Part shown: positions 1-64,000 of the stretch, in pieces
Layout of the letters: the number at the start of each line of letters is the position of its first letter
Numbering within the stretch: the stretch's first letter is position 1
Assembly: GCA_023426245.1 (NCBI GenBank)
Contig: JAFABB010000011.1
Span: 24,862-88,861, forward strand
DNA: 64,000 nucleotides
DNA from: Bacillota bacterium
Lineage (GTDB): Bacteria; Bacillota; UBA4882; UBA8346
Direction of reading: 5' to 3'
The notes under the pieces: model-generated
What the model was told of the DNA's origin: nothing
The model's input: only the letters and a program-made list of their open reading frames with translations
Database searches by the model: none
Made by a program: the position numbers and the translations under genes

Positions 1-165
1 ACATTTTTTTGAAAAAAGTGTGTCGATTTTGTGTCGATAACCCTAGATGCTGATATGAAAAGGTTTAAGAGAATTTTTGAAACAATATGCCTAATAAATG
101 CCCGGTTGATAATTTTAAACGTTAAAAGTCAAAATCGAAGCTGCTTTCGTGAATCACGTCTTGAG

Positions 166-174
166 TTATCCACA
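166..174 (+). promoter_or_regulatory. Isolated perfect DnaA-box 9-mer TTATCCACA
   Basis: Exact match to the TTATNCACA consensus. Weaker relatives: tgtcgataa at 32-40 (1 mismatch, reverse orientation) and ttatccagc at 241-249 (2 mismatches). No dnaA/dnaN nearby. Confidence 0.25.
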
Positions 175-550
175 GGAAGATGTCAGGCGATAGCTTCAAA
201 ATGAAAAATCTTTTTGTTTTTATACTAAAATCCGGCAAACTTATCCAGCCGAAAAAATTTCGTTGATTATAAAGATAACTCAGCTAAGCTGCTCGCCTAT
301 CGACTCACCCCTTCAGGTACTTTGGGGGTCATAGCTATTTGAAGCCGTTCCCCGCTCTCTGACTGCCGGTGTTTATGAATGTCTGAGAGAGAGGAAGTTC
401 GCTATCCTAAGCATTGATTGCTTTATTAAAAGAAAGCTCCACGGAATTGGTTCCAAAACTCAAATATATCAGTCTGGGAAAAATCGATCAACTCCTATGC
501 ATAGGAACCCCCCCATCAAGAATCTCATCCGTATGCAGCGTTTATCATTG

Positions 551-641
551 CTTCAAAGCATCACCGAGCCCGGTAAATCCGGGCTTTGGAATGCTTTTTA
601 TTACTTAGCCGCGGGGTTTAACCCGCGGTGGACAAAACCGG
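551..641 (+). repeat. REP-like two-hairpin module, copy 1
   Basis: Hairpin 1 is gagcccgg-taaat-ccgggctt. About 25 nt later comes TAGC-CCGCGGG-gtttaa-CCCGCGG-TGGA. The reverse complement aligns by eye at about 75-80 percent identity with 1619-1709. Same architecture as 56557-56640. Confidence 0.7.
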
Positions 642-800
642 CTAAAAACATTTACACATTTGGCTTCACTATATTCATTATCCATCATACGTTTATTTTC
701 AAGAATCCGGGTAATGTTTAGCGTTCCGACGGATGAGTGAGCCGAAAGTGGTTAAAATCCGCAAGTTTTATCAAGAGTGAAGTTCTATAGGCCCCTTTTC

Positions 801-840
801 CCCTCCCCCATAGCCGATTTCCACGATCCATGGGGGAGGG
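801..840. other. GC-rich hairpin, perfect 11-bp stem
   Basis: ccctcccccat (801-811) pairs with atgggggaggg (830-840), with an 18-nt loop. It lies between REP-like copy 1 and the tandem array. Confidence 0.6.
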
Positions 841-919
841 CCACTGCGTCCGAACCGGTCCTAAGGGTGAGGGCATTGGCGCAAATTCGGCATTCATTTC
901 CGAGTTAATTTCAGGGTTT

Positions 920-1465
920 AAAAATAAAAATTCCCGCCATAAAAATCGATTCTTGAGAAAAAAGTTTTTCCCTTCGAAAAATGATTTTTTTCTTTCAAAA
1001 GAAATTTATTATTTCCGGAAATGATTTTTTCTTTCGGGAAAAAATCCATTTTCCCGTTCAATCCATCCCTCGGGTCACAGAAAGGATCAATTTTGTCCTT
1101 CGGAGGACCGATCGGATCACAAAAAGGATCATTTCCGCCGCCCGATCGATCAATTTTTCCCAAAAAAAGTCCTTTCGGTCGTTCAGAGAATCGATCCAAC
1201 TCCAAAAAAGATCCTTTTCCCCCTCCGATCGGTCCCTTTCCCTCCAAAAAGAATCATTTCTGTGACAAAAATGATCATTTCTCCCGTTCAAAGAATCCTT
1301 TCCGTCGTAAAAATGATCTTTTCCGTGACGGAAAGGATCGCTTGACTCATTCAAAGGATGCTTTCTGCCCCTAAAAGGATTCTTTCCGCGGTAAAAATGA
1401 TTCTTTCTGTGATTCAAAGGATCGATCCGGTCACAAAAATAATTCTTTCTTTGACCCAAAATCTT
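920..1465. repeat. Degenerate tandem array, about 26 units of about 21 bp with core AAA(G/T)GATC(A/T)TTTC
   Basis: Core centres fall near 1023, 1045, 1064, 1086, 1128, 1170, 1194, 1211, 1228, 1253, 1274, 1295, 1316, 1337, 1357, 1379, 1400, 1422 and 1441. Spacing is 20-22 bp in the most regular part (1253-1422). There are 14 GATC in 1085-1427. Reading frames stay open on both strands only because of the low-complexity repeat. Confidence 0.85.
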
Positions 1466-1618
1466 CACAAGGCCCGCTCTTGCCTTTATAAAGACCTTAC
1501 CCCATCCCCCTTTAACTCTAAACATTACCCATATCTTGGCGGATAAAAAATTGATAATATTCAATAAATATAAGGCATTTATGAATCCAGAATAGGTCTT
1601 TGCCTAATGAAATGAAGG

Positions 1619-1709
1619 CCGGATTCGTCACCGCGGGCTAAAGCCACACGGCTAAGTATTAAAAAGCATTTCAAAGCCCAGTTCCACCGGGCTCCGCGAT
1701 GCTTCGAAG
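1619..1709 (-). repeat. REP-like two-hairpin module, copy 2 (inverted relative to copy 1)
   Basis: ccggattcgtcaccgcgggctaaagcc...ggctaagtattaaaaagcatttcaaagccc...ccgggctccgcgatgcttcgaag aligns with the reverse complement of 551-641. Confidence 0.7.
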
Positions 1710-1777
1710 TCCATTCCAAAGTCAGAACAGTAAAGATTAGCCGATCCCCGGAGGGGATTTAGAATTCTTTAAATTGC

Positions 1778-1812
1778 CTAGCCGTGCGGTTTTAACCCGC
1801 GGCGGACAGAAC
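1778..1812 (+). repeat. Partial REP-like module (second hairpin only), direct copy of 604-639
   Basis: ctagccgtgcggttttaacccgcggcggacagaac compared with cttagccgcggggtttaacccgcggtggacaaaac. It is followed 45 nt later by GGGTAATGTTTAG (1858-1870), as in copy 1 (709-721). Confidence 0.6.
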
Positions 1813-1866
1813 AAGCATTAATTTTCTTCTGAATATTCTATTATTTATTAGAGATATGGGTAATGT

Positions 1867-2613
1867 TTAGCCCTTCAACTCTTGGAGGACGATCTTCTGG
1901 ATTTCCTTGTGATCGGGCAAAAAGCCATGAATCTTGTGGGGCGCATAATTATCCTCCACAATATAGTGCCGGTTGGCCTCAATTTCAGTGCTTTGCACCG
2001 GAACTGTCTGATCACCCTCGCCAATCCAGGCTGCAATCTTCCCTTGGAATGGATGCTTTTTTTCATCAATATTCAGTTTCATGGCAATAATGGCGGTTTG
2101 AATATGGCTTGGGAAGGGGCAGCCGGCCAATTCCAAAAGCAGCGGATGACGGCGGCCCAGAATCAAGGGGGTCAATGCCCGGCTATCTCCGGGTAAAAAA
2201 AGGTCGCGCTTATTTTTATGAAATTCGGTTTTGCAAAAATCGGCCCGGGGTGAACCGAGGAATGGCGGAGCAATCATAATCAGTTTGTGGATATCGTTTT
2301 GATAGAAAGGAGAAGCTGTATAATACTTGCCGATAATGCCTCCCAGGCTGAAAGTGACCAAATCGATTTTCGGGCTGCCGGAAAGGGCTCTGGCCTTTGC
2401 AATCTCCAGTTTTAGGCGTTTGGCCGACTTTAAAATCGGATCGAGCGTAGGATAGGAAAACCAAAACAAATTTTCCCCCGGCTGATAACCCTCCAATATT
2501 AAAAAGCTAAACATACTTCCCTCTTTCGGTTTCCTGGAAAAACACCCCGGAACACCGAAAGTATGCCGGGCATTGCTGGCTATGCCGTGGACCAATAATA
2601 TCGGTTTCATCAT
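1867..2613 (-). CDS. Alpha/beta-fold hydrolase (lipase/esterase-like)
   Basis: 248-aa ORF with an LLVHGI N-terminus and an FSLGG nucleophile elbow (GxSxG). AAAGGAG lies upstream of the ATG. Confidence 0.75.
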   Translation of the reverse strand: MMKPILLVHGIASNARHTFGVPGCFSRKPKEGSMFSFLILEGYQPGENLFWFSYPTLDPILKSAKRLKLEIAKARALSGSPKIDLVTFSLGGIIGKYYTASPFYQNDIHKLIMIAPPFLGSPRADFCKTEFHKNKRDLFLPGDSRALTPLILGRRHPLLLELAGCPFPSHIQTAIIAMKLNIDEKKHPFQGKIAAWIGEGDQTVPVQSTEIEANRHYIVEDNYAPHKIHGFLPDHKEIQKIVLQELKG

Positions 2614-2726
2614 GACTCCTTTACAGGCACAAAGGGTTTTAACAACAATGTTTTTCGTCTTTTCTCGGCGTCTGCATCACTTATAGAGCCGACGCCTTGG
2701 CGGGAGATTTGATTTTTTAGACTTCG

Positions 2727-2832
2727 AAGTATTTTCTAAGTAGTCATCCACCCTGGCTTTGCCCGGGCAACGAAAAATCCGTCAGGGTGGCTGTTCGACT
2801 TAGAATCTGAGTTAAAAGTATTTTCTAAGTAG
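2727..2832. promoter_or_regulatory. Two identical 17-mers AAGTATTTTCTAAGTAG (2727-2743, 2816-2832) in a divergent promoter region
   Basis: Perfect direct repeat with an 89-bp start-to-start distance. It flanks the hairpin ccaccctg...cagggtgg and sits between the divergent genes starting at 2613(-) and 2958(+). Confidence 0.45.
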
Positions 2833-2957
2833 GAAAATACCGATCCGTGCTGAACTAATCCTAATATTGGGATTCATAAGGGCCTGCGTGAACGCCCGCT
2901 TCATTCAGCGCATAGACTATAACGGTAGGATTTTAGCGCCATCCGGAGGAGATTGAA

Positions 2958-3893
2958 ATGGATTATCATGCCCATCCCGTCCCCATCCTTGAACGGAAAA
3001 TCGAGAATACCCGGATTCAAATGACGTACCCTGAAATTCAGGGGCTGGGAGATTTTGATCTCCAAACGAAAATGAATGAAAAAATCCGGGATACCGTCTA
3101 TAAAACTATTTGGAATCATGGCTTTGACAAAGATCCCGGCCTCTTTGTGACCGGAAATACTCAAGTTACCCTGAACAAGGCCGGTCTTTTAAGCATGGTC
3201 ATGCGGATCAGTTTCGAAAATAAAGCCTATTCGACCCGTTTCCTGAAAATCAAAGCCTTAACGGTCAACTTGCAAAACGGCGCCATTTATAAGTTTGAAG
3301 ATTTATTTAAAAACAACCGGGATTACGTCGCCCGGCTCAATAAGATTATCAAGCGCCAAATCCTGGAACAGGATATTCCGGCGCTCAAAAAGTTCCACAC
3401 CGTTGAGCGGGACCAAAGATTCTATTTGACCTCCAACTCTTTGGTGATTTATTTCCCACACCATGAATACACACCTACCCATTTGGGAATCTTGGAATTT
3501 ACAATTCCTTACGCGGAACTAAGGGATTTAGCATACGAAAAAGGGCCGCTTCATTCGATGAAATCGTTGGAATCCCAGAAGCTGTCCGTTGGCGAAAGCG
3601 CAAACGGGCAAAACATACGGTTGATGATTGACCAAACTTTGGAGGTATCCCTAACCACCAATCCTACAACCGGATATACCTGGCAGTACATACAAAAGCC
3701 AAACCCGGATATTCTTCAAGAAACCCGGCATTTTCTTTTGCCGCAGGGCAAAAACCCCGGCTCGCCATCCCAGGAATATTGGCAATTTAGTCCGGTGAAT
3801 GGCGGTACAACTTCCATCGCCTTCGAGTATAAACGTTCCTGGTCGAAGGAACCGCCGCTTAAAACATTTGCGATCCAGATCATGGTTTCCTAA
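2958..3893 (+). CDS. DUF3298/DUF4163 (RsiV/PdaC-like) domain fused to a chagasin-family (I42) cysteine-peptidase inhibitor domain
   Basis: The N-terminal ~200 aa has the YPEIQGL...N.KI pattern of DUF4163/DUF3298. The C-terminal ~100 aa carries the NPTTGYTW motif typical of inhibitor I42. GGAGGAG lies upstream of the ATG. Confidence 0.65.
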   Translation: MDYHAHPVPILERKIENTRIQMTYPEIQGLGDFDLQTKMNEKIRDTVYKTIWNHGFDKDPGLFVTGNTQVTLNKAGLLSMVMRISFENKAYSTRFLKIKALTVNLQNGAIYKFEDLFKNNRDYVARLNKIIKRQILEQDIPALKKFHTVERDQRFYLTSNSLVIYFPHHEYTPTHLGILEFTIPYAELRDLAYEKGPLHSMKSLESQKLSVGESANGQNIRLMIDQTLEVSLTTNPTTGYTWQYIQKPNPDILQETRHFLLPQGKNPGSPSQEYWQFSPVNGGTTSIAFEYKRSWSKEPPLKTFAIQIMVS

Positions 3894-3965
3894 AAACCAA
3901 ACCGCAATACCGTCCAGAACCAATGGACCATCACCCATGAAAAACTTCGGTAGCATAATGGACCA

Positions 3966-4499
3966 TCACTCATGAAAAGCTTCTATAGCATTTTGAATCC
4001 ATTTTAGTTCAGCTTGGTAATGAAGTAAATGATGGGTAAAAATAAGTTTGGCTTTTTTTTGAAATTCAACCGCCATTTGCGGCAGCAATTCGGTTTGGTG
4101 ATCCTCGATATGTTGAATAATCCGCTCGATTTTTTCTTTTTGCCTCGTCAACGATGCTATTACAAGTTCCGCCTTTAAGAACTCATCAAAATATAATACC
4201 GCATCCTGCTCAAACACAAATTCACAAGTATGGTTCAACAATATCGTGAGCAGTCTTTCAAATTCTTTCCTTCCTGTCTCGGTTATTTCATATACTGCGC
4301 GTTCGGGTTTATTGCCCTCCCTTTCTTCGGAAACATTGACTAAACCCGTCTGCTGCATTTTTTCTAAATGATAGTAGATCGTAGGAAGCTTAATCCGGGT
4401 GAAATCCGCGGCATTTTCCGAGAGCAACAGTTTCAAGCGATAACCGTGTTGCGGGCCATAACGGATTAAAAATCCCAAAATATAGGTTTGAACGATCAT
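3966..4499 (-). CDS. PadR-family transcriptional regulator
   Basis: The N-terminus ILGFLIRYGPQHGYRL...YYHLEKM...G...Y.IT..G is the classic PadR winged helix. 177 aa. Confidence 0.85.
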   Translation of the reverse strand: MIVQTYILGFLIRYGPQHGYRLKLLLSENAADFTRIKLPTIYYHLEKMQQTGLVNVSEEREGNKPERAVYEITETGRKEFERLLTILLNHTCEFVFEQDAVLYFDEFLKAELVIASLTRQKEKIERIIQHIEDHQTELLPQMAVEFQKKAKLIFTHHLLHYQAELKWIQNAIEAFHE

Positions 4500-4591
4500 A
4501 TTTTTCCTCCAGCCAACTTTTAATTCAGCGCTGAGTATATCATTTGAATTTTATGAAGTCAATCATTGGGTTTATCCAGGAATAGGGCTTA

Positions 4592-4620
4592 TTGACAGAA
4601 AGAAACATTTATTTTATAAT
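4592..4620 (+). promoter_or_regulatory. Consensus sigma-A promoter (TTGACA-17 nt-TATAAT)
   Basis: ttgaca at 4592-4597, a 17-nt spacer, tataat at 4615-4620. It is 41 nt upstream of the methyltransferase ORF. Confidence 0.7.
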
Positions 4621-4650
4621 TAGTCAGTATTGATTAGTCAGTACTGACTA
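4621..4650. promoter_or_regulatory. Putative PadR operator: 16-bp perfect palindrome TAGTCAGTACTGACTA plus an extra half-site
   Basis: The palindrome is at 4635-4650 and the half-site tagtcagta at 4621-4629, immediately downstream of the -10 box in the padR/methyltransferase intergenic region. Confidence 0.6.
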
Positions 4651-4660
4651 TAAAGAATCA

Positions 4661-5356
4661 ATGCGAACTCATAAATGGGAGGAAAAAACAATGGTTAAGC
4701 CGCGTGTAAAAGAAACGGATAACGGAATTCAAAACCCCTTCGACATTACGGTTTTTGACAAAATGCGGCGAAAAATGAGGGACCATAACCATCTGGATAC
4801 GGTTCGACTCATTAATTCGGGCATCAATAACGGCCTCGCGCTGGAAATTGGCCCCGGCCCCGGTTATCTTGGTTTGGAATGGTTACGTAGAACAACAGGC
4901 ACGACTTTAAAGGCTGTTGAGATTAGCCAAGGTATGATTCTACTGGCTGAAAAAAATGCAGATGAATACCAACTTCGTAACAGACTTACTTACATTCTGG
5001 GCGACGCCCAAAATTTGCCCTTTGAAAATAAAAGTTTTGATGCCGTTTTCAGTAGCGGTTCACTTCATGAATGGGCTGAGCCAAAGCAAATATTCAATGA
5101 AATATACCGTGTTTTGAAGCCGGGCGGCAGGTATTATATCAGTGATTTACGTCGGGATCTGAATCCGATAATGAAAGCTATCATCATCAAAAGTACCGAG
5201 CCAAAGGAAATCGTTCCTGGTTTTATTACATCTCTCAATGCGGCTTATACAAAAAAGGAACTAAAAGAATTATTGTTATCTTCTAAGCTAAAGGATGCAG
5301 ATGTCAAAAAAAATATAGTGACTCTTGAAGTAATCGGAATAAAAAAATCCGGATGA
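4661..5356 (+). CDS. Class I SAM-dependent methyltransferase
   Basis: Motif I LEIGPGPGYLG, plus the FDAVFSSGSLHEW and LKPGGRYYISD motifs. An alternative start is the ATG at 4691 (MVKPR). Confidence 0.85.
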   Translation: MRTHKWEEKTMVKPRVKETDNGIQNPFDITVFDKMRRKMRDHNHLDTVRLINSGINNGLALEIGPGPGYLGLEWLRRTTGTTLKAVEISQGMILLAEKNADEYQLRNRLTYILGDAQNLPFENKSFDAVFSSGSLHEWAEPKQIFNEIYRVLKPGGRYYISDLRRDLNPIMKAIIIKSTEPKEIVPGFITSLNAAYTKKELKELLLSSKLKDADVKKNIVTLEVIGIKKSG

Positions 5357-5452
5357 TGAGGAAAATCATAAATAATCGTGGAAGCCATAATAAAAGCCCC
5401 ACTACCTATTGACGGGGTAGCGAGGCGATCTCCAGAAAATGGATGGCGTCTT

Positions 5453-6007
5453 TTAAAAAGTTACATACATTTCTTTTTTAGCGCCGCAAACAGGACAGTT
5501 ATCGGGAATTCCGTCAACAATCGTATGTCCGCAAATCGGGCAAATATTGACCGACTGAATCTCCAGATCCTTTCCTTGTTTGACTGCATCTTGGGCATCC
5601 TTAAACAAACCGGCGTGAATCTTTTCGGCTTCCAGCGCAAAATGAAAAGACCGCTCGGCGCCTTTTTCGCCCTGAAATTGAGCACTATGTAAATAAACCG
5701 GATACATCTGTTCCACTTCATGAAGCTCACCATTGATGGCCCCCTGTAGATTATCGACCAAACTTCCCATTCCAAATACCGCCCCGGCGGTTACCGAATG
5801 ATCCCCAGGCTGACTGCTTAACTCTTTGAAATGATTGGTGGCATGAACCTGTTCCGCATAAGAAATCGCTTTAAATAACTTCCCCACATTCGGGAAACCT
5901 TCCTTTTCGGCCTGGTTTCCCCAAGCGATATACCGCATGTGGGCCATGCTTTCTCCACCATAGGCTGAACGTAAAAAATCTGCCGTCATTGGGTTTTGTA
6001 CTGACAT
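5453..6007 (-). CDS. rbr: Rubrerythrin
   Basis: Ferritin-like diiron domain (two E..H motifs) plus a C-terminal rubredoxin-like CPICG...CPVCG. The ORF opens at 6013, but the ATG at 6007 has GGAGG 8 nt upstream, versus 2 nt for 6013. Confidence 0.9.
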   Translation of the reverse strand: MSVQNPMTADFLRSAYGGESMAHMRYIAWGNQAEKEGFPNVGKLFKAISYAEQVHATNHFKELSSQPGDHSVTAGAVFGMGSLVDNLQGAINGELHEVEQMYPVYLHSAQFQGEKGAERSFHFALEAEKIHAGLFKDAQDAVKQGKDLEIQSVNICPICGHTIVDGIPDNCPVCGAKKEMYVTF

Positions 6008-6160
6008 TTTCATTTCCTCCTTGTTTTTTTACTATTGATCTTATTAGTCTGAATTGATTGGAATTACTATATTGCAGACTCATTCATTTCAAGAACGCTT
6101 CTCGTTACATCCCTTCATTTTTTTGCTGCCAACACCTCCCATTCATAATTTAAACTAAGC

Positions 6161-6173
6161 AGTAATAATTACT
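6161..6173. promoter_or_regulatory. Inverted repeat AGTAAT-A-ATTACT upstream of rbr
   Basis: Perfect 6-1-6 dyad. It is one of four ATTACTAT occurrences (6063, 6168, 6339, 6356) in the 490-bp intergenic region. Confidence 0.4.
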
Positions 6174-6339
6174 ATTTAAGCGCCAAAAAAATATCCGTTC
6201 CCGATACCACCGAATCCTCCCCATGCATCTTCATTCTCTGAACAAACAGCCCGAAGGCACCCAAAATAGTAAAGGTTATCATCTCATTTTATTAACATAA
6301 CCTATCACCAATTCTTCCACAATCTTCTTTTTGATAATA

Positions 6340-6353
6340 TTACTATATAGTAA
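6340..6353. promoter_or_regulatory. 14-bp perfect palindrome TTACTATATAGTAA
   Basis: Self-complementary, and overlaps two ATTACTAT copies. Intergenic, upstream of rbr. Confidence 0.4.
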
Positions 6354-6503
6354 TCATTACTATTTGTCAATAAAAAAATAAAATTTTTCTTCCCGGAAAT
6401 TAACTTTCTTCACCGGGTCAATCATTTTTAACATGAATCCGCCGAGTAACTTTAAGAATCCCATCAATAAAGAACTTGCCGGATTTTATAGAAAACCCGG
6501 CCG

Positions 6504-7763
6504 TCATTTACTGCCGGATCGAGGTTCAATGTTTCCCCCGGTACCGGGCAGCGGCTTGAGCTCCTCCAATATCTCACCAATTGTAATATTCTCCCATTCG
6601 ATTCCGTTCAAGGATAATTTCTGCTCGATGGCGTTTTTAAATGGTACGGTTTTACCGGGGTCGCCGATGCAAATCGCCCCGATAATCGTTTGATTTTTAA
6701 CAAAAATTCTCCGGTAAATATTCTTGGCATGATCTTCTTCCATGATCGTCCGGACTCCACCGGTGTCGGAGACATCGCCCATGGAAAACAAGGAAGTTCC
6801 AAAAGCATTCAGTGCCGTAACCGGAATGCCGGGCCGGTAAACCGTGGAATTGCCCGCCATATTATAGCCGGCAATCTTGCCTTGACCGGCCGCAATATTC
6901 CACAAACCATAAACTCTCCCCTCATACTCCGCCACATCGCCGGCGGCATATATATTGGAGACGCTTGTTTGCATCTTCCCGTTAACAACGATTCCCCGGT
7001 TGATTTGAATAGGGGTTCCTTTTACAATATCAGTATTGGGCTGAATGCCGGTTGAATACAACACCATATCGCATTCAAATTTTTGCCCATCCCTCATTTC
7101 CACTCCCCAGGCAGCTTGATTTCCATAAATCTTGATCACTTCAGCATTTGTAAAAACCCTGATTCCAAAAGATTCTACCAAGCCCTCCAGGATAGTTGCC
7201 GCCTTTTCGTCCAACTGATGAGGAAAAAGCCGGTTTTGGATTTCCGCTATGGCGGCTTTTTTGCCATGTTGTTGGATGACCCAGGCGGTCTCGAGGCCGA
7301 GTACTCCGCCGCCAATATAAAATACCCGGTTTTTATTTTCCATTTCATTGCGGATTTCGATGATATCTTCAAGGTTCCTGATGGAATACAGCTTGCAGCT
7401 GTCAAATCCGGTAATCGACAAAAGGCGGTTTCTAGCACCATTTGCCAAAAGCAACCCATCATACCGCATGCTGTTTCCTTGAGGCAATAAAATTTCCTGC
7501 CGGTCTACATTCACTCCCAGCACCTTAACATTTAAATGAAGGTTGACCTTATTTTGTTGATACCAATCCTTCGGCTTCAACAACATTCCGGTACTGTCTT
7601 CATCCAGCTTGTCAAAGAGCATTTTGGAAAGTTTAAGACGGTAATAGGGGTAATATTTCTCTTCACTAAAAAGGTCAATCGCTACATCCGGATCGACTTC
7701 CCGAATCGCTTGAATCCCATTGACGGCAGCGATTCCACCGCCGATGATAATTATTTTGTTCAT
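6504..7763 (-). CDS. NAD(P)/FAD-dependent pyridine-nucleotide-disulfide-family oxidoreductase (NADH:rubredoxin-oxidoreductase-like)
   Basis: MNKIIIIGGGIAAVNG Rossmann motif, a second GGGVLGLE dinucleotide motif, and AAGDVA. The ORF stays open to a TTG at 7817. The ATG at 7763 places the GxGxxG motif at the usual N-terminal position. Adjacent to rubrerythrin. Confidence 0.8.
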   Translation of the reverse strand: MNKIIIIGGGIAAVNGIQAIREVDPDVAIDLFSEEKYYPYYRLKLSKMLFDKLDEDSTGMLLKPKDWYQQNKVNLHLNVKVLGVNVDRQEILLPQGNSMRYDGLLLANGARNRLLSITGFDSCKLYSIRNLEDIIEIRNEMENKNRVFYIGGGVLGLETAWVIQQHGKKAAIAEIQNRLFPHQLDEKAATILEGLVESFGIRVFTNAEVIKIYGNQAAWGVEMRDGQKFECDMVLYSTGIQPNTDIVKGTPIQINRGIVVNGKMQTSVSNIYAAGDVAEYEGRVYGLWNIAAGQGKIAGYNMAGNSTVYRPGIPVTALNAFGTSLFSMGDVSDTGGVRTIMEEDHAKNIYRRIFVKNQTIIGAICIGDPGKTVPFKNAIEQKLSLNGIEWENITIGEILEELKPLPGTGGNIEPRSGSK

Positions 7764-7872
7764 CTTTTCAGCCTGAGCTGTAATCGCCTCCATACCTAAA
7801 GCCTGTCTATATCCCAAAATCTCAAATTTATATTTCTAATTTTATAATTCCTATCATGGTTGATCATTCTCT

Positions 7873-9828
7873 TCATAGCTTATCAATACTATACTGCCGC
7901 AATTCAATTTCTTTTTTGATCTTCTCAATAAATTCATTCAATCGAAGTGAACCCAAATCGCCATCTTTTCTGGAGCGGATGGCAACCTCTTGGTTTTCCA
8001 TTTCTTTATCGCCTACCACCAGCATATAAGGGATTTTTTCAACCTGGGCTTCCCGGATTTTATAACCAATTTTTTCATTACGGGTATCGATTTCCACTCT
8101 GATTCTTTCAAATTGAAGCTTTTTTTGAACTTCCAAGGCATATTCTTGATGTTTATCGGTCAGAGGCAATACCCTTGCCTGGACCGGCGCCATCCAGGTT
8201 GGGAAAGCACCGGCGTATTTTTCAATCAATAAGGCCAGTGTTCTTTCATAGCAGCCAATGGAAGTACGGTGGATTACATAGGGATATTTTTTCTGACCAT
8301 CCCGGTCGATATATTGCATCCCAAACTTTTCAGCCAGTTGAAAATCGATTTGAATGGTAATTAAGGTATCCTCTTTACCGTAAACATTGCGAATTTGGAT
8401 ATCCAACTTGGGGCCATAAAACGCCGCTTCACCCTCACGTTCCACATAAGGGATCTGTAAATGATCGAGAATTTGGCGCATCCGGTTTTGGACTTCTTCC
8501 CATTGTTCAGTCGTACCGATATATTTTCCCTTATTATTGGGGTCCCATTTCGAGAACTGGTAGGAGATATCATCAGCCAGTCCCACGGTTTTCAACATAA
8601 AAATGGCTAAGTTGACACATTCGGTGAATTCCTGCTCCAGTTGCTCAGGCATACAGGCAATATGCCCTTCCGAAATGGTAAATTGCCGCACCCGGATCAG
8701 GCCGTGCATTTCGCCTGACGATTCATTACGAAACAAAGTTGAAGTCTCATTCAGCCGCATCGGCAGATCGCGATAACTCCTTTGTTTAGCCAAATACACC
8801 TGAAATTGAAATGGACAGGTCATCGGCCGCAAGGCAAAAACCTCGGCGCTTTCATCCCGGGCATCCCCCATGACAAACATTCCGTCCCGATAATGGTCCC
8901 AGTGTCCGGAGATTTTATACAAATCGCTTTTGGCCATAAACGGGGTTTTGGTCAGCAGATAACCGCGGCGTTCTTCCTCATCCTCCACAAAGCGCTGTAA
9001 AATTTGAATCACCTTGGCCCCTTTGGGCATCAAAATCGGCAATCCCTGGCCAATGTAATCCACGGTGGTGAAATACCCCAGTTCCCGGCCAAGTTTATTA
9101 TGGTCTCGTTTCTTGGCTTCTTCCACCCGGCTTAGGTATTCATCCAAATCGCTTTTCTTCGGGAATGATATCCCGTAAATCCGTTGCAGCATCTGATTGT
9201 GCTCGTTACCTCTCCAGTAAGCTCCGGAAACTTGGGTCAGTTTAAATGCCTTTACCATACCGGTGGAGGGTAAATGAGGACCCGCGCAAAGGTCGACAAA
9301 ATCTCCCTGTTTATAGAAAGATATTTCAGCGTCCTCTGGTAAATCACGGATTAATTCCACTTTATAAGGTTCATTTTTGTCCATCATCAACTGGATGGCT
9401 TCTTCCCGAGGAAGGGTGAAACGCTCCAGCGTTAAATTCTCCTTGATGACCCGTTCCATTTCCTTTTCAATTTGCTGTAGATTTTCCCCGGAAAAAGCTT
9501 GGTCGCTATCAAAATCGTAATAAAATCCGTTCTCAATAGCCGGGCCGATGGCCAATTTCACTTGGGGAAAAAGTTCCTTGACTGCCTGCGCTAAAATATG
9601 AGATGTTGTATGCCAATAAGCGCGTTTTCCGCCTTCATCCTCAAAGGTCAGCAAGTTCAACCGGCAATCTTGCTGCGGTTGATAGTTTAAATCCTTCACT
9701 ACACCGTCAATTTCCCCCGCCAAAGCCGTTCTGGCCAATCCTGCACTAATGCTTTCGGCGATTTTAGAAATGCTGGTTCCTGCGGGATATTCCTTTACAC
9801 TGCCGTCTTTCAAAGTCACTTGAATCAT
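7873..9828 (-). CDS. thrS: Threonine--tRNA ligase
   Basis: 651 aa. N-terminal TGS domain (MIQVTLKDGS), editing-domain HTTSH, class II motifs (FRNE, GHI) and a C-terminal anticodon-binding domain. Confidence 0.95.
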   Translation of the reverse strand: MIQVTLKDGSVKEYPAGTSISKIAESISAGLARTALAGEIDGVVKDLNYQPQQDCRLNLLTFEDEGGKRAYWHTTSHILAQAVKELFPQVKLAIGPAIENGFYYDFDSDQAFSGENLQQIEKEMERVIKENLTLERFTLPREEAIQLMMDKNEPYKVELIRDLPEDAEISFYKQGDFVDLCAGPHLPSTGMVKAFKLTQVSGAYWRGNEHNQMLQRIYGISFPKKSDLDEYLSRVEEAKKRDHNKLGRELGYFTTVDYIGQGLPILMPKGAKVIQILQRFVEDEEERRGYLLTKTPFMAKSDLYKISGHWDHYRDGMFVMGDARDESAEVFALRPMTCPFQFQVYLAKQRSYRDLPMRLNETSTLFRNESSGEMHGLIRVRQFTISEGHIACMPEQLEQEFTECVNLAIFMLKTVGLADDISYQFSKWDPNNKGKYIGTTEQWEEVQNRMRQILDHLQIPYVEREGEAAFYGPKLDIQIRNVYGKEDTLITIQIDFQLAEKFGMQYIDRDGQKKYPYVIHRTSIGCYERTLALLIEKYAGAFPTWMAPVQARVLPLTDKHQEYALEVQKKLQFERIRVEIDTRNEKIGYKIREAQVEKIPYMLVVGDKEMENQEVAIRSRKDGDLGSLRLNEFIEKIKKEIELRQYSIDKL

Positions 9829-9862
9829 AAAGCCTGTTACCTCCTAAAAGCATATTTAAAAA

Positions 9863-10438
9863 TCAAGATCTTTCAATCCCTTCAATTCTGGAAATCGGCA
9901 ATAATGAAGGAGGTGTTAAAACTACAAGGATTTTCGCCGGACTATCCTCAACATTCTGACAAAGATGGGGATAGGTGCTATCCAGATGGATACTGTCGCC
10001 TTCTTCCAAAATCGCCGCAAATTCTCCTTGACGGACTTTAACTTTTCCTGACAAAACCGTAATAAATTCTTCTCCATCATGGGTATGGGTACTATTTCCC
10101 GTCTGATATCCCAGGGGAAGGTCAATCAGCAATACTTGCAATTGACGTCCAAAAGCCGCCGATAATACTTCCATTTCAGACTTTTCGCCTAATTTTATCT
10201 TGGGGCGGTGTGTTTTCGGAACGAACTCCGGTTTAACCTGGCTGTCCTCTAAAAGATTTTTCATGGGAATATTAAGGGCAACGGCAATTTTCTGAAGACT
10301 ATCAATAGAGAGTGAAACCTTGTCATTTTCGAGCTGACTGATGAAGCCCCGGGACAAACCGGTTGCATCAGCCAATTGGGGAATCGTCATATTGAGTGTT
10401 TGCCGGTAATCTTTGATTTTATTACCGATTGAAGTCAT
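9863..10438 (-). CDS. XRE-family HTH regulator with C-terminal cupin domain
   Basis: N-terminal HTH_3 (IKDYRQTLNMTIPQLADATGLSRGFISQLEN). C-terminal cupin_2 (GEEFITVLSGKVKV...GDSIHLDS..PH). Confidence 0.85.
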   Translation of the reverse strand: MTSIGNKIKDYRQTLNMTIPQLADATGLSRGFISQLENDKVSLSIDSLQKIAVALNIPMKNLLEDSQVKPEFVPKTHRPKIKLGEKSEMEVLSAAFGRQLQVLLIDLPLGYQTGNSTHTHDGEEFITVLSGKVKVRQGEFAAILEEGDSIHLDSTYPHLCQNVEDSPAKILVVLTPPSLLPISRIEGIERS

Positions 10439-10823
10439 TCATGTTCCTCCCGGTTTTAGACTAAGAATTTTGTTTGCAACTGGAAAAAACACAATTTATA
10501 TTAGTAATAATAATATATTATTATCTACACTAAATTTCAAGTCCCTATAAAAAATACTTTGTCTCAACTTGGAGCTGCCTCAAATGTAAATTCGGCGCAT
10601 TTACGGGCATTTGTGCACGTACGCGCACGTGCGATAAAAAAATGCAAAATATCGGAATTGACCCATTGAATAACGCGATATGTGGTATTTCCGATTGATT
10701 TTATATTGCTCTTAAACAGTCCCTTTAAGAGCAAATCGATTAACGAAACCGGATGGCTAAATACTGCAATCACCCTTAATACTGGGTTTTCATTACCGGG
10801 TCTGCACAATGCCGTCTTAAGAG

Positions 10824-10840
10824 ATACCACATAGGGGTAT
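10824..10840. promoter_or_regulatory. CsoR-type operator-like dyad (imperfect) ATACCAC-ATA-GGGGTAT
   Basis: GC-tract inverted repeat of the ATACCCC-N3-GGGGTAT type, 130 bp upstream of csoR. Confidence 0.5.
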
Positions 10841-10930
10841 ATGGCATTAAGAGAGCTTCTATTTAGAAATTAATAGGGAATCCTCATTAATAAGCTTTAC
10901 ATCATGAAACATTTCCATTATAATCAAAAT

Positions 10931-10947
10931 ATACCCCATAGGGGTAT
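10931..10947. promoter_or_regulatory. CsoR-type operator dyad ATACCCC-ATA-GGGGTAT
   Basis: Perfect 7-3-7 inverted repeat 24 nt upstream of the csoR ATG. It resembles the known TACCC...GGGTA CsoR operators. Confidence 0.7.
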
Positions 10948-10970
10948 GTGATCTCTGAAGGAGGTTCACC

Positions 10971-11246
10971 ATGAAAGAATGTATTGACGCTCCGGCAGTT
11001 ACAGCCCGTCTTAAGCGAATCAGCGGTCAAATCCAGGGAATCGGCTCCATGGTAGTTAAAGATGTCCCTTGCGAAGACATCTTAATCCAAATTGGCGCCG
11101 CTAAAGCGGCGCTTCATAAGGTAGGTCAAATTATTCTTGAGGGACATTTGCGCCATTGCGTCGTAAAAGGGATTGAACACGGTGAAATCGAGGAAACCAT
11201 TCAGGACCTGACCAATGCGATCGAGCAATTCTCGCGAATGGTTTAA
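10971..11246 (+). CDS. csoR: CsoR/RcnR-family metal-sensing repressor (x-C-H-C ligand pattern)
   Basis: 91 aa with RLKRI.GQI.GI, Cys in VPCEDIL and HLRHC (HxxxC). GAAGGAGG lies upstream. Confidence 0.9.
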   Translation: MKECIDAPAVTARLKRISGQIQGIGSMVVKDVPCEDILIQIGAAKAALHKVGQIILEGHLRHCVVKGIEHGEIEETIQDLTNAIEQFSRMV

Positions 11247-11307
11247 CTTTTTCAATTCCAATGGGTTTTAGTTCCTACCCCATTTCACAATCGAGGTGAA
11301 CGTTTCC

Positions 11308-13197
11308 ATGGAAAAACTGAAAAACTGGATGAAAGACGATCAAAAGCGGGCCATTCTTTGGGCTGGTATTTCCGGAGTATCGTTAATATTAAGTTTCTTT
11401 GGATGGACTCCAAAATTCTTACCCTTCGACATTGCTTGGGTCGCCATTATTATTTCCGGGTTACCTATTATTAAACAAGCAGCCATCGGTCTATTCACCA
11501 AATTCGATATTCGCGCCGATGTTTTGGTTTCCATCGCCTTGATCGCCTCGGTAGCCATCGGTGAAATATTTGCTGCCGGCGAAGTGGCTTTTATCATGAC
11601 CATCGGTTCGATTTTGGAAAACCTCACGTCTTCCAAGGCGCGGAAAGGAATTGAAAAGCTGGTGCGGCTCACACCCCGCACCGCCCGGATCGTGCAAGAC
11701 AATCAAGAAATAATCGTTTCAGCCGAGTCCGTCCAAACCGACGCTCTGTTACGGGTGCTTCCCGGGGAAACAATTGCCGTGGATGGTATCATAATTTCCG
11801 GCGAGACCTCCATCGACCAATCCGTCATGACCGGCGAGTCGCTTCCCGTCGATAAGGGGCCGGGAGATGAAGTCTTCAGTGGTACAGTCAACCAGTTCGG
11901 CGCCTTCGACATGCAAGCCACCCGGGTTGGAGAAGACAGTTCGTTACAGCGAATGATCCGGTTGGTAGCTGCAGCGGATGCCAACAAAGCCAAAGTGGTC
12001 CGCTTGACTGATCGCTGGGCCACCTGGATTGTAGCCATAGCCTTAACAGCTGCGCTGGTTACCTGGTTGGTGACAGGTGAAGCGATCCGGGCCGTAACCA
12101 TTCTGGTGGTTTTTTGCCCTTGCGCATTGGTACTGGCTACCCCCACCGCCATTATGGCCGGAATCGGAAATGCCGCCCGTCACGGAGTATTGATCCGTTC
12201 GGGGGATGTTTTGGAACGTCTGGTTAAAATAAAACGGATTGCCTTCGATAAAACAGGCACCCTGACCTGCGGTAAGCTCGGAGTCGTAGCGGTAGAGTCC
12301 ATTATCCCCGGTTTTTCAAAAAATCAATTGTTAAAAATAGCCGCAACAGTGGAACACCGTTCCGAACATCCTTTGGGCCATGCCGTATTAAGTCATGCCA
12401 AAACATTCGATTTAGGCCTGGCGGAACCGGAAAATTTTTTCATGATCCCGGGGCGCGGCGTCAAGGCCCGTGTCGATGGACAAACCATCCTGGCGGGTAA
12501 TGCGGAACTACTTACAGAAGAAGGTATTAGGTTAACGGATGAACTACTGTCCATGGCGGCCAAATACCGGAATGAAGGGTGTACGATTATTTTCGTAGGA
12601 ATTCAGCGCAAATCAGCCGGGCTGATCGCGCTGGCGGATACTTTACGTAACAACGCGCGTTCCACGATTGAAGATATTCATGCCACAGGCGTTAAAACTC
12701 TCTTACTTACAGGCGATCATATCCAGGCTGCTTCCCATATCGCCAATGCCGTCGGTATCACCGATATCCGTTCGGAACTTCTTCCTGAAGACAAAGTCTC
12801 CGCCATTCAGGTCCGTCAGTGCGCGAATGAGCCCATCTGCATGATTGGCGACGGTATCAACGATGCGCCCGCTTTAAAAACGGCTATGGTCGGAGTGGCG
12901 ATGGGCGGAATCGGGAGTGATATCGCCGTGGACGCAGCGGATATTGCGCTGGTGAGCGATGATATCTCCCGGATCCCATATTTACTGCGTCTATCCCATC
13001 AGACCATCCGTACCATTCATGTAAATATCATTTTGTCCATGGGACTTAATTTAAGCGCAATCATCCTAGCATCTTTGGGTTTTATGGGGCCGGTGGTCGG
13101 GGCCTTGGTGCATAATTTAGGTTCGGTAGGCGTGGTCCTAAACTCTGCTTTGCTGTTGAAAACTAAAGATGATATCCATTTGAAAAAAACCGCCTAA
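11308..13197 (+). CDS. Heavy-metal-translocating P1B-type ATPase lacking an N-terminal metal-binding domain
   Basis: CPCALVLATP, DKTGTLT, SEHPLG and GDGINDAP motifs. There is no CxxC HMA domain and the protein starts directly with TM helices. The ORF opens at a GTG at 11296, but the ATG at 11308 has GAGGTG 9 nt upstream. Confidence 0.9.
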   Translation: MEKLKNWMKDDQKRAILWAGISGVSLILSFFGWTPKFLPFDIAWVAIIISGLPIIKQAAIGLFTKFDIRADVLVSIALIASVAIGEIFAAGEVAFIMTIGSILENLTSSKARKGIEKLVRLTPRTARIVQDNQEIIVSAESVQTDALLRVLPGETIAVDGIIISGETSIDQSVMTGESLPVDKGPGDEVFSGTVNQFGAFDMQATRVGEDSSLQRMIRLVAAADANKAKVVRLTDRWATWIVAIALTAALVTWLVTGEAIRAVTILVVFCPCALVLATPTAIMAGIGNAARHGVLIRSGDVLERLVKIKRIAFDKTGTLTCGKLGVVAVESIIPGFSKNQLLKIAATVEHRSEHPLGHAVLSHAKTFDLGLAEPENFFMIPGRGVKARVDGQTILAGNAELLTEEGIRLTDELLSMAAKYRNEGCTIIFVGIQRKSAGLIALADTLRNNARSTIEDIHATGVKTLLLTGDHIQAASHIANAVGITDIRSELLPEDKVSAIQVRQCANEPICMIGDGINDAPALKTAMVGVAMGGIGSDIAVDAADIALVSDDISRIPYLLRLSHQTIRTIHVNIILSMGLNLSAIILASLGFMGPVVGALVHNLGSVGVVLNSALLLKTKDDIHLKKTA

Positions 13198-13276
13198 CGG
13201 AATTTTGGAAAGTCAGCAATTTGAATAACAAGGGCAGGGCTGCGTTGAAAGCACATTTGCAGGCAAAGGCATAATA

Positions 13277-13332
13277 AAGAAATACAATATATTAAACTGA
13301 TATATTCAATGATGCGATATATTGTATTTCTT
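13277..13332. terminator. Long AT-rich hairpin between convergent genes (bidirectional terminator candidate)
   Basis: Perfect 16-bp stem aagaaatacaatatat / atatattgtatttctt with a 24-nt loop and T-rich flanks. Confidence 0.5.
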
Positions 13333-13339
13333 ATTGATT

Positions 13340-14182
13340 TTAAATTGCTTGATCTGAGCTGATTGATTTTGAAACTTTTAGATGGGCAATCCTGTCATTA
13401 AAACGGTTCTTAAATACAGGAAGCAATGCCGGCCACCTCATCCATTTCCAACGTTCAGGATGGACATCAAAAAGATTCCACTCCTCCGTCAACCGGATTC
13501 GGGGATCATAGGTTTCCAGCTGCCGGCTGTTGTGGATTCCCCACTGGAAACGGAGCCCCATTTTCCCAACGGTGTCATGTTTTTTACTGAGTTTGACCAA
13601 AGTCGGCGGCATCACTTCCAATAACATTTCCGCTCCGGGAAAAGCCTCGGCCAACTGCTGCAATAAATCTCTAACCCGTTCTTCCTCGAAATACATCAAA
13701 ACCCCCTCGGCAATGATTAAAACGCTTCTGCCATCTGTCCGAATTTCATCCTTCCAGGATATCTCGAAAGCCGATTTGGCAATCATCCGGTAACGTGCCG
13801 TCTCCTCAAAAAATTTCTTCCTGATCCGGATAGCTTCCGGCAAGTCCAAGTCGTACCAGTAAATTTTATCATGGTTCATTCTCAGAAAACGGGTATCCAA
13901 CCCGCAGCCGATATTAATAATAACTCCTTCGGGATGTTGGTCGATAAAGGACCGGGTCGCCCCATCCAATATTTGACTACGGACGGCGACCCCAGTCTGA
14001 GAGAGCCAGGCCTTTTCAAACTTTGCAAAGTCATAATCGATCCGTTCCATCATTTTGACTGCATATTGGTCACGGATTAGCGAGTCCGGGCGGCCGGTCT
14101 CCACCGCTCTAGCCCATAAAGTAATCAACAAAGTCTCCGGAATTCCATTTAAATTAGCCTCCACTATTTTTTCTCCCTTCAT
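13340..14182 (-). CDS. SAM-dependent methyltransferase, TcmP/LCM (polyketide O-methyltransferase-like) family
   Basis: The GIPETLLITLWARA...D..A pattern and the IINIGCGLDTRF motif are typical of this family. 280 aa. Confidence 0.75.
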   Translation of the reverse strand: MKGEKIVEANLNGIPETLLITLWARAVETGRPDSLIRDQYAVKMMERIDYDFAKFEKAWLSQTGVAVRSQILDGATRSFIDQHPEGVIINIGCGLDTRFLRMNHDKIYWYDLDLPEAIRIRKKFFEETARYRMIAKSAFEISWKDEIRTDGRSVLIIAEGVLMYFEEERVRDLLQQLAEAFPGAEMLLEVMPPTLVKLSKKHDTVGKMGLRFQWGIHNSRQLETYDPRIRLTEEWNLFDVHPERWKWMRWPALLPVFKNRFNDRIAHLKVSKSISSDQAI

Positions 14183-14193
14183 GATTCATCGAT

Positions 14194-15945
14194 TCAAGCT
14201 CCTATCTTCCACCCCAGGCTTTCCTGTTGAATCGTATACAATTTGGCGTACAATCCCTGCTGGATCATCAATTCCTCATGGCTTCCCTGTTCTACCAAAG
14301 TGCCGTTGTTCAGCACCAGAATTTGATCGGCTCCGGCCACCGTCCGCAACCGGTGGGCAATGATTACCACAGTACGTCCTTTAACCAGATGGGAAAGAGC
14401 CTCCTGAATATAGACCTCATTTTCCGGATCCAGGGAAGCGGTGGCTTCATCCAGCAATACGATGGGGGCGTTTTTCAGAAGCGCCCGGGCGATGGAAATC
14501 CGTTGTCGTTCTCCTCCCGAAAGAGTACTGCCGTTTTCCCCAATCAGGGTTTGATATCCTTCCGGCATCCTGGTGATAAACTCATGGCAGCGGGCTAATT
14601 TCGCCGCACGGATCACTTCTTCTTCCGTGGCATCCTGTTTGCCCAGGCGGATGTTATTGTAGAGCGTGTCGTTAAAGAGAACTACATTCTGAAAAACAAT
14701 GGCTATATAGGATAAGAGCCGCTCCGGATCGATTTCCCGGATGTTGAGGCCGCCAATAGTCACGCTGCCCCGGTTGACATCCCAAAAACGGGCAATCAAT
14801 CTGGAAACCGTGCTTTTCCCGCTGCCCGACGGCCCCACCAGTGCAGTCACCTTGCCTTGGGGTATGGTAAAACTGACATCCCGCAATACCTCATCCTGAT
14901 TGTATTGAAACCCTACTTTTTCAAAAGCGATATCAAATTTTTTCAGAGCCGCCCCATCATTACCGTTCATGAGCGGTTGGGCCTGTAATGCCTTCATCCG
15001 GTTCACCGAGATGATACTGTAAAACATCTCGCCCAAAAGCGTCAAAATGGTAATCAAAGGATTGTAAATCTGGGCCGCCACAATCAAAAATATTGTGAAT
15101 TTAACCAAACCCAAGTCTCCTCCGGTAATCAAGTATACACCGGTAAAAATGGCTGCGCTTAGGCCGAATTTCAAGATGATCACGGCGCTCATGATGAATG
15201 AACCGACTACCGCCTCTAACCTGATACTTTGATGCATCAAATCTTTGAGTGCCTTGTCCAGGCTGACGAATTTGGCTCCGGAAAGTCCGAAGGCTTTAAT
15301 GACTTTGATACCCTCCAAATATTCCTGGGACTGCTCGGCAGAATTCAACTTGGCGGCAACCTGGCGCGCCCCTATCTTTTGTTGCACTCTTTTGGTCAAG
15401 AGCACAATCGCAAAAGCAACCGGCATGGTGCAAAAGATCGCCAAGGCCATCCGCCACTCATACAGCGCCATCATGATCGTAAAGAGGCAAACACTGATGA
15501 CGTTGCCCGCCAGTTGGGGCATTACGTGGGAATATGTGTGTTCAATGCCGCTGCAATCACCCATCATATTGGTGGTCAGTTCCGTCAGGTCCTTTTGATT
15601 AAAAAAACTTAACGGTAACCTTCGTAAATGTTCGGCGATGCTGATCCGTTTTTCGGCGGCGGTGGAATAAGCCGCTATATAGGTTTTATCATACTCATGG
15701 CGGTTGGCGACCACCATGACCGCAATCAGCAATAATCCAAGCCCGGCGTACAGCCATAGTTTTATAAAACTTACGGTCCCGCCGCTGAAGGGCTTCAAAA
15801 TTTCCATGATCACCATGGACATCACCGAAACCGGCAACAGGAAACTGAGATTGGACAAAACATTAGCCCAGACCGCCTTTTTAAAATCCCGGTATCCCTG
15901 ATCCGATAAAAACAAAAGTTCTTGAAAGGATATCTTCTTTGTCAT
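14194..15945 (-). CDS. ABC exporter, fused permease/ATPase (heterodimer partner 2)
   Basis: Six-TM domain, then Walker A GPSGSGKST, signature LSGGERQR and Walker B VLLDEATS. The ATG at 15945 overlaps the upstream stop as TAATG. The ORF track extends to 16005. Confidence 0.9.
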   Translation of the reverse strand: MTKKISFQELLFLSDQGYRDFKKAVWANVLSNLSFLLPVSVMSMVIMEILKPFSGGTVSFIKLWLYAGLGLLLIAVMVVANRHEYDKTYIAAYSTAAEKRISIAEHLRRLPLSFFNQKDLTELTTNMMGDCSGIEHTYSHVMPQLAGNVISVCLFTIMMALYEWRMALAIFCTMPVAFAIVLLTKRVQQKIGARQVAAKLNSAEQSQEYLEGIKVIKAFGLSGAKFVSLDKALKDLMHQSIRLEAVVGSFIMSAVIILKFGLSAAIFTGVYLITGGDLGLVKFTIFLIVAAQIYNPLITILTLLGEMFYSIISVNRMKALQAQPLMNGNDGAALKKFDIAFEKVGFQYNQDEVLRDVSFTIPQGKVTALVGPSGSGKSTVSRLIARFWDVNRGSVTIGGLNIREIDPERLLSYIAIVFQNVVLFNDTLYNNIRLGKQDATEEEVIRAAKLARCHEFITRMPEGYQTLIGENGSTLSGGERQRISIARALLKNAPIVLLDEATASLDPENEVYIQEALSHLVKGRTVVIIAHRLRTVAGADQILVLNNGTLVEQGSHEELMIQQGLYAKLYTIQQESLGWKIGA

Positions 15946-17759
15946 TAGGCTACCCCTCCTTCCCCACGGATCGACCAACTTAAGGTCTGGGTATAGGTGT
16001 CCCACAACCGGCGGTATTTGCCTTCCTCAGCCAATAATTGTCTGTGGGTCCCCTGCTGAATCAACCGTCCCTCATCCATTACCAGAATCTGATCGGCGTT
16101 CTGAATCGTAGAAAGCCGGTGAGCAATAATGATTACCGTTTTATCCTTGATCAACTCTTTCAGGGCCAATTGGATCAACTGTTCGTTTTCCGGATCGGCG
16201 AAGGCGGTCGCTTCATCCAGGACAATAACCGGGGCATTCTTTAAGATGGCCCGGGCAATGACGATCCGTTGCTGTTCCCCGCCGGAAAGGTGAACACCCT
16301 GGCTGCCGATGACCGTCCCATACTTATCCGGCAGTTTGATAATAAATTCATGGCACTGGGCTGCTCGGGCCGCCGCTATAATTTCCGCCGCGGTCGCCTC
16401 CGGTTTACCGATGCAAATATTATCCAGAATGCTTTGTTTAAAAAGAAACAGATCCTGAAAAACAAATCCCACTTTGGTGAGGAGATAATCCGGATCCATG
16501 GCTCGGATATCCACCCCGCCGATTTTGACAGCGCCTTCCCGGACATCCCAAAAACGGGGGATTAAGTGGGCGATGGTACTCTTCCCACTGCCGGAAGCTC
16601 CGACCAAAGCCGTAACCTCCCCTTGGCGAGCCTGAAAAGAAATATTTTTCAACGCTTCCACGTTGGTTTCTCCCAAAGTGTAGGAAAAGGAGACACCTTC
16701 AAAAAAAATTTCATTTCCGGCGGTTGTTAACGGATGAAGAGGTAGCGGCAACGGCTGCTCTGCAAAAATTTGTTCCAATCGTGCGACGCCGCTGCTTATC
16801 TGCCGGCCCGCCGATGTTACATACATTAGCTTCATAATCGGTCCCGGAAGCGCCGCCGAAAAGATCAAATAAAAAAGGAAGGAAAGAGCGAAGGATTGAT
16901 AATTATTGCTTTGACTGCCAAGAAAGATCCCCACCGGTATCAAAAACACCGCAATGGCGTTTAATATCACCACAAAAGCCACCCAGGAATTTTTCCAGGA
17001 AAAAGTATAGCGTAAGGCGATGTCCTTATACGCCATAATCGAATCATAAAAACGCCGGAAAGAAAAGACCGTCTGGTTAAAGACCTTGACCACTGAAATG
17101 CCGCGCACATATTCAACGGCCGAGTTGTTCATATCTTCCAGATGATTTTGAAAAGTTTCCATCATTTCCTTGGCTTTTTCTCCGGAAAACGCCTTGATCT
17201 GAATGAAAAATGCCGCCAGCAACGGTACCAGGCATGCCAAGCCCATCCGCCAATCAAATGCCAGCAGGATGATTAGCATCACTAGCGGCGCCGTCATGGC
17301 TCCGGCTAAATCCGGCAATTGATGGGCCAAAAAACCTTCGATTTTCTCGATGTTTTCATCCAGCATTTTACGGAGTTTTCCGGTGGAGTTGGCTGTATGA
17401 AACCCCAGGGGCAGTGAAGCCAGATGCTTGGTAAAGGCCAGTTTCAATCGATAAAGAATCTTAAAAGCAGCAATATGGGAGCAAATGGTGGAAGCATAGA
17501 GCAGTAAAAAGCTGGCTATCATTCCCAGCATGGCCCACCAGCCATAGCCGATAACCAGGATCCGGTTGGTCCGGGTCAAGTCCGCTGCATGCTTCAAAAG
17601 TTCTTGAATGATAAAATAAATGCACATAAAGGGGATAAATGAAGCCAGTGTGCTGAGCACCGCCAATATGCAAGACAGCACCAGTAGTCCCTTTTTCGCA
17701 CCGGCGATTTCCAACAGTCTGGTAATGCCGGTTTTTCGGTTGTTTGCGGTTTCCGCCAT
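15945..17759 (-). CDS. ABC exporter, fused permease/ATPase (heterodimer partner 1)
   Basis: Walker A GASGSGKST, signature LSGGEQQR, Walker B IVLDEATA. 604 aa. GGAGGAA lies upstream. Confidence 0.9.
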   Translation of the reverse strand: MAETANNRKTGITRLLEIAGAKKGLLVLSCILAVLSTLASFIPFMCIYFIIQELLKHAADLTRTNRILVIGYGWWAMLGMIASFLLLYASTICSHIAAFKILYRLKLAFTKHLASLPLGFHTANSTGKLRKMLDENIEKIEGFLAHQLPDLAGAMTAPLVMLIILLAFDWRMGLACLVPLLAAFFIQIKAFSGEKAKEMMETFQNHLEDMNNSAVEYVRGISVVKVFNQTVFSFRRFYDSIMAYKDIALRYTFSWKNSWVAFVVILNAIAVFLIPVGIFLGSQSNNYQSFALSFLFYLIFSAALPGPIMKLMYVTSAGRQISSGVARLEQIFAEQPLPLPLHPLTTAGNEIFFEGVSFSYTLGETNVEALKNISFQARQGEVTALVGASGSGKSTIAHLIPRFWDVREGAVKIGGVDIRAMDPDYLLTKVGFVFQDLFLFKQSILDNICIGKPEATAAEIIAAARAAQCHEFIIKLPDKYGTVIGSQGVHLSGGEQQRIVIARAILKNAPVIVLDEATAFADPENEQLIQLALKELIKDKTVIIIAHRLSTIQNADQILVMDEGRLIQQGTHRQLLAEEGKYRRLWDTYTQTLSWSIRGEGGVA

Positions 17760-17855
17760 TCAAATTCCTCCATTTCCGTAGAAAACTGCAGGTTTCAAGT
17801 TTCTCAACTTTTTATCATGTCGTTTTTTCATCCGGCTCTTAAAACGTTTATGAAA

Positions 17856-17871
17856 GTTAGGAAAGACTAAC
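17856..17871. promoter_or_regulatory. GTTAG-N6-CTAAC palindrome, copy 1 (upstream of ABC exporter pair)
   Basis: gttag gaaaga ctaac, 97 nt upstream of the start at 17759 and downstream of a tataat on the minus strand. Confidence 0.55.
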
Positions 17872-18135
17872 ACAGGCACTGTTATCTCTCCCTTGTTCCC
17901 GCTAGAATTATTATAAAATGGAGGCCGGAGGCTTTTCTACCCCGAACCGGACTATCCGTATCCCAAATGGTATTTTCGCAAAAGCTGATCGATATTCTAG
18001 GGAAAATGACGGTTATTAATAGCAAAAAGCCTGTCAGACCAATTCTTCAACGGTTTGACAAGCTTTTTTACTCCAACCACGATAACGAAAGCCGCATTAA
18101 CACGCAGAGACGAAATCCCCTTAAGAGAACATTTC

Positions 18136-19128
18136 TTAGCCGCGGAGATATTCTCCCGGATTCAAACCGTATTTTTTACGGAACGCTTCTCCGAAGTGAC
18201 TGATATTGGTATATCCTACTTGACTGGCTACATCTTTCACTTTCAACTTTTTTTCCTCCAAAAGAATCCGGGCTAATTCCATCCGTTTTTCCACAATATA
18301 AGCATAAACTGGCATTCCATAACTTTCTTTAAAACCTTTCTTTAACTTTAGCTCATTAAGGCATACCAAGCGGGCCAATTGGGTTAAGGTGGGCGGATCG
18401 GCATAGTTGAGATCGAGAATTTCCTTGGCCCTACGCAGACTCACCGCTTCTTCCGGCGAAAATTTCATCTTGAGCGGTTCCGTGCGCCCGGAGCCAACGA
18501 TTTCTTGAACATAGAGGGCTATTAATTCCAGCACTTTCCCTTCAATATAAATCCCCCTGGCTCTCTCCTGATAAGAGCAATTCACGATCTGCTCCAAAAT
18601 CCTTTTTGCCAACGCCGTGATTTTAAACTTCTTGCCTATAACCAGCGGACTTTCCAAACGGGTGATCGCCTGCACTGAGTGTAGATATTCAAAAATAGCC
18701 GCAAATCGTCCGGGATGAAGCGTCAATGTTATCCCATAGCAGTGCTCTCCGGGGATAAAGGTATGAAATCCGTCGATGAATTTTCCCCGGTAAACGCAAC
18801 TATCATCCCGCTCCAAAGCCAATAATTGGCCGGACCCCCGGATAGTGTACTCCATATCATCCGCCAAATTGAATGTAATATGGCAGGCATTGGCGTAGGT
18901 GGTCTCTTCCAGGGTAAATTCCTTCTGAAAACAAAAGTCATAAATATTGACTTCCAACTCCGGACTCAGGATGATCCGCTGGCAATAGCCTTCGCCCAAG
19001 GCTTGGGGCAACCGATAGAGACTCTCGGAGAAATCCCGGCTATATATCTTATTCAGTCCTTCCACCAAGCAGAAATCCGTTCCGGGCCGTGAATCTGTCT
19101 TATATGTCTTTTGCAACATGACATTCAT
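18136..19128 (-). CDS. AraC-family transcriptional regulator
   Basis: C-terminal double HTH (...LTQLARLVCLNELKLKKGFK..YG...Y......M..A..LL......V..VA..VGY.N.SHF..AF.K.YG..P..Y). 330 aa. Confidence 0.85.
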   Translation of the reverse strand: MNVMLQKTYKTDSRPGTDFCLVEGLNKIYSRDFSESLYRLPQALGEGYCQRIILSPELEVNIYDFCFQKEFTLEETTYANACHITFNLADDMEYTIRGSGQLLALERDDSCVYRGKFIDGFHTFIPGEHCYGITLTLHPGRFAAIFEYLHSVQAITRLESPLVIGKKFKITALAKRILEQIVNCSYQERARGIYIEGKVLELIALYVQEIVGSGRTEPLKMKFSPEEAVSLRRAKEILDLNYADPPTLTQLARLVCLNELKLKKGFKESYGMPVYAYIVEKRMELARILLEEKKLKVKDVASQVGYTNISHFGEAFRKKYGLNPGEYLRG

Positions 19129-19173
19129 TGCGGTTATCCTCTTCTATCATTACTTTATCACCCTCGATTCGCT

Positions 19174-19611
19174 TCATCCAAGGGCTTGAACTAACTTAGC
19201 CCCCAGTTTTTTGGACTCTGCCATTCCTTCCTCATCCGGCGTACCTTGAACCGTTAATCCATCCGCCACCATCTTCGCTCCCGAAGCTTCCATACGTTCC
19301 TGCCATTCTCTCATCCACTGACCGTCGCCCCAATCGAAAGAACCAAACAAAGCTAACGGTTTTCCCTGTAAGTTTTCAGTTAATAAAGATTCAACAAAAG
19401 GTTCCATTTCCGATTCTTCTAAAATCTCGTTTCCCATGGCAGGGCAACCCAAGGCGATGCCGTCCGCTTTCAAAACATCTTCCTTAACAGCGGCATCAAC
19501 AGTTGTCATTTTTACCTCGATATCATCGGCTTTGGCTCCTTCAGCAATCCCTACCGCCATTTTCTGCGTATTCCCCGTTCCGCTCCAATAAACAATCATA
19601 ATGTTTTTCAT
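19174..19611 (-). CDS. Short-chain flavodoxin
   Basis: MKNIMIVYWSGTGNTQKMA FMN-phosphate loop. 145 aa, acidic. Confidence 0.9.
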   Translation of the reverse strand: MKNIMIVYWSGTGNTQKMAVGIAEGAKADDIEVKMTTVDAAVKEDVLKADGIALGCPAMGNEILEESEMEPFVESLLTENLQGKPLALFGSFDWGDGQWMREWQERMEASGAKMVADGLTVQGTPDEEGMAESKKLGAKLVQALG

Positions 19612-19628
19612 TTTGACATTCCCCCATT

Positions 19629-20285
19629 TTAAAAAATTTTTTTCTGTTCAACCGGCTTACGTATCATGATCCATAAACCTTCCTTACTATAATTGATTTC
19701 ATAATAGCCGATATCTGCTTCATCAAGTTTCTTTTTTAAACTGGCGATGCTTTTCCGCCAAACGTCTTTGGCCATCAATTTAGGGTCGACTGCATTAATT
19801 ATTTCCTCGATGGTTTTGGAAGCCGGACCATTCCAAAAACCTCCCCCGATATACGCTACCCCGCTTGAAGCCAGCACCCGATAAATTTCTTGAAATGATT
19901 GTACCTGGTTTTGCTGAAAAAACACCGAACTTCGGCTAATGACCAAATCCATGCTCAGACTGGGAAATTGTAATTCATAGGTGCTGCCTTTGATTAAATG
20001 AAGCTGATTTTGATTAGCGCTTTTGGCAATATTTTTCCGGGCTTGGCTTAATGCCTCTTGAGAATTCTCCAACAGATATAGTTGTAAATCGCTAATTTGT
20101 GCCAAGGCCAAACCAAGCAAACCGCTACCCGCAGAAACAATCAAGCATTTTCCATCATGGATCCCTGTTTTATGTAGAATTTGTTCAGCCATATTCAAAT
20201 AAGTGGGATAGACCCATTTCTGATCCAGTTGTTTCAATGAGAGACGAACACTCAGAACCATCACTCCTTTCCAGGCAATCTTCAT
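19629..20285 (-). CDS. SAM-dependent methyltransferase-like protein
   Basis: Motif I-like LIVSAGSGLLGLALA, and post-I/II motifs (DLVISRSS, LASSGVAYIGGG). The start is uncertain because several in-frame Met codons exist. Confidence 0.65.
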   Translation of the reverse strand: MKIAWKGVMVLSVRLSLKQLDQKWVYPTYLNMAEQILHKTGIHDGKCLIVSAGSGLLGLALAQISDLQLYLLENSQEALSQARKNIAKSANQNQLHLIKGSTYELQFPSLSMDLVISRSSVFFQQNQVQSFQEIYRVLASSGVAYIGGGFWNGPASKTIEEIINAVDPKLMAKDVWRKSIASLKKKLDEADIGYYEINYSKEGLWIMIRKPVEQKKIF

Positions 20286-20351
20286 AAGCGGCGAACTCCA
20301 TTCCTCACTCCTTTTTTCTAAGGAGAAGCGACTGCATAATGAAGATAATGC

Positions 20352-20975
20352 TTATTGAATGATTGCTAATACCGAAACCGGTTTTATTCCTGCAAATATC
20401 GAAAATTGGTTTTCTTCCATTATTCTTATTAATTGAGGATCAAACTGTAAATCCCGGTTGATTTGTAATTGATGCCGGCACTCCTTAACACTTAATGCCT
20501 TTCGATATGGCCTTTCAGAAGTCATCGCGTCTACAGCATCACATACGGCAATAATTCGAGAACTTATTGGAATTTCTTCCCCTTTGATTCCATCGGGATA
20601 ACCATTTCCATCCCAGCGCTCATGATGATGTAAAACAATTTTCGCCAAACCTTTTAGTTGGCTTGAACGGGTCAAGATTTGGTACCCTATCGTTGGATGC
20701 TGCCTTAATATTGCAAGCTCTTCCGGCATCAATGGTCCAGCTTTATTTAAAACCCGGTCCGGAATGCCGATTTTTCCGATATCATGAAGATGAGCTGCTA
20801 AATGTAAATCTTCCAAAGCCTCCCCCTTCAATCCGGCGATCTCTCCTAGCTTGTAAGCCATGTCCGCAACCCTGGTCGAATGACCTCTGGTATAGGGGTC
20901 TTTCGCTTCCAAGGCCGTTACCAGACATTCAATAATTTCATGATAAACTTCAGCCATTAGCCACCAAGTATTCAT
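20352..20975 (-). CDS. HD-GYP domain protein (putative c-di-GMP phosphodiesterase)
   Basis: HLHDIGKIGIP and HHERWDGNGYP motifs. There is a 4-nt ATGA overlap with the upstream gene. Confidence 0.85.
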   Translation of the reverse strand: MNTWWLMAEVYHEIIECLVTALEAKDPYTRGHSTRVADMAYKLGEIAGLKGEALEDLHLAAHLHDIGKIGIPDRVLNKAGPLMPEELAILRQHPTIGYQILTRSSQLKGLAKIVLHHHERWDGNGYPDGIKGEEIPISSRIIAVCDAVDAMTSERPYRKALSVKECRHQLQINRDLQFDPQLIRIMEENQFSIFAGIKPVSVLAIIQ

Positions 20976-21274
20976 AAGCGGCTCCTCATCGTCTCATCTT
21001 TCATAGAAATCAAAACCTCTCGCAGTTGCGAACAAGAACGTTTCACAAATACCACTTTCAGCCCCCTTCGTTTGGCAGCGGCTTTCACTCCTAAAGCCAA
21101 CCGGTGATTGAGAAAATCCGTAAAAACAATGACCCCTTCGGCTTTTCGGTGAATCACCGTTTTCATGTCACCCATTTTGCGACCGGTTATATGATCAAGC
21201 AGATCAAATCCATGTTCTTCCAACAACTGCGGAATATTTCCTAAACGATCGCCTCCAAAAATAACAATGGACAT
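20972..21274 (-). CDS. DUF2325-like small protein
   Basis: 100 aa. The IVIFGGDRLGN...VIVFTDFLNH...K..AK pattern was recalled from the DUF2325 family. Translationally coupled to the HD-GYP gene. Confidence 0.55.
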   Translation of the reverse strand: MSIVIFGGDRLGNIPQLLEEHGFDLLDHITGRKMGDMKTVIHRKAEGVIVFTDFLNHRLALGVKAAAKRRGLKVVFVKRSCSQLREVLISMKDETMRSRL

Positions 21275-21287
21275 TTGTCACCTTCCC

Positions 21288-21926
21288 TTACTCCGTACAG
21301 ATTATTAATTTATCCGTGAAATAATCCCCCGGTCGTTTCCCTTCCATCATCATGTGAAGAAAACAACGCTTAGCTTCATGATAACGCTCAAATAGGGCCA
21401 GTTTGGGACCAGGATCATGATAGACTTTCCAATATCCGTCGATTAGTGCCTTTTTCCCTTTATTATCGATGAAGCTTAATACATCCGGCAATGGAATTCC
21501 CAGAAAAACTCCTATTTCATGAGGACATCCCCCAGAAAACCGCTCTTTTAAATCTGCCAAAGCCGTCTCTAAAGTTAGTTCCTCTCGGTAACCGCAACGG
21601 ATTAAAAATTGGTTGGTTGGCTTTTCCTGTAAAACATTTTGAAGCAAATCAGGGTTATAAAAAAGCACTATACTCTGTTCTGGAGTCCGTCGCAATTCAT
21701 AAAAGCGAAAATTTACCGAACAAGGAATTTCATCATGGTGATTTGTCCAAATCTCATTCAGCCGTCGTCCGATTTCACTGCCAAAGTTTAAAGTCACGGC
21801 TGGTTTATGCGCTTCCAATACCGGCGCAGAGTAATAAGCAATTAAATATAAAAGGTAATCCAGGGACTGATAATTCCCGGCGAATTGGTTATGTAAAAAA
21901 TTCATCGTTTTCATATCCTGTTTCAT
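21288..21926 (-). CDS. DUF3793-like protein
   Basis: 212 aa. The HKPAVTLNF and CPHEIGVFLG.P..DV motifs were recalled from DUF3793, which is often near flavodoxin genes in Clostridia. Confidence 0.55.
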   Translation of the reverse strand: MKQDMKTMNFLHNQFAGNYQSLDYLLYLIAYYSAPVLEAHKPAVTLNFGSEIGRRLNEIWTNHHDEIPCSVNFRFYELRRTPEQSIVLFYNPDLLQNVLQEKPTNQFLIRCGYREELTLETALADLKERFSGGCPHEIGVFLGIPLPDVLSFIDNKGKKALIDGYWKVYHDPGPKLALFERYHEAKRCFLHMMMEGKRPGDYFTDKLIICTE

Positions 21927-21948
21927 GAGTTTTCGTTTCCATTCTTAA

Positions 21949-21964
21949 GTTAGTTCAGACTAAC
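21949..21964. promoter_or_regulatory. GTTAG-N6-CTAAC palindrome, copy 2 (upstream of DUF3793-to-flavodoxin operon)
   Basis: gttag ttcaga ctaac, 23 nt upstream of the start at 21926. Confidence 0.55.
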
Positions 21965-22133
21965 TTTTTGTCGCTAAAAAACCTTGCCTAAACTTAATGT
22001 CCCGATGGATAACTTTTTCCCTAGAAGCTTGTTTTTACCAATGAGCCCATTGTATTCTTTCGAGCTATCCGTATTCACCTAAAACGGTGTAAACCAATTT
22101 TCTTCCGAACGAAATCATACGGATTCCGTCTTC

Positions 22134-22274
22134 TTATTCTTTCTTTCCACAGCACGATCCGGAACAACCATCTTCACAACCACAATTGCTCTCGCCCTTG
22201 GCTGCCCGTTTCACATTCCAAACGATTACAACCGCGAAAACCACAACGACACCAATTAAAATCAAATACCGCAT
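22134..22274 (-). CDS. FeoB-associated Cys-rich membrane peptide (46 aa, below the ORF-track cutoff)
   Basis: My translation is MRYLILIGVVVVFAVVIVWNVKRAAKGESNCGCEDGCSGSCCGKKE, one TM helix plus a Cys-rich tail. GAAAGGAGAAAGGG lies upstream of the ATG. It sits at the end of the feo cluster. Confidence 0.75.
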   Translation of the reverse strand: MRYLILIGVVVVFAVVIVWNVKRAAKGESNCGCEDGCSGSCCGKKE

Positions 22275-22304
22275 ATCCCTTTCTCCTTTCATTTTTTTAC
22301 TTTT

Positions 22305-22736
22305 CTATGGTAGGTAACACCCTTTACAAGTACCGTAAACACCAACTTCTTCAACGGAAAATGCGTTTCGTTCCTGAATTTGGTCAATCCATTCCGTAGC
22401 TTGCAAATATTCTTCAACGAAACCGCATTTCCGGCAGATTAACAAACATTTTTTGACTCCTCCTATTTGTAGCCGATAACGCTTACGCTCATCATTAGGT
22501 GAAATCGCGGAAATCAAGTGTAATTTCTCAAGCAAAGATAATGTCCGGTATATTGTGGCGATTCCCAGATGATGATTTTTTCTTTTCACCCGATCATAAA
22601 TAGCTTCACAGTCAAGATATTGTTTGGAGTTTTGGAACAATATTTCTAATATGATCTGTCTTTGACCTGTCAAACGATATCCTGCTTGATTCAGTGTTTT
22701 CATAGCAATAGGCAATAATTTGTTCATTTTCTCCAT
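22305..22736 (-). CDS. Fur-family metalloregulator
   Basis: Winged helix (R.T.QR..ILE.L.......A..IY........IG.ATIYR.L) and two CxxC pairs (CRKCG, CKGC). 143 aa. An alternative start is at 22727. Confidence 0.85.
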   Translation of the reverse strand: MEKMNKLLPIAMKTLNQAGYRLTGQRQIILEILFQNSKQYLDCEAIYDRVKRKNHHLGIATIYRTLSLLEKLHLISAISPNDERKRYRLQIGGVKKCLLICRKCGFVEEYLQATEWIDQIQERNAFSVEEVGVYGTCKGCYLP

Positions 22737-22780
22737 GCAATTTCATTAGTTCATTAAATTCTCCTGAAATCTTTTGGAAC

Positions 22781-22808
22781 CGCGTTGGGAAAGACACATC
22801 CCAACGCG
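22781..22808. other. GC-rich hairpin between feoB and the fur-like gene
   Basis: cgcgttggga-aagacaca-tcccaacgcg, a 10-bp perfect stem. The T-run is only partial, so it may be an attenuator, a processing site or a weak terminator. Confidence 0.45.
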
Positions 22809-22837
22809 TTCCGTTTCCATTTTTTATTGTTTTCTAC

Positions 22838-25186
22838 TCAGGCAGATAACCGGTGCTGGTCATTTCCGTCCAATACGCCCTTTTTCCCTTTACCAAGCCA
22901 CCAGAAAAATGCAACCATAAGGACTAGTAAAGCTAATGAAACTGCAATCCAAACCATTTGATGTCCCAATGTAATTTGATAAAACAGTGTTGAAGTTACC
23001 CAGGCCACTACAGTCAAATATCCCATAGCAAGCCAGCCATAACCTTTGCCGATTTCCCGTATGACCGCCCCCAAAGCGGCTACACAAGGCATGTAAAGCA
23101 GGATAAACAGCAGATACGCATACGCCTGAAGCGGTCCTTTGGTAAAATAATGTTGCATCATACTATAAACCCGCTGATCGGCGCCAACTTCCTCGGCCAC
23201 TGCTTTCTCGTCCCCACTGACTACGCCCAGGCCCAAGGGATCCCGCAAACTATCCCAGATTCCGCTTAAAGCGTCAGGTATCGACGCAAAGGCCTCCTTA
23301 ACCCCGCCCCACAAGTCAAAACCCTGATCCTCTTCAGCGGCATCCCCTTCTGGCGCGGTTGCCGAATCAATCTGGCCATACAGAGAATTAAGAGTTCCTA
23401 CCACTGCCTCTTTAGCAAAAAGTCCGGTAAAAAGCCCCACCGTTGCCGGCCAATTCTCCCGCTCCACCCCCATCGGCTCAAAGACCGGTGTAATCGCCCT
23501 TCCGATTTGGGCTAACACCGAATCAGGAGAGTCTTCATTGCCAAAAGTTCCATTGGTTCCGAATGAATTCAAAAATGCCAATATGGTAACCACAATAATA
23601 ATGACTTTGGTACGGAACATAAATACTTTCAAACGGCTCCAAGTATAAGAGATAATATTCTTAAAGCGCGGTGCATGATAAGGCGGCAGTTCCATCACAA
23701 AATGGGAGCGTTCCCCTTTAAAAAGCGTATTTTTGAGCAACAAGCCTGTCAAAACCGCCATTAAAATTCCGACCAAGTATAGAGAAAACACCATATTAGA
23801 GGCTCCTGCTCCGAAAAACGCGGCCCCAAATAAAGCATAAACCGGCAAGCGGGCTCCGCAAGACATAAAGGGAATCATAAATACGGTCAAATAACGGTCC
23901 CTTTTGTTTTCTAACGTCCGTGTGCCCATAATAGCCGGTACACCACAACCCAATCCAACTAACATCGGAACAAAAGCCTTACCCGGCAGCCCAATCCACC
24001 GCAAAAACCTGTCCATTACAAAAGCGGCTCTGGCCATATACCCTGAATCTTCTAAAATGGATAAAGCCAAGAACATCATGAAAATAACCGGGATAAAAGT
24101 TGCCAATGTCTGAACACCGGCGCCGACACCTCCGGCCAGGATCGTAATAAGCCATTCCGGTGTGTGGATCACGGATAACAATTTGCCAAAACCATCCACA
24201 AATACCGTTCCAAATAAAATATCAAAAAAGTCGATAAAGGAACCCCCGACATTCATCGTAACCCAGAACATTAAATATAACACGGCCAAGAAAATAGGAA
24301 TTCCCAGCAATCTATGCATCACAATTTTATCGATTTTATCACTGGCAGTCTCCCGGAATATGCCGCGTTGTACTATATTTTCCGTAAAGCTGCGGATCAT
24401 CTTGTAGCGGCAATCAGCCATAATCACATCGGTATTCTCGCCCAACTCGGCTTCAAGTTTGCTGAGAGTCGTTCGGATCTCCGTTTCCGAGATGGCGCCG
24501 GATGAAATCACCTTTTCAGTAACCCAAGGATCTTGTTCTAATAATTTCACAGCAGCCCACCGCTGATTGGTGCCTAATGTTTTTTCGGATCCTTGCAATT
24601 GGGGACTCCAGGCGGTAATAACCTTTTCCATTTCCAACGGATATTGAGGAAGTTTCTGAGAAACAACTCCTTCCCGCCAAGCTTTTCCGATAGCATCCTT
24701 CACCTTATGAAGCTCTTTTTTGAGAGTGGCGCTTGAACCTACAACCGGACAACCTAGTTTTGTCGCCAGTTGCGGTAAATCGATTTGGATTCCTTTCTCT
24801 TCGGCCAGGTCCATCATATTAACGACCGCCAGGACCGGCACGCCCATTTCTAAAAGCTGGGTAGTTAGATACAAATTCCGCTCCAGATTGGTAGCATCCA
24901 AAATATTGATTACCAGCCCAGGTTCACCGCTTAATATGTAATCCCGGGCCACCCGTTCATCTTCGGAATGCGCTGTCAAAGAATAAATACCGGGCAAATC
25001 CACCAAGGTAATTTTTTGCCCTGCAACTGAAATGAGGCCTTCTTTTTTCTCCACCGTGACTCCCGGCCAGTTTCCAACCCGTTGGTTGCTTCCGGTAAGG
25101 CCGTTAAAAAGGGTTGTTTTCCCACAGTTAGGATTTCCCACTACGGCAATTGTGCGGCTGCCCGTGCGTACGCTCGCTTCTTTCAT
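22838..25186 (-). CDS. feoB: Ferrous iron transporter FeoB
   Basis: N-terminal G domain GNPNCGKTTLFN, DLPG and NMMD, followed by a polytopic gate-motif membrane domain. 782 aa. TAATG overlap with feoA. Confidence 0.95.
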   Translation of the reverse strand: MKEASVRTGSRTIAVVGNPNCGKTTLFNGLTGSNQRVGNWPGVTVEKKEGLISVAGQKITLVDLPGIYSLTAHSEDERVARDYILSGEPGLVINILDATNLERNLYLTTQLLEMGVPVLAVVNMMDLAEEKGIQIDLPQLATKLGCPVVGSSATLKKELHKVKDAIGKAWREGVVSQKLPQYPLEMEKVITAWSPQLQGSEKTLGTNQRWAAVKLLEQDPWVTEKVISSGAISETEIRTTLSKLEAELGENTDVIMADCRYKMIRSFTENIVQRGIFRETASDKIDKIVMHRLLGIPIFLAVLYLMFWVTMNVGGSFIDFFDILFGTVFVDGFGKLLSVIHTPEWLITILAGGVGAGVQTLATFIPVIFMMFLALSILEDSGYMARAAFVMDRFLRWIGLPGKAFVPMLVGLGCGVPAIMGTRTLENKRDRYLTVFMIPFMSCGARLPVYALFGAAFFGAGASNMVFSLYLVGILMAVLTGLLLKNTLFKGERSHFVMELPPYHAPRFKNIISYTWSRLKVFMFRTKVIIIVVTILAFLNSFGTNGTFGNEDSPDSVLAQIGRAITPVFEPMGVERENWPATVGLFTGLFAKEAVVGTLNSLYGQIDSATAPEGDAAEEDQGFDLWGGVKEAFASIPDALSGIWDSLRDPLGLGVVSGDEKAVAEEVGADQRVYSMMQHYFTKGPLQAYAYLLFILLYMPCVAALGAVIREIGKGYGWLAMGYLTVVAWVTSTLFYQITLGHQMVWIAVSLALLVLMVAFFWWLGKGKKGVLDGNDQHRLSA

Positions 25187-25440
25187 TAACTTTTCCTCCT
25201 TATCTGCAATACATCAGCCTCGGTTTTGCGGAGCGAAAGATTATAATCCCGAACCATGACCTCAACGGGATCTCCCAAGGGGGCCACTTTAATCAGTTTA
25301 ACCTCAATACCCTTGGTAAGCCCCATCGCTAATAGTTTATTTCGATAAACAGGGTCGCTGCTTTCGTAACCGACAATTTCCCCAATTTCACCTGGTTTTA
25401 AATCTCTCAACCGGCTATTTTCTTTTAACTGCTCACTCAC
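25186..25440 (-). CDS. feoA: FeoA-family protein
   Basis: 84 aa SH3-like FeoA (L..L..G..G.I......D.....KLLAMGL.KG..V......PLGDPVEV). GTG start with GGAGGA 7 nt upstream. Confidence 0.9.
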   Translation of the reverse strand: MSEQLKENSRLRDLKPGEIGEIVGYESSDPVYRNKLLAMGLTKGIEVKLIKVAPLGDPVEVMVRDYNLSLRKTEADVLQIRRKS

Positions 25441-25453
25441 AATAAATTCCTCC

Positions 25454-25771
25454 TTATTTTGGACTCAAGTCGGACAAGATATATATCCGGCTTAAAAGAT
25501 TCCAGTCGACCATTACCCGGCTTTCATCAATCCGTAAAATAAAAGGTTGATGTTTACCACCCCTGGCGACCATAACGGTTTTACCGGGGAGGATACCCAA
25601 AGCCAACATTTTACTGCGAAATTCTTCATCACCAGTCATGCGGGATACCACCCCGCTCTCCCCTGCCCGCAATATGGCAAGAGGTTTTTCAATCTGATGG
25701 CTTAGCGTATCGGTAGCCGCTGAGTACCGGGGCAAAACGGGGTTATTTTCAGTCTTCAACACCATTTCCAT
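25454..25771 (-). CDS. feoA: FeoA-family protein (second copy, start re-called)
   Basis: The FeoA domain is in the C-terminal 75 aa. The ORF track opens at 25876, but the ATG at 25771 has GAAGGAG 11 nt upstream. A GTTAG-N6-CTAAC site lies inside the putative 5-prime extension. Confidence 0.8.
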   Translation of the reverse strand: MEMVLKTENNPVLPRYSAATDTLSHQIEKPLAILRAGESGVVSRMTGDEEFRSKMLALGILPGKTVMVARGGKHQPFILRIDESRVMVDWNLLSRIYILSDLSPK

Positions 25772-25795
25772 TCGGGATTCATCTCCTTCAACTTT

Positions 25796-25811
25796 GTTAG
25801 TCCCAACTAAC
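25796..25811. promoter_or_regulatory. GTTAG-N6-CTAAC palindrome, copy 3
   Basis: gttag tcccaa ctaac, 25 nt upstream of the re-called feoA start. Confidence 0.55.
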
Positions 25812-25858
25812 TGTAAAACAAAATTATCTGCTGCCCTTTCCCATCCGGATATCCAGAT

Positions 25859-25874
25859 GTTAGTTTGCCCTAAC
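25859..25874. promoter_or_regulatory. GTTAG-N6-CTAAC palindrome, copy 4
   Basis: gttag tttgcc ctaac, upstream of the feo operon. Confidence 0.55.
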
Positions 25875-25897
25875 ATCTGGATAAATTAAATTCTTTA

Positions 25898-25913
25898 GTT
25901 AGTCTGACCTAAC
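25898..25913. promoter_or_regulatory. GTTAG-N6-CTAAC palindrome, copy 5
   Basis: gttag tctgac ctaac, between the DtxR-like gene stop and feoA. Confidence 0.55.
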
Positions 25914-25969
25914 AATGAAACAAAAATTTAAGTCTTGATGTCGGAAAGATTTTTTTCAGCACTGAATGG

Positions 25970-26392
25970 TTACTTTCGATTACCCGGGCAGTCCATCGGA
26001 CAACCTGACTGAATCAAGCCGGCCAGATACTTCACTAATTTTTCCATGGTAACCGGACTGATATAATGCTCAATGCCGCATGCGTCTTTCTCTGCAATTT
26101 GGGGATCCACGCCTAAAGTTTCACTGAAAAACCGTGTCAAAATCCGGTGCCTTTCCCGGACTTTACGCGCTTTATCCTCCCCTAACTCTGTTAATTCCAA
26201 CGGTCCATACCGTTCATGGGTCAAAAGTTGCAATTCCACCAGCTTGACTACAGCTTGGTTTACGCTAGACTTGGCTACCTGCAACTTTTCCGCCAAATCG
26301 GTCACCCGGATGGACTCGTTTTCCTCTTTCAAATCCAGAATGACTTCCAAATAGTCTTCCAGGGAAGGTGAAAGAGAGGTGGTTTCATCCAT
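25970..26392 (-). CDS. DtxR/MntR-family metal-dependent regulator with Cys-rich C-terminal tail
   Basis: LEDYLEVILDL.......RV.DLA..L.V...SV...V..L and RHR.L..F....LGV.... are typical of the DtxR N-terminal and dimerisation domains. The tail is SGCPMDCPG. The ORF opens at a TTG at 26410; an ATG (MDETT) is at 26392. Confidence 0.85.
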   Translation of the reverse strand: MDETTSLSPSLEDYLEVILDLKEENESIRVTDLAEKLQVAKSSVNQAVVKLVELQLLTHERYGPLELTELGEDKARKVRERHRILTRFFSETLGVDPQIAEKDACGIEHYISPVTMEKLVKYLAGLIQSGCPMDCPGNRK

Positions 26393-26411
26393 TCCATCAC
26401 CATATTTCAAT

Positions 26412-26427
26412 GTTAGGTCAAACTAAC
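26412..26427. promoter_or_regulatory. GTTAG-N6-CTAAC palindrome, copy 6 (immediately upstream of the DtxR-like gene)
   Basis: gttag gtcaaa ctaac, in an autoregulatory position. Confidence 0.55.
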
Positions 26428-26556
26428 TTCAAATCTACTTTACCGAAAAATGTTATCATTGTCAAGCAAATTTTTGATTTTTTAACCTTCTGTTTATATA
26501 ATTTTACGAGACCTGTATGAGACTCTGAATTTTTTTAAAATCCTTTTCTATATATT

Positions 26557-26590
26557 CAAAACGGGATGCCGAATTCGGCATCCCGTTTTG
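26557..26590. terminator. 34-nt perfect palindrome, bidirectional intrinsic terminator candidate
   Basis: caaaacgggatgccGAATTCggcatcccgttttg is fully self-complementary, with A-run and T-run arms. It lies 26 nt downstream of the pectinesterase stop. Confidence 0.75.
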
Positions 26591-26615
26591 AATACTTTAT
26601 GAAACTTGACTTTAT

Positions 26616-28553
26616 TTAGTACGGCATTTTCGGAACAAATCCCAGGATTTTTTCAACCGAACTATAATTTACTTTATATTCGTTATCGGTTAAGAACTTT
26701 CTGGTAGAAGTTTCCTGAACTACCCAACCTTCTCCGGTGTTTCGATATTCCCGAAAAAACTGTTTGGCCGCGGTAGAAATATTATCCCAGTCTGTCCAAC
26801 CCTCAGGATGAATCCGGTTGTGAAGCAGGCAAGAAATATAAACAACTTTAGCTTGATTCGTTCCCCCATTACTGCCGCCGTTCCAGGCACCCCGTCCCAA
26901 AAAAATATTTTTGGTTGCAACAGCGGGATCAACAGTCAAAAGGCAGTTCTTAAAGACATAACCCTTATTAAAACCGGCGCCATTGGTATCCGAAGGGGCT
27001 GCAGCAGTAATGTACCCTCCTTCTTTGTATGCTAAGGAGTGAATATGGCAATTGTCGAACAATGCGGTGGCTCCACCACAAATAAAGTCGACTTCTCCTT
27101 CAATATAGCAATTTTGAAAATATTGTCTGCCGGAACGTAAGTACATCGTATCTTGCTGTCCCAGGAAAATACAATTCTTCAAATAGGCTTTATCCACATT
27201 TTTGGCGGCAAACGCTATCGAACGCCTTTCGACATTATCCCATGTCCGGTTCCACTCAGGGCCCTTATTGTAAAACGTAATGTTTTCGGCATTGAAATAT
27301 CCGGCTTCGGTTAAACTCACCTCCACCAATAAGTTACCATCAATAGCGCCATAATCGGACTCATAACCATAAATTATCGTGTTAACCGGACTCTCACCGA
27401 CGAGACTAATGTTAGGCTTGGTAATTTTAAGCTTCTCCAGATAACATCCTGGTTTAATATAGATTAATGACCCGGGTTTCACAGCATCGATGGCTGCGGC
27501 GATTGTTTTATAGGCGCCACCGGCACCGTTAGGTTCCACAGTCGCTGTAGCTATTTTGGCAAGGTTAGGGCGGAGCTTCGGTTTGGCGGTTACCTTCTGA
27601 ACAGCGTTTTTGCTATAGGGTAATTGCGCCAAGTCAATGGTACCCTCTTTGATGAAGGAAGGATCGATATAATTCAAATCCTTGCTGCCGGCTTCAGGTC
27701 CGGTCATATTGATACCTGCAGGTTTTTTGGCCGGTTTTTTACTGACCGGATCCGGATCATGAACCAGTTCGGGCCTGGCCTCCAAATCAAACCCGACGAT
27801 TTTACTTAGGTCAGCCAAACTCTTACTGCTGACGTCTTCATTCTTAATCAGCAGTAAATAGGGATATCTCCCAAGGCCATTGGTACTTCCATCATTTTCA
27901 CCAAATTGAAAGAAGTTGCCGGAACCGTTTTTCTTTTCAAAATTGGCAGTCTGGTGCCTTGGTTTGCCATCAATGAATGCACTGGCAGTTATGGCCTTAC
28001 CATCTGCGCCAAGATCAAAAACAAGGCGGTAATCATGCCAATCCGAGACAATGTTATCCGGATTAAGGGAGGTTTGTCCGGTGCTTCCTTTCAACTGGTT
28101 ACTGGCATTGTGCCGTAGTAAAGATTGATATTCACCCCGTTGCCACATGGCCCAGAGAATGCCGTAAGGAGTGCCCCTATCCGGGACTACCGCACCCTTC
28201 GCCTGAAAAATGAATGTAATTTTGGTTTCGCTGCCATCGAGCGGGATTGTTAACACATCATTTACAGCATCTAAAGTGTTCAGTTTAAGGACCTTGTTCC
28301 CTGCCTTGTCACTGACAAAAGAAAAATGGGCGTTAAAAGTATCCGATGCCGCAAAACCGTTCGCTTCGATATCAGCTTTAGCATCGAGAGAGTTCTTCAA
28401 ACCCGGGATATAAAGAATATAATTCACTGGTAATTTTACAACCACGGCACCCGATCCCGATGCAGCCGCATCGTTCTCTCTCAAAAGTACCGGAAGAAAA
28501 CAGCTCAGCATGAATATAACTCCTGTAAATGCAAAAATAAATCTTTTGTTCAC
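26616..28553 (-). CDS. Secreted pectinesterase (CE8) with a large N-terminal non-catalytic region
   Basis: The C-terminal half carries the pectin methylesterase motifs GQQDTMY and EGEVDFICGG in a parallel beta-helix context. The N-terminus NKRFIFAFTGVIFMLSCFLPVLL is a signal peptide. GTG at 28553 with AGGGGG upstream; the ORF opens at a TTG at 28571. Confidence 0.85.
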   Translation of the reverse strand: MNKRFIFAFTGVIFMLSCFLPVLLRENDAAASGSGAVVVKLPVNYILYIPGLKNSLDAKADIEANGFAASDTFNAHFSFVSDKAGNKVLKLNTLDAVNDVLTIPLDGSETKITFIFQAKGAVVPDRGTPYGILWAMWQRGEYQSLLRHNASNQLKGSTGQTSLNPDNIVSDWHDYRLVFDLGADGKAITASAFIDGKPRHQTANFEKKNGSGNFFQFGENDGSTNGLGRYPYLLLIKNEDVSSKSLADLSKIVGFDLEARPELVHDPDPVSKKPAKKPAGINMTGPEAGSKDLNYIDPSFIKEGTIDLAQLPYSKNAVQKVTAKPKLRPNLAKIATATVEPNGAGGAYKTIAAAIDAVKPGSLIYIKPGCYLEKLKITKPNISLVGESPVNTIIYGYESDYGAIDGNLLVEVSLTEAGYFNAENITFYNKGPEWNRTWDNVERRSIAFAAKNVDKAYLKNCIFLGQQDTMYLRSGRQYFQNCYIEGEVDFICGGATALFDNCHIHSLAYKEGGYITAAAPSDTNGAGFNKGYVFKNCLLTVDPAVATKNIFLGRGAWNGGSNGGTNQAKVVYISCLLHNRIHPEGWTDWDNISTAAKQFFREYRNTGEGWVVQETSTRKFLTDNEYKVNYSSVEKILGFVPKMPY

Positions 28554-29113
28554 TACTCTTCCCCCTTCCAAATTGCGCGTAGGCGTGAAAAAAATAACTT
28601 TGATGCTTAACCGTTAATTCTTTATTTATTACACGGTGAATTCATCAAAGTTCGTAAATTGATTTCGATTCAGGCGGGGTTAATCCTTTATAAATTTAAG
28701 AATAGATTGCAAATTAATAATAAACGGTTAAAAAATAGCCAATTCGTAAAATATGGTTAAAATATACCGACTAAATTCATTTCTAATGTTACCGTATTCT
28801 ATTTTACAATAATCAACAGCAATAAAACGCCCGTATCATCTTCCGATCTCTCGACATCATGATGCCGTACCACCAAAATGAAATCAATGATTCCCATAAC
28901 TTAACATCAATATTTTAACTTACTTTTTACAATCTCTGATGATTTGTAGTAAACTAGAAAGTGAAGTGCATGAAACAAAAAATCATCTTCATTCAAAGAT
29001 GCCACTAATCTTTTCCGCAGACTGTGAACAAAGATTCAACACCATCAATTTGCTTTGCCAAGAGTAATTTGTAGCGATCCATTCATGAACATTTCTTTCA
29101 GGAGGGACATTTC

Positions 29114-30652
29114 TTGAATTCAAATACTGCAGTGAATAAAAACGGATTACTATTCTCCTGGATAGACAAGATTCCTATTCCCCGGCTCAAGGTCTTCCAT
29201 CAATTACTGATTATCAGTTTTATCATGGTCCTTTTTTTTATTATTCAAGGTGTTACCAGTATTTATATCAACGATACCATGCAAAAGTCAAGCCTAAACA
29301 TTGTCAAAATCAGTACCAACCGTTTCAATAACATCATTATCGTAAAAACCTATGTGGAAATCATCGAAAAAGAATATCTCAAAGCCCTTACCGGAAAAGG
29401 GAAGGTTCACTATCTGATTAATGAAGCCGAAGTCCCGGGCTTACCGCGGATTAAGGGAGAAATGGAACCTGCGGTAAAGGCTTTAAAATATGTTGCACCG
29501 CAAGATAGTGAACAAATCCTTATAAATATTAACCATATTAAAAAAATCATTCGTTTACCGCTTAGTGAAGCCAATTTCGTTGCTTTGAAACGCGATCTGA
29601 ATTCAATCGAAATTTGCATCGACGATGCCACGAGTAAATCAATCAATACCAGTTACGAAGAGGTCACCCGGAGTTCCAATTTCTCTACCGCTTCAAAAAT
29701 CGTTACCGTTGTGATTAGTATTATCGCCATCGCCATTCTGGGGATTATTTACATCTTTATGTTATCCCGATCCATTACCGACCCTATAGAGAAATTAACC
29801 GCTTATGCTATGGAGATCTCCAAAGGGAATTTTCAAACCCCTAAACTCAATATTCATTCCTCGGAGGATCTGAAAATTCTGGCTTTGGCCTTTAATAAAA
29901 TGGCAGCCAGTATTCAAAACATGATCCGGGAGATTACCGAAAAATCAGATTTAGAACGCAAACTTCATGAACAGGAAATGAAAAATTTAAAAATCTCCCA
30001 ACAGCTAAATGAAGCCCGTTTTTTAGCCCTCCAATCGCAAATCAATCCCCACTTTCTTTTTAACGCTCTCAATGCAATCATGCGGAAATCGATGTTTCAA
30101 GAAACAGAGGACACTACCCGGTTAATCCAATCCTTAGCCAATATCTTTCGTTATAATCTGGAAAGTTCATCCAAAGAAGTCCTTCTAGAGGATGAATTGG
30201 AGGTCATCCAGGAATATGTTTACATTCAACAAACCCGCTTTGGTTCACGAATCGGATTTGAAATCGTTCTACAGACAGATATCAGCCGCATTCAGATTCC
30301 ACGTTTTATCATCCAGCCACTGGTGGAAAATGCGATTATCCACGGTATTGAGCCCAAAGAGACTGGCGGGGCGGTACGGATCAAAATTTCGAAAAAAGGG
30401 CATTCCATACTCATTAAGATCATTGATAACGGGATCGGTATTTCCCAGGATAAAATCGAAAGGGTGCTTGCAGGTACCGATGAACCTTATTTAAAAGGAC
30501 ATACAACCGGAATCGGCATCACGAATGTCCGTGACCGGATGATTCTTTATTATAAAGATCCCGATTGTTTCTGTATATACAGCAAATTAAACCGGGGGAC
30601 TGTCATTACACTCAAAATAATCCCTAACAAAGAAGGTGCCACCAATGTTTAA
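29114..30652 (+). CDS. Sensor histidine kinase, YesM/LytS (His_kinase PF06580) type, with HAMP
   Basis: Two TM helices bracket a ~170-aa extracytoplasmic domain, followed by HAMP, LQSQINPHFLFNALN (H-box) and an HATPase (N-box VENAIIHG, G-box DNGIGI). TTG start with AGGAGGG 7 nt upstream. Confidence 0.9.
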   Translation: MNSNTAVNKNGLLFSWIDKIPIPRLKVFHQLLIISFIMVLFFIIQGVTSIYINDTMQKSSLNIVKISTNRFNNIIIVKTYVEIIEKEYLKALTGKGKVHYLINEAEVPGLPRIKGEMEPAVKALKYVAPQDSEQILININHIKKIIRLPLSEANFVALKRDLNSIEICIDDATSKSINTSYEEVTRSSNFSTASKIVTVVISIIAIAILGIIYIFMLSRSITDPIEKLTAYAMEISKGNFQTPKLNIHSSEDLKILALAFNKMAASIQNMIREITEKSDLERKLHEQEMKNLKISQQLNEARFLALQSQINPHFLFNALNAIMRKSMFQETEDTTRLIQSLANIFRYNLESSSKEVLLEDELEVIQEYVYIQQTRFGSRIGFEIVLQTDISRIQIPRFIIQPLVENAIIHGIEPKETGGAVRIKISKKGHSILIKIIDNGIGISQDKIERVLAGTDEPYLKGHTTGIGITNVRDRMILYYKDPDCFCIYSKLNRGTVITLKIIPNKEGATNV

Positions 30653-32264
30653 ACTATTGATTGCCGATGATGAACAACTGGAACGGGAAGCCATTCGCTT
30701 CATCATCAACCAAAATTTCCCGGAAATTTTTGAGATCCACGAAGCTGCAAACGGCAAGGAGGCTTTGGAAACGGCCCTTTCTTTCGGACCGGATCTTATT
30801 TTTATCGATATAAAAATGCCTGGAATCGACGGGCTTCAGGCTGCTTCCCTGATTCGCAAGAGCCTTCCGGAATGCCGGATCGTCATTGTCACGGCATATC
30901 ACTATTTTGATTACGCCAAGGAGGCGTTGTCGCTTGGAGTGAATGAATATATCACCAAACCGGCTCCGGTTGAAACCGTTGTTGCTACCATAAAACGCGT
31001 AATTACGGCCATTGAGGAGCAACGCGCGAAAGACTGCAGGGATGAAGAAAAGGAACGCCGGTTCAAGCAAATTGCCCAATATATCGAGGATAACCTTTTA
31101 GTCTTAATCGCCTATGGTGAAATTGAAGAAAAGGAAATTGAAGAATACCTAGATATCCTTAATTCTAATTATCAGGCCTTTCTATCGGTTGTAACATCCG
31201 TTTTTTATCAACAGAATTCCGCTGAAAATATGTCTGAAGCGAAAAAAAGAATCCTTAACAAGCAGTTGGTGGAGTGGTTGAAAAGTTATTTTCCCAAAAT
31301 CGGTTATAGCGCATTTATCCGCTCAATTGGAGCGGAGATATATATCTTGTTTCTATTCGATGAATTTTTGGATGAATACCGCTCGCGCCTCATGGGAATT
31401 CGCCTTTTTAGCGAGTTAAATGAATGCTTGTCAAATGAAATGCAAATGACTTTGAGTATAGGAATTGGAAGAGTATATCATTCCGTACACGATATATTTC
31501 AAGCATTTTCTGAAGCCAAGCGAGCCTTACGCTATGAAACGGAGCCGGGGTCGATTATCAGTTATGGTGATATTCAAAAAGGCAATCGGAAAACTGTCTA
31601 TCCGCAAAATAAAGAAAAAAAACTTTACCAATGTATTTATCGGGGGGATCGTCTCGGCGCCGAACAACTGTTGGAGGAACTGTTGGAATGGGCTCTGGAT
31701 AACTTCTCCCATCTTGAGGTTTTCCGGCAAAAGGTGTACGAAATGTTATTGTCCCTACTTTGTGAAACCTACACCAATACCCACCTGACCGAATTTGATA
31801 TTAACACGGAGGATCTTCGCCAAAACATCGGCTTACTCCATAATCGAGAAGATATCTATCTTTTCGCCAAGGATTATCTTTTAAAAAAGATAACCGAAGT
31901 CAACACGATTAAAGCATCACGAGCCAATGCACTATTGACTATGGCCATTAGCTTTATGGAAAATAATTACCAAAAGGATCTTTCCCTGGAAGAGGTCGCT
32001 TCCCATCTTCGGATTAGCCCCTTTTACCTCAGTAAAATCTTTAAAAAAATGCACAGTCAGAATTTTATCGATTATTTAACAGAGATTCGCATTCAGAAAG
32101 CCAGGGATTTATTGGCCAATCCAAGTTTAACGGTGAAGAATGTCTGTTTTCAAGTGGGGTATAATGATCCCAATTATTTTGCCCGTGTCTTCAAGAAGTT
32201 CTGCGGTCTCACACCAACCGAATATCAAGCCAAGTATTCCTATAGCCCTATTTTTGAACAATAA
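30645..32264 (+). CDS. Response regulator with AraC-type HTH output (YesN-like)
   Basis: The receiver has LLIADDE...D at FIDIKMPGIDG...K, and the C-terminus has the AraC double HTH. The ATG at 30645 overlaps the kinase stop by 8 nt. The ORF track opens at a GTG at 30636. Confidence 0.9.
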   Translation: MFKLLIADDEQLEREAIRFIINQNFPEIFEIHEAANGKEALETALSFGPDLIFIDIKMPGIDGLQAASLIRKSLPECRIVIVTAYHYFDYAKEALSLGVNEYITKPAPVETVVATIKRVITAIEEQRAKDCRDEEKERRFKQIAQYIEDNLLVLIAYGEIEEKEIEEYLDILNSNYQAFLSVVTSVFYQQNSAENMSEAKKRILNKQLVEWLKSYFPKIGYSAFIRSIGAEIYILFLFDEFLDEYRSRLMGIRLFSELNECLSNEMQMTLSIGIGRVYHSVHDIFQAFSEAKRALRYETEPGSIISYGDIQKGNRKTVYPQNKEKKLYQCIYRGDRLGAEQLLEELLEWALDNFSHLEVFRQKVYEMLLSLLCETYTNTHLTEFDINTEDLRQNIGLLHNREDIYLFAKDYLLKKITEVNTIKASRANALLTMAISFMENNYQKDLSLEEVASHLRISPFYLSKIFKKMHSQNFIDYLTEIRIQKARDLLANPSLTVKNVCFQVGYNDPNYFARVFKKFCGLTPTEYQAKYSYSPIFEQ

Positions 32265-32424
32265 TTTGCTACCTTGGTCAATTCTTTATAGAGTACTAGT
32301 ACAAAAATTTCCTAAAACAGCCAATATTTTATAGAGGCCTTTACAACATTTTGATAGAAAGTTAATCAAATATTCATCTTAGATTTCACAACTTTTAGTA
32401 CAACAAAAAAAGGGAGGTCTAGAA

Positions 32425-33579
32425 GTGAAAAATTTTAAGTGGTTAGTAGTCGTACTGGTTATGGTGTTTTTAGTGGGCCTTGTTCCAGTCAGTCAAGGTG
32501 CTTCCAAACAAATCACCTTACAAATTATCGATGTTGCAGGAAGCAAACAAATGGTGGGAGCGGCAGTTGATGCTTTTGCCGCCAAAAATCCCAATGTAAA
32601 AATCGATTATGTAATTGGAACTGCCCCCGAACTGCCGGCAAAAATAAAAGCCCAGCAAATGGCCGGTAATGTTGAAACTTGTGTTGTCTTAACCGGTTAT
32701 GACGCTATGGGATCAGGTTTTGTACAACGGATTTGGGAACGGATTTTGCCCGAACAAAAGAAATATTTCCCCGGTATTGACAAGAATTATCTGCCAGCCG
32801 CCAAAACAGCCTTCGATCTCTTTGAAGGGTATGGCGTTGTGTTTGCATGGTGCCCGGGCGGCCCGATGTTTACTTATAATCCGGATAAAGTAAAAAATGC
32901 TCCCAAAACGGCTGCTCAACTATTGGAATGGTGTAAAGCCAACCCGGGAAAATTCATGTATGCCAGACCGGCAAATTCCGGACCCGGTAGAGCGTTTTTA
33001 CAAGGTCTTCCCTATATCTTGGGTGATAAAAACCCCAAAGAACCTAAAACCTGGGATAAAACTTGGGCTTACCTAAAGGAATTGGATCAATATATTGATT
33101 ACTATCCTTCGGGTACCGGTATTACATTCCGGGAGATGGGTGAAGGCACTCGGGCCATTCTTGCCAGCCATTTGGGCTGGGATGTCAATCAAAGAATTTT
33201 AGGGACCATTCCCGCAAACTCACAAGCATTCTTCCTTGAAGGTACTACTTGGGTCAACGATTCCCATTTCGCCTGCATTCCCAAGGGGCTTGACAAACAA
33301 CACAAAGAGCTTGCTCTCAAATTGATTGCCTGGCTCCTCAAGCCGAATATGCAAGCCTTTAATTATGACACCGGTTATTTCTATCCCGGTCCTGCTGTTA
33401 AAAATGTCACACTTTCCATGGCTCCGGCTGAAAGCCAAGCTAAAATCAAAGCGGCTGAGCGGAAATATCTTGATGACGCCGTTACCAAATATCCTTCCAC
33501 CACTCAGTTGGATGCCGAAGCTCTGACCACAGCTTGCGATATGTGGGATAGGCTGGTAGGAGCAAAAATTAAAAAATAA
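32425..33579 (+). CDS. ABC transporter extracellular solute-binding protein (PotD/iron-type SBP fold)
   Basis: Signal peptide KWLVVVLVMVFLVGLVP. 384 aa, followed by an ATPase and two permeases. GTG start with GGGAGG upstream. Confidence 0.8.
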   Translation: MKNFKWLVVVLVMVFLVGLVPVSQGASKQITLQIIDVAGSKQMVGAAVDAFAAKNPNVKIDYVIGTAPELPAKIKAQQMAGNVETCVVLTGYDAMGSGFVQRIWERILPEQKKYFPGIDKNYLPAAKTAFDLFEGYGVVFAWCPGGPMFTYNPDKVKNAPKTAAQLLEWCKANPGKFMYARPANSGPGRAFLQGLPYILGDKNPKEPKTWDKTWAYLKELDQYIDYYPSGTGITFREMGEGTRAILASHLGWDVNQRILGTIPANSQAFFLEGTTWVNDSHFACIPKGLDKQHKELALKLIAWLLKPNMQAFNYDTGYFYPGPAVKNVTLSMAPAESQAKIKAAERKYLDDAVTKYPSTTQLDAEALTTACDMWDRLVGAKIKK

Positions 33580-33667
33580 TCGAAAAAATTAATTTCTAGA
33601 AAGAGGGGGGCTGTCGGTAAAAATTTGCAACATTTTCTCATGACAGCCCCTTTCTTTAATAAAACTC

Positions 33668-34825
33668 ATGATGGATGTGATTAGGATGACTAAAGAATTT
33701 AAAAAGTTAACCATAGAAAATTTAGCCAAAAAATTTGGAGAAAAAGAAGCCTTAATTGATTTTAACCTGGTCATTGAAAAAGGAGAATTTGTCACTTTCC
33801 TGGGCCCCTCCGGCTGTGGAAAATCAACCGCCCTCAATTGTATAGCAGGGCTGCTTCCCATTACTAGCGGCCATATTTATATCAATGAAGAATGTATCGA
33901 CGATGGAGCCAAGAAAGTGCCCGCTGAAAAAAGAGGGTTTGGAATGGTTTTCCAGAACTATGCCCTATTCCCTCACTTGACGGTATTTCGTAATGTTGCC
34001 TTTGGCCTCGAGCTGAAAAAAATTCCGAAAAATGAAATTCAGGAAAAAGTAGGCCAAGTCTTAAAAATGGTTCATCTTGAAGGCTACGAAAACAAATTCC
34101 CCAGCCAGATGTCGGGCGGTGAGCAACAAAGAGTCGCGATAGCCCGTTGTATTGTCCTGGAACCCAATTTATTAATGCTGGACGAACCCCTCTCCAATCT
34201 TGACGCCAAATTGCGAAATGATATGCGGTATGAACTAAAGGCTTTGCATGAAAGGCTCCAAGTCGCCAGTATTTATGTAACTCATGATCAACAAGAAGCT
34301 TTGGCCTTATCAGACCGGATTGTAGTAATGAAAAAAGGCTACATTCAGCAAGTCGGTACTCCCGAGGAAATATACTCCCATCCCGCAAATCTTTTTGTAG
34401 CCGACTTTATGGGCTTCCGTAATATTTGGGACGCCCAAATCGAAGAGATTCAGGAGAACAACGACGAAGCCAAAATTGTCGTCAATATCAACGGAAATAA
34501 ACTTATTTCCCTTACCAAGTTTACCAGTCAAAACCGCCGTTTAAAATCAGCCCTTCAAGAAGCATTCAAAAACCAAAAGACTATTAACACCGCAATCAGG
34601 CCCGAAGATTTCTTGATTGGCAAAGGAGAAACCAACTCCCTCAAATGTAAGGTGGATCTTGTTGAATATCTCGGGCAGATAAGCCACATTACAGGTACGG
34701 TAGGCAATATCAACCAAGCTGATTTACGCACCTCCGAAAAAATTTGTATCGGAGATGAACTGGACCTCTGGATACCCCCGGAGAAGCTCTTGGTATTCCC
34801 GAAGGGGGTAAATATCTATGTCTGA
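33668..34825 (+). CDS. ABC transporter ATP-binding protein (PotA/MalK-like with C-terminal TOBE-type domain)
   Basis: Walker A GPSGCGKST, Q-loop, signature MSGGEQQR, Walker B LMLDEPLS. An alternative start is the ATG at 33686. Confidence 0.9.
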   Translation: MMDVIRMTKEFKKLTIENLAKKFGEKEALIDFNLVIEKGEFVTFLGPSGCGKSTALNCIAGLLPITSGHIYINEECIDDGAKKVPAEKRGFGMVFQNYALFPHLTVFRNVAFGLELKKIPKNEIQEKVGQVLKMVHLEGYENKFPSQMSGGEQQRVAIARCIVLEPNLLMLDEPLSNLDAKLRNDMRYELKALHERLQVASIYVTHDQQEALALSDRIVVMKKGYIQQVGTPEEIYSHPANLFVADFMGFRNIWDAQIEEIQENNDEAKIVVNINGNKLISLTKFTSQNRRLKSALQEAFKNQKTINTAIRPEDFLIGKGETNSLKCKVDLVEYLGQISHITGTVGNINQADLRTSEKICIGDELDLWIPPEKLLVFPKGVNIYV

Positions 34826-35681
34826 AGAAAAACGTTGGGACGTTGGTTTGTTCATTGTTCTTCTTCCGGCGCTTTTATTCATCCTTTTTCTATTTATTTA
34901 TCCTTTTCTCTATGGCTTATTTCTTAGTTTTACCAATGAAAATGGCGCTTTTACCCTGGCCAATTATACCCAATTTTTCACGGACACCTGGGAACTACGG
35001 ACAGTTGGAATTACTCTTTGGATTGCCCTACCCGCAACTTTAATCAACATTTTCTTGGCAATACCTTTCGCTTACCACATGCGCCATGGCATGAAAAGTG
35101 AAAAATTAATCACTTTTTTCTTAATTATCCCTATCACCTTGGGTACAGTATTGATTTCAGAAGGAATGCTGACCTACATGGGGCCGCATGGTTGGCTCAA
35201 TCAGTTTTTGATGGCGATTGGTCTCATCAAGAAGCCGTTTCTTTTCACTCATAACTATCTTGGGGTAATCATCTCAGTAGTCTTACAGGGTTTCCCTTTT
35301 GCCTTTTTAATGTTATTGGGTTATATATCCGGAATCAATCCCGATTTGGAAAAAGCCGCCCAAATGTTGGGGGCTTCGAAAGTGGAAACCTTCTGGAAAA
35401 TATTATTTCCTTTAATGGTGCCTGGGATTGCCATCGCTTTTTGTCTCAATTTCGTGATGGCCTTCTCGGTTTATCCATCTGCGGTCTTGCTGGGGCAGCC
35501 TTCTGGACCTACCCGAGTTATCTCGATTGCCGCTTATCAATGGTCTTTTGAAAAATTCAATTTTAATATGGGTTCGGCGATATCCATGGTTATGGCCGCT
35601 ATTGAACTTGTGGTGATTGTTCTGGTATTCATCTGGAGACAGCGAATTTACAGAGGTGCTTCCATCGTCGGAAAAGGATAA
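34818..35681 (+). CDS. ABC transporter permease
   Basis: Six-TM BPD_transp_1 type with the EAA-like loop (LEKAAQMLGASKVETFWKILFP). Overlaps the ATPase stop by 8 nt. Confidence 0.85.
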   Translation: MSEEKRWDVGLFIVLLPALLFILFLFIYPFLYGLFLSFTNENGAFTLANYTQFFTDTWELRTVGITLWIALPATLINIFLAIPFAYHMRHGMKSEKLITFFLIIPITLGTVLISEGMLTYMGPHGWLNQFLMAIGLIKKPFLFTHNYLGVIISVVLQGFPFAFLMLLGYISGINPDLEKAAQMLGASKVETFWKILFPLMVPGIAIAFCLNFVMAFSVYPSAVLLGQPSGPTRVISIAAYQWSFEKFNFNMGSAISMVMAAIELVVIVLVFIWRQRIYRGASIVGKG

Positions 35682-35750
35682 AATAACAAAATAAAGCCTG
35701 AGTTGAGATGAACTCTTACTTCAAACTTTGGACTTCGGGAGGCAATTGCT

Positions 35751-36566
35751 GTGCAAAAAAAAATTAATCTATCTGGAATCTTGTTTTTCATTGCAATTCT
35801 TATTTATTTACTGAATGTATCGGGAATCTTATTAACTGTTATTTTAAACTCATTCAGTAAAAACTGGTTTTCAGGTCTAATCCCTAAAGTTTATACCTTG
35901 GATTGGTATCGTTACTTGGCAACCGATCACGATATTTTCAATTTGTTGGGTCTTACCTTTATCGTGGCAATCTCGGTCGTTTTCATTTCATTGCTGATCG
36001 CCTTTCCGGCGGCCTATGCAATGGCCAGGCGCGATTTCCATTTTAAAGGTGTAATTCTATCCCTATTTCTATTGCCCATGATCATTCCGCCGATGGCCTA
36101 TGGTATTCCGCTGGCAATGGTGATGTACAAAGCTCATTTGGCGATGAAAGTTATTGGAGTCATTTTGGTCAATCTCGTTCCCATTGTGCCGTTTATGATC
36201 CTGGTACTCCAGCCCTTTATTGAACAAATCAGCTCCAATCTCGAATCGGCCGCTAAAATGTTAGGTGCCAATGGGTTCACCACATTTCGCAAAATTTTAG
36301 CTCCCTTAACCTTACCGGGTATTTTAACCGCCGGTATTCTTTCGCTGGTTAAAACTTTATCAATGTTTGAATTAACTTATCTTGTTGCTGGCGGCAAGAC
36401 TCAAACGATCATCGTTGCCTTATATTCCGACGCCTATGCCGCAGGTTTCCGGCCTATCCAGGCAATCGATGCCATGGCAGTTATCTACTTTTTAACAGCT
36501 ATGGCCGCTTTAGTTGTGGCATTGAAGTTTGTAAGCCCTACCCAAATGGTATTTAAATTAAAATAA
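35751..36566 (+). CDS. ABC transporter permease
   Basis: EAA-like loop LESAAKMLGANGFTTFRKILAP. GTG start with GGGAGG upstream. Confidence 0.85.
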   Translation: MQKKINLSGILFFIAILIYLLNVSGILLTVILNSFSKNWFSGLIPKVYTLDWYRYLATDHDIFNLLGLTFIVAISVVFISLLIAFPAAYAMARRDFHFKGVILSLFLLPMIIPPMAYGIPLAMVMYKAHLAMKVIGVILVNLVPIVPFMILVLQPFIEQISSNLESAAKMLGANGFTTFRKILAPLTLPGILTAGILSLVKTLSMFELTYLVAGGKTQTIIVALYSDAYAAGFRPIQAIDAMAVIYFLTAMAALVVALKFVSPTQMVFKLK

Positions 36567-36655
36567 GACATTATTAGGTTCCCTACGGCATTATCATTTT
36601 ACTTGATGAATGGTACTAAAGACAGTATTCATTTCCCTTCTTCCATAGCTATCAA

Positions 36656-36696
36656 AAAAATAAATGGCTACTTTCAAATAAGCCATTTATTTTTTG
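36656..36696 (+). terminator. Intrinsic terminator after the ABC importer operon
   Basis: aaaaataaatggct / agccatttattttt, a 14-bp perfect stem with an 11-nt loop, ending in a T-run. Confidence 0.7.
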
Positions 36697-36767
36697 ATTA
36701 TCAATATTATTCCATAAATGTCGATAATTAAAAGGAAAAATTTGTTTTGTTTTTCAGGAGGTTAATC

Positions 36768-38483
36768 ATGAAGCAAAAAACTTTCATAAACCGCCACAAT
36801 TTTTGGAATACCGCTTTTATTTCCCGCTTGAAGGTTTTTCACCAAATTTTGGTTATTATCGCGATTATGATCATCTTTTTCATTATCCATGGAAGCTCCA
36901 GTATTTATGTTAATGATACCATCCAAAAAAACAGTTTACATAATATTCAATCCACCAATAACCGTTTCAACCATATAACCGTTGTCAAGACCTATATCGA
37001 ATTAATAGAAAAAGAATATATCAAGGCACTTACAGGGCGAGGCAGAATTGAATTTCTAATTAACGAAGGCGATACCCAAGGCCTTCCCCGGATTAATTCC
37101 GAAATGGTTCAAGCAGTGAAAGCATTAAGTGATGCCGCTCCGGAAGAATGCAAACAAATTATGACCAATATCAATAATATTCAACAAATAATCCGGCAGG
37201 ATGTCAATGAGGATAATTATATTGCCCTCAAAAAGGAATTAAGTTCCATCAACACATTAACCGATACGGTAAATACCAAATCAGTCGATATCAGCTATCA
37301 ATCGATTACCAGGAATTCCAACTTCGCCTTTACTTCCAAAATAATGACGGTGGTGATCACCGTATTATGCACTTTGATATCCATTTTATTGGGATTTCTT
37401 ATGGCCTCCACGATATCCAAACCTTTGGTAAAAATTGAATCCGCGGTAAAATCCCTTGCCGAAGGAAACCTGAACCAAAAAATTACCACCTCGGGCTGCC
37501 CTGAAGTAACGGGAGTTGCCGATGGGTTCAATAACGCAATAGCCAGCCTTCAACGTTTGGTCACCCAAATTAACCAACAATCGGATATCTTATTTACGGC
37601 CAGTAAAGAGTTAAAAGCGGCGACTTCCGATACGGGCGAATCCATGAATCAAGTCGCCAATACCATGGCAGACTTGGCCAAAGCATCCGCGGACCAATCG
37701 ACTCAGGTTAACAATGCCGTTGAAATTATTCATCTTTTGTCGGACTTGGTAACCAAAGTGACCCAGGATACAGCCGATATAGCCAATACTTCTCAAAACG
37801 TTTCCAAATCAGCCGAGGCAGGACAGAAAGCATCATCCGATGTTTCCAATGAGATGAATGAATTATATCATTCGACTCTGCAAGTAGCCGAAGTCATTAA
37901 AAATTTAAGCGAAACTTCCGGAGAAATCAGTGAAATCACCAATATGATTCAAGGGATTGCCGAACAAACCAACTTACTGGCATTAAATGCCGCAATTGAA
38001 GCGGCCCGTGCCGGGGAACACGGGAAGGGTTTCGCAGTCGTAGCCGCTGAAACCGGAAAGTTGGCCGATCAATCCATCCAATCGGCAACCTTGATCACGA
38101 ATTTAATTGACAATATGAATACCCGGATCGAACAGGCCGTTGCAGTAATGGAGAAAAATACCGAACGGGCTGAAACCGGTAAAAATTTGGCGACACAAGC
38201 GAGAGGCACCTTTGAGGAAATATTCCAAACTCTAAATGCTACCTTAATACAAATCGGGCTTATCGCAAATTCCGCCCGGCGGATGTCGGAAAGTAATAAT
38301 GACGTTACGGAAGCCATCGAAGCAATTGCCGCTATTAGTGAAGAAACCAGTGCCAGTACGGAGGAAGTCACTGCCACTGCCGAGGAACAAAATGCTGCAG
38401 TTCAGCAAGTCAACGCTTTAGCGGAAAACCTCTCCCAGATAGCCGATAATCTAAATCAATCGGTGGCTTTCTTTAAACTATAA
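36768..38483 (+). CDS. Methyl-accepting chemotaxis protein whose sensor domain is paralogous to that of the kinase at 29114
   Basis: Two TM helices, HAMP, and the MCP signalling domain ([28 protein letters not shown]). The ATG at 36768 has AGGAGG 7 nt upstream. The ORF track opens at 36747. Confidence 0.9.
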
Positions 38484-38529
38484 GAGAAAATCAAACAAAA
38501 ATGATGCTAAACCCAGAGCAGAAATGATT

Positions 38530-38547
38530 TACCAACTTATTATCGGT
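38530..38547. other. 18-bp perfect palindrome TTATCGGTTAACCGATAA
   Basis: Self-complementary, 47 nt downstream of the MCP stop, with no T-run. Confidence 0.5.
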
Positions 38548-38744
38548 TAACCGATAACCATACTCTTTAAACTGCGCATTGAAATAGATACCCCTCTTTC
38601 GGGGATCCCTCAGCGGAGCATTCCTTTATTTAACCTGCCGCGATTTATCCATGCCCATTCAAATTACAAGTCCAATCAACCGCAATCCCTTCGGGGATTG
38701 TTTGCAACCTCTTCCACTCATATTTGGACCTGTCCCTTGCCCTC

Positions 38745-38800
38745 TAAGCTTAAGCCCGGGTTGCATGAAGTCCGGGTGAGCGTTGAAGTTCCGCTTAGTA
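38745..38800 (-). repeat. Diverged relative of the REP-like module (hairpin 1 part)
   Basis: taagcccgg-gttgcatgaagt-ccgggtgagcgttgaagttcc resembles aaagccca-gttcca-ccgggctccgcgatgcttcgaagtcc at 1674-1712. Additional small GC hairpins are at 38591-38604 and 38684-38699. Confidence 0.35.
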
Positions 38801-39027
38801 AACATCGCTATGTTGAATTGAAACAGTTTGAAGTCTTCGATGGAAAGGAAGACTTATAATAAAAAGATCTTCTGGATAATTGATCAAAAAAGCCTGCTCA
38901 TGCGGGATTTTTTGATGTCCACCCCAAAGGATGATCCATCTTGGTCAGAAATTCCACATTCGGGAAGGAATTACTTACCTGAAAGTAGAATTAACAAATT
39001 TGAAATATATGAGGAGAAAATGACAAT

Positions 39028-39939
39028 ATGCGCTATTATTTTAAATTTGGAATCATTTTTCTATTCATTTTGTTGGCAGCCCGCGCTCAGGCTCCGATTT
39101 ACGCGGCCGATCCACTGCAAATGGGTTCCAAAGGCGAACAGGTCCGGGAAATTCAAAACTATTTATATCAATTAAAATATTTGCGAACTTCCCCTACCGG
39201 ATATTATGGCGCTTCGACCAAGGAAGCGGTTCAATCCTTCCAATTGGAAAACCATCTCAAACCCGATGGCATTGTCGATCAATACACCCTGGAAGTTTTG
39301 GAGGCGAGTTTTAATGATCGCAATCAAGCCATTCAATATACCGTAGTGGAGGGTGACACTTTACAGTCAATTGCCGTTAAATTCAATTCCTCCGTTGCCG
39401 AAATTCTGGTGAAAAATAAATTGCACGACAATCAACTTTCGGAAGGGCAAACCCTTTTAATCCCAATCGGACGCTACCGACAGATAGCCTCCCGTGGCGG
39501 CAACCGCGGAATTCAAGAGGTCCCCTGGTCACTTGTGAATCAATTATGGAACCAGGGAGAAGTCGTAAAAGTCACTGATGTTTCTTCCGGGAAATCTTTT
39601 GAAGTTAAACGCTACGGTGGTGTTTACCACGCGGATGTCGAACCCTTGACCAAACAAGATACCGAGAGAATGCTGGATATTTATGGTGGGCACTGGAGCT
39701 GGAACCGCAGAGCCGTGATCATTGAGTGCCATCGTTTATTTATTTCCGCTTCCATGAATGGAATGCCTCACGGCGGCAAAACGATCCGCGGCAATGGTTT
39801 CCGAGGTCAGTTTTGCATTCATTTTTTAGGCAGCCGGGTTCACCGCAGCGGCGCGGTTGACTCCCAACACCAAACAATGGTTCTGGAAGCTTTTAACGCT
39901 GATGTTCCTGATGAAGAGCTGAATAATGAAGAAAACTAG
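39028..39939 (+). CDS. Secreted peptidoglycan-binding (PG_binding_1) plus LysM protein with an uncharacterised C-terminal domain
   Basis: Signal peptide, then G..G..V..IQ..L..L.Y......G.YG..T..AV..FQ (PG_binding_1), then YTVVEGDTLQSIA...L.....L..GQ.L.IP (LysM). Confidence 0.8.
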   Translation: MRYYFKFGIIFLFILLAARAQAPIYAADPLQMGSKGEQVREIQNYLYQLKYLRTSPTGYYGASTKEAVQSFQLENHLKPDGIVDQYTLEVLEASFNDRNQAIQYTVVEGDTLQSIAVKFNSSVAEILVKNKLHDNQLSEGQTLLIPIGRYRQIASRGGNRGIQEVPWSLVNQLWNQGEVVKVTDVSSGKSFEVKRYGGVYHADVEPLTKQDTERMLDIYGGHWSWNRRAVIIECHRLFISASMNGMPHGGKTIRGNGFRGQFCIHFLGSRVHRSGAVDSQHQTMVLEAFNADVPDEELNNEEN

Positions 39940-40119
39940 TAGAGCGCATCGTAAATAAATGGTAATCAGAAATGGGGAAGATACGCTCTACTTAAGAGAA
40001 CGTTCCCAATCATTGCGTAGTTATTTAGAGAACGTTTTACTAGTTTCTTTTCCCGTGCTTCGAAACCCCAAATCAATTGCTTCTGTGTTTATGCATAGTA
40101 ATCTCTAAAAAAAAATTAT

Positions 40120-40154
40120 AAGGGCATCCGGCTATACTTTAGCTTGATGCCCTT
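40120..40154. terminator. Bidirectional intrinsic terminator between convergent genes
   Basis: aagggcatc / gatgccctt, a 9-bp stem, flanked by an A-run (40107-40115) and a T-rich tract. Confidence 0.65.
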
Positions 40155-40188
40155 TCTATTTCCATCTATTTTACATGTTGATTCAAAT

Positions 40189-42747
40189 TTATCTTTTATA
40201 GTAGGTTTCTTTCAATGGCAACGAAGTTCGGAATTTTCCGTCCAAACGGTAATATGCGTGAGAACAGGCCGGGGCGGTCGGAATCAGGCATAACTCGCCC
40301 ACTCCTTTGGCGCCGAACGCATAGGGCAGTTTTTCACCTTTGGATTGCACCAGCTTCACTTCAACCGTCGGCGTTTCAGGAGCCCGCATTAAGCCGAGGG
40401 TACCGAATTTAACTTGGGGATAACCGTCTTTCACCGGAAAATCCTCGGTTAAGGCATACCCTAAACCCATCACGATTCCACCCTCGATTTGACCTTCTAC
40501 GGATTGGATGTTGACCGGTGTGCCCACATCATAAGCAGCCACAACCTTCTCCACTTTACCATGGTCATCCAAAACAACAACCTGGGCCGCATAACTGTAA
40601 CTAATATGACTGACCGGGTAATCTTTCGGCGAACCCATCGGATCCGTGACGGCTGAAAATTCGCCATGGAACTCTTTTCCTTCTAAATCAGCAAGCGTTT
40701 TCCCCGCTTTTAACTCTTTCCCTAGTCCTTCAGCAGCCCGTCTGGTTGCTTCTCCGGTTAACACGGTCTGCCTCGAAGCGGTACTGGTTCCGGCGTTCGG
40801 CGTTCGTATGGTATCCGGACGTTCGTGATAAGTGAGGGCCGGATCTAGCCCTGTTTCGTTACATACCATCTGCGTGCACATGGTGGCGATTCCTTGACCC
40901 ATGCAAGCTGCGGATGTCCTGATATGGACGATTCCCTTTTCCACGGAAAGAATGCAACGCCCGATATCCTTTAATCCCACCCCTGTCCCGCTGTTTTTAA
41001 AGGCGCAGGCAATACCGGCATAGGGATGATTTTCATAAATTTCTTTCACCGCTTCCAAACATTCCACCATGGCACAGTTGGGGTCGACTATCTGGCCATT
41101 GGGCAGTATTTGTCCGGGGCGAATCGCATTACGGTAACGGATCTCCCAGGGAGAAATTCCAACCATTTCCGCCAGGAGATTAATATTATTCTCCGTTGCA
41201 AAACAGCTCTGGGTGACGCCGAAACCGCGATAGGCGCCGCCGACCACGTTATTGGTGTATACCGAGAGGCCCAGGATGTCGATATTCTGATAATTGTAAG
41301 GACCAGCTGCGTGAGTACAAGCTCTTTGTAAAACCGGACCCCCTAAAGAAGCATAAGCACCGCTATCGGCGATGAGAACGGCTCTCATCCCGGTAAGAAT
41401 GCCGTTTTCATCACAAGCGTGAGTGAACTCCATTTCCATGGCATGACGTTTGGTATGATAATTAAGGCTTTCCTGCCGTGAAAACTTCACCTTCACCGCA
41501 CTTTTAGTATACCAGGCCATCAACGCCGCATGATGCTGGACGCTCATGTCCTCTTTTCCCCCGAAACCGCCGCCTACCAATTTCGATTGACAATGCACCT
41601 TTTCTTCCGGGATGCCCAGCATGTGAGAAATTTCATGTCTTTCATCATAAACCGATTGCGAACCCGTATAAAGGAGTAATCCATCGTCGCCATCCGGGAT
41701 GGCGATAGCGCACTCCGGCTCCATAAAGGCATGATCGGTGAAAGGAGTTTTATATTTGCGGGTTACAACATACTTTGATTTCTTAAGGGCTTCATCGACA
41801 TTGCCCCGCCTCAGCACTTCTTTGCGAAGGATATTGCCTTGTTCGTGAATTAGAGGCGCATCCCCTTTGAGGGCATCGGTAGGTGAAGTTACCGGAGTCA
41901 GCTCTGTGTAATCAACTTCGATCAGGGATAAAACTTCATCCAAGGTTTCTTTATGATAAGTGGCCACCAACGCCAAGGCATCCCCAATATAACGGGTTGT
42001 TCCGCCTTCGGCAATCATTACATCCCAATCCATCACCAAATGCCCGATTTTCTTATGGGGCACATCCTTTTCGGTAAGGATGCGGACACAATCCGGATGG
42101 GCCAATGCTTTGCTGATGTCGATCCTATTGACGATAGCCCGCGGATATTGGGAACGTAACGCTTTAGCATAAATCATCCCCGGAACCACAATATCGTCTA
42201 CAAACTCACCCGTCCCTAAAATCTTTTCCTCAGCATCCACCCTTTTGAACCGCTTATTAAGGGATGTACTGGTTTCCCGCGGCGGAATCGGCAGATTCGT
42301 ACGAAATAAATCGGCTGCATTTAAGATGGCTTCTTCGATCTTAACATAACCGGTACAGCGGCAGAGATTGCCCTTGATAGCCTCTTTGACCTGGACACGG
42401 GTAGGAGTCAAGTTATTATCCAGCAAACTCTTGGCTGATATCACCATCCCCGGGATGCAATACCCGCACTGAACCGCACCTGCCTCTGCAAAGCAGTGCA
42501 CGTAGACTTCTTTTTCCCGTTCCGACAGTCCTTCAACCGTGACTACGGACTTGCCTTCCAGAGAAGAGATTTTGGGAATGCAGGCTTTCACTTTTTTGCC
42601 GTCGATTAATACAGTGCAAGTACCACAGGCGCCCTCGCTGCAACCATCCTTCACGGAGGTTAGGCGCAGGTCATCCCTTAAAAACGCCAATAACTTCTTG
42701 TCTTGTTCCGTCGTGACCCGCTCACCGTTGACTGTAAATGTAAACAT
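40189..42747 (-). CDS. Molybdopterin aldehyde oxidoreductase (single-polypeptide 2x[2Fe-2S] plus MoCo, D. gigas MOP-like; xanthine dehydrogenase family)
   Basis: The N-terminus has CSEGACGTCTV and CRCTGY [2Fe-2S] motifs, followed by the a/b-hammerhead and large MoCo domains (GGGFGGKE). There is no FAD domain. The ATG at 42747 has AAGGAG 6 nt upstream. The ORF opens at 42762. Confidence 0.85.
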   Translation of the reverse strand: MFTFTVNGERVTTEQDKKLLAFLRDDLRLTSVKDGCSEGACGTCTVLIDGKKVKACIPKISSLEGKSVVTVEGLSEREKEVYVHCFAEAGAVQCGYCIPGMVISAKSLLDNNLTPTRVQVKEAIKGNLCRCTGYVKIEEAILNAADLFRTNLPIPPRETSTSLNKRFKRVDAEEKILGTGEFVDDIVVPGMIYAKALRSQYPRAIVNRIDISKALAHPDCVRILTEKDVPHKKIGHLVMDWDVMIAEGGTTRYIGDALALVATYHKETLDEVLSLIEVDYTELTPVTSPTDALKGDAPLIHEQGNILRKEVLRRGNVDEALKKSKYVVTRKYKTPFTDHAFMEPECAIAIPDGDDGLLLYTGSQSVYDERHEISHMLGIPEEKVHCQSKLVGGGFGGKEDMSVQHHAALMAWYTKSAVKVKFSRQESLNYHTKRHAMEMEFTHACDENGILTGMRAVLIADSGAYASLGGPVLQRACTHAAGPYNYQNIDILGLSVYTNNVVGGAYRGFGVTQSCFATENNINLLAEMVGISPWEIRYRNAIRPGQILPNGQIVDPNCAMVECLEAVKEIYENHPYAGIACAFKNSGTGVGLKDIGRCILSVEKGIVHIRTSAACMGQGIATMCTQMVCNETGLDPALTYHERPDTIRTPNAGTSTASRQTVLTGEATRRAAEGLGKELKAGKTLADLEGKEFHGEFSAVTDPMGSPKDYPVSHISYSYAAQVVVLDDHGKVEKVVAAYDVGTPVNIQSVEGQIEGGIVMGLGYALTEDFPVKDGYPQVKFGTLGLMRAPETPTVEVKLVQSKGEKLPYAFGAKGVGELCLIPTAPACSHAYYRLDGKFRTSLPLKETYYKR

Positions 42748-42830
42748 ACTAATCTCCTTCATCCATCCTATCTATCATACTATACAAAGAAAAGCGAATC
42801 TACCTGATTTCAGTTCCCAGAATAAAAGGT

Positions 42831-44579
42831 CTATTTGAACTGCATTTTATATAAGCCGGCATAAATTCCGTTTTGGGCCAGCAGACTTTCATGGTCACCC
42901 TCTTCGGCTATGCCTTCGGCAGTTAAAACCAAAATTCTGCGGGCTTTACGGATAGTCGAAAGGCGATGGGCGATTACAAAGGTGGTTCTCCCCCGGGCCA
43001 GCGTCTCCAGAGAGTCCTGCACCACTTTTTCGCTTTCATTATCCAGCGCTGAGGTGGCCTCATCAAAAATGAGCACCGGCGGATTTTTCAAAAACACCCG
43101 GGCAATGGATAAGCGTTGCTTTTGACCGCCGGAAAGCTTGACCCCCCGTTGGCCGATATCGGTATCATAACCATCCGGCAATTCCATTATGAAATCATGG
43201 GCATTGGCATTCTTCGCCGCAGCAATGATTTCTTCTTCCGAAGCGTCCGGTTTGCCGTAGCGGATATTATCCATGACCGAGCCGGCAAAAAGGTATACTT
43301 CCTGCTGGACAATGCCGATATTACGGCGTAGCGAACGAAGCTTGATATTGCGGATATCCCGGCCGTCCAGGATGATACGGCCCGATGAAACCTCATAAAA
43401 ACGGGGTATCAGACTGCACAAAGTGGTCTTGCCGACTCCTGACGGACCGACCAAAGCAATGTACTCGCCAGATTTAACGGTCAGATTGATATGAGAGAGA
43501 ACTTCGGTGATATTTTCCCGGTAACGGAAAGAAACATTTTGGAATTCAATATCTCCCCCAACATTTTTTAAAGTAACGGCATTCTTGGCATCGGCAATAT
43601 CGGGGGCGATGGAAAGCACTTCATAGAAACGGTCAAACCCGGAGATTCCATTTTGAAACTGCTCGCCAAAATTAATCAACTTCTTGATGGGTTCCAAGAA
43701 TACATTGATGTACAATAGGAAAGTTAGCAAATCAATGGCCCGGATCTGTCCACGGCCAATTAAAAAAGAGGCTGCCACCACCAAAACGACATAAATTAAA
43801 GAGCTGAAAGCATTAATGCCGCTGTTATAGCGTCCCATATATTTGTAACTGTTTTTCTTGGTTTCCACGAACCGCTGGTTGCTTTCGCGAAATTTCTGCA
43901 GTTCCAAATCTTCATTGGCAAAAGATTTAACCACCCGGACTCCGGAAATGCTCTCTTCCGTTCCGGCGTTAATCTCCGCGATCTTTTCACGGTTTTTCCG
44001 AAAAGCATGCCTCATCTGCCGGTTATAATAGTAGGCGAACAAACCCATCGGGGGAATGAAGATAAAGACTACCAGTGTCAGTAAGAAATTAATCTGGCAT
44101 AATATGCAAAAAGCTCCGATTAACTTGGTCAAGGATATCAAAACATCTTCCGGTCCATGATGGTAAAGTTCGGTGATGTCGAAAAGGTCGTTGGTAATTC
44201 TCGACATAATCTGGCCGGTTTTCTGGTTGTCGTAATAATTGAAGGACAGCTTCTGAAGATGGTTAAAAATCTCGTTCCGCAGGTCATACTCCATCCGGGC
44301 TCCCATAATATGCCCGCAGGTAGTGATATAGTAGTTACAGAAAAACTCCACCACAACCATACCCAGCATAAGTAAGGCCAATTGCCAGATAATCGGCACA
44401 GGCGCAGTATTCAGGGTGGAAACGGCTCCGTCCTTCAAGAGGATATTGGCAATATAGCGGATGATCAACGGAAAAGCCAAGCTAATCCCGGCCGCAATAA
44501 AAGCGCACCCCAGGTCCGCCAGAAAGGTTCCCAGATAGGGGTGGTAATAGGAGATAAATTTTTTAAATTTGGATTCCAT
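42831..44579 (-). CDS. ABC exporter, fused permease/ATPase (MsbA/multidrug-like)
   Basis: Six TM helices, Walker A GPSGVGKTT, signature LSGGQKQR, Walker B LIFDEATS. Confidence 0.9.
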   Translation of the reverse strand: MESKFKKFISYYHPYLGTFLADLGCAFIAAGISLAFPLIIRYIANILLKDGAVSTLNTAPVPIIWQLALLMLGMVVVEFFCNYYITTCGHIMGARMEYDLRNEIFNHLQKLSFNYYDNQKTGQIMSRITNDLFDITELYHHGPEDVLISLTKLIGAFCILCQINFLLTLVVFIFIPPMGLFAYYYNRQMRHAFRKNREKIAEINAGTEESISGVRVVKSFANEDLELQKFRESNQRFVETKKNSYKYMGRYNSGINAFSSLIYVVLVVAASFLIGRGQIRAIDLLTFLLYINVFLEPIKKLINFGEQFQNGISGFDRFYEVLSIAPDIADAKNAVTLKNVGGDIEFQNVSFRYRENITEVLSHINLTVKSGEYIALVGPSGVGKTTLCSLIPRFYEVSSGRIILDGRDIRNIKLRSLRRNIGIVQQEVYLFAGSVMDNIRYGKPDASEEEIIAAAKNANAHDFIMELPDGYDTDIGQRGVKLSGGQKQRLSIARVFLKNPPVLIFDEATSALDNESEKVVQDSLETLARGRTTFVIAHRLSTIRKARRILVLTAEGIAEEGDHESLLAQNGIYAGLYKMQFK

Positions 44580-44678
44580 GAAAAGATACTCCCGTGTAAT
44601 TCTTCATTGGATATGAATAGATTACCACGGAAATAATTTCAAGGCAAGTGCGGGAACGCGGAAAACATCACAGGATGT

Positions 44679-45902
44679 TTATTTTGTATTGGATGGCACA
44701 TCAACCCTGAACACCGCCCGTTTGCCATCCCGGTTTGAGGTAAAATAAACACTGCCGTCCCCATGGTCCAGTATGGGATGGGGATGACTGTCCTGACAGT
44801 CCCAGAAAGAACGGTGTTCGCAGAGAGGAAACCATCGAATATTACGTCGTTCCCAATCCACGATCTGCAGGCTGATCCATTCGCCCCCCCAGTTTTCATT
44901 CACCGACGCACCGTCCGGATGAAAATAACCATCCGATACCAGCCAATCATTATGGCGGTTTCCGGCGGTAAAATGGCCGTAGCGTTCATAGCTCTGCGGC
45001 AGCCTGATTTCTATATTGTCATTACCCGCCGGACTTACTCTCCCCACATAGGCGTCACCGTTTTGAAACTTGCCGTGATAAATAATATATTCTCCATCGG
45101 CCTGCCACATCTCATGGCAAGTCCAGTCCGCCCGGGTCCGTTCCCCGCCCTCGGTCCGCAAGCGGACATGCTGATGCCCGTTCCACAGCCAGAGCCGCCG
45201 GATACCGCAATCAGCAGCCCATTCATGATTGTAAAGAATTTGCCGGGAATCCACCGGGCTAAATTGGACGTGGGTGATCCAAGCCTGAGGAACTTTTTCA
45301 GCCAAAACCTCCGCGCCGCTTTCGGTATCAAAGACTCTCAAATAGGAACTGAGATTTTCTTTACGAACCCGTTCATCAATGTCATAATCGGGTTTACCGG
45401 TAATAACCTCATTCTTTTTACCGCCATCACCCAAACGGTAACCCGGACTGTCATTGGTAAAGTTGTCGCCCTCCAAGGCGCGGGCATCGGTCGTCGGTAC
45501 GCAAATCAACCGGCCGTCGGCGCTGACATGGGTGAAGGCCGTTACTTGCCGGGCGGGGATTTGGTTGATCACCTTGAGCGTGCCGTTTAAATCAACCGAA
45601 CAAAGATCCCGGCCTTGAATAAAATATACCCTGGCATTTTGGGCATCAACGCTGATGCTTGCCAGGCCAAGACCGCGATATGGATTGCCGTTAAAATAGA
45701 CATAGGATTTTAAAAAGCCTTCCCGGTTTTGGCTGAGCTGTTTTTCTTCTCCGGTCCTTAGATCCCGGCAAAAAACATTGGGATGGCCCGTCCGGTCACT
45801 GATAAACCACAAAATTTTGTCATCAGCCGAAAGGCTGGAGGAGGTAAAATAAAGCAACTGCTCGTTGGCAGCTATGTTTACAGTCATCCGTACCGGAACC
45901 AT
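44679..45902 (-). CDS. Oligogalacturonate-lyase-like (PL22) beta-propeller protein
   Basis: 407 aa with PD40-type blades (FISDRTGHPNVF, YFTSNRDGKRAVF). The overall pattern was recalled from the Ogl family, and the genomic context is pectin-related. Confidence 0.55.
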   Translation of the reverse strand: MVPVRMTVNIAANEQLLYFTSSSLSADDKILWFISDRTGHPNVFCRDLRTGEEKQLSQNREGFLKSYVYFNGNPYRGLGLASISVDAQNARVYFIQGRDLCSVDLNGTLKVINQIPARQVTAFTHVSADGRLICVPTTDARALEGDNFTNDSPGYRLGDGGKKNEVITGKPDYDIDERVRKENLSSYLRVFDTESGAEVLAEKVPQAWITHVQFSPVDSRQILYNHEWAADCGIRRLWLWNGHQHVRLRTEGGERTRADWTCHEMWQADGEYIIYHGKFQNGDAYVGRVSPAGNDNIEIRLPQSYERYGHFTAGNRHNDWLVSDGYFHPDGASVNENWGGEWISLQIVDWERRNIRWFPLCEHRSFWDCQDSHPHPILDHGDGSVYFTSNRDGKRAVFRVDVPSNTK

Positions 45903-45980
45903 CCGATCACACTCCCTGAATCACTCTTTGATAGTCAATCGTCAATATCATCTTCCCGACTCCATTGTAAAGGAGTCAGC

Positions 45981-46892
45981 TTATTTCACCGGGTAATACA
46001 GATCAAACTGGGTATTTTCATTGGGGATTTTATCAGGAGAAATCGTTTCCTCGAGCCATTGATGGTCTCCGAAACCGTACTCACTTTTCTTTATCCACTG
46101 ACCAAGCCTTTTCCATTGGTCGCTGATATTATGCAACCGGCAACATGTCACACCATATAATCCGCCTTCGAATTTTTTGATTGTTATTTGTCCGGACTCT
46201 TGAAGGCTATTGGGAACGCTTACCCATACTTCATACCCATATTCAGGTCTATCCGCGGCAGGACTGGGATTGTTAAATCCAAAAAATCGCGTTGTTGCCA
46301 GCTTCTCCAGCCCGTTATCGTCCACCCATCGCTTCATCACATTCCACGCATCCGTTTCCGGTGATACGCTTTCCGCCCGGTAATATGCCACTTTCATCGG
46401 TTTTAACTGAATTATCCTTATATCATCAAGTTCCTTGAATTTTTCATTCATTATCTTAGGGGCCTCCTTTTCAAAATGAATCTCTTGGAAGGATTGATTT
46501 TTGAGATTAAAGACCTTATTGAATTTTAGCTCATTATGGTTATGGTTGATTTGCTTTTGGAGAATGGACAAAAAGGCTTTTAACCTTTCCATTAGCTCCA
46601 GGGTCATTTCCGTTTCTTCCTCAAGATTTTTGAGTTTGAGCCTCAGTATATTCATAACAATCTCTACATTCTCCGAAGTAAAAATCCCTCGGATATCTTT
46701 AATCGGTATTTGCATTTTCCGCAAAAAAAGAATCTGCTCTATCCGGATTATGGCTTCTTGATCATAGTAACGATATTGAGATTCATTGCTGCGGATACTT
46801 CTTAAGATTCCGATTTCTTCATAATAACGGAGCGTGCGACCGGAAATATTAAATTTAGCAGCAACTTCTCCGATTTTATGAATTGCCTTCAC
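45981..46892 (-). CDS. MerR-family regulator with C-terminal GyrI-like effector-binding domain (BmrR-like)
   Basis: The N-terminus is IGEVAAKFNISGRTLRYYEEIGIL, followed by a coiled coil and then a GyrI-like C-terminus. GTG start. Confidence 0.85.
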   Translation of the reverse strand: MKAIHKIGEVAAKFNISGRTLRYYEEIGILRSIRSNESQYRYYDQEAIIRIEQILFLRKMQIPIKDIRGIFTSENVEIVMNILRLKLKNLEEETEMTLELMERLKAFLSILQKQINHNHNELKFNKVFNLKNQSFQEIHFEKEAPKIMNEKFKELDDIRIIQLKPMKVAYYRAESVSPETDAWNVMKRWVDDNGLEKLATTRFFGFNNPSPAADRPEYGYEVWVSVPNSLQESGQITIKKFEGGLYGVTCCRLHNISDQWKRLGQWIKKSEYGFGDHQWLEETISPDKIPNENTQFDLYYPVK

Positions 46893-46939
46893 CCCAAGCT
46901 TCTCTCCCTTCCATTGATTTTTGAAGCGCCTCTTAACCC

Positions 46940-46970
46940 ATTGTAATATTTTCCGTTACGGAAAAGTCAA
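46940..46970 (-). promoter_or_regulatory. MerR-type promoter: TTGACT-19 nt-TACAAT with a dyad in the spacer
   Basis: On the minus strand, ttgact (46970-46965), then a 19-nt spacer containing the perfect 8-1-8 dyad ttttccgt-a-acggaaaa (46949-46965), then tacaat (46945-46940). It is about 50 nt upstream of the merR-like start. Confidence 0.7.
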
Positions 46971-47290
46971 TATAATTTTAATGAAAAAGGCGAATGTCTC
47001 AAGACATATTCGATGGAATTAAAAGAGATTTCATTTTCAGCCTTTGGATTGCCAAGTTTTTATTCTTTTTCCATTTGTGATTCTAAGGGGATGTCGCTTG
47101 TTATGGCGTGTCTTTTAATGGCCTTTGGTCCTCGATAAGTTTCATTTGCTGAAATTGCCGAAGTACCGCAGATTTAATCCTCTTAAATAAGATTCCATTT
47201 CTACCCTATAATTCCTACATAAAAATCTCGAAAATCCAGTACAATATTCATCATTTTCACCGCAGTTTGCATGCAATTACAAATAAAAAA

Positions 47291-47314
47291 AGTACTGCGC
47301 TTTTCAACAGTACT
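47291..47314. terminator. Intrinsic terminator downstream of the cupin gene
   Basis: agtactg-cgcttttcaa-cagtact, flanked by an A-run and a T-run (bidirectional form). Confidence 0.7.
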
Positions 47315-47335
47315 TTTTTGTCGTTATCGATCCAA

Positions 47336-47818
47336 TCATAAGGTCATATAAGGTTGAGTGATGGTTTCCTGAAATTCCAAGTCATTGGCTCCGGTTCCAT
47401 CCGCATAAAGAACCAGGACTTCCGCCGTTTCTTCCAGCGGAAAAGGCGCTAAATGCCAGACGCCTTCATGAATGATTAATCCTTGACCCGCAGGCAGATA
47501 AAACGCTTTGATTTCATTCTCCACCTCTTTTAGCTCTCCACCAGGAGCTAATGGAACAATAACCCCCTTATTCAAAGCAAACACAACTTCGACGCTCTTG
47601 ATGTGCCTTTCCATTCGTGTTAATATGTAAGGGCGCTTCTTTACCCGGATATAAGTGGCCTCGCTCTTGGTCGGCAATGTGAAAACCCGGTTCCATAAAT
47701 TTAAATTAGCATTATCGCGGTCCGGAGTACCATTGGGCAGGCATATCCGTTCCGCCAAAGCGCTTAATTGCGGATCATTCACGTTCAATAGGGAAATTGC
47801 ATTGTTGCCTTCTGACAT
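47336..47818 (-). CDS. Ureidoglycolate-lyase-like cupin protein
   Basis: 160 aa. The MERH..S.E.VFAL and IHEGVWH motifs resemble the ureidoglycolate lyase fold. Last gene of the sugar cassette. Confidence 0.5.
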   Translation of the reverse strand: MSEGNNAISLLNVNDPQLSALAERICLPNGTPDRDNANLNLWNRVFTLPTKSEATYIRVKKRPYILTRMERHIKSVEVVFALNKGVIVPLAPGGELKEVENEIKAFYLPAGQGLIIHEGVWHLAPFPLEETAEVLVLYADGTGANDLEFQETITQPYMTL

Positions 47819-47871
47819 CAGTAAACATCTCCTTTATAAAATATCATTCATTACAAAAACCATTTCGGTAT

Positions 47872-49302
47872 TTAGACAAATTGAAGATAATCGGCTTGAC
47901 TTACCTTTTGGACTGGACTTAAGCCCAGCCAGGCGCCAATCTCCAAAATTTCTTTTGGGTAATCCCCCAAGGCAACGGCGTAATGATGCTGAATGCCATT
48001 GACTAAAATGGTATTGACCAAATCATTGACTTGAATGGATTGATCCTGCAATTTCAATCCGGACAGCCATCCTCTGCTCCCTTCAAAGCTTGGTTTTTCC
48101 GGATCTTTAAATTCGCCGCTCAAGATGAACATTTTATTGCCATCGCCGGTTATCCGTAAAACTGTGGCTGCTTCTTTTTTATAGATCATATTGGCGACCG
48201 GCGCGTGTTGTTTTAAGCCTTGACCCGCTATAAAAGCAGGGTTTGAATGGGCTGTTAAATCAATTTCACCTTTATAAGCAAGATCTTTCGTGCCGACGCC
48301 ACAGTGCCAAAGCAGCACCGACCCATCATCTTCTTTAAAATCTATTAAATCCATTAACAATGAAGGATAAGCCGATAACTGGCGCAGCAAATACATGCTC
48401 AACATCCCGTAAACGTCGCCCTCACAGGTGGTAATGACGCCAAAATAATTGAGAAAGCCAATTGCGGCGCAGGTAACCATATCCAATTTTTGGCGAAATT
48501 TAGGCCAACAATTTAAGGTTACGGCGCTTAAATTCATTTCCGTTTTAAAATCGGTGATCGCCTTGATTAACCTGGCGCTGTCCTCAATCTTGGAACGGGC
48601 GATTTCGCTCATGCCAACGATACTGGCTAACATTTGCCTTTCAATACTTTCGATATCCGCTGTTCCATAAGACTTCATCCGTTCATATACATCATCAAAC
48701 TCAAGCGTACGCACTATTCGAACTTTAAACTTGCGGTAGATGTCTCTTTCGTCATAATATTGATTATCAAAGCCATTGGCAATCCCGCCGATAATGCCCA
48801 TTTGGCTTCCTTGCATATTCTTAATCACCTGCAAAGCTTTGACCGTTATTTTAAACCGTTCCTGAAACTTCACATCACCGGCATTTCCATAAAACCATTT
48901 ATATTTCTTAATTCCAAGATACTCTTTTAAAATACTGGCATTCATGTTCATGCCGCAAAACGCGTTTCCCGGCAGCGGTCCGCAGGAGGCGGGTTCGGGT
49001 ATTGCCCATAATCCCAAATAAACAGGCAACTCGGCCAAAATAGAAATAATTTTCCCCAAAGCAAACTGGACATTCAAAACAAGTAAGAAATCGATTCCAG
49101 CGCCTTTTAATTGGTTATAGGCATCCTGGGCGTCATTTTCGGTAATCATTCCCTTTGGAATAATGCAGGATTCAAAGGAAAGCTCTTCTGCCAATTGAGC
49201 AAAGTCGCTACAAGCTTTCTTGTATAATCCCTCCTTATCCCCGGGAAAATTACTGTGCATAAGGCCCACCAGACCGATTTTTAATTTTTCCAAAGCCGTC
49301 AC
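47872..49302 (-). CDS. L-fucose/L-arabinose isomerase-family protein
   Basis: 476 aa with an N-terminal flavodoxin-like layer (KIGLVGL) and the TCEGD and LWHCG motifs typical of COG2407-type isomerases. GTG start. Confidence 0.7.
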   Translation of the reverse strand: MTALEKLKIGLVGLMHSNFPGDKEGLYKKACSDFAQLAEELSFESCIIPKGMITENDAQDAYNQLKGAGIDFLLVLNVQFALGKIISILAELPVYLGLWAIPEPASCGPLPGNAFCGMNMNASILKEYLGIKKYKWFYGNAGDVKFQERFKITVKALQVIKNMQGSQMGIIGGIANGFDNQYYDERDIYRKFKVRIVRTLEFDDVYERMKSYGTADIESIERQMLASIVGMSEIARSKIEDSARLIKAITDFKTEMNLSAVTLNCWPKFRQKLDMVTCAAIGFLNYFGVITTCEGDVYGMLSMYLLRQLSAYPSLLMDLIDFKEDDGSVLLWHCGVGTKDLAYKGEIDLTAHSNPAFIAGQGLKQHAPVANMIYKKEAATVLRITGDGNKMFILSGEFKDPEKPSFEGSRGWLSGLKLQDQSIQVNDLVNTILVNGIQHHYAVALGDYPKEILEIGAWLGLSPVQKVSQADYLQFV

Positions 49303-49350
49303 CTGACTTTTTTTATTAATTAAAAAACATTGAAAACGATATTGAAGCGA

Positions 49351-50289
49351 TTATTTATTATTAAGCAAAGCCTTGATTTGCCCAATAATACCCTTAACAT
49401 CAAGCCCGTATTTATCCATGATGTCGGCGAATTTGCCTGATTTACCGAAAGAATCGTTGACCCCGATCCTCTTAAAAGGCACTCCCTGATTTTCACTCAG
49501 AACTTCGGCAACGGCGCTTCCTAAACCGCCAATTACATTATGATTTTCGATCGTAACGATAGCACCGGTTTCCTTTGCCGATTGGATAATGATCTCTTGA
49601 TCGATGGGTTTAATGGTATGCATATTGACAACTCTGGCCTTGATATTTTCTTTAAGCAATTGTTCGTGAACTTCCAAACAAGTCTGCACCATAATTCCAT
49701 TGGTAAAAATAGTCAAATCGCCTTCCTCGGTCAACAATGAGCCCTTGCCAAGTTGGAATTGATAAGACGGATGATTGTTCATTACATCCAGCGGAATTCT
49801 CTCCAGCCGTAAATAGGCAGGTCCGGGTTCATCAATAAGACATTTTACAACTGCAGCAGTTTCAATGGCATCCGCCGGGTAAACGATCTTCATATTGGGA
49901 ATTGTCCTCATTATTCCTATATCTTCAAGGCATTGATGGGTTGCTCCATCCTTCTCAACGGAAAATCCGGCATGCGTACCGACAATTCTGACATTTAGAT
50001 TCGGATAGGCAACGAAATTCCTTATTTGCTCAAAGGCCCTTCCTGCAGCGAACATTGCAAAGGAATGAGCAAAAACTATTTTCCCCGTTGTGGCCAGCCC
50101 TGCGGCTACACCCGTCATATTGGCTTCTGCAATTCCAATGTTATAAAAGCGTTCAGGATATTTTTCCCGAAACAAATCGGTATGATTGCAACAAGCGAGA
50201 TCGGCGTCAAGAACAACCACCTTATTGTTTTTGCCATGTTCGAGCAAAGCTTGGCCATATGCAGCCTCTGTTGAAATTTTTTCTGACAT
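49351..50289 (-). CDS. Transketolase, C-terminal (pyrimidine-binding) subunit
   Basis: AYGQAL, DADL, GIAEANM and the C-terminal ENH..GGLGS. The ATG at 50289 has GGAGG upstream and lies 1 nt after the stop of the N-terminal subunit gene. The ORF opens at 50322. Confidence 0.9.
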   Translation of the reverse strand: MSEKISTEAAYGQALLEHGKNNKVVVLDADLACCNHTDLFREKYPERFYNIGIAEANMTGVAAGLATTGKIVFAHSFAMFAAGRAFEQIRNFVAYPNLNVRIVGTHAGFSVEKDGATHQCLEDIGIMRTIPNMKIVYPADAIETAAVVKCLIDEPGPAYLRLERIPLDVMNNHPSYQFQLGKGSLLTEEGDLTIFTNGIMVQTCLEVHEQLLKENIKARVVNMHTIKPIDQEIIIQSAKETGAIVTIENHNVIGGLGSAVAEVLSENQGVPFKRIGVNDSFGKSGKFADIMDKYGLDVKGIIGQIKALLNNK

Positions 50290-50290
50290 T

Positions 50291-51133
50291 TTATTGGACC
50301 TCCAGTTGTTGGATTCGGGCACTCACTTCATGGCAAGCTTTTTCAAACTCGGGCGCGCCGGGGGCTTTACCGTGCCAACATGCTTCATTCTCCATAAATG
50401 ATACTCCCTTTCCTTTGGTCGTCTTCGCCAGGATCATGACCGGTTTCCCCTTGATTTGTTTTGCCTTTAAAATGGCCGAATCAATCTTTTCAATATCATG
50501 ACCATCGATTTCTATTACTTCCCAGCCAAAAGCGATTAATTTATCTTGAATCGGATAAGGAGACATCACATCTTTTAATTGACCGTCAATTTGCAAATCA
50601 TTATTATCGATAAAACCAATTAAATTATCCAATTTATAGTTGGCTGCCGCCATTGCCGCTTCCCATATTTGCCCTTCCTGAATTTCACCGTCACCCATAA
50701 CCGCAAATACAGTATAATTTTTTTTGTCCATCTTACCGGCAATCGCCATTCCTACTGCTGATGACAAACCCTGCCCCAGGGAACCGGTGGACATATCAAC
50801 GCCGGGAACTTCTTTTTCGGCATGTCCGGACAAAAAGCTATGGATGGTCCGGAAATTTTTTAATTCTTCAACCGGAAAAAAACCCTTTTCCGCTAAAACT
50901 GAGTATAAAGCCGGCGTACAGTGACCTTTGGAGAGCACGAACCGGTCACGGTCTTCCCAGTGAGGATTTTCAACTTTAACATTCATTTCTTTAAAATATA
51001 AAACCGTCAAAATATCGATAATGGATAACGAACCCCCGATATGGCCCGAGCCGGCATAATTAACTGTCTTTAAAGCAAGTAATCTCAATTTTTCAGCTCG
51101 TAGTTTTAATTGCTTGATTTCTTCTTTTTCCAT
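50291..51133 (-). CDS. Transketolase, N-terminal (TPP-binding) subunit
   Basis: SGHIGGSLS, LSKGH and GDGE..EG..WEA motifs. The ATG at 51133 has AAGGAAG upstream. The ORF opens at 51187. Confidence 0.9.
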   Translation of the reverse strand: MEKEEIKQLKLRAEKLRLLALKTVNYAGSGHIGGSLSIIDILTVLYFKEMNVKVENPHWEDRDRFVLSKGHCTPALYSVLAEKGFFPVEELKNFRTIHSFLSGHAEKEVPGVDMSTGSLGQGLSSAVGMAIAGKMDKKNYTVFAVMGDGEIQEGQIWEAAMAAANYKLDNLIGFIDNNDLQIDGQLKDVMSPYPIQDKLIAFGWEVIEIDGHDIEKIDSAILKAKQIKGKPVMILAKTTKGKGVSFMENEACWHGKAPGAPEFEKACHEVSARIQQLEVQ

Positions 51134-51161
51134 GGTGTCAACTTCCTTTTTGTTGTATTTT

Positions 51162-52031
51162 TTAACCCTTAAGACCCGACAATGCAATACCTTCGATGAA
51201 GTATCTTTGTGTAAAAATGAATATTGCTATGATTGGCAATAAAGCGGTTACAACCACAGCCATTAATAAATTCCATTGCGTGAAGTATTGGCCGGTAAAA
51301 TAAACCAGTCCCAATTGAACCGTCTTCATTTTGGTACTATTTGTCATAATTAACGGCCAGAAAAAATCATTCCAGTTATATTGAATCTGAAATATCGCCA
51401 ATGTAGCCAAGGCGGGTTTGCATAACGGCAAAATCATTTTTCTGAATATATGAAACTCTCCCATCCCGTCTATCCGGGCTGCTTCCATCAATTCATCGGG
51501 TATTGATTGAATAAACTGCCTCATCAAAAATATGCCAAATGCGTTACTGATATTGGGAATAATTAAAGCCAGATAGGTGTCAACCCAGCCTACGCGCTGG
51601 AGCATGATATATACCGGAATAATTATCGATTGCACCGGTAACATAAGTGTTGCAAGCACCAAATAAAAGGTCACATTTTTGCCTTTAAACTTATATTTGG
51701 CAAATGCATATCCAGCCATAGAATCCAAAAAAATGCTTGTCAACGTTATGCTTGCGGTAACCAGAAAACTATTGAAAAAGAATCTTTCAAACGGCGCCAA
51801 GGTCAAAGCAGTCTTATAATTATCCCATTGAATCACTTTGGGTATCAAAGCAGGAGGCCAAGAATAAATCTCGGCAGAGTTTTTAATCGAATTGGCAATC
51901 ATCCAGATAAATGGAATTAAGATAATTAAAGCTAAAATCGTTAATAAAAAGTACATTAATCCATGGGAAAGCCATTGGGTAGAATGGTGATTTTTAGTTT
52001 CAACCGTATCAATACTTAATCTAATGTCCAT
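51162..52031 (-). CDS. Carbohydrate ABC transporter permease
   Basis: BPD_transp_1 with the EAA loop (ELMEAARIDGMGEFHIFRKMILP). The ATG at 52031 has AAAGGTG upstream; a GTG is at 52040. Confidence 0.9.
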   Translation of the reverse strand: MDIRLSIDTVETKNHHSTQWLSHGLMYFLLTILALIILIPFIWMIANSIKNSAEIYSWPPALIPKVIQWDNYKTALTLAPFERFFFNSFLVTASITLTSIFLDSMAGYAFAKYKFKGKNVTFYLVLATLMLPVQSIIIPVYIMLQRVGWVDTYLALIIPNISNAFGIFLMRQFIQSIPDELMEAARIDGMGEFHIFRKMILPLCKPALATLAIFQIQYNWNDFFWPLIMTNSTKMKTVQLGLVYFTGQYFTQWNLLMAVVVTALLPIIAIFIFTQRYFIEGIALSGLKG

Positions 52032-52061
52032 GTTCAACACCTTTCAAATAAATTTTGGCTA

Positions 52062-52934
52062 TTAATATTCAATTTTATCGCCGAAGAGTTTATTTTGAAT
52101 GACAGTAAGCAAGAATACGATGAATAACAGAACCATCGAAATCGAAGATGCGTAGCCCATTTTAAACCACTCAAAACCGTTCTGATATAAGTAATAAACC
52201 AATACCTGTGTTTTATTAACCGGTCCGCCTTGGGTCATGACATAAATTTGGGCAAACACCTGAAAAGAACGGATAATCTGCATTGTCACCACAAAAAAAG
52301 TAACCGGGCTCAGTAGCGGTATCGTAATATTCCATAATTGCCTAAAACGGCTCGCCCCATCGATTTGAGCCGCTTCGTATAAATGCGCCGGTATTCCTTG
52401 GAGTCCGGCTATGAACAAGACCATGTTATAACCAACATTCGCCCAAATGGCGAGCAAGATCAAAGAAGGCATGGCCAATTTACTGTCGGACAGCCACCGC
52501 AGCTGCGGAAGATGAGCTAGTTGTAAAAGATAATTAAAAAAACCATAATTGGGATCAAACATCCACATCCAAATCATCGAAATAGCCACCATGGAACAAA
52601 TGGTCGGAAGAAAAAATATCGCCCGAAATAACGTCTTCCCTTTCATCCATGTATTATTAAGTACTAAAGCCAAGATTAAACCGGCAATTACCGAAAATAC
52701 CGTCGTTCCTACCGAATAATAAAAGGTATTATAAATCGCCAAAAGGAAGGTCTTATCCCCGAATAAATCAATGAAGTTTTTCACTCCGATAAATACCGGG
52801 CTGCTTACGAGATCCCATTTAAAGAAACTCATCAATAAAGAGGTTAAAATTGGGATTATTTTAAAAACAACCGTTATGATTAGGGAACCCGCTAAAAAAA
52901 GATAGGGTATTTTTCTACTCGTATTCGTCATCAT
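52062..52934 (-). CDS. Carbohydrate ABC transporter permease
   Basis: EAA loop LYEAAQIDGASRFRQLWNITIP. 290 aa. Confidence 0.9.
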   Translation of the reverse strand: MMTNTSRKIPYLFLAGSLIITVVFKIIPILTSLLMSFFKWDLVSSPVFIGVKNFIDLFGDKTFLLAIYNTFYYSVGTTVFSVIAGLILALVLNNTWMKGKTLFRAIFFLPTICSMVAISMIWMWMFDPNYGFFNYLLQLAHLPQLRWLSDSKLAMPSLILLAIWANVGYNMVLFIAGLQGIPAHLYEAAQIDGASRFRQLWNITIPLLSPVTFFVVTMQIIRSFQVFAQIYVMTQGGPVNKTQVLVYYLYQNGFEWFKMGYASSISMVLLFIVFLLTVIQNKLFGDKIEY

Positions 52935-52992
52935 TACACTCCTAAAGTCATTTCAAGAGAGAGTCGCCTCTCTCTTGAATAATCAATCAACC

Positions 52993-54255
52993 TCATTGCG
53001 CCAAAATTTTATTGATGTCTTTTTCCCCATCAGTTAATGCTTTTTGAGGATCTTTTTTTGTTCCTTCATCCAGTGTCGCTTGGAGTTCACGGACCAGCAC
53101 AGGCTGAATTTCCAAAAATTTCGGATTCCATACATCAGCCCTAGAATACTCAAGCCCCTTAATAAAGGGCATCGCCAATGGATCATTTTTCAACCCTTTT
53201 TCCATCAGGTCATTGAGGCTGGTTTTAGTAACTGGAAAATGGCTGTGTAAAGTATTCCACCATAGACTCTGCTGTTCTTGTTCCATGATAAAATGAGCCA
53301 GTTTCCAGGCCGCGGCTTTCTTTTTTGTGCCTGCCCAAATACCGATACCATCCGCAAGATAATTATTGGAACGTGTTTTGTTGTACGGCAACTCGGCCAC
53401 ACCGTAATGAAGATTAGGAACCTCGGTTGCATAAACAGGCCTGTTCCAAGGCCCGGAAATAATCATCGCCACTTTGCCCAGCTTGAATGCCTGTTCGGCA
53501 TTTAACTGCGAACCGACGGCGGGAGAAGGAGAGGCCTCATTCTTAATCAAATCACGCCAAAACCGGAGGGTCTCGGCTCCAGCCTCGCTATTGAATGCGA
53601 CTTTAGTTTTTTTCTCATCAAAAAAGCGCCCGCCGGATTGTTCCAAAAATAAGGCAAACATTCCGGGAACTCCAGGATCCAGTTGAAATCCCCATTGAAC
53701 GACTCGACCATCTTGTTTGACTGTCAGTTTTTGGGCTGCAGCAGCAAAATCAGTCCACTTCCACTCCCCTGTCGGGTATTTGACACCTGCTTTATCAAAA
53801 AGGTCTTTGTTGTAGAGTAAGGCCCTGCACATCAAGGTATGAGGTAAGCCATACTGTTTTCCATTATGCCGATAAATATCCAAAGGACCTGCAATTAAAT
53901 CGTTATAAAATTTCGGCTCTCTTTTTAAGAAAGGAGTTAAATCAAGTAAAATTCCCTTACTTGCCCAGCTTTGCCCATAAGCGTGCGTCATCCGTGTAAC
54001 ATCAGGCGCATCGCCGCCTGCATTCGAAGTCAACATCTTCGTAGCGATATCGTTACTGCCAATGCTTTCAAAATCCACTTCAATATCGCGGTTTTTCGCT
54101 TCAAAACTCTTAACCCACTGTTTGGCAACGGCGATTTCATTTAGATTTCCGAAGAAATTAAATCGAATCGTGGTTTTTGCCGCGAAAGTACTGGTGCTTA
54201 CCAATAAAAGTACAAATAACAAGCTTAAGATCGTGCAAAAGATACTCTTTTTCAT
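52993..54255 (-). CDS. Carbohydrate ABC transporter substrate-binding protein
   Basis: Signal peptide MKKSIFCTILSLLFVLLLVSTSTFA. SBP family 1 size and pattern. The ATG at 54255 has AGGAGGGG upstream. Confidence 0.85.
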   Translation of the reverse strand: MKKSIFCTILSLLFVLLLVSTSTFAAKTTIRFNFFGNLNEIAVAKQWVKSFEAKNRDIEVDFESIGSNDIATKMLTSNAGGDAPDVTRMTHAYGQSWASKGILLDLTPFLKREPKFYNDLIAGPLDIYRHNGKQYGLPHTLMCRALLYNKDLFDKAGVKYPTGEWKWTDFAAAAQKLTVKQDGRVVQWGFQLDPGVPGMFALFLEQSGGRFFDEKKTKVAFNSEAGAETLRFWRDLIKNEASPSPAVGSQLNAEQAFKLGKVAMIISGPWNRPVYATEVPNLHYGVAELPYNKTRSNNYLADGIGIWAGTKKKAAAWKLAHFIMEQEQQSLWWNTLHSHFPVTKTSLNDLMEKGLKNDPLAMPFIKGLEYSRADVWNPKFLEIQPVLVRELQATLDEGTKKDPQKALTDGEKDINKILAQ

Positions 54256-54619
54256 TATTCCCCTCCTAATTTCTGAAAATCGCAACTAATAAGTAAATTG
54301 GCCTCCTTTCCCTATATAAATTCTATTGTCCGGTTCCTTTTGGGACAATCGGTAATCAATTCCAAATAGAGCCGAACATCATAGTGTCTGTTTCATTATC
54401 TTATTGTATATTACTTTGTGGCTAAATTTGCCTATCATCAACTTTGGAGGTTAAAATAATAAATTAAATTATTTAGGCTACTTTCAAGCGGATTTCGAAA
54501 AAAATAGGATTTCCCGAAGATTGATTTTCTCTTTTAATATAAGTATAATGGCATAAAAAGCTATTTTCTATAATTCTATTGAGAAATTTTATAACAATAT
54601 TGCGCAAAAGAAGGGATTT

Positions 54620-55528
54620 ATGATGGGGGAGAAAAAGCTCAAAATTGACGAGAACTTGATGGAAAAAACATTACATGGGGACTACACCTTTCCTTTTTAC
54701 CTAAAACACGAAATCATCTCCGACTATGAAAAAAACCGTTTTGAATGTCATTGGCATTCTGAACCGGAATTTACAGTCTTTAGCGAAGGAAAAATGGAAT
54801 ACCAGGTCAATGATACCCTGTATAATGTAGCAGCCGGCAGCGGAATGTTCGTGAATAAGAATTGCCTTCATACGGGATGGGTCTATAAAGGCATGGACTG
54901 TAAATATACAATCATTACAGTCGATCCGGTGTTTATTTTCGGCTACGAAAATAGCGCCATTGAGACAAACTACGTTTCCCCTCTCCTTGAATCTTCACAG
55001 TTTTCTTCCTTGTATTTGAATCCCCAAAATCAAAGTCATCAACAGATGATCAATTTACTGCTGGAAGTCCACGCGCTATATGAAGAAAAGCCAATCTGCT
55101 ATGAGCTGCAAATCAAGAGCCGGTTATGCGAACTTTGGAGTGTTCTTTTCCAGGATTTTCAAAACGTTACCAGCCAAAATGAGCACCCTCATTCAAAAGA
55201 TATTCCCCGCTTAAAAAGAGTCCTGAATTACATTCATCAAAATTACAACAACAAGTTGACCCTTGATGAAATGGCTTCCTCCTGCAACATCAGCAAAAGC
55301 GAATGTTGCCGCTTTTTTAAAAAGCTCATGCGGCAGACGCCCTTTGAATATTTATTGAAATACCGCATTCAAAAAAGCATTCCCCTGCTAAGAAACCAAG
55401 AGCTTAACATCACCGAGATCGCCGAATCAACCGGCTTTATCAGTGCTAGCTATTATTCGGAGATTTTCAGGAGGATGATGCACTGCTCCCCGACGGAATA
55501 TCGCAAGCAGCACAATGAAGAAGTTTGA
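54620..55528 (+). CDS. AraC-family regulator (cupin sensor plus double HTH), divergent from the sugar cassette
   Basis: N-terminal cupin (H.H.E.EF....G) and the C-terminal AraC signature (...ITEIAESTGFISASYYSEIFRRMMHCSPTEYRK). Confidence 0.85.
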   Translation: MMGEKKLKIDENLMEKTLHGDYTFPFYLKHEIISDYEKNRFECHWHSEPEFTVFSEGKMEYQVNDTLYNVAAGSGMFVNKNCLHTGWVYKGMDCKYTIITVDPVFIFGYENSAIETNYVSPLLESSQFSSLYLNPQNQSHQQMINLLLEVHALYEEKPICYELQIKSRLCELWSVLFQDFQNVTSQNEHPHSKDIPRLKRVLNYIHQNYNNKLTLDEMASSCNISKSECCRFFKKLMRQTPFEYLLKYRIQKSIPLLRNQELNITEIAESTGFISASYYSEIFRRMMHCSPTEYRKQHNEEV

Positions 55529-55627
55529 AAGGGTTATAACGCGATGTGATACCATATAAAAAATAGGATTGTTCTAACGGATATTCAATACCCTATGGGA
55601 AACCTAACAAAAAGAAGGAATCTTACC

Positions 55628-55891
55628 ATGAATTTAAAAATCCCCAAAGAACAAAAGACCCAAATTGTCGCTATGGTTCAACAATACTTCCGGGAAGAGC
55701 GTGGCGAGGAGATCGGTGATCTGGCGGCGGAGTTTTTGATCGACTTTATGATCAAACAAATGAGGCCTTTCATTTACAACCAGGCCATCGAGGATGTGCA
55801 AGCGGTTTTAAACCAAAAAATGGCCGCCCTCGAAGAAGACGTTTATGCCCTTAAAATGCCGCTGAAACTGTCTTCAAAGGGAAAAGGGTAA
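55628..55891 (+). CDS. DUF2164-like small protein
   Basis: The EIGDLAAEFLIDF......IYNQAI.D pattern was recalled from DUF2164. The ORF opens at 55595; an ATG is at 55628. Confidence 0.55.
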   Translation: MNLKIPKEQKTQIVAMVQQYFREERGEEIGDLAAEFLIDFMIKQMRPFIYNQAIEDVQAVLNQKMAALEEDVYALKMPLKLSSKGKG

Positions 55892-55902
55892 AGAGAAAAG
55901 AA

Positions 55903-55980
55903 AGTCTTGCTGCCGTATACTGTGGCCTTGGCGCTGGTCAGGCGATTCAGTTCGTCGTAATCGTAATTTTCGGTGAGGTT
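55903..55980 (-). pseudogene. Orphan RHS/YD-repeat fragment
   Basis: The minus-strand translation NLTENYDYDELNRLTSAKATVYGSKT matches the YD-repeat consensus (Y.YD..G/N.RL). It is a single repeat with no plausible start, context or continuation. Confidence 0.35.
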
Positions 55981-56058
55981 CGAATTATTAGACTCTTGCT
56001 TATTAGGCATGCAGGATAATTTTACCAATAGCCGAAATATTCATTCGGTGATTAAAAA

Positions 56059-56472
56059 ATGCCTCATTCGTATAAAGAGTTATTCTATCATTTGGTTTGG
56101 TCAACCAAATATCGTGAGCCCTTCATTACAGAAGAGATTCAACCTGTTTTGCTAAAATTTTTAAAGGACAAAGCATCTGCGATTGGCTGCCGGATCTTTA
56201 CCTTTAATGCCATGAATGATCATGTTCATATCTTACTTTATATTCCCCCCAGTCTGGCAATATCCGTTGCAGTTAATAGATTAAAAGGCGCCAGTTCTCT
56301 GGAATTTAAAAACTATCTGCCGAATTTCGCATGGCAGAAAGGTTATGGTATTTTTTCTTTACGCCGTTCTGATCTGCCAATTGTACAAAACTATATCAAG
56401 AGCCAAGAAAAACATCATCTAAAGGGAACCATTAATATATCATGGGAAGCGCCGTTGGAGTCGGAAATATGA
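56059..56472 (+). CDS. tnpA: IS200/IS605-family Y1 (HUH) transposase TnpA; no tnpB; possibly RAYT-like
   Basis: 137 aa with YHLVWSTKYR, the HUH motif DHVHILL, and QKGYGIFS plus YI..Q..HH at the C-terminus. It is followed by the REP-like two-hairpin module. Confidence 0.9.
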   Translation: MPHSYKELFYHLVWSTKYREPFITEEIQPVLLKFLKDKASAIGCRIFTFNAMNDHVHILLYIPPSLAISVAVNRLKGASSLEFKNYLPNFAWQKGYGIFSLRRSDLPIVQNYIKSQEKHHLKGTINISWEAPLESEI

Positions 56473-56556
56473 TGATATTTATCATCCGCCAATTATCCAT
56501 CGCCCGTTCTGTCCGCCCAGACCTGAAGTTCTGGGCTATGCTTTTAAAACCATTCG

Positions 56557-56640
56557 AAACCCCGGCTTTGCCGGGGTCGGTTGTTCTTCGGGGCATCTTC
56601 AAAACATCTTCCTAGCCCCACCGTGAACGGTGGGGTGGAT
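56557..56640 (+). repeat. REP-like two-hairpin module adjacent to tnpA
   Basis: Hairpin 1 is accccgg-ctttg-ccggggt (56559-56577). Hairpin 2 is TAGC-CCCCACCG-tgaa-CGGTGGGG-TGGA (56612-56639). Order, spacing and flanks match 551-641, but the stem sequences differ. Confidence 0.65.
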
Positions 56641-56655
56641 GTATATAAACCAAAA

Positions 56656-59600
56656 CTATTGAACGATGACCTGATAATTACGAATTTCAACCATTCCGGC
56701 GCCCTGAACCAGATCATTGCCCAATTCTATACTGGTTATATACTGATTTTGGCTAATAATCCCCCTATCCAAAAGATAATCGATAAATGGGTCGAGCTCA
56801 AGCGGACCCCTTAAAGCCCATTGCCGTGCCACGAATAAGATGTAATTATATCCTGTAGTACTTGACTTATACGTTATATAAACATCATAATCGATACCGT
56901 TAACCGTAATTGAGCCTATTTTATCGCCATACGGCGTAACCCCGCGGTTATAAGTCCAGATCGAAATCTGATCGATAATATTCGCAACGGACGCCGGCAA
57001 TCCTGAAACCACCATCAGTGTCAAGTCCATATTACATTTGCCTGTAGTGAAAAGATCGACATCGAAGTTAACCGTTATACTCTTCGTACCGGCCAGGAAA
57101 GGCAGCCCGGCAATTCTTCCGGTCTGGGCATCCCAAGGTTTATCCCCGTAAACAACCTCCGGATATGCGAGAATATTGTCGGAATCGGGCCATATCCACT
57201 GCCAACCGAAGACCTTTTCCCCCGCGACCTCTTTTAAAAAGATTCGCTGTCCGCCTTCGCCCGCAACGGCTGCCTTATTCCAAACGTTGTTACTCACAAC
57301 ACCTCCATTATCGAGTGGAATACTCGCCCAATCAACCGGTGAACCGGTAATCATCTGCTCTGCTCTGGCTGGATCCAGTTTTGTCCGGAAGGCGTCGATG
57401 AGAGGCTGATTGCCGGAAGCCTCGTCGGGCAAGCCGTCGTTTGAATAAATCCCCATGTAATATTCGTGGTAAGCATGGTAAGTGAAATTAACCCCATATT
57501 TCTTTAGCAAATCCAACATATCCCCGACCCATTGCACACCGCCCTTGTTTTCAGCGAAACATTCCCGGTTTACGCCGAATTCGCCGACGAAAAGCGGTAC
57601 ATTGTTAATCAAACCGAAGGCTAAAAGCTTCTGCAAACCAGTTTCTAAGAGTGTCTTGTTGCGCCGAGGGGGCATCTGTCCGGAGACGCTTTTTTCGAAG
57701 TCGATTCTAAAGCGGCAAATGCTGTTGGGACCGACGTTTCTGCCCTTCGCCCAACCGCTGATTTTGTAATAATGGCTATCGATGACCGGAAATCGATACC
57801 GGTCCGAATAAAGGTTGGCATCCCCTGTAGTCTGTTCGACAAACAAACACCTTGTATGCACCGGATCTAAGCTATCGTACGCGCCTGCAAAATAGCCACT
57901 GCCGTCGGCACTCCACAGATTCCAATCCATCATCTCCATTGAGGTGATTTCAACGATTTTTCGGAGATAATTCATATTTTCATCATACTCTTCAATAACT
58001 ACACTATCAAAGCTGACCCTACCCGGCAGGTTCGCCGCCATAAAAGCCGGTTTTCCCGAGAAAATACCGGGGTCCGTTACCTTATATAAATCTCCGGAAT
58101 AATAGGTCCAGTCCGTATCGCCTGGGGGTACCGTCGGACAATTAAATGCCGCTTCAGCCCAGATAAGATCGGAAGGGTATGTTATGACCCCGGTTTCATA
58201 TCCCGGATATGTGCCGCCCTCCCCTAGTCCAGTCCAAGGAGTGTTCTGAAGGGTATAGGGAATCGGCTCATAAAAATGGAACGTATACATGGCGTTATCA
58301 TCATCGATTAGGAAAAAGTTCACATCGCTGCTCCAGGAATTATAGGTACCGTTCGTGCGTTCCACGATAACCAGATGATTGGAATCAACCGAGCGGATCG
58401 CATAAACGATCTGATTGGCGAGATTCTCCCATTGCCATGCCGGTCCTGCCGGAATCGGTTCGTTAAGAATATCGTAACCCGCAATTCTTGTCTCGCCTCG
58501 ATATCTTTGCGCAATGGCCTTCCAGAGCGCCACTAACCGCTTTTGGTTCTGCTGCTCATTCCAGAGCGCGGCGCCGCCTAAATTGGATTGATAACCGCCT
58601 TGAGGGACATGCATATTGAGAATAAGATAAACTCCATATTTTTTGGCCCAGGCGATATTCTGATCCAGCCAGTCCCAACCGCTTTGCCTATATTGATAGG
58701 GTTGGCTATCATCCTCGAACAATTGATAGTTCAAATAAAACCGGATGGCATTCATATTCATATCCTTAATGCGTTGGTAATCCAACTCATTGTGGTGCGC
58801 GACCGGAGGCGTTGACGCGTTATTCCAAACTTCATTGCCGAAAGACACCCCCTGGAGCCTGATGGGTGCATCCTCGGGGCCAATCACCAACTGCTCGCCT
58901 TTTCGTCGAACAAAGTTTGGATTACATGTCGGCATACCGGAGAGAACATACCATCCCTTTGGATTTCGCCCCTTGATTCCAAGCTTAATATCGGGATTTT
59001 CAAGGCTTTCATCCGTAAATAGGCCAATGGCCAGTTTGTATGTACCCAGGTGGTTTGTGAAGGAGAAGGAGAGATTTTCGGTTATGGATTGGCCAGGTAA
59101 CCATTGTTGCGGGTTGGACTTCTCCAACCATTTTTTCTCCACAACATCCCCGGTTGTGGCGTCAAGCAATGCCACTGCCACGTGGGCGGGGATGAATATC
59201 GGCGCAACTCCCTTGTTTCTCCACTGTAACATCAGGTTGGCTGATGAGTTCATGCCTTGTGAATCATAAATAGCCTTTTCCAGAACAAAATAATATCCCA
59301 TGCGGTTGCCGGTTTCGACCAAAACATCATGTTTCTCTCGATAAAACTCAGCCGTATCGCCATATTGACCCATACTGACATAAGTTGCACAGGAAGTCGC
59401 AATATCTTGGTAAAGATAATCATCCTGCCAAATGCCCTTATCGCGCATTTTAGGATAAGAGGAACAAAATTCCAGGATTGCGGGCAGTTTATTACGATAC
59501 TTCCATAGTTTACCCGCCCCGCTTCGATCAGCGATGGCGCCGTCGTTACGACCTGCAATTCCTTGATCGATACCCCAATAAAAGGCGGAATTAAGATTAT

Positions 59601-60351
59601 CCGTATCCGAATTGGCGGTAACTAATTGAAGATGTTTAAAAAGATTTCGATACATTTGCAGATGAAGGTTTTGATATTCCAATGCGGTAATCGTCTTCAT
59701 TGTTATAACGTTATTGGGATCGATAAATCCCATGACATGGTTCTCTCCCCAATTGCCATAACTCCGAATATCCATATAGGCGATATCCGGATTATCATCG
59801 TATCTTTCCGCCAATGCCCGCATAAATTTCTCAAGTTTTTGGAGGTAAACGGGATCATTCCAAACCGGGATCTGCTCAAAGTGGCTGGGTACATCGGTGG
59901 ATTGCATATAATAGCCGGCGGCTCCCGCATCAAATACATATTTCGGCGTCACATACAAACTAGAGGCAAAACCATTGCTGGGCATGACTCCAAACGCCAA
60001 TTTTTTTCCGTGAGCTTTACAGTCGGCTATCGCTTTGTCGATGTATTGCCACTGATAATCACCTTCCTCAGGCTCAAGCGTGCTCCAATTGAAACGAACA
60101 TACCCGATGCCGGCCGCGTTCCATGTATCCTCCGTTTGATTCATAAATGGTTCCATACTGTCATCGTTGCCATAAATAGCCCAACCTTTGCCGGGATTGA
60201 CAATCAATTCGCTCTTCCAATCGATTCGTTCCGGGAGGACAATCGTTTCGGTCTGTTGATCCCTGGCGCTGACCATGACGGCTGAACACAAAAAGACCAA
60301 AAATGCGGCGAAAAAGCCTAGTATCACGCGAATTACTTTTCCGGTGTTCAT
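56656..60351 (-). CDS. Secreted multi-module glycoside hydrolase: N-terminal DUF4874/DUF4832-like TIM-barrel region, central GH5 cellulase-type domain, C-terminal GH12-like beta-sandwich
   Basis: Signal/anchor GKVIRVILGFFAAFLVFLCSAVMV. GH5 motifs NAIRFY, YDILNEP (acid/base) and FVGEFG (nucleophile). The C-terminal NNVW...AYPEVVYG...SIELGN pattern resembles GH12. Confidence 0.8.
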   Translation of the reverse strand: MNTGKVIRVILGFFAAFLVFLCSAVMVSARDQQTETIVLPERIDWKSELIVNPGKGWAIYGNDDSMEPFMNQTEDTWNAAGIGYVRFNWSTLEPEEGDYQWQYIDKAIADCKAHGKKLAFGVMPSNGFASSLYVTPKYVFDAGAAGYYMQSTDVPSHFEQIPVWNDPVYLQKLEKFMRALAERYDDNPDIAYMDIRSYGNWGENHVMGFIDPNNVITMKTITALEYQNLHLQMYRNLFKHLQLVTANSDTDNLNSAFYWGIDQGIAGRNDGAIADRSGAGKLWKYRNKLPAILEFCSSYPKMRDKGIWQDDYLYQDIATSCATYVSMGQYGDTAEFYREKHDVLVETGNRMGYYFVLEKAIYDSQGMNSSANLMLQWRNKGVAPIFIPAHVAVALLDATTGDVVEKKWLEKSNPQQWLPGQSITENLSFSFTNHLGTYKLAIGLFTDESLENPDIKLGIKGRNPKGWYVLSGMPTCNPNFVRRKGEQLVIGPEDAPIRLQGVSFGNEVWNNASTPPVAHHNELDYQRIKDMNMNAIRFYLNYQLFEDDSQPYQYRQSGWDWLDQNIAWAKKYGVYLILNMHVPQGGYQSNLGGAALWNEQQNQKRLVALWKAIAQRYRGETRIAGYDILNEPIPAGPAWQWENLANQIVYAIRSVDSNHLVIVERTNGTYNSWSSDVNFFLIDDDNAMYTFHFYEPIPYTLQNTPWTGLGEGGTYPGYETGVITYPSDLIWAEAAFNCPTVPPGDTDWTYYSGDLYKVTDPGIFSGKPAFMAANLPGRVSFDSVVIEEYDENMNYLRKIVEITSMEMMDWNLWSADGSGYFAGAYDSLDPVHTRCLFVEQTTGDANLYSDRYRFPVIDSHYYKISGWAKGRNVGPNSICRFRIDFEKSVSGQMPPRRNKTLLETGLQKLLAFGLINNVPLFVGEFGVNRECFAENKGGVQWVGDMLDLLKKYGVNFTYHAYHEYYMGIYSNDGLPDEASGNQPLIDAFRTKLDPARAEQMITGSPVDWASIPLDNGGVVSNNVWNKAAVAGEGGQRIFLKEVAGEKVFGWQWIWPDSDNILAYPEVVYGDKPWDAQTGRIAGLPFLAGTKSITVNFDVDLFTTGKCNMDLTLMVVSGLPASVANIIDQISIWTYNRGVTPYGDKIGSITVNGIDYDVYITYKSSTTGYNYILFVARQWALRGPLELDPFIDYLLDRGIISQNQYITSIELGNDLVQGAGMVEIRNYQVIVQ

Positions 60352-60807
60352 TAGCGTTCCTCCTTATTTATCAATTTTTTGAGAGAAATAACATAATGAT
60401 TGATTTATTTTCAAATAATCATTTTGACAAAGCTCTGCCAGTACCTTAGATGGTTATATTTCGTCAAATTTACTGTTGCCCCGCAAATGGGCTGAAGGCG
60501 AACCATAGGTAAACAATTTTTTGTCAATTCAAAAATTATACAACGATGTCATAATATTACCATTAATCTTACTTATTGTAAATATATACCAAAAACAACT
60601 AATTAAAATTAAAAAACCCGCGATTTGTGGAATTCCCAAATTTGTCGCCAAGAAAACAAAAACCGGTTGAGTCTATGAAGAGACACCCGAGTCGGAACAA
60701 AAATCGATAAATCAATACAATACCCAAAATAAAGAGCTTACTCCTCATTCCCTCCCATCTGAAAGACTTCAACTATTTTGAAAGGCTTATCCCCTTTTAA
60801 AAAATCG

Positions 60808-60847
60808 TCTTTACGATTTCTTTACGCCCCTCTTCCCCTTCTTTACA
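60808..60847 (+). promoter_or_regulatory. Three TCTTTAC(G/A) direct repeats (11-bp and 21-bp phasing) upstream of kdp; OmpR/KdpE-type site candidate
   Basis: tctttacg at 60808-60815, tctttacg at 60819-60826, tctttaca at 60840-60847. A tataat follows at 60870-60875. The pattern resembles the T-rich TTTA(T/C)A direct repeats of the E. coli KdpE site. Confidence 0.45.
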
Positions 60848-60918
60848 CCCCTTTGACCCCGGATCGCTTTATAATAAGACCAAAGTTCATGCAAACATCG
60901 ATACCAGAGGTGGTGCAT

Positions 60919-61008
60919 ATGAAGGATTTTTTAGCGGATGTCGGCCTTTATGCTATTTTTGCGGCCGTGTCATTCATGATCAAAATCTATTTTGACTATC
61001 ATTCCTGA
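60919..61008 (+). CDS. Hypothetical 29-aa hydrophobic peptide upstream of kdpF
   Basis: MKDFLADVGLYAIFAAVSFMIKIYFDYHS with GAGGTGG 5 nt upstream of the ATG and one predicted TM helix. Support is the ORF and SD only. Confidence 0.35.
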   Translation: MKDFLADVGLYAIFAAVSFMIKIYFDYHS

Positions 61009-61128
61009 TTGCACAAACAACGGCCGGACCTAATAACTTAGAGACGGTAAAAAGTATTGAATCCTGTTTAATCTCTTGAGGGAGTGAGAAATCTATCGAT
61101 AATAAACAAAACCGGGGGGGGTTAAAAA

Positions 61129-61212
61129 ATGGACTTAATTGTCGGAGCCGTGGTGGCGGTAGGTTTATTAATATATCTGGTTTATGCTCTAGTAAAGGCG
61201 GAGGAGTTGTGA
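61129..61212 (+). CDS. kdpF: Potassium-transporting ATPase subunit F
   Basis: My translation is MDLIVGAVVAVGLLIYLVYALVKAEEL, 27 aa with a single TM helix, directly preceding kdpA. Below the ORF-track cutoff. Confidence 0.75.
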   Translation: MDLIVGAVVAVGLLIYLVYALVKAEEL

Positions 61213-62916
61213 TTGATAATGGATATCTTACAAATGCTCTTGATTTTAGCGGTTACTCTCATCCTGGCGTGGCCCCTGGGCCGTTATATCGCCAAGGTTT
61301 TTGGCGGGGAACGGACCTGGATGGATCCCTTGGGGCGTCCGGTGGAGCGCTTGCTCTACCGGATGGCCGGCATTGATCCCCAGCAGGAAATGGATTGGAA
61401 GCACTATGCTTTGGCATTGTTATCCTTCAACATACTCGGCATCCTATTCCTTTTCATACTCCAGCGGATTCAAGGGGTCCTGCCTTTTAATCCCCAACAC
61501 TTCGCCTCAGTTCCCGGAGTTTTGGCATTGAATACGGCGGTTAGTTTTGTAACCAACACCAACTGGCAGGCCTATTCCGGCGAAAGTACCCTTAGTTACT
61601 TGACCCAGGCTCTTGGCCTGACTGTGCAAAATTTTGTTTCGGCGGCCACCGGAATGGCGGTCGCCATCTCCCTCATCCGGGGGATTACCCGGAAGACCTG
61701 CCGTTTTATCGGCAATTTTTGGGTGGATCTGACCCGTTCCGTGGTCTGGATTTTGCTTCCCTTATCCCTGATACTGGCCCTTATCCTGACATCCCAAGGG
61801 GTGATTCAAAACTTCCACCATGATACGGCTGTTCAAACACTGGAAGAAAAAGTCCAGACCCTTCCGATGGGTCCGGTGGCTTCCCAGGAAGCCATTAAAG
61901 AATTGGGAACCAACGGCGGCGGATTTTTCAACGCCAATTCGGCCCATCCCTTTGAAAATCCGTCCCCTTTCACCAACCTTTTGGAAATCATGGCCTTGCT
62001 CTTGATTCCCATCGCCTTGACCTTCACTTTCGGCCATATGGCCGGTGAGGGCAGGCAAGGCCATGTCATCCTGGGAGCAATGCTGCTGTTATTTTTGGTG
62101 AGTTTAGGAATCGCTTACTGGAGTGAAGCGGAGGGCAATCCTCAAATTGCCGTCCTTGGCCTTAAAGGGCCCACCGCGATGGAGGGGAAAGAAGTCCGCT
62201 TTGGTATCGCCGGTTCAGTACTGTTTGCCGCGGCCACCTCCGCCACCTCGTGCGGAGCAGTCAATACCATGCATGACAGTCTCACCCCCCTGGGCGGATT
62301 CGTCCCCCTGTTTCAAATCATGCTGGGCGAGGTAGTCTTCGGCGGTGTGGGCGCCGGTCTTTATTCCATCCTGATCTTTGTTATTTTGGCGGTCTTTATC
62401 GTCGGATTGATGGTGGGCCGGACTCCCGAATACCTTGGTAAAAAAATCGAAAGCGCCGAAATTAAAATGGCCGTGCTGGGGATGGTAATCCCCTCCGCAT
62501 TAATCCTGGTCGGCAGTGCCATCGCAGCGGTAACCCGCGCCGGTTTGGGGTCGGTTACCAACCCGGGGCCTCACGGCTTAAGCCAGATTTTGTATGCCTT
62601 TTCTTCGGCTGCGGGCAATAACGGCAGCGCTTTCGCGGGGTTAAACGCCAACACATTATTTTACAACCTGATGCTGGCTTTGGCGATGTTCATCGGCCGC
62701 TTTGGAGTCATCCTGCCGGTACTAGCCATTGCCGGTTCCATGGCCGGTAAAAAAATCATCCCGTCCGGCCCGGGAACCTTCCAAACCAAGGGACTCCTTT
62801 TTACCTGTGTTTTGATTGGAACGATCCTGATTGTCGGCGCATTAACCTTTTTTCCGGCTTTAGCCCTGGGCCCCATCATTGAACACTTGGTGATGAATGC
62901 CGGAAAGACTTTTTAA
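61213..62916 (+). CDS. kdpA: Potassium-transporting ATPase subunit A
   Basis: 567 aa, polytopic, with KdpA selectivity-filter-like repeats (NTNWQ.Y.GE, LGTNGGGFFN.NSAHP, ..SCGAVN, ..NNGSAFAG). TTG at 61213 has GGAGGAG 6 nt upstream. An alternative ATG is at 61219. Confidence 0.95.
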   Translation: MIMDILQMLLILAVTLILAWPLGRYIAKVFGGERTWMDPLGRPVERLLYRMAGIDPQQEMDWKHYALALLSFNILGILFLFILQRIQGVLPFNPQHFASVPGVLALNTAVSFVTNTNWQAYSGESTLSYLTQALGLTVQNFVSAATGMAVAISLIRGITRKTCRFIGNFWVDLTRSVVWILLPLSLILALILTSQGVIQNFHHDTAVQTLEEKVQTLPMGPVASQEAIKELGTNGGGFFNANSAHPFENPSPFTNLLEIMALLLIPIALTFTFGHMAGEGRQGHVILGAMLLLFLVSLGIAYWSEAEGNPQIAVLGLKGPTAMEGKEVRFGIAGSVLFAAATSATSCGAVNTMHDSLTPLGGFVPLFQIMLGEVVFGGVGAGLYSILIFVILAVFIVGLMVGRTPEYLGKKIESAEIKMAVLGMVIPSALILVGSAIAAVTRAGLGSVTNPGPHGLSQILYAFSSAAGNNGSAFAGLNANTLFYNLMLALAMFIGRFGVILPVLAIAGSMAGKKIIPSGPGTFQTKGLLFTCVLIGTILIVGALTFFPALALGPIIEHLVMNAGKTF

Positions 62917-62931
62917 ATAGGGGGAATTTAA

Positions 62932-64000
62932 ATGAACCATGAAAAACAAGCTCCCAAAAACCTGAACCAGGCCATGGTCTGGCAGGCCGTCAAAGAATCC
63001 TTTGTCAAATTGAATCCCAAAACCCTTTGGAGAAATCCGGTCATGTTCGTGGTGGAAGTTTTAGCGGCGATGCTGTCCTTGTCAATCATCGCTAACCTCT
63101 GGACCCAGCGGCATACCGGACTTGGTTTCAACATTCAAGTCACTCTTTGGCTTTGGGTGACCGTGCTGTTCTCCAATTTCGCCGAAGCCCTGGCCGAAGG
63201 TCGCGGAAAAGCTCAGGCCGCGGCATTACGCCGGACCCGCAGTGAAACGACGGCTAAAAAACTCGCCGGGAATAAAACCCTCCCCACTCCGGCCGCAGAG
63301 TTGCGCAAGGGAGACCTGGTTTTGGTAGAACCGGGGGATATCATTCCCGGCGATGGTGAGGTGATTGAGGGTATCGCCTCTGTTGATGAAAGCGCGATTA
63401 CCGGCGAGTCGGCTCCGGTTATCCGCGAAGCCGGCGGCGATCGCAGCTCGGTTACGGGCGGCACCCGGGTGTTATCAGACTGGATCAGGGTGCGGATCTC
63501 CGCCGATCCCGGCGAAACCTTCCTGGACCGGATGATTCATCTTGTCGAGGGCGCCAAACGTCAAAAAACTCCCAATGAAATCGCTCTGACCATTTTGTTG
63601 CTGGCCCTGACCATCATCTTTTTACTGGCTGTGGTGACTTTGGAACCTTTGGCCATTTATTCGGGGGCTTCACCGTCCGTTACCGCCCTGGCTGCTTTGT
63701 TGGTGTGCCTGATCCCCACCACTATCGGCGGACTCCTTTCCGCTATCGGCATCGCCGGTATGGACCGGTTGTTGAAAAGGAACGTGATCGCCCTTTCCGG
63801 ACGGGCAGCGGAAGCGGCGGGTGATGTCGATGTGTTGCTGCTCGATAAGACGGGAACCATTACCCTGGGGAACCGGATGGCGACCGAATTCATTCCCGCT
63901 CCGGGGATCAGCGGGGAGGAGCTGGCCGATGCCGCCCAAATCGCTTCTTTATCGGATGAGACCCCGGAAGGCCGGAGTATCGTCATCCTTGCAAAAGAAA
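62932..64000 (+). CDS. kdpB: Potassium-transporting ATPase subunit B (5-prime partial, continues beyond the window)
   Basis: My translation starts [29 protein letters not shown]. It contains [21 protein letters not shown] and the phosphorylation site LDKTGTIT near 63843-63866. No stop codon before 64000. Confidence 0.9.

Follow-up and report, generated by a model that had tools for sequence, protein, structure and literature searches.

Bacterial MITEs include the Correia/NEMIS elements of Neisseria, RUP of Streptococcus pneumoniae, bcr1 of Bacillus cereus and Nezha of cyanobacteria, as listed by Di Nocera et al. 2013 (PMC3733652); Bacillota are not among the hosts of GTAG repeats listed in the same paper. 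Elements of the IS200/IS605 type have neither inverted-repeat ends nor target duplications of the kind reported below (Nunvar et al. 2010, PMC2817692). The TnpA_Y1 subclass 1.2 was defined by Quentin et al. 2018 (PMC6006769).

The DNA analysed here, referred to as the window, is a 64-kb stretch from a Bacillota bacterium. A first-pass annotation had described a periodic array bracketed by long inverted repeats, and had proposed that the whole constitutes a non-autonomous element that carries the array as cargo and could be mobilised by a Y1 transposase. This interpretation is partly supported: the features are real, but a 1.3-kb element with cargo fails. The bracket is probably a coincidence, produced when members of one family of miniature non-coding elements inserted independently, at least twice, on either side of an older array.

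Inverted arms and the complete element at 1518–1870

All of the features described in the annotation were recovered at their coordinates and lie far above chance expectation. The inverted arms (551–642 and 1618–1709) are 77% complementary over 92 nt in an ungapped comparison and 83% identical when one gap is allowed (E = 2e-19, BLAST within the 64-kb window). They enclose 796 bp (722–1517), the 21-nt periodic array included. The 13-mer GGGTAATGTTTAG occurs exactly three times in the window, at 709 (+), 1518 (−) and 1858 (+); its mean count in shuffled sequence was 0.13, and three copies were reached in 0 of 100 shuffles. Further copies of the module or of the 13-mer were not found in the 64 kb. 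What had been taken for a third half-copy does form a perfect 19-mer pair with the right arm, but, far from being half of that arm's module, it is a full module of a second type, B (1735–1812), the first hairpin of which differs from that of module A.

The right arm and this supposed third copy are one discrete element of 353 bp (1518–1870), with perfect 19-bp TIRs and a 10-bp target duplication. Its parts are arranged in the order TIR, A tail, A module on the reverse strand, B module, B tail and TIR. The left TIR, CTAAACATTACCCATATCT (1518–1536, plus strand), is the perfect 19-nt complement of the right TIR, AGATATGGGTAATGTTTAG (1852–1870, plus strand). The A module (1618–1709, minus strand) consists of a long hairpin with a T run, followed by the REP-like hairpin TAGCCGTGTGGCTTTAGCCCGCGG, and a terminator-like site was flagged within it at 1696–1672. 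In the B module (1735–1812, plus strand), the hairpin GATCCCCGGAGGGGAT is followed by the REP-like hairpin TAGCCGTGCGGTTTTAACCCGCGG and then by CGGACAGAAC. A distance of ~125 nt separates the REP-like hairpin of A, on the reverse strand, from that of B, and as a single strand 1518–1870 forms a single long hairpin when folded (z = −6.6). The left copy of the target-site duplication, CCCTTTAACT (1508–1517), is identical at 9 of 10 positions to the right copy, CCCTTCAACT (1871–1880); the probability of a match of at least 9/10 at a fixed junction by chance was estimated as ~3e-5. The properties expected of a MITE were found in its 19/19-nt TIRs, flanking target duplication, presence/absence polymorphism at orthologous sites, length of 353 bp and content of short ORFs only, none of which matched a family.

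The insertion polymorphism is provided by empty sites at the orthologous locus in two relatives, L062 and L064, the two having esterases 87 and 77% identical to that of the window. Window positions 2622–1871 correspond to 9988–10740 of L062, and 1519–980 correspond to 10729–11246; the 351 bp between these aligned segments are missing from L062, with an overlap of ~10 bp, and L064 is organised likewise. The 10-bp target stretch is single-copy in both relatives, and it is there that the window segments overlap (10729–10740).

The gene beside the element encodes an esterase/lipase-like alpha/beta-hydrolase (1867–2613, minus strand), for which all Pfam matches were sub-threshold. The right-hand copy inserted into the last codons of this gene, duplicating a 10-bp target, and the element's own end now gives the stop. 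The last six codons are cut off by the insertion, and the current TAA stop (1867–1869, minus strand) lies within the right TIR. Deletion of 1518–1880 from the sequence restores an esterase C-terminus of ...ELKGDGVRSL followed by a stop, which matches the ends ...ELQGDGEGAS (P0001) and ...ELKGDGGKSS (P0002). The A hairpin with its T run probably supplies the terminator of the esterase gene. For annotation purposes, the consequence is that one MITE truncates and re-terminates the esterase gene, and that the 1.3-kb assembly of arms plus array should not be treated as a unit.

The element family and hairpins beside Y1 genes

The earlier proposal of a non-autonomous mobile element is supported in that the modules belong to a multicopy family, for which a genome scan returned 61 loci against ~0.3 matches calculated by chance for the whole collection. 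The family is multicopy in related uncultured Bacillota, with ~14 pattern matches in assembly OH_HBB_134; the 64-kb window holds 1.5 copies. The element is found in both orientations and in unrelated contexts, and window positions 1721–1872 are 96.7% identical to one of the other copies (L001). The back-to-back A(−)/B(+) doublet is the standard arrangement, observed in 12 places across the window and relatives, with a canonical size of 260–400 bp. The TIR ends are conserved in the relatives' copies. Direct repeats were observed beside seven other complete two-ended copies, comprising six doublets and the single-hairpin derivative L040. These duplications are perfect at 9 bp in L017 and L022, 10 bp offset by one base in L055, 12 bp in L047 and 7 bp in L037, with shorter and less certain repeats of 6 bp in L039 and 5 bp in L040. 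Perfect, directly adjacent repeats (7, 9, 9 and 12 bp) flank four of the seven copies.

At least three different end families, among whose ends are CTAAACATTACCCATATCT and TGATTATAAAGATG, surround the same hairpin core, and the moving unit is therefore delimited by its ends rather than by the hairpins. The CTAAACATTACCCATATCT end also bounds an unrelated GC-rich MITE of 299 bp on a metagenome contig (L069). A metagenome scan for the 18-nt end returned only two matches, this MITE and a chance match (L068), and no autonomous element; neither the window nor the relatives' loci examined yielded a transposase gene bounded by such ends. Across genomes, the core has been conserved more strongly than the tails. 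For the interior of a passive MITE this is unusual, and it gives a hint that the hairpins are themselves of importance to the movement or maintenance of the element.

A 24-nt version of the hairpin, TAGCCGYGNGGNTTTARCCCGCGG, is present in multiple copies in assemblies labelled Bacillota, Clostridia, Chloroflexia, Planctomycetota and Bacteroidia, with a single match each in Verrucomicrobia and Gemmataceae assemblies and no match in viral contigs. The REP-like hairpin was recovered by a fixed pattern, and covariation can therefore not be shown for it; a MAFFT alignment across phyla did not bring the first hairpin into structural register. In Rfam searches, the whole window gave no match at gathering thresholds; over 1–2000, the matches at E ≤ 1 were of chance level only, and L003 and L064 gave none. 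No tRNA genes were found.

The window's tnpA gene (56059–56472, plus strand) encodes a Y1 (HUH) transposase of the low-copy Y---Q--HH type (Pfam Y1_Tnp, E = 8e-28). The NCBIfam IS200-type model scored 84.9 bits, whereas the REP_Tyr_transpos model scored 23.7 bits, below its cutoff of 80. The motif reads YIKSQEKHH, and the Y---Q--HH signature is present in 34 of 35 homologues. The best PDB matches were restricted to IS200/IS605 TnpA proteins (ISDra2, IS608 and the Sulfolobus TnpA), with no TnpA_REP match in the PDB. An orthologue that is 94% identical occupies the same gene neighbourhood in L071, and genes of this type are low-copy, at one to four contigs per protein cluster. Downstream of tnpA lie two REP-like hairpins, TAGCCCAGAACTTCAGGTCTGGG followed by CGGACAGAAC (56516–56538, minus strand) and TAGCCCCACCGTGAACGGTGGGG followed by TGGA (56613–56635, plus strand); a weaker TAG-tagged hairpin is situated directly 5′ of the start codon (56029–56048, plus strand). 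A module of the element's architecture had been reported after tnpA: the hairpin architecture, TAGCC-stem-loop-stem-GGyGGA, is indeed common to both, but the sequence is not. The Y1 genes in L048 and L031 are flanked by a hairpin type identical to that of the element, and those in L072 and L073 have whole doublets alongside; in the window and L071, the scaffold is the same with other stems. No inverted-repeat ends were found around Y1 genes beyond the hairpins themselves. The hairpin core can be regarded as evolutionarily REPIN-like, because the same doublet scaffold flanks low-copy Y---Q--HH Y1 genes, that of the window included.

It could be argued from such associations that the doublets are true REPINs, with a RAYT-like Y---Q--HH Y1 protein recognising the TAG-tagged hairpins as single-stranded DNA and copying the doublet, and with the tails and duplications arising as a by-product of insertion chemistry not yet described for the subclass. 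TAG-tagged hairpins do accompany all seven of the Y1 genes examined, if the CAG-tagged ones of L072 are counted. The flanking hairpins of L048 are a 28-nt inverted pair with 89% complementarity, and in L072 and L073 the A(−)/B(+) doublets of the same scaffold stand on both sides of the Y1 gene. Stems vary by lineage while the scaffold is retained, the doublet folds into one long hairpin, and the Y1 gene resembles domesticated RAYTs in its low copy number and in its conserved synteny among relatives. However, the element ends 40–110 nt past its hairpins, well beyond known Y1 cleavage sites. In IS608 and ISDra2, those sites are much nearer to the hairpins than this. The CTAAACATTACCCATATCT end is moreover shared with the unrelated MITE, the hairpins by the window's tnpA have stems unlike those of the element, and neither sharp 19-bp TIRs nor 5–12-bp duplications are made by known IS200/IS605 enzymes (PMC2817692). 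True REPINs are thus an unlikely, though not a negligible, explanation. Likewise, of the Y1 connection first proposed, the kinship of the hairpin core to sequences flanking Y1 genes stands; mobilisation by the Y1 enzyme is doubtful, given the absence of TIRs and such duplications from IS200/IS605-type elements and the differing stems beside tnpA.

The sharp inverted-repeat ends and 5–12-bp duplications instead point to a cut-and-paste transposase, and not to Y1 products. Under the preferred reading of independent insertions, each element would comprise inverted A and B modules, each with a longer hairpin and then a REP-like TAG-tagged hairpin, and AT-rich tails would run outward to the TIRs. 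Copies would have been moved in trans by a transposase that recognises the inverted-repeat ends and makes staggered cuts, behaviour that would indicate an enzyme of the DDE type rather than Y1. The length of the duplication is loose, at 9–10 bp in this end family and 5–12 bp in another, which speaks against a single DDE enzyme.

The left arm and the resident array

The left arm (541–721, plus strand) is a solo half-element, independent of the right-hand copy and derived from another one, and it lies amid insertion debris. It consists of an A module (551–642), an A tail (643–708), which is homologous from end to end to its counterpart in the L055 doublet, and the terminal 13-mer (709–721). No B partner, nor a degenerate B half, was found upstream; only a 28-nt end fragment of another tail family is present there (262–289), and over these 28 nt it has 89% identity with the ends of elements in L036, L037 and L033 (E = 2e-5). 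This fragment of the second tail family, beginning TGATTATAAAGAT (264–297, plus strand), forms the outer edge of an insertion patch of ~670 bp (264 to ~935) in which the left arm sits and which is absent from L064; the homology with L064 ends just left of it, as judged by eye.

The array (935–1480) comprises ~25 units of 21 bp with a core of approximately AAAGGATCnTTTC and a 7-nt spacer, and lies outside the mobile element. It is older resident DNA, non-coding and helically phased. The AA/TT periodicity at 10.5 nt has a power of 6.9, a value that peaked at 1.2 among 226 control windows, and GATC sites number 14 against 1.5 expected. In L062 and L064, the array aligns unit by unit in the same place, without arms, and in L064 its cores read AAAAATTATTTTT. 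A coding function was also considered, as either strand offers several open frames and gene callers had placed ORFs over the array in relatives. This was rejected: substitutions are distributed evenly over codon positions (32/32/28), and the changed codons are mostly non-synonymous (58–62 versus 5–15). A Pfam search of the array returned no match. As a conserved feature distinct from the element, the array has to be explained separately.

The bracket could alternatively be formed of immobile modules, that is, of palindromes with a regulatory role (bidirectional terminators or protein-binding sites, for example), conserved by selection at the locus. Each A module has a terminator-like hairpin and T run facing the array, and could insulate it from read-through transcription. 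Such a reading is contradicted by the empty sites, where presence or absence is accompanied by target duplication inside coding sequence, and by dozens of copies in unrelated contexts in other genomes, which together make it very improbable. Least credible of all is a composite in which 551–1870 (or 551–1709) is one non-autonomous element: the arms do point inward, each running from module through spacer and 13-mer to the array, but the array is not their cargo, because in L062 and L064 the orthologous array occupies the same position next to the same gene while both arms are missing, the right arm is part of a smaller element that has ends and a target duplication of its own, and no second 1.3-kb unit was found among ~70 related loci.

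Comparison with known systems

Like bacterial MITEs, the family is 260–400 bp long and non-coding, with 14–22-bp TIRs and target duplications; it is multicopy, mostly intergenic or at gene ends, and polymorphic between relatives; and it is strongly structured and can donate stop codons and terminators. Unlike them, it has as its interior a conserved doublet of Y1-associated TAG-tagged hairpins, which is more conserved than the tails and occurs as the same core with at least three end families, and it is without a known parent insertion sequence.

Several features recall REPINs and RAYTs (Bertels & Rainey 2011, PMC3116915; Nunvar et al. 2010, PMC2817692) and the REPtrons of Di Nocera et al. 2013, namely an inverted pair of REP-like hairpins that folds into a long one, and a conserved 5′ tag by the stem, which is TAG in this family and GTAG in classical REPs. 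A further resemblance is that the Y1 gene, itself low-copy and syntenic, has the same modules inverted on its two sides, with BIME-like clusters next to it in L073. By contrast, tnpA falls outside the class 2 TnpA_REP proteins, having Y---Q--HH in place of their Y---NP motif, the elements possess long tails, TIRs and target duplications that REPINs lack, and the hosts are uncultured Bacillota, whereas those of REPINs and RAYTs are Proteobacteria. With IS200/IS605 elements and their non-autonomous PATE derivatives, the family shares a Y1 HUH transposase and subterminal hairpins; in those elements the end hairpins are in direct orientation, with no TIR and no duplication, whereas here the hairpins are inverted and both are present.

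By motif, size (~135 aa) and low copy number, the Y---Q--HH protein tnpA resembles TnpA_Y1 subclass 1.2, which is likewise close to IS200 transposases and not IS-like in behaviour. It differs from the subclass as described in that the genes here are flanked by TAG-tagged hairpin doublets and lie in Bacillota-labelled assemblies. We would venture, tentatively and with rather more doubt than confidence, that this low-copy subclass, described without repeats, has a REPIN-like partner of its own in the TAG-tagged A/B doublets, which in some Bacillota either gained inverted-repeat ends at least three times and spread as duplication-making MITEs, or are inserted with target duplication by the subclass itself. 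Insertion of the latter kind, if true, would represent new HUH chemistry. A functional link to Y1, if true, would provide the first repeat partner for subclass 1.2 and extend REP-like systems to Bacillota. In summary, the family unites two kinds that are commonly regarded as distinct, a REPIN-type doublet, tied to a poorly characterised and apparently domesticated Y1 subclass, and the classical TIR ends with duplications.

The inserted element and its hairpin doublet

The first-pass annotation had read positions 551-1870 as one mobile element, with inverted arms and a tandem repeat array as cargo. The features on which this reading was built were confirmed. The arms at 551-642 and 1618-1709 are complementary over 92 nt (77% ungapped; 83% identity with one gap allowed, E = 2e-19 in a within-window comparison), and the array, which has a 21-nt period, lies between them. 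The 13-mer GGGTAATGTTTAG occurs three times in the window, at 709 (+), 1518 (-) and 1858 (+), compared with a mean of 0.13 in shuffled sequence, where none of 100 shuffles reached three. Folded as a single strand, each module (z-scores of -4.3, -2.3 and -1.9) yields a long hairpin, followed in type A by a T run, and then a short, GC-rich one, TAGCCGYG(N)GG-loop-CCCGCGG.

Syntenic contigs were reached through homologues of the adjacent esterase/lipase-like gene. In two of them, L062 (protein 87% identical) and L064 (77%), the DNA matches window 2622-1871 and then runs straight on from window 1519; positions 1520-1870 are missing, and about 10 bp match both window segments. These clean empty sites define an element of 353 bp at 1518-1870, with perfect 19-bp inverted-repeat ends (1518-1536 is the exact reverse complement of the 19-mer at 1852-1870) and a 10-bp target duplication (CCCTTTAACT / CCCTTCAACT). 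Insertion occurred in the final codons of the esterase gene, the current stop codon of which falls within the end of the element. In-silico removal of the element gives ...ELKGDGVRSL*, and the nearest homologues end ...ELQGDGEGAS and ...ELKGDGGKSS. The first terminator-like site downstream of the gene is the A hairpin and T run at 1696-1672 on the minus strand, which we infer to work as the esterase terminator. Upstream of the gene, a direct repeat (GACTTCGAAGTATTTTCTAAGTAG / GAGTTAAAAGTATTTTCTAAGTAG; 2720-2743 and 2809-2832) probably represents yet another small repeat family, given the 88% identity between one copy and part of a fetched locus (L052 622-670).

When one genome per species was scanned with the second-hairpin pattern TAGCCGYGNGGNTTTARCCCGCGG, 61 loci were recovered, against a calculated chance expectation of about 0.3 in the entire collection. 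The closest copies, in which the flanks are also conserved, lie in the uncultured "Bacillota bacterium" assemblies OH_HBB_134 (about 14 matches), OH_CBrB_22, OH_CDB_50, OH_PBB_143, UBA8346 and AS06rmzACSIP_96. The first hairpin is GAGCCCGG...CCGGGCTT in module A and GATCCCC-GGA-GGGGAT in module B, and the usual layout is a back-to-back doublet of reverse-strand A followed by B, with 12 occurrences, one of them at window 1618-1812. Given that this is the standard arrangement, the right arm and the B module at 1735-1812, previously taken for a third, direct half-copy, belong together as the halves of a single element. The doublet has two derivatives: a 124-bp form (L040 2409-2532) that keeps both ends and a single REP-like hairpin, and a 401-bp form (L022 1580-1980) with about 100 nt inserted in the A hairpin.

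The 24-nt hairpin TAGCCGYGNGGNTTTARCCCGCGG also recurs in multiple, almost unvarying copies in assemblies labelled Chloroflexales (10 loci in one assembly), Chloroflexia (7), Clostridia, Planctomycetota, Tepidisphaeraceae and Bacteroidia, with one match each in a Verrucomicrobia and a Gemmataceae assembly and none in a scan of viral contigs. Upstream of it, in loci L002-L061, there is usually a second short hairpin of lineage-specific sequence.

Seven other complete copies with both ends were found. Perfect, directly adjacent direct repeats flank four of these, measuring 9 bp (L017 and L022), 12 bp (L047) and 7 bp (L037); the 10-bp repeat of L055 is offset by one base, and those of L039 and L040 (6 and 5 bp) are shorter and less certain. 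A core of about 180 nt, roughly 80-90% identical across genomes, is surrounded by at least three tail and end families: CTAWWCATTACCCATATC in this window, OH_CDB_50 and OH_CBrB_22; TGATTATAAAGATG in OH_HBB_134 and OH_PBB_143; and TGATTCTACTGCAACAA in AS06. A metagenome scan with the window's end identified a 299-bp GC-rich MITE (contig L069, 932-1230) whose 22-nt ends, CTAAACATTACCCATATCTTTT, are those of the window element, with an unrelated interior and no visible target duplication. One core with several end families, and the same ends on an unrelated MITE, therefore identify the ends as an exchangeable recognition module, the hallmark of inverted repeats recognized in trans by a transposase.

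The resident array and the left arm

The array is not cargo of the arms but a resident of the locus: in both L062 and L064 it directly follows the intact esterase gene, without arms. The arrays of the three relatives (window 935-1480, L062 10790-11260 and L064 10830-11225) keep position and unit order and align unit by unit, that of the window being equivalent to L062 plus one 21-nt unit. The array is absent from the more distant relatives L065 and L070, in which the esterase is followed by an Lhr helicase gene, immediately in L065 and beyond two small genes in L070. No coding signature was found in the array, substitutions being distributed 32/32/28 by codon position and altered codons being mostly non-synonymous. 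The AA/TT periodicity at 10.5 nt has a power of 6.9, against a maximum of 1.2 among 226 control windows, and GATC sites are enriched about 9-fold (14 observed, 1.5 expected). A helically phased run of imperfect palindromes, AAAGGATCnTTTC, is the description that best fits the array, a putative curved, protein-binding tract. Many orthologous units of L064 carry the core AAAAATTATTTTT in place of AAAGGATCATTT, a concerted change, as if binding specificity had shifted.

In L064, only about 50 nt separate the array end from a counterpart of window 1-176 (84% identity), and the corresponding window stretch holds about 670 extra bases (264 to about 935). This patch contains 28 nt from an end of the TGATTATAAAGATG family (262-289, E = 2e-5), sequence that could be assigned to no family, a solo A half with tail and terminal 13-mer (541-721), and a short repeat (790-881) comprising an 11-bp GC hairpin, CCCTCCCCCAT...ATGGGGGAGGG, and then GGGTGAGGGC. 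A second copy of this repeat (L001 6134-6205, 80% identity) adjoins a solo B half-element. No B partner for the left-arm A half was found in the window. Given these contents, the left arm is debris from separate insertion events. The terminator-like hairpins of both A modules face the array and could insulate it from read-through transcription; this carries little weight, because with two elements such an orientation is a 1-in-4 chance.

Window 1-47, on the reverse strand and running on left of the window, contains what resembles a strong promoter, conserved and directed leftward (TCGACA, 17 nt, TGTGATAAT). In relatives (L064 11400-11590; L003 130-260 and 750-910), a stretch of roughly 100-130 nt follows it, closed by a GC hairpin and T run. 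Judged from sequence, this stretch looks like a small RNA gene, occurring twice in L003; no Rfam family matched it. A perfect DnaA-box consensus, TTATCCACA, lies at 166-174, within the conserved 176-nt region upstream of this promoter, and is kept in L064. A different MITE-like repeat with inverted AATCCTGT motifs, recognized by eye, recurs in several of these assemblies (L062 11270-11400, L009 about 2950-3010, L039 about 6290-6380) and comes after the array in L062.

Y1 genes and the mobilizing enzyme

The product of tnpA (56059-56472) is a Y1 HUH protein that scores 84.9 bits with the NCBIfam IS200-type model and 23.7 bits with the REP-associated model, below its cutoff of 80. Its best solved relatives are the TnpA proteins of ISDra2, Sulfolobus and IS608, and the motif Y---Q--HH, the signature of TnpA_Y1 subclass 1.2 (Quentin et al. 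2018, PMC6006769), is present in it and in 33 of 34 other homologues examined. The gene is low-copy, with a 94% identical orthologue in the matching gene neighborhood of a relative. TAG-tagged hairpins built as the second hairpin of the element (TAGCC-8-bp stem-4-nt loop-GGyGGA) flank it, and two of the three TAGCC...GGyGGA hairpins in the whole window (0.36 in shuffles) lie beside tnpA, the third being in the left arm. Similarly, the exact hairpin TAGCCGYGNGGNTTTARCCCGCGG borders Y1 genes of this type in two other loci (L048 and L031), as a 28-nt inverted pair with 89% complementarity in L048; the Y1 genes of L072 and L073 have entire A(-)/B(+) doublets on either side, with a shared scaffold and different stems; and three TAG-tagged palindromes adjoin a Mucilaginibacter Y1 gene (L074). 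This arrangement makes the doublet core REPIN-like and ties it to the Y---Q--HH Y1 subclass.

The earlier reading of a mobile, non-autonomous, Y1-related element thus stands, whereas its unit and cargo were wrong, as the armless array and the empty sites in L062 and L064 demonstrate. The Y1 enzyme itself is probably not the mobilizer. The cleavage sites of IS608 and ISDra2 lie within about 20 nt of their hairpins. Terminal inverted repeats are absent from elements of the IS200/IS605 type, which also leave no comparable target duplications (Nunvar et al. 2010, PMC2817692). In contrast, elements of the window type have sharp inverted-repeat ends 40-110 nt past the hairpins and are flanked by duplications of 5-12 bp. 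Together with the end common to an unrelated MITE, these properties favor, on balance, a DDE-type transposase acting in trans as the motor; the Y1 system would then be the evolutionary source of the doublet core. Against a DDE-type enzyme count the better conservation of the core than of the tails and the failure to find a partner transposase in the window or the fetched loci. The 9-10-bp duplications and 5'-CT termini are reminiscent of the IS4 family, which is a lead only.

Comparison with MITEs and REPINs

We found no literature description of a REPIN-type core within duplication-making MITEs, or of repeats tied to Y1 subclass 1.2. The element resembles a MITE in size, inverted-repeat ends, target duplication and polymorphism. 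It shares with REPINs the hairpin doublet and its occurrence at Y1 flanks, but differs in protein class and in possessing ends and duplications, which REPINs lack. GTAG-tagged REPs have been reported in Proteobacteria, Cyanobacteria, Chloroflexi and the PVC group, and RAYT-like genes with long inverted repeats on their flanks have been described as "TIRtrons" (Di Nocera et al. 2013, PMC3733652), so that hybrids of REP and inverted-repeat elements have precedent.

Follow-up and report, generated by a model that had tools for sequence, protein, structure and literature searches.

The degenerate tandem array that fills positions 920–1465 of the window, by which we mean the whole 64-kb stretch of DNA analyzed here, is an old, non-coding member of a lineage-specific family of dispersed intergenic repeats with a 21/42-bp period in an uncultured, spore-forming clade of Bacillota. 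Copies with the same order of units were found in at least four chromosomal contexts in metagenome assemblies of related Bacillota, and these copies are colinear, unit by unit, at identities of 60–89%. The features that are conserved are the A-tract, the T-tract and the spacing, not GATC. Substitutions that are near neutral, combined with a spacing that is exact across loci and species, make up an unusual evolutionary pattern.

The core array (1039–1465, without strand assignment) was delimited on the basis of its periodicity, a unit table, dyad symmetry and a six-way colinear alignment, and it contains 20 well-phased 21-bp units at 1039–1458. To its left lies a looser, A/T-rich part (920–1038, also unstranded) of about six units of 17–22 bp with a period of 19–21, which is less constrained than the core and shows small indels between copies (8 substitutions and 3 indel events relative to the copy L256). 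The approximately 26 tandem units of the preliminary description are therefore real, with 20 of them well phased and about 6 looser. Autocorrelation fixed the period at 21: identity in 1039–1465 was 0.495 at lag 21, 0.553 at lag 42 and 0.519 at lag 63, and that at lag 21 in shuffled sequences was 0.261 ± 0.022 (z = 10.7 for the array). Among 427-nt tiles of the 64 kb, the highest lag-21 identity was that of the tiles over the array. Given that the units are only 50–60% alike, Tandem Repeats Finder returned fragments only (1004–1041 and 1246–1326); a repeat search of the window gave 12 and 8 array copies with spacings that are multiples of 21. Unit starts in 1248–1437 are each exactly 21 bp from the next. 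The regular phasing described earlier thus held, whereas the 20- and 22-bp spacings reported with it arose from the choice of variant centers. The true phase slips, +1 at approximately 1165 and −2 at approximately 1247, are kept in all copies of the six-way alignment.

A-type units conform to AAA(G/T)(G/A)ATC(N)TTTC, which is an A4N5T4 box. Matches to A4N5T4 occur at about 55 per kb in the array versus about 2.8 per kb elsewhere, and approximately 17 distinct sites (with no more than one mismatch; about 20-fold enriched) are spaced by multiples of 21 bp in 939–1450. G+C-rich B-type units with CGATCG/CCGATCGG dyads alternate with the A-type units in 1102–1247 and give rise to a 42-bp super-period, so that identity in 1080–1250 is higher at lag 42 (0.496) than at lag 21 (0.407), as had been proposed for this part of the array. 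The B-type units are not A4N5T4 boxes. At the best center, a mean of 4.45 of 6 positions were complementary, compared with 3.35 ± 0.17 in shuffled units, and this dyad score together with the periodicity supports the earlier view of dyad-symmetric sites phased at two helical turns. The excess of GATC was also confirmed, with 14 occurrences in 1085–1427 against about 1.3 predicted from the 3.8 per kb of the whole window. The core motif is present elsewhere in the 64-kb window only at the chance rate, and the window holds a single copy of the array.

The array is one part of a larger element. A conserved non-coding block on the minus strand (1–190, extending approximately 119 nt to the left of the window start, L007 12729) contains a palindrome, CACATTTTTTTGAAAAAAGTGTG, two GTGTCGAT repeats and one TTATCCACA box, and its identity to L006 and L260 is 84–89%, versus 59% at 4-fold sites. 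Such a block, of 200–300 nt, often adjoins the array, and several copies lack it. To the left of the window are a hairpin in which compensatory changes occur and, at about −90 to −119 relative to the window, a minus-strand hairpin followed by a T-run (a terminator). A strand call for the hairpin left of the block on the basis of a tetraloop was dropped because, depending on the register, its loop has 3 or 5 nt, whichever strand is read. The middle segment of the element (191–517, minus strand) is common to L256 (approximately 81%) and absent from L006 and L260, and it contains a conserved promoter-like site on the minus strand (491–463) consisting of TTGATC, 17 nt and a TG-extended TATATT. An insertion specific to the window (518–820, absent from L256) carries a half copy of a MITE-like repeat (approximately 550–722, plus strand) and splits a C5...G5 hairpin, the right half of which begins the following non-repeat segment of the dispersed element (821–919); this segment is common to L256 and, from 787, to L260. 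The left edge of the element coincides with breaks in gene order. No terminal inverted repeats or target duplication were found at the ends of the element, and no transposase was found for it.

To the right of the array, a locus-specific spacer (1466–1517, minus strand) corresponds, by comparison with L001, to the former last codons and 3′ flank of an esterase/lipase-like alpha/beta hydrolase gene (247 aa; 1867–2610, minus strand). The spacer is cut off from this gene by a 353-bp MITE-like insertion (1518–1870), which lies between the array and the gene and provides the gene with its new stop codon. The 19-bp terminal inverted repeats of the insertion, CTAAACATTACCCATATCT, are perfect, and its target duplication, CCCTTTAACT/CCCTTCAACT, measures 10 bp. 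In the ancestral arrangement, the array started about 30–45 nt past the esterase stop codon. MITE-like insertions are abundant around the array, and the 64-kb window is otherwise an ordinary, syntenic chromosome with an AraC-type regulator and an Opp transporter encoded to its left.

Copies at the esterase locus are those of the window (L007), L001 and L006. The copies L256 and L260–263 are positioned after a CTP_transf_3 gene, that of L258 after ilvN, and that of L257 beside a GH1 gene. One block is therefore present at several unrelated intergenic loci in four gene contexts, as is characteristic of an interspersed minisatellite. A search with the second pseudo-ORF frame yielded six more called products, on other contigs, and of these P0061, when looked up, led to the CTP_transf_3 locus again (L260–263). 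Three array-bearing contigs, one of them identical to the window, were present in metagenome sample ERZ27268891, an origin that they share as a sample, not as one assigned genome. A younger relative of the array (42 nt × 6.8 copies, 93%) is located elsewhere, in L259. The metagenome scan with the esterase alignment yielded three loci, among them L250, in which a different 21-nt array occupies the esterase locus; more distant relatives lack the array at their esterase locus. A scan of genome and viral contigs with the pattern AAADRAT(N14) × 4 was so permissive that it matched A/T-rich or tandem DNA of unrelated kinds, and local BLAST of the 240 loci listed gave nothing related. Across the loci examined, no gene is consistently found together with the arrays, and a literature search gave nothing specific.

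The units can be matched as orthologs, one for one, in six copies. Five close copies differ in length by a single exact 21-nt unit and by nothing else; this unit (1361–1381) is present in the window copy only, and its exact placement within the repeat is ambiguous. The array is thus old and not a recent product of slippage, as its degeneracy had led the preliminary description to suggest. In the comparison of the window with L256, 118 substitutions and 13 indel events separate the non-array parts of the element, compared with 36 substitutions in the array core, where the 21-nt unit is the sole indel. Between the sister species represented by L256 and L260, the array core shows an identity of 0.935 with 25 substitutions and 0 gaps; in ordinary intergenic spacers, 50 substitutions were counted along with 20 gap events. 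Since the core accumulates substitutions at nearly the neutral rate (identity at 4-fold sites being 0.907 for the same pair), constraint on its sequence is modest. Changes per column amounted to 0.23–0.27 in the A-tract, 0.27–0.39 in T/ATC and 0.70–0.75 in two spacer columns. In about 10 units of L006, the central bases are TAATT and not GGATC, with the A and T tracts retained. The array does not behave as a VNTR, with no unit-sized change at all between L256 and L260. We take exact spacing combined with near-neutral substitution as a clean signature of selection on helical phase, not on sequence.

It is very improbable that the array represents a minus-strand gene for a heptad-repeat protein, whether real or recently decayed, in which 21 nt would represent seven codons and encode K-D/N-x-F heptads. 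Gene callers place ORFs over the arrays (P0020–22, P0056–58, P0060–66), some of which run across the stop codon of the gene upstream, a heptad ORF of 125 aa occupies the corresponding position in L250, and coding DNA typically also evolves without indels. However, the called ORFs lie in different frames in different genomes, each of the six frames contains at least one stop in every copy, and array substitutions by phase modulo 3 (66/63/77) show no codon periodicity, in contrast to the position identities of 0.92/0.93/0.80 in the neighboring esterase gene. Owing to the conserved +1 and −2 slips, the K-D-x-F motif does not stay in one frame along the array. The pseudo-ORFs had no match in Pfam and only 7 relatives among 1.84 billion representative proteins, and no intact repeat protein with codon-position conservation was found, so that the decayed gene which had been kept open earlier is not borne out. 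The architecture of the array is iteron-like and also resembles F sopC, and a perfect TTATCCACA box in the conserved block, 750 bp from the array, accompanies a 21-bp period and an A/T-rich left part; the units, however, are dyads, and several copies lack the block. Annotation with Pfam revealed no gene for Rep, ParA/ParB, a relaxase or an integrase, either in the 64 kb or at the other array loci, no linked parA/parB, parM/R or tubZ/R was present at any array locus, and the search for a nearby Rep, Par or Dam-like gene, which extended to the left of the window, was likewise negative. The array is located in syntenic chromosome, and at several chromosomal loci, GC skew does not switch across the window, and plasmid and phage collections contained no match to the array. 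Viral contigs gave no match beyond a 19-nt array word in one of them, which lies inside a phage coding region and was rejected as a chance match. We therefore consider the proposal of the preliminary description, an iteron origin, an incompatibility array or a partition centromere belonging to a plasmid, phage or integrated element, to have hardly any likelihood. A methylation-sensing GATC array of the Dam/SeqA type, the other option raised there, appears still more doubtful. The 343 bp of the window with 14 GATC have counterparts with 9–18 GATC in four other copies, but L006 has 6 GATC and 13 AATT, the young array L259 has 1 GATC, the conserved columns are those of the A and T tracts and not G and C, and no methylase gene is nearby.

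A selfish or neutral interspersed minisatellite, forming the tandem interior of a non-autonomous mobile or recombining element without a host function, comparable to the MIRUs of mycobacteria or the BOX elements of pneumococcus, is a more serious alternative, albeit an unlikely one. It would account for the varied chromosomal contexts and the gene-order breaks at the edge of the element, for the young homogeneous arrays of relatives (L259 and the different 21-nt array of L250), for the near-neutral substitution rate, for the MITE-like insertions that crowd the surroundings, and for the lack of an array at the esterase locus of more distant relatives; the array would persist because degenerate units no longer slip. 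On the other hand, the element lacks a transposase, terminal inverted repeats and target duplication, the A and T tracts are 2–3 times less variable than the spacers, and neutral indels would be expected at approximately 0.1–0.4 per substitution, as in the non-array parts of the element and in neighboring spacers, whereas the core has none apart from one unit. The hypervariability or lack of copies elsewhere that had been named earlier as the mark of a neutral minisatellite was not observed. It is also possible, although less probable again, that the array acts as RNA, being transcribed on the minus strand either as a long 3′ UTR of the gene upstream or within an ncRNA, approximately 1.2 kb in length, whose end is at the conserved terminator, with neighboring palindromic units pairing into a row of hairpins that serves as a stabilizer or protein sponge. 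The position of the array just past the stop codon and in the same orientation after the esterase, CTP_transf_3 and ilvN genes, the minus-strand hairpin and T-run kept at the end of the element in L007, L256, L260 and L006, and the adjacent hairpin with three compensatory pairs are all consistent with such a transcript. The array also folds better than shuffled sequences (z = −7.7 for the minus strand and −5.8 for the plus strand), but such foldability is an automatic consequence of palindromic units and is seen on both strands. With RNAalifold, the array received no net support from covariation (covariation term, +1.52), and the double changes stem from the symmetric core change in L006 and fit any dyad model. 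Furthermore, a terminator lies between ilvN and the array in L258, the L259 array points away from any upstream gene, and an exact period of two helical turns has no obvious rationale in RNA. Rfam 15 gave no match in the window, and only chance-level matches over the element at E ≤ 10. A type III toxin-antitoxin system (ToxI-like) was rejected, the units being only 50–60% alike and no ORF following within the element. Group II introns, retrons and CRISPR were also discarded, as there were no Rfam matches and no reverse transcriptase or Cas genes, and a 21-nt period leaves no spacers.

We tentatively favor, at a little short of an even chance, the view that the array is a phased, intrinsically curved platform for a cooperatively binding, oligomerizing protein. 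Each A-type unit would present an A4-N5-T4 dyad box every 21 bp, or every 42 bp where CGATCG-type dyads alternate, and because of this 21/42-bp recurrence all boxes would lie on the same side of the helix. An oligomerizing protein, probably a reader of the minor groove, would bind or wrap cooperatively along the array, and selection would keep the spacing and the A and T tracts and leave the central bases and spacers free to drift. In three wedge models, the array was predicted to be the most curved 210-bp stretch of the 64 kb, with an end-to-end/contour ratio of 0.37–0.58 versus a mean of 0.92 (SD, 0.05–0.06). The copies L001, L256, L257 and L258 were also predicted to be curved. Predicted curvature was weak in L006 and in the young array L259, a result that weakens curvature as the single conserved property. 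Assignment of the motifs to CodY, CcpA (cre), Noc, parS, Spo0A or DnaA-box sites was rejected for a misfit of spacing or conserved positions. A more specific version of the platform, which we consider improbable but worth stating, is that the arrays are landing pads on which an oligomerizing protein, either a ComK-like A4N5T4 reader or a nucleoid-associated protein, forms a long filament or wrap at a few intergenic sites, with the edges as recombination junctions. If true, this version would amount to a new kind of bacterial chromatin or organizing element in a sporulating lineage.

If a binding protein exists, the arrays are a natural high-copy bait with which to find it, and the search for the binder could expose a chromosome-structuring system in a clade of Bacillota known only from metagenomes. 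If the arrays are instead selfish minisatellites, they would extend the list of interspersed repeats known from bacteria to a modest degree. The arrays are routinely misannotated as hypothetical proteins, break assemblies and mark rearrangement junctions.

Several known systems share features with the array. REP/BIME elements of enterobacteria are palindromic arrays at the 3′ ends of genes that are bound by proteins which structure DNA, such as gyrase and IHF, and also act in mRNA; REPs are units of about 35 nt in alternating orientation and number hundreds per genome, as singletons or small clusters. The array shares with them palindromic units arrayed at the 3′ ends of genes but differs in that its motif is at chance level outside the array. 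The centromere sopC of F consists of tandem 43-bp units, each with an inverted repeat, and sopC-type centromeres and iterons have units of about two or four helical turns with dyad sites to which dimeric proteins bind cooperatively. Tandem dyad units at two helical turns are common to these sites and to the array, which, in contrast, is accompanied by no partition or replication genes, is present at several chromosomal loci and has far more degenerate units.

The K-box of ComK in Bacillus subtilis reportedly has the form A4-N5-T4, with type I sites containing two boxes that are 8 bp apart and 21 bp from center to center; the central five bases and the spacer are said to be free, whereas the helical phase, which places the boxes on the same helical face, is said to be essential. 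A4N5T4 boxes at integral helical-turn separation are likewise found in the array, and the free and fixed positions of the K-box match what the array conserves. However, a K-box site comprises two boxes for one tetramer upstream of a promoter, whereas the array has about 15–20 boxes at the 3′ ends of genes and its B-type units are not AT-boxes. No ComK protein (PF06338) was seen in the 64 kb and genome fragments. The MIRUs of mycobacteria and the BOX elements of pneumococcus are families of tandem-repeat blocks that are scattered over intergenic regions and contain no transposase. They are often located right after the upstream stop codon in the orientation of the gene, and their open frames can overlap the stop; the modular BOX has conserved modules at its ends and tandem units (boxB, 45 bp) between them, and MIRU units measure 46–101 bp. 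The array resembles them in its scattered intergenic tandem blocks after stop codons, its orientation with the gene, its stop-overlapping frames and its lack of a transposase. It has no sequence similarity to them and resides in an uncultured Bacillota clade, and its units are 21 bp, dyad-symmetric and locked to two helical turns, in old arrays of stable length that, unlike MIRUs and BOX, do not vary in copy number. We infer that the array, as one of a dispersed MIRU/BOX-like family, is a phased and probably curved platform for protein binding.

The tandem array at positions 920–1465 is embedded in non-coding DNA, which at this left end of the window extends for over 1.86 kb. Its 21-bp periodicity was confirmed by autocorrelation: identity in 1039–1465 was 0.495 at lag 21, 0.553 at lag 42, and 0.519 at lag 63, compared with 0.261 ± 0.022 for shuffles at lag 21 (z = 10.7), and the highest lag-21 value among all 427-nt tiles in the window was obtained for tiles over the array. 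Twenty well-phased units occupy 1039–1458, next to approximately six looser, A/T-rich units at 920–1038. Given that the units are just 50–60% alike, Tandem Repeats Finder detected only fragments of the array. All unit starts in 1248–1437 are separated by exactly 21 bp; the phasing claimed in the preliminary description was thus upheld, whereas the 20- and 22-bp spacings that it listed in 1253–1422 were not. True phase slips are present near 1165 (+1) and 1247 (–2). The GATC density (14 in 1085–1427 versus 3.8 per kb window-wide), the 42-bp super-period of alternating A-rich and CGATCG-type units (a lag-42 signal exceeding that at lag 21 in 1080–1250), and the self-complementary core (4.45 of 6 positions complementary versus 3.35 ± 0.17 for shuffled units) were also as described, and elsewhere in the window the core motif is no more frequent than expected by chance. 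The structural reading of the preliminary description is right, whereas no support was obtained for its functional candidates.

The right neighbor of the array is an esterase/lipase-like hydrolase gene (1867–2610, minus strand). L007, a contig identical to the window over 1–2700, reaches further left, where it encodes a 792–amino acid AraC-type protein and an Opp-type transporter. The remaining genes of the window have ordinary chromosomal functions (ThrRS, rubrerythrin, ABC transporters, FeoB, glycoside hydrolases, KdpA), and GC skew is negative throughout. Genes for dipicolinate synthase and Spo0E-like and SleB-like proteins are present in relatives, and the host therefore belongs to a spore-forming Bacillota lineage, which is known only from metagenomes. 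Elsewhere in the window, two copies (88%) of a 35-bp direct repeat at 3922–3991 bridge the gap from 3' of a DUF3298/Inhibitor_I42 gene into the 3' end of a PadR gene, and the G+C content climbs to 55% over kdpA (62001–64000) versus 44% window-wide.

Two insertions mask the ancestral layout of the esterase locus. The first is a MITE-like palindrome (353 bp, 1518–1870) whose 19-bp terminal inverted repeats, CTAAACATTACCCATATCT, are perfect and whose target duplication, CCCTTTAACT / CCCTTCAACT, is 10 bp long; it lies between the array and the esterase gene, in the last codons of the latter, which it shortens by a few codons. Each half of this element contains two nested hairpins; its empty site is visible in the related locus L001, the assembly break of L008 falls within it, and a half copy is located at about 550–722. 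The second insertion (518–820) is not present in the related locus L256. In L001 and L006, whose esterases are 87 and 77% identical to that of the window, the array begins 30–45 nt past the esterase stop codon, and the three arrays align unit for unit; no array was found at this site in relatives with 73 and 65% esterase identity. At the same place in L250 (69% identity) is a young 21-nt array that differs from that of the window and has a distinct palindromic core (L250 764–1015; unit GCGCAATCGTTGCGTATGCGT, palindrome ACGCAATCGTTGCGT, 105-nt higher-order period at 93%); gene callers called it as a 125–amino acid THTQRLR heptad protein. This array could have arisen independently or through array turnover at a single site.

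Given that gene callers place ORFs across the arrays, we searched with two pseudo-ORF frames and found colinear copies in further chromosomal contexts: after cysS and CTP_transf_3 (L256 and L260–263), after ilvN (L258), and beside a GH1 gene (L257). In L257, the region upstream of the esterase gene (window 2624–2745; L257 5860–5965) abuts the array with no esterase gene between, and this gene therefore behaves as a present-or-absent cassette. The region holds a hairpin and the repeat GACTTCGAAGTATTTTCTAAGTAG, which recurs at window 2809–2832. Pairwise identity among six aligned copies is 0.60–0.89. With the second frame, a further six called products were found on other contigs; the one read (P0061) was the CTP_transf_3 locus again. 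One sample yields three array-bearing contigs, one of them identical to the window. A younger, homogeneous relative lies between TetR and ROK genes of another MAG (L259 5018–5302, NCBI GCA_023429995.1; 42 nt × 6.8 copies at 93%, with cores GGAAATCATTTCC and AAATCCTTTC), showing that the family can still expand. The family is rare, with just 7 pseudo-ORF relatives among 1.84 billion representative proteins. Another small dispersed repeat, consisting of AATCCTGT(T/C)AATC motifs followed by TTAGGCCCGCAGTA, was observed on the far side of the arrays at three loci (L001 11290–11420, L258 6790–6846, and L250 1120–1170), and two contigs stop just past it.

The decayed heptad-repeat gene envisaged in the preliminary description was rejected. 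Minimum changes per column in the five close copies were 66, 63, and 77 by phase modulo 3, compared with identities of 0.92, 0.93, and 0.80 by codon position in the neighboring esterase gene. At least one stop interrupts each of the six frames in all copies, the K-D/N-x-F heptad reading changes frame within the array at the conserved phase slips, the annotated frame differs between genomes, and nothing was found for the array in Pfam.

Comparison of copies indicates that the constrained features of the array are its length and phase. Outside the array, the larger non-coding element to which it belongs differs between the window and L256 by 118 substitutions and 13 indel events; the array core differs by 36 substitutions and a sole length change of one exact 21-nt unit. 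L256 and its sister species L260, which are 0.907 identical at fourfold sites (n = 600), are 0.935 identical in the core, where 25 substitutions separate them and gaps are absent. Over three ordinary spacers between genes, the same pair shows 50 substitutions and 20 gap events, a ratio that predicts approximately 10 indels for the core. Among the columns of the 21-bp unit, those of the A-tract (0.23–0.27 changes per column) and T/ATC (0.27–0.39) are two to three times less variable than the two most variable spacer columns (0.70–0.75). The central bases are free: about ten units of L006 have TAATT in place of GGATC/TGATC with the dyad kept, and L006 is the most A+T-rich lineage, so that mutation bias at unconstrained positions is enough for this change. 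With phase and A/T tracts kept and central bases free, the conserved entity is therefore one A4-N5-T4 box per two helical turns. The array is enriched about 20-fold in these boxes.

The array forms the right-hand part of an approximately 1.25-kb unit in the window and L256 (window –119 to 1465, less the 518–820 insertion). The left part is a conserved non-coding block (window 1–190, extending to ~119 nt left of the window; L007 12420–12729) in which the window is 84–89% identical to L006 or L260, compared with just 59% at esterase fourfold sites; the block is more conserved than the neighboring coding gene. The block has no conserved ORF because of a frameshift in L256, and it has no match in Rfam. 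It carries a long inverted repeat, TGTCGATAAC...GTTATCCACA, and ends in a minus-strand hairpin and T-run (a terminator) kept in four copies, with three compensatory pairs in the adjoining hairpin; a separate non-coding RNA of about 300–560 nt may be encoded here. Block and array are connected in the window, L256, L260, and L006, and the block is absent from L001, L257, and L258 to the extent of their contigs; the "middle" segment (191–517) is not present in L006 and L260. Gene order breaks at the left edge of the element, both at the esterase locus and between the sister genomes L256 and L260, which are 95–98% identical across flanking genes and array and lose similarity wholly at this edge (L256 >7201, L260 >7832). 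Their blocks are only 83% alike, and that of L260 is 89% like that of the window, values that suggest exchange between copies. Neither terminal inverted repeats nor a target duplication was found for the element itself.

The selection for helical phase and the conservation of the A and T tracts point to a role at the DNA level: the array could be a curved segment, a surface on one helical face to which proteins bind cooperatively, or both. Three wedge models, whose parameters are approximate, rank the array first in predicted curvature among the 210-bp stretches of the 64 kb; curvature is also predicted for four other copies, but only weakly for L006 and L259. The next most curved stretches, at about 23651, 26051, and 54101 (0.54–0.76), are far weaker. 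We infer such a scaffold role. An iteron origin, incompatibility array, or plasmid or phage centromere, as had been proposed, is not supported: Rep, Par, and integrase genes are lacking in the 64 kb, the surroundings are an ordinary chromosome, and searches of plasmids, phages, and viral contigs returned nothing. A methylation-sensitive GATC array is likewise discounted: GATC counts fall from 18 to 6, 1, and 0 across arrays, and the window contains no Dam-like gene.

A purely selfish or neutral minisatellite would accord with the dispersal of the array and its near-neutral substitution rate but is at odds with the absent indels, and the colinear copies at the CTP_transf_3, ilvN, and GH1 loci argue against the neutral minisatellite without copies elsewhere that had also been considered. 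The minus-strand terminator and the orientation of the array behind upstream genes would also be consistent with a role at the RNA level; the strong folding of both strands (z = –7.7 and –5.8) is, however, expected from the palindromes, and no net covariation was obtained for the array with RNAalifold.

With regard to the DNA scaffold, the closest architecture known to us is the type I K-box of ComK, in which two A4N5T4 boxes lie 21 bp apart, phase is essential, and central bases are free. The array resembles this box without being assigned to it, and the arrays sit at the 3' ends of genes. In genomic terms, the family is similar to interspersed repeats of the MIRU/BOX type, which vary in copy number, whereas the arrays lack such variability. 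The array represents a new family, specific to this lineage, of dyad-repeat arrays locked in phase; the family is a variant of known interspersed intergenic repeats, with a putative DNA-scaffold role.

Follow-up and report, generated by a model that had tools for sequence, protein, structure and literature searches.

Exact GTTAG-N6-CTAAC palindromes are candidate one-dimer operators of a DtxR/MntR-family iron regulator in an uncultured Bacillota lineage

In the IdeR/DtxR box, each dimer contacts two CCTAA pentamers that lie 4 bp apart, one per subunit, and a single IdeR dimer takes repeats 1 and 3, i.e. TTAGG-N4-SCTAA (PMC8464063). IdeR has three domains, one of them SH3-like, and normally occupies a 19-bp box as two dimers. 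An exception is the half site of Saccharopolyspora erythraea IdeR, an Fe2+-responsive repressor of iron genes, in which one dimer binds a pair of inverted CCTAA-type pentamers spaced 4 bp apart (PMC8464063; PMC10317159) with a KD of about 78 nM (PMC8464063). The occurrence and role of such half sites are listed as open questions in a review of IdeR (PMC10317159). A comparable arrangement is used in Haloferax volcanii by TroR, a DtxR-family protein that acts as a primary iron regulator and represses when iron is sufficient; its ChIP-seq motif, TTTAGGC-NNN-CCTAAA, occurs in tandem copies at the promoters of siderophore genes and iron ABC transporters (PMC10783522).

The window (the entire 64-kb stretch of DNA that was analyzed) contains six exact copies of the palindrome GTTAG-N6-CTAAC (Table 1), all at the positions given in the initial annotation and, as proposed there, each upstream of a minus-strand unit. 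This number is far beyond chance: the expectation from dinucleotide-preserving shuffles was 0.03 exact copies in the window, and six copies were never reached in 100 shuffles. Copies with one or two mismatches were not enriched in the window (18 vs 14.5 expected), which gives the exact class a sharp boundary. The whole 6.6-Mb genome contains 15 exact copies at spacing 6, and each of the other spacings between 0 and 12 yielded 0–4. There are 34 one-mismatch copies genome-wide, 28 of which are located in coding DNA, and this number implies only ∼1 exact copy by chance. All 15 exact copies are intergenic and precede nine transcription units, so the regulon, originally described as spanning 9 kb, is in fact genome-wide. 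The listed 140-aa FeoA open reading frame covers the copies at 25796 and 25859. However, the likely feoA1 start is the ATG at 25771, preceded by GAAGGAG; the listed frame is over-extended, and all six window copies are therefore intergenic.

Table 1. Candidate operators, promoter and proposed target units in the window
Feature	Position	Strand	Remarks
Half-size ABC transporter pair, type-I exporter fold	14194..17759 (15945-17759 + 14194-16005)	-	Proposed regulated pair
Operator of ABC exporter-type pair	17856..17871	.	Exact match; 96 nt upstream of pair
AraC-family regulator	18136-19128		Follows flavodoxin operon
Proposed regulated flavodoxin operon	19174..21926	-	Pfam: DUF3793, DUF2325, HD_5 (HD-GYP-type), methyltransferase, flavodoxin
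Operator of DUF3793 gene	21949..21964	.	Exact match; 22 nt upstream of gene
Proposed regulated feo operon	22134..25771	-	Pfam: FeoA, FeoB_N/Gate/FeoB_C, FUR
Small Cys-rich membrane peptide	22134-22292	-	feo operon member; from translation
Fur-like gene	22305-22736	-	End part of feo operon; Pfam FUR
feoB	22838-25186	-	feo operon member
feoA2	25186-25440	-	feo operon member
feoA1	25454-25771	-	feo operon member
feo operator 3, proximal	25796..25811	.	24 nt upstream of feoA1 ATG
feo operator 2	25859..25874	.	87 nt upstream of feoA1
feo operator 1, distal	25898..25913	.	126 nt upstream of feoA1; kept in dtxR-feoA gap of relatives
Two-domain DtxR/MntR-family regulator, 140 aa	25970..26392	-	Pfam PF01325 + PF02742; proposed binder and iron sensor
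Operator, self-regulatory	26412..26427	.	Exact match; 19 nt upstream of dtxR-like start codon
Sigma-70-type promoter of dtxR-like gene	26437..26465	-	-35 26460-26465, -10 26437-26442; 10/12 consensus match

The 5-6-5 arrangement had been regarded as non-canonical, which is a misreading. The motif is better written as G-TTAG(T/G)-N4-(A/C)CTAA-C, and all 15 sites fit TTAG(T/G/C)-N4-(A/C/G)CTAA, i.e. two CCTAA-type pentamers in inverted orientation with 4 bp between them. This is the geometry of the one-dimer IdeR half site, and the same 5-4-5 arrangement is found in the TroR motif. There are nevertheless differences from both systems. The first base of the pentamer is A or C here, and an extra invariant G/C, not present in the IdeR half site, flanks each half. 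The one-dimer site is also the sole form in this genome: the 19-bp TTAGGTTAGSCTAACCTAA box of Corynebacterium diphtheriae DtxR and Mycobacterium IdeR is absent from it, with the best matches carrying four mismatches and three of six of them being one-dimer sites read out of register. TroR is archaeal, and the distance between its tandem copies is about 30 bp, vs 38–39 and 61–65 bp here.

The sites are specific to iron genes. The metal regulon that had been suggested is thus borne out as an iron regulon, with all 15 copies from the genome-wide scan adjoining iron-acquisition genes. In addition to the four units in the window (feoAAB, the dtxR-like gene, the flavodoxin operon and the ABC exporter-type pair), the motif precedes an FTR1/P19/FtrD system, a ZIP transporter, a TonB-dependent receptor operon (receptor-ExbBD-TonB-FecCD), catecholate siderophore synthesis genes (EntA/C/E/B-like) and a FecCD ABC importer. 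Siderophore and iron transport genes are also the targets of DtxR and IdeR. The targets found here (feo, TonB-dependent receptors, siderophore synthesis, FecCD, FTR1/P19 and flavodoxin) are not the manganese-transporter regulon of an MntR. Similar kinds of gene follow the sites in three other genera, with six TonB-dependent receptors, six FecCD, three periplasmic binding proteins, two enterochelin esterases, DUF3793 and ZIP. For the ABC pair of the window, every MsbA-like NCBIfam match falls below its equivalog cutoff. A protein with ABC_membrane and ABC_tran domains is also located downstream of a site in the relative G012, and five such proteins were tallied downstream of sites across G010, G012 and G018.

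The gene between the self-regulatory and feo operators encodes a protein with an N-terminal winged-helix DNA-binding domain (PF01325, 52.5 bits vs a cutoff of 26, residues 7–63) and a helical dimerization/metal-binding domain (PF02742, 66.4 bits vs a cutoff of 27, residues 68–124). It ends at residue 140, past the dimerization domain, and the C-terminal SH3-like third domain of DtxR and IdeR is absent. A FeoA/SH3-like C-terminal extension is found in some distant homologues but not in the clade of the regulator. The closest solved sequence is Bacillus subtilis MntR (PDB 1ON1, E = 1e-15), also a two-domain protein of roughly 140 aa, whose Asp8, Glu11, His77, Glu102 and His103 are conserved. The differences from MntR are the replacement of Glu99 by Cys, of a recognition-helix Lys by Gln, and of manganese genes by iron genes as targets. 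The ligand set is complete (D13/E16/H82/C105/E108/H109), the recognition helix reads AKSSVNQ, and the D-E-H-C-E-H pattern was found in 77 of 80 homologues. Among these 80 loci, the exact motif accompanies AK..V..Q or AKST(V/A)TI helices and almost never other types. With DtxR and IdeR, the locus shares the GTTAG/CTAAC core, the Cys-x-x-Glu-His site (Cys at the position of DtxR Cys102) and the helix Gln (at the position of IdeR Gln43). The DtxR primary site (Met10, Cys102, Glu105, His106) is only partly matched: Cys105, Glu108 and His109 are present, whereas Met10 is replaced by Asp13, an MntR-type residue, and the ancillary-site residues are not conserved. Conversely, Cys105 in place of Glu99 departs from the all-oxygen/His binuclear site of MntR. 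The regulator scores below every curated NCBIfam cutoff, including the IdeR/DtxR equivalog NF053665 (40.4 bits vs 290) and the MntR equivalogs NF008273 (102 bits vs 153) and NF003025 (87 vs 138), and its overall sequence is nearer to Mn-sensing MntR than to IdeR, so the sensed metal is deduced from the targets and one Cys. The protein appears to represent an uncharacterized subfamily of DtxR/MntR proteins, one whose metal site is an Asp/Cys hybrid and which would govern iron uptake in an uncultured, TonB-dependent-receptor-bearing Bacillota lineage. The CPMDCPG tail noted earlier is real but restricted to this genus.

The motif also tracks the regulator across relatives. In 61 genomes, the number of motif copies correlated with the presence of a regulator orthologue (Spearman 0.70, p = 3e-10, uncorrected for shared ancestry), with a median of 9.5 sites per genome with an orthologue and 0 without. 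This upholds the original choice of the adjacent DtxR-like protein as the best candidate binder. The self-regulatory and feo sites are kept across more than 10 genera, with variable spacer bases: in about 16 genomes a site recurs 14–60 nt upstream of the regulator gene, its N6 spacer varying, together with 1–3 further sites between that gene and the next. A site equivalent to that of DUF3793 is present in seven relatives, ∼3.3–3.9 kb downstream of the dtxR orthologue. G010 contains 28 sites, none of them beside its orthologue on the short contig examined. A -35/17-nt/-10 promoter was located 4–13 nt upstream of the operator in 12 of the 13 loci examined, which come from several genera, and this conserved register would place the operator over the transcription start. 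In this genome, the promoter was placed with confidence for the dtxR-like gene only, where the operator begins 9 nt past the -10 element of TTGACA-17-TAAAGT.

We propose, with a probability of about 0.85, that the palindrome is the operator of this 140-aa protein acting as an iron-responsive DtxR/MntR-family repressor. The identity of the binder, Fe2+ as co-repressor, the stoichiometry of one dimer and the repressive mode are inferred. The Fe2+-loaded regulator would bind as one dimer per site, as opposed to two in DtxR and IdeR, with each subunit reading one (A/C)CTAA pentamer and the two inverted pentamers, 4 bp apart, lying under the same dimer. Since the sites overlap promoters or sit just downstream of them, the bound dimer would block transcription of the iron-acquisition genes and of the regulator's own gene, and when iron is scarce the regulator would leave the DNA and the regulon would be expressed. 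This would be an ordinary kind of switch, undescribed in this bacterial group.

Because the genome encodes five DtxR-family paralogs, two of which share a helix type, the assignment to the paralog of the window rests on co-occurrence. It is improbable, though the best of the alternatives, that another paralog is the real binder or the principal one, be it the second Gln-helix paralog (C2:22416-22844) or one of the remaining three. The second Gln-helix paralog has the same ligand set, carries the helix TKASVSQ and is encoded directly upstream of two sites that front the FTR1 operon; in family f2, the genomes with an orthologue of it (about 50% identity) carry a single motif copy each, a few kilobases away. 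However, the three closest relatives contain 10–21 sites and no orthologue of it, so the regulator of the window suffices there. Of the other three paralogs, two combine an MntR-type ligand set (E-x-x-E-H) with a helix Arg, and the third has lost its ligands. The second paralog, on another contig (P0002), probably shares the operator. It is less probable still that the motif is recognized by an unrelated transcription factor, with the dtxR-like gene just one of its targets, as the ligand set of the regulator is intact, the motif fits DtxR-type pentamers and spacing, and the presence of an orthologue predicts that of the motif.

We also considered the palindromes as RNA hairpins in 5′ leaders, serving as attenuators or processing sites. 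Most sites lie 19–126 nt upstream of start codons and are thus probably transcribed, palindromy extends at least 3 bp past the core in 16% of sites (vs 2.7% in a shifted-position control), and feo operator 2, whose palindrome reaches 9 bp further on each side (25850-25883), has a predicted fold of -16.7 kcal/mol. The 16-mer alone, however, folds at merely -1.8 to -3.6 kcal/mol, the long arms of feo operator 2 are not kept past the nearest relatives, and the hairpins are not followed by a T-run. Across genera, the arms are invariant, with no covariation, while the loop varies. Both the sequence and the spacing of the half-sites are those of a known protein operator, and the sites occur together with a specific regulator, so that a role at the RNA level is very improbable. 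Equally hard to credit is the Fur-like protein, earlier named as the alternative binder: it belongs to the Fur family, is encoded inside the regulon and has weaker homologues near the dtxR orthologue in four genomes (G008, G011, G021, G025), but its close orthologues are limited to the three nearest genomes and missing from eight motif-rich ones (G010, G012, G018, G024, G009, G014, G015, G022), its presence does not correlate significantly with motif count (rho 0.21, 61 relatives, uncorrected for shared ancestry), it scores 85 bits against the 220-bit Fur cutoff, its His-rich sensing site is lost relative to a solved Fur (HHH to KKC with a 2-residue deletion and two His-to-Tyr changes, the Cys4 zinc site alone being retained), the half-site is of DtxR type, and no Fur box (7-1-7 TGATAATNATTATCA) was found in the nine regulatory regions, where two 3-mismatch matches were the only ones. 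Good Fur boxes flank a separate canonical fur gene on contig C35.

With the DtxR-like protein as the binder, most of the iron-uptake programme of this uncultured lineage seems to be under the control of a small regulator of DtxR/MntR type. The regulon uses one-dimer sites exclusively and so offers a natural system for testing the half-site questions raised for IdeR, and the hybrid site, with MntR ligands and Glu99 changed to Cys, bears on Mn/Fe selectivity in the family. For metagenome-assembled genomes, the motif is a cheap aid to iron-regulon annotation that helps to avoid labelling such regulators MntR. A broader and doubtful extension is that the two-domain D-E-H-C-E-H subfamily might be a principal Fe2+ sensor in many anaerobic Bacillota and beyond, acting solely through one-dimer half sites that are sometimes about six helical turns (61–65 bp) apart for cooperative repression, with canonical Fur in a minor role (itself and a second feoB) and the Fur-like protein, devoid of a sensing site, as a regulon member. 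If true, replacing one Glu of an MntR-type site by Cys would be the natural step by which Mn sensors become Fe sensors. Homologues with the same operator are present in Syntrophomonas, Desulfosporosinus, Gelria and Tepidanaerobacteraceae.

Six exact copies of the GTTAG-N6-CTAAC palindrome are present in the window (at 17856, 21949, 25796, 25859, 25898 and 26412), all at the coordinates reported in the initial annotation, and only 0.03 would be expected there by chance, as estimated from dinucleotide-preserving shuffles. When up to two mismatches were allowed, the window contained no excess over chance (18 copies versus 14.5 expected). Our gene calls in the window were also in agreement with the earlier ones. 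The 140-aa FeoA open reading frame as listed encloses two of the sites; an in-frame ATG that is preceded by GAAGGAG is the likely start codon, so all six sites would be intergenic. The window corresponds to C45:24862-88861 of an assembly of 6.6 Mb in 60 contigs, and in this whole genome 15 exact copies with a spacing of 6 were found, versus 0–4 copies with each other spacing between 0 and 12. The flanks of the sites extend the consensus to W-W-G-TTAG-(T>G)-N4-(A>C)-CTAA-C-W-W. A weight-matrix scan of the genome had a sharp boundary, with 15 exact copies followed by 34 copies with one mismatch. Coding DNA holds 28 of these 34, which is close to the background rate (the crude coding fraction is 83%), so approximately one exact copy would be expected by chance, and the idea of a tail of weaker sites that widens the regulon was rejected.

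The nine exact copies outside the window are located upstream of the FTR1/P19/FtrD/FtsX system, the ZIP transporter, the TonB-dependent receptor operon, the EntA-like operon and the FecCD-FecCD-ATPase-TonB-ExbB operon (see the table). This outcome of the genome-wide scan, which the initial annotation had named as a possible refutation, favors the regulon proposed there, and the predicted regulon is specifically one of iron acquisition. Flavodoxin is an iron-free stand-in for ferredoxin, and we infer that the signal is iron because of the target genes, flavodoxin included, and the thiolate ligand of the regulator. The lineage, a low-GC branch of Bacillota that is known from metagenome-assembled genomes alone, has TonB-dependent receptors, and these fall within the predicted DtxR-type regulon. 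The gene for the HD-GYP-type HD_5 protein is predicted to be co-transcribed with those for flavodoxin, the methyltransferase, DUF3793 and DUF2325 behind the operator, which hints at a tie between iron limitation and cyclic-nucleotide signaling.

Features of the predicted regulon and of related regulators (window coordinates unless a contig is given; distances are from site to start codon)
Feature	Coordinates	Distance (nt)	Remarks
DtxR-family regulator	25970-26392 (-)		140 aa, two domains
Regulator C-terminus	25970-26005
feoA-feoA-feoB-Fur-family gene operon	operators 25796-25913	24, 87, 126	distances to feoA1
feoA likely start codon	25771
Palindrome around feo operator 2	25850-25883		34 bp
Fur-like gene	22305-22736 (-)		end of feo operon
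DUF3793-DUF2325-HD_5-methyltransferase-flavodoxin operon		22
HD_5 gene	20352-20975 (-)
Two half-size ABC transporters		96	paired
Second DtxR-family gene	C2:22416-22844		with P-type ATPase in C2:22413-25508
FTR1/P19/FtrD/FtsX system		187, 301	directly downstream of second DtxR-family gene
ZIP transporter		22
TonB-dependent receptor-ExbB-ExbD-TonB-FecCD operon	operators C31:13501-13705	101, 162, 227, 290	four sites
MIVLYNKIF reading frame	in C31:13399-13500		receptor leader
EntA-like/DAHP synthase/isochorismate synthase/EntE-like/EntB-like operon		35	catecholate siderophore synthesis
FecCD-FecCD-ATPase-TonB-ExbB operon		59
One-mismatch copy	C35:73803
MntR-type paralog	C35:73869-74213		ligands E-x-x-E-H, helix Arg
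Canonical fur	C35:107003-107443		in C35:104826-107470
Fur boxes	C35:107456, C35:106970		before fur and second feoB
Fifth DtxR-family paralog	C35:314621-315729		adjoins another Fur-family gene

The initial annotation considered the operator geometry to be non-canonical, based on a comparison with the center of the 19-bp IdeR/DtxR box. This is contradicted by IdeR crystallography, in which four CCTAA pentamers are bound, one per subunit, and a single dimer therefore reads TTAGG-N4-SCTAA, a half site to which IdeR binds as a single dimer (apparent KD ∼78 nM; PMC8464063). A review of IdeR, in which the half site is called a 10-bp palindrome around a 4-bp spacer, counts its role and its presence in other species among the open questions (PMC10317159). 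The geometry equals that of the window motif when the latter is read as TTAG(G/T)-N4-(C/A)CTAA. The same 5-4-5 arrangement is found in the motif of TroR, the DtxR-family primary iron regulator of Haloferax volcanii, which was determined by ChIP-seq as TTTAGGC-NNN-CCTAAA and is carried in tandem by the promoters of siderophore and iron ABC transporter genes (PMC10783522). A full 19-bp two-dimer IdeR box is absent from the genome, which rules out that reading. Based on these comparisons, the operator form is already known, and what would be particular here is its use as the sole form. The predicted metal switch is ordinary in kind, with a previously known geometry.

The genome encodes five DtxR-family and at least four Fur-family paralogs. 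In 61 related genomes we looked for the motif, the DtxR-like regulator of the window, the Fur-like protein and the second DtxR-family paralog. The motif count correlated with the presence of the regulator orthologue (Spearman 0.70, p = 3e-10, a statistic that ignores shared ancestry), with a median of 9.5 sites (range 1–28) in the 18 genomes that carry it versus 0 sites (range 0–4) in the 43 that do not, and the association was also observed inside the window's own family (p = 7e-6, again ignoring shared ancestry). This co-occurrence points to the DtxR-like protein as the best candidate binder, as initially suggested. Its nearest sequence is the two-domain Bacillus MntR (E = 1e-15), followed by IdeR (∼1e-11) and DtxR (∼1e-9); all curated cutoffs are missed (102 versus 153 bits for MntR, 40 versus 290 bits for DtxR). 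In the alignment with MntR, five ligands (Asp8, Glu11, His77, Glu102 and His103) are kept, and Glu99 is replaced by Cys105, which aligns with Cys102 of DtxR; the regulator thereby has a complete set of metal ligands. The recognition helix reads A-K-S-S-V-N-Q, with the Lys of MntR replaced by Gln, similar to Gln43 of IdeR. The D-E-H-C-E-H ligand pattern is common to 77 of 80 homologue loci, and the exact motif accompanies 19 of the 29 proteins with the helix Gln versus 7 of the 51 without it (Fisher p = 4e-6, for loci that are not phylogenetically independent); six of these seven belong to a single AKST(V/A)TI group. The protein belongs to an uncharacterised two-domain DtxR/MntR subfamily; in a limited search of the literature, no account of such regulators in Firmicutes was found. 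Its CPxDCPG tail is restricted to the window's genus, and the C-terminus GCP(M/L/V)DCPGNRK is confined to this genome and the three relatives closest to it. In a UBA8346 relative that is more distant, a single Cys is kept, other orthologues end earlier or differently, and some distant homologues have a FeoA/SH3-like C-terminal domain in place of the tail.

Less probably, the binder is another DtxR-family paralog or some other factor. The second paralog has the same ligands as the window's regulator and the helix T-K-A-S-V-S-Q. Its gene, which lacks an operator of its own, is found 72 nt downstream of one for a P-type ATPase that has three HMA domains, and is followed by the two operators before the FTR1/P19 operon. 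Two more paralogs are MntR-like, with E-x-x-E-H as ligands and an Arg in the helix; in the fifth the ligands are lost, with DILKISY in place of DACGIEH. A one-mismatch copy of the motif, GTTAGCATAAACTAAA, is located 66 nt upstream of the MntR-type paralog on contig C35 and could reflect cross-regulation or be a related operator that belongs to this paralog itself.

The Fur-like protein, which had been proposed as the alternative binder, was rejected on the grounds of co-occurrence (Spearman 0.21, not significant across the 61 genomes and ignoring shared ancestry), loss of sensing residues and missing Fur boxes. Its close orthologues are found in the three nearest genomes only and are absent from motif-rich genomes of other genera. 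Relative to Fur 9IRE, the His-rich sensing site is missing from this protein (KKC stands in place of HHH, with a two-residue deletion) and two His are replaced by Tyr, and the two CxxC pairs are kept; no credible Fur box was found in the nine regulatory regions searched. Since its gene is a target of the predicted DtxR-type regulon, the protein may act at a second level in a cascade or as a non-classical sensor. A canonical Fur with the HHDH motif is encoded elsewhere, and near-consensus Fur boxes precede its gene and the adjacent second feoB. Two iron-sensing systems are thus predicted to coexist in the genome, with an apparently small canonical Fur regulon.

The reading of the palindromes as RNA hairpins is unlikely and was rejected, as the core stems are weak (the 16-mers fold at −1.8 to −3.6 kcal/mol), the arms are fixed in sequence rather than covarying while the loops vary, the longer arms at some sites are not conserved, and no T-runs follow. 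The idea that a T-run or hairpin regularly ends 8–12 nt upstream of the operator was not adopted either, as inspection of the 15 sites by eye showed T-runs at some and none at others, in DNA that is AT-rich. The palindrome around the second feo operator is 34 bp long, has arms of 14 bp (ATCCAGATGTTAG...CTAACATCTGGAT and one further pair) and as RNA would fold at −16.7 kcal/mol. One close relative keeps this palindrome, another has it cut to four extra bp with other flank bases, and from a third it has almost disappeared.

Upstream of the regulator gene in the window, the operator begins 9 nt past the −10 element of a TTGACA-17-TAAAGT promoter, and of the 13 loci that we examined in several genera, 12 carry a TTGACA/TTGACT/TTGATT-17-TAnAnT promoter 4–13 nt ahead of the operator. 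The operator would thus cover the transcription start, the usual position for a repressor, and the regulator gene is predicted to be negatively self-regulated. For the other units, consensus scans gave no convincing promoter hexamers. The tandem operators are spaced by 63 and 39 bp at feo and by 61, 65 and 63 bp in the TonB-dependent receptor leader, and of the 24 adjacent pairs across relatives, 7 have a spacing of 61–65 bp, approximately six helical turns. Helical phasing of the tandem sites is only weakly significant and at most suggestive (Rayleigh p ∼0.013 for 24 partly orthologous pairs), and we do not claim it. Between the last operator and the start codon of the receptor is a nine-codon reading frame (MIVLYNKIF) whose ribosome-binding site, GAAGGAGG, is strong; it is possibly a leader peptide or a chance occurrence.

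The sites are conserved in relatives: in ∼16 genomes from more than 10 genera, one site is present 14–60 nt upstream of the regulator orthologue, and one to three more lie between this orthologue and the next gene. The N6 spacer varies among genomes at these conserved sites, and a site recurs at the DUF3793/flavodoxin operon position in seven relatives. Outside the family, homologues with 46–61% identity also come with exact sites, namely in Tepidanaerobacteraceae, Desulfosporosinus, Syntrophomonas wolfei, Gelria and several Clostridia metagenome-assembled genomes. In three other genera (genomes G010, G012 and G018), 61 proteins have their genes downstream of sites; among them are TonB-dependent receptors (6), FecCD permeases (6), ABC ATPases (8), ABC exporter membrane domains (5), periplasmic binding proteins (3), enterochelin esterases (2), ExbB (2), ExbD (1), TonB (2), DUF3793 (1), ZIP (1) and AraC-type regulators (5). 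Five proteins with a nitrogenase component 1-type oxidoreductase domain (PF00148) are also encoded downstream of operators in these genomes (loci L131-L150).
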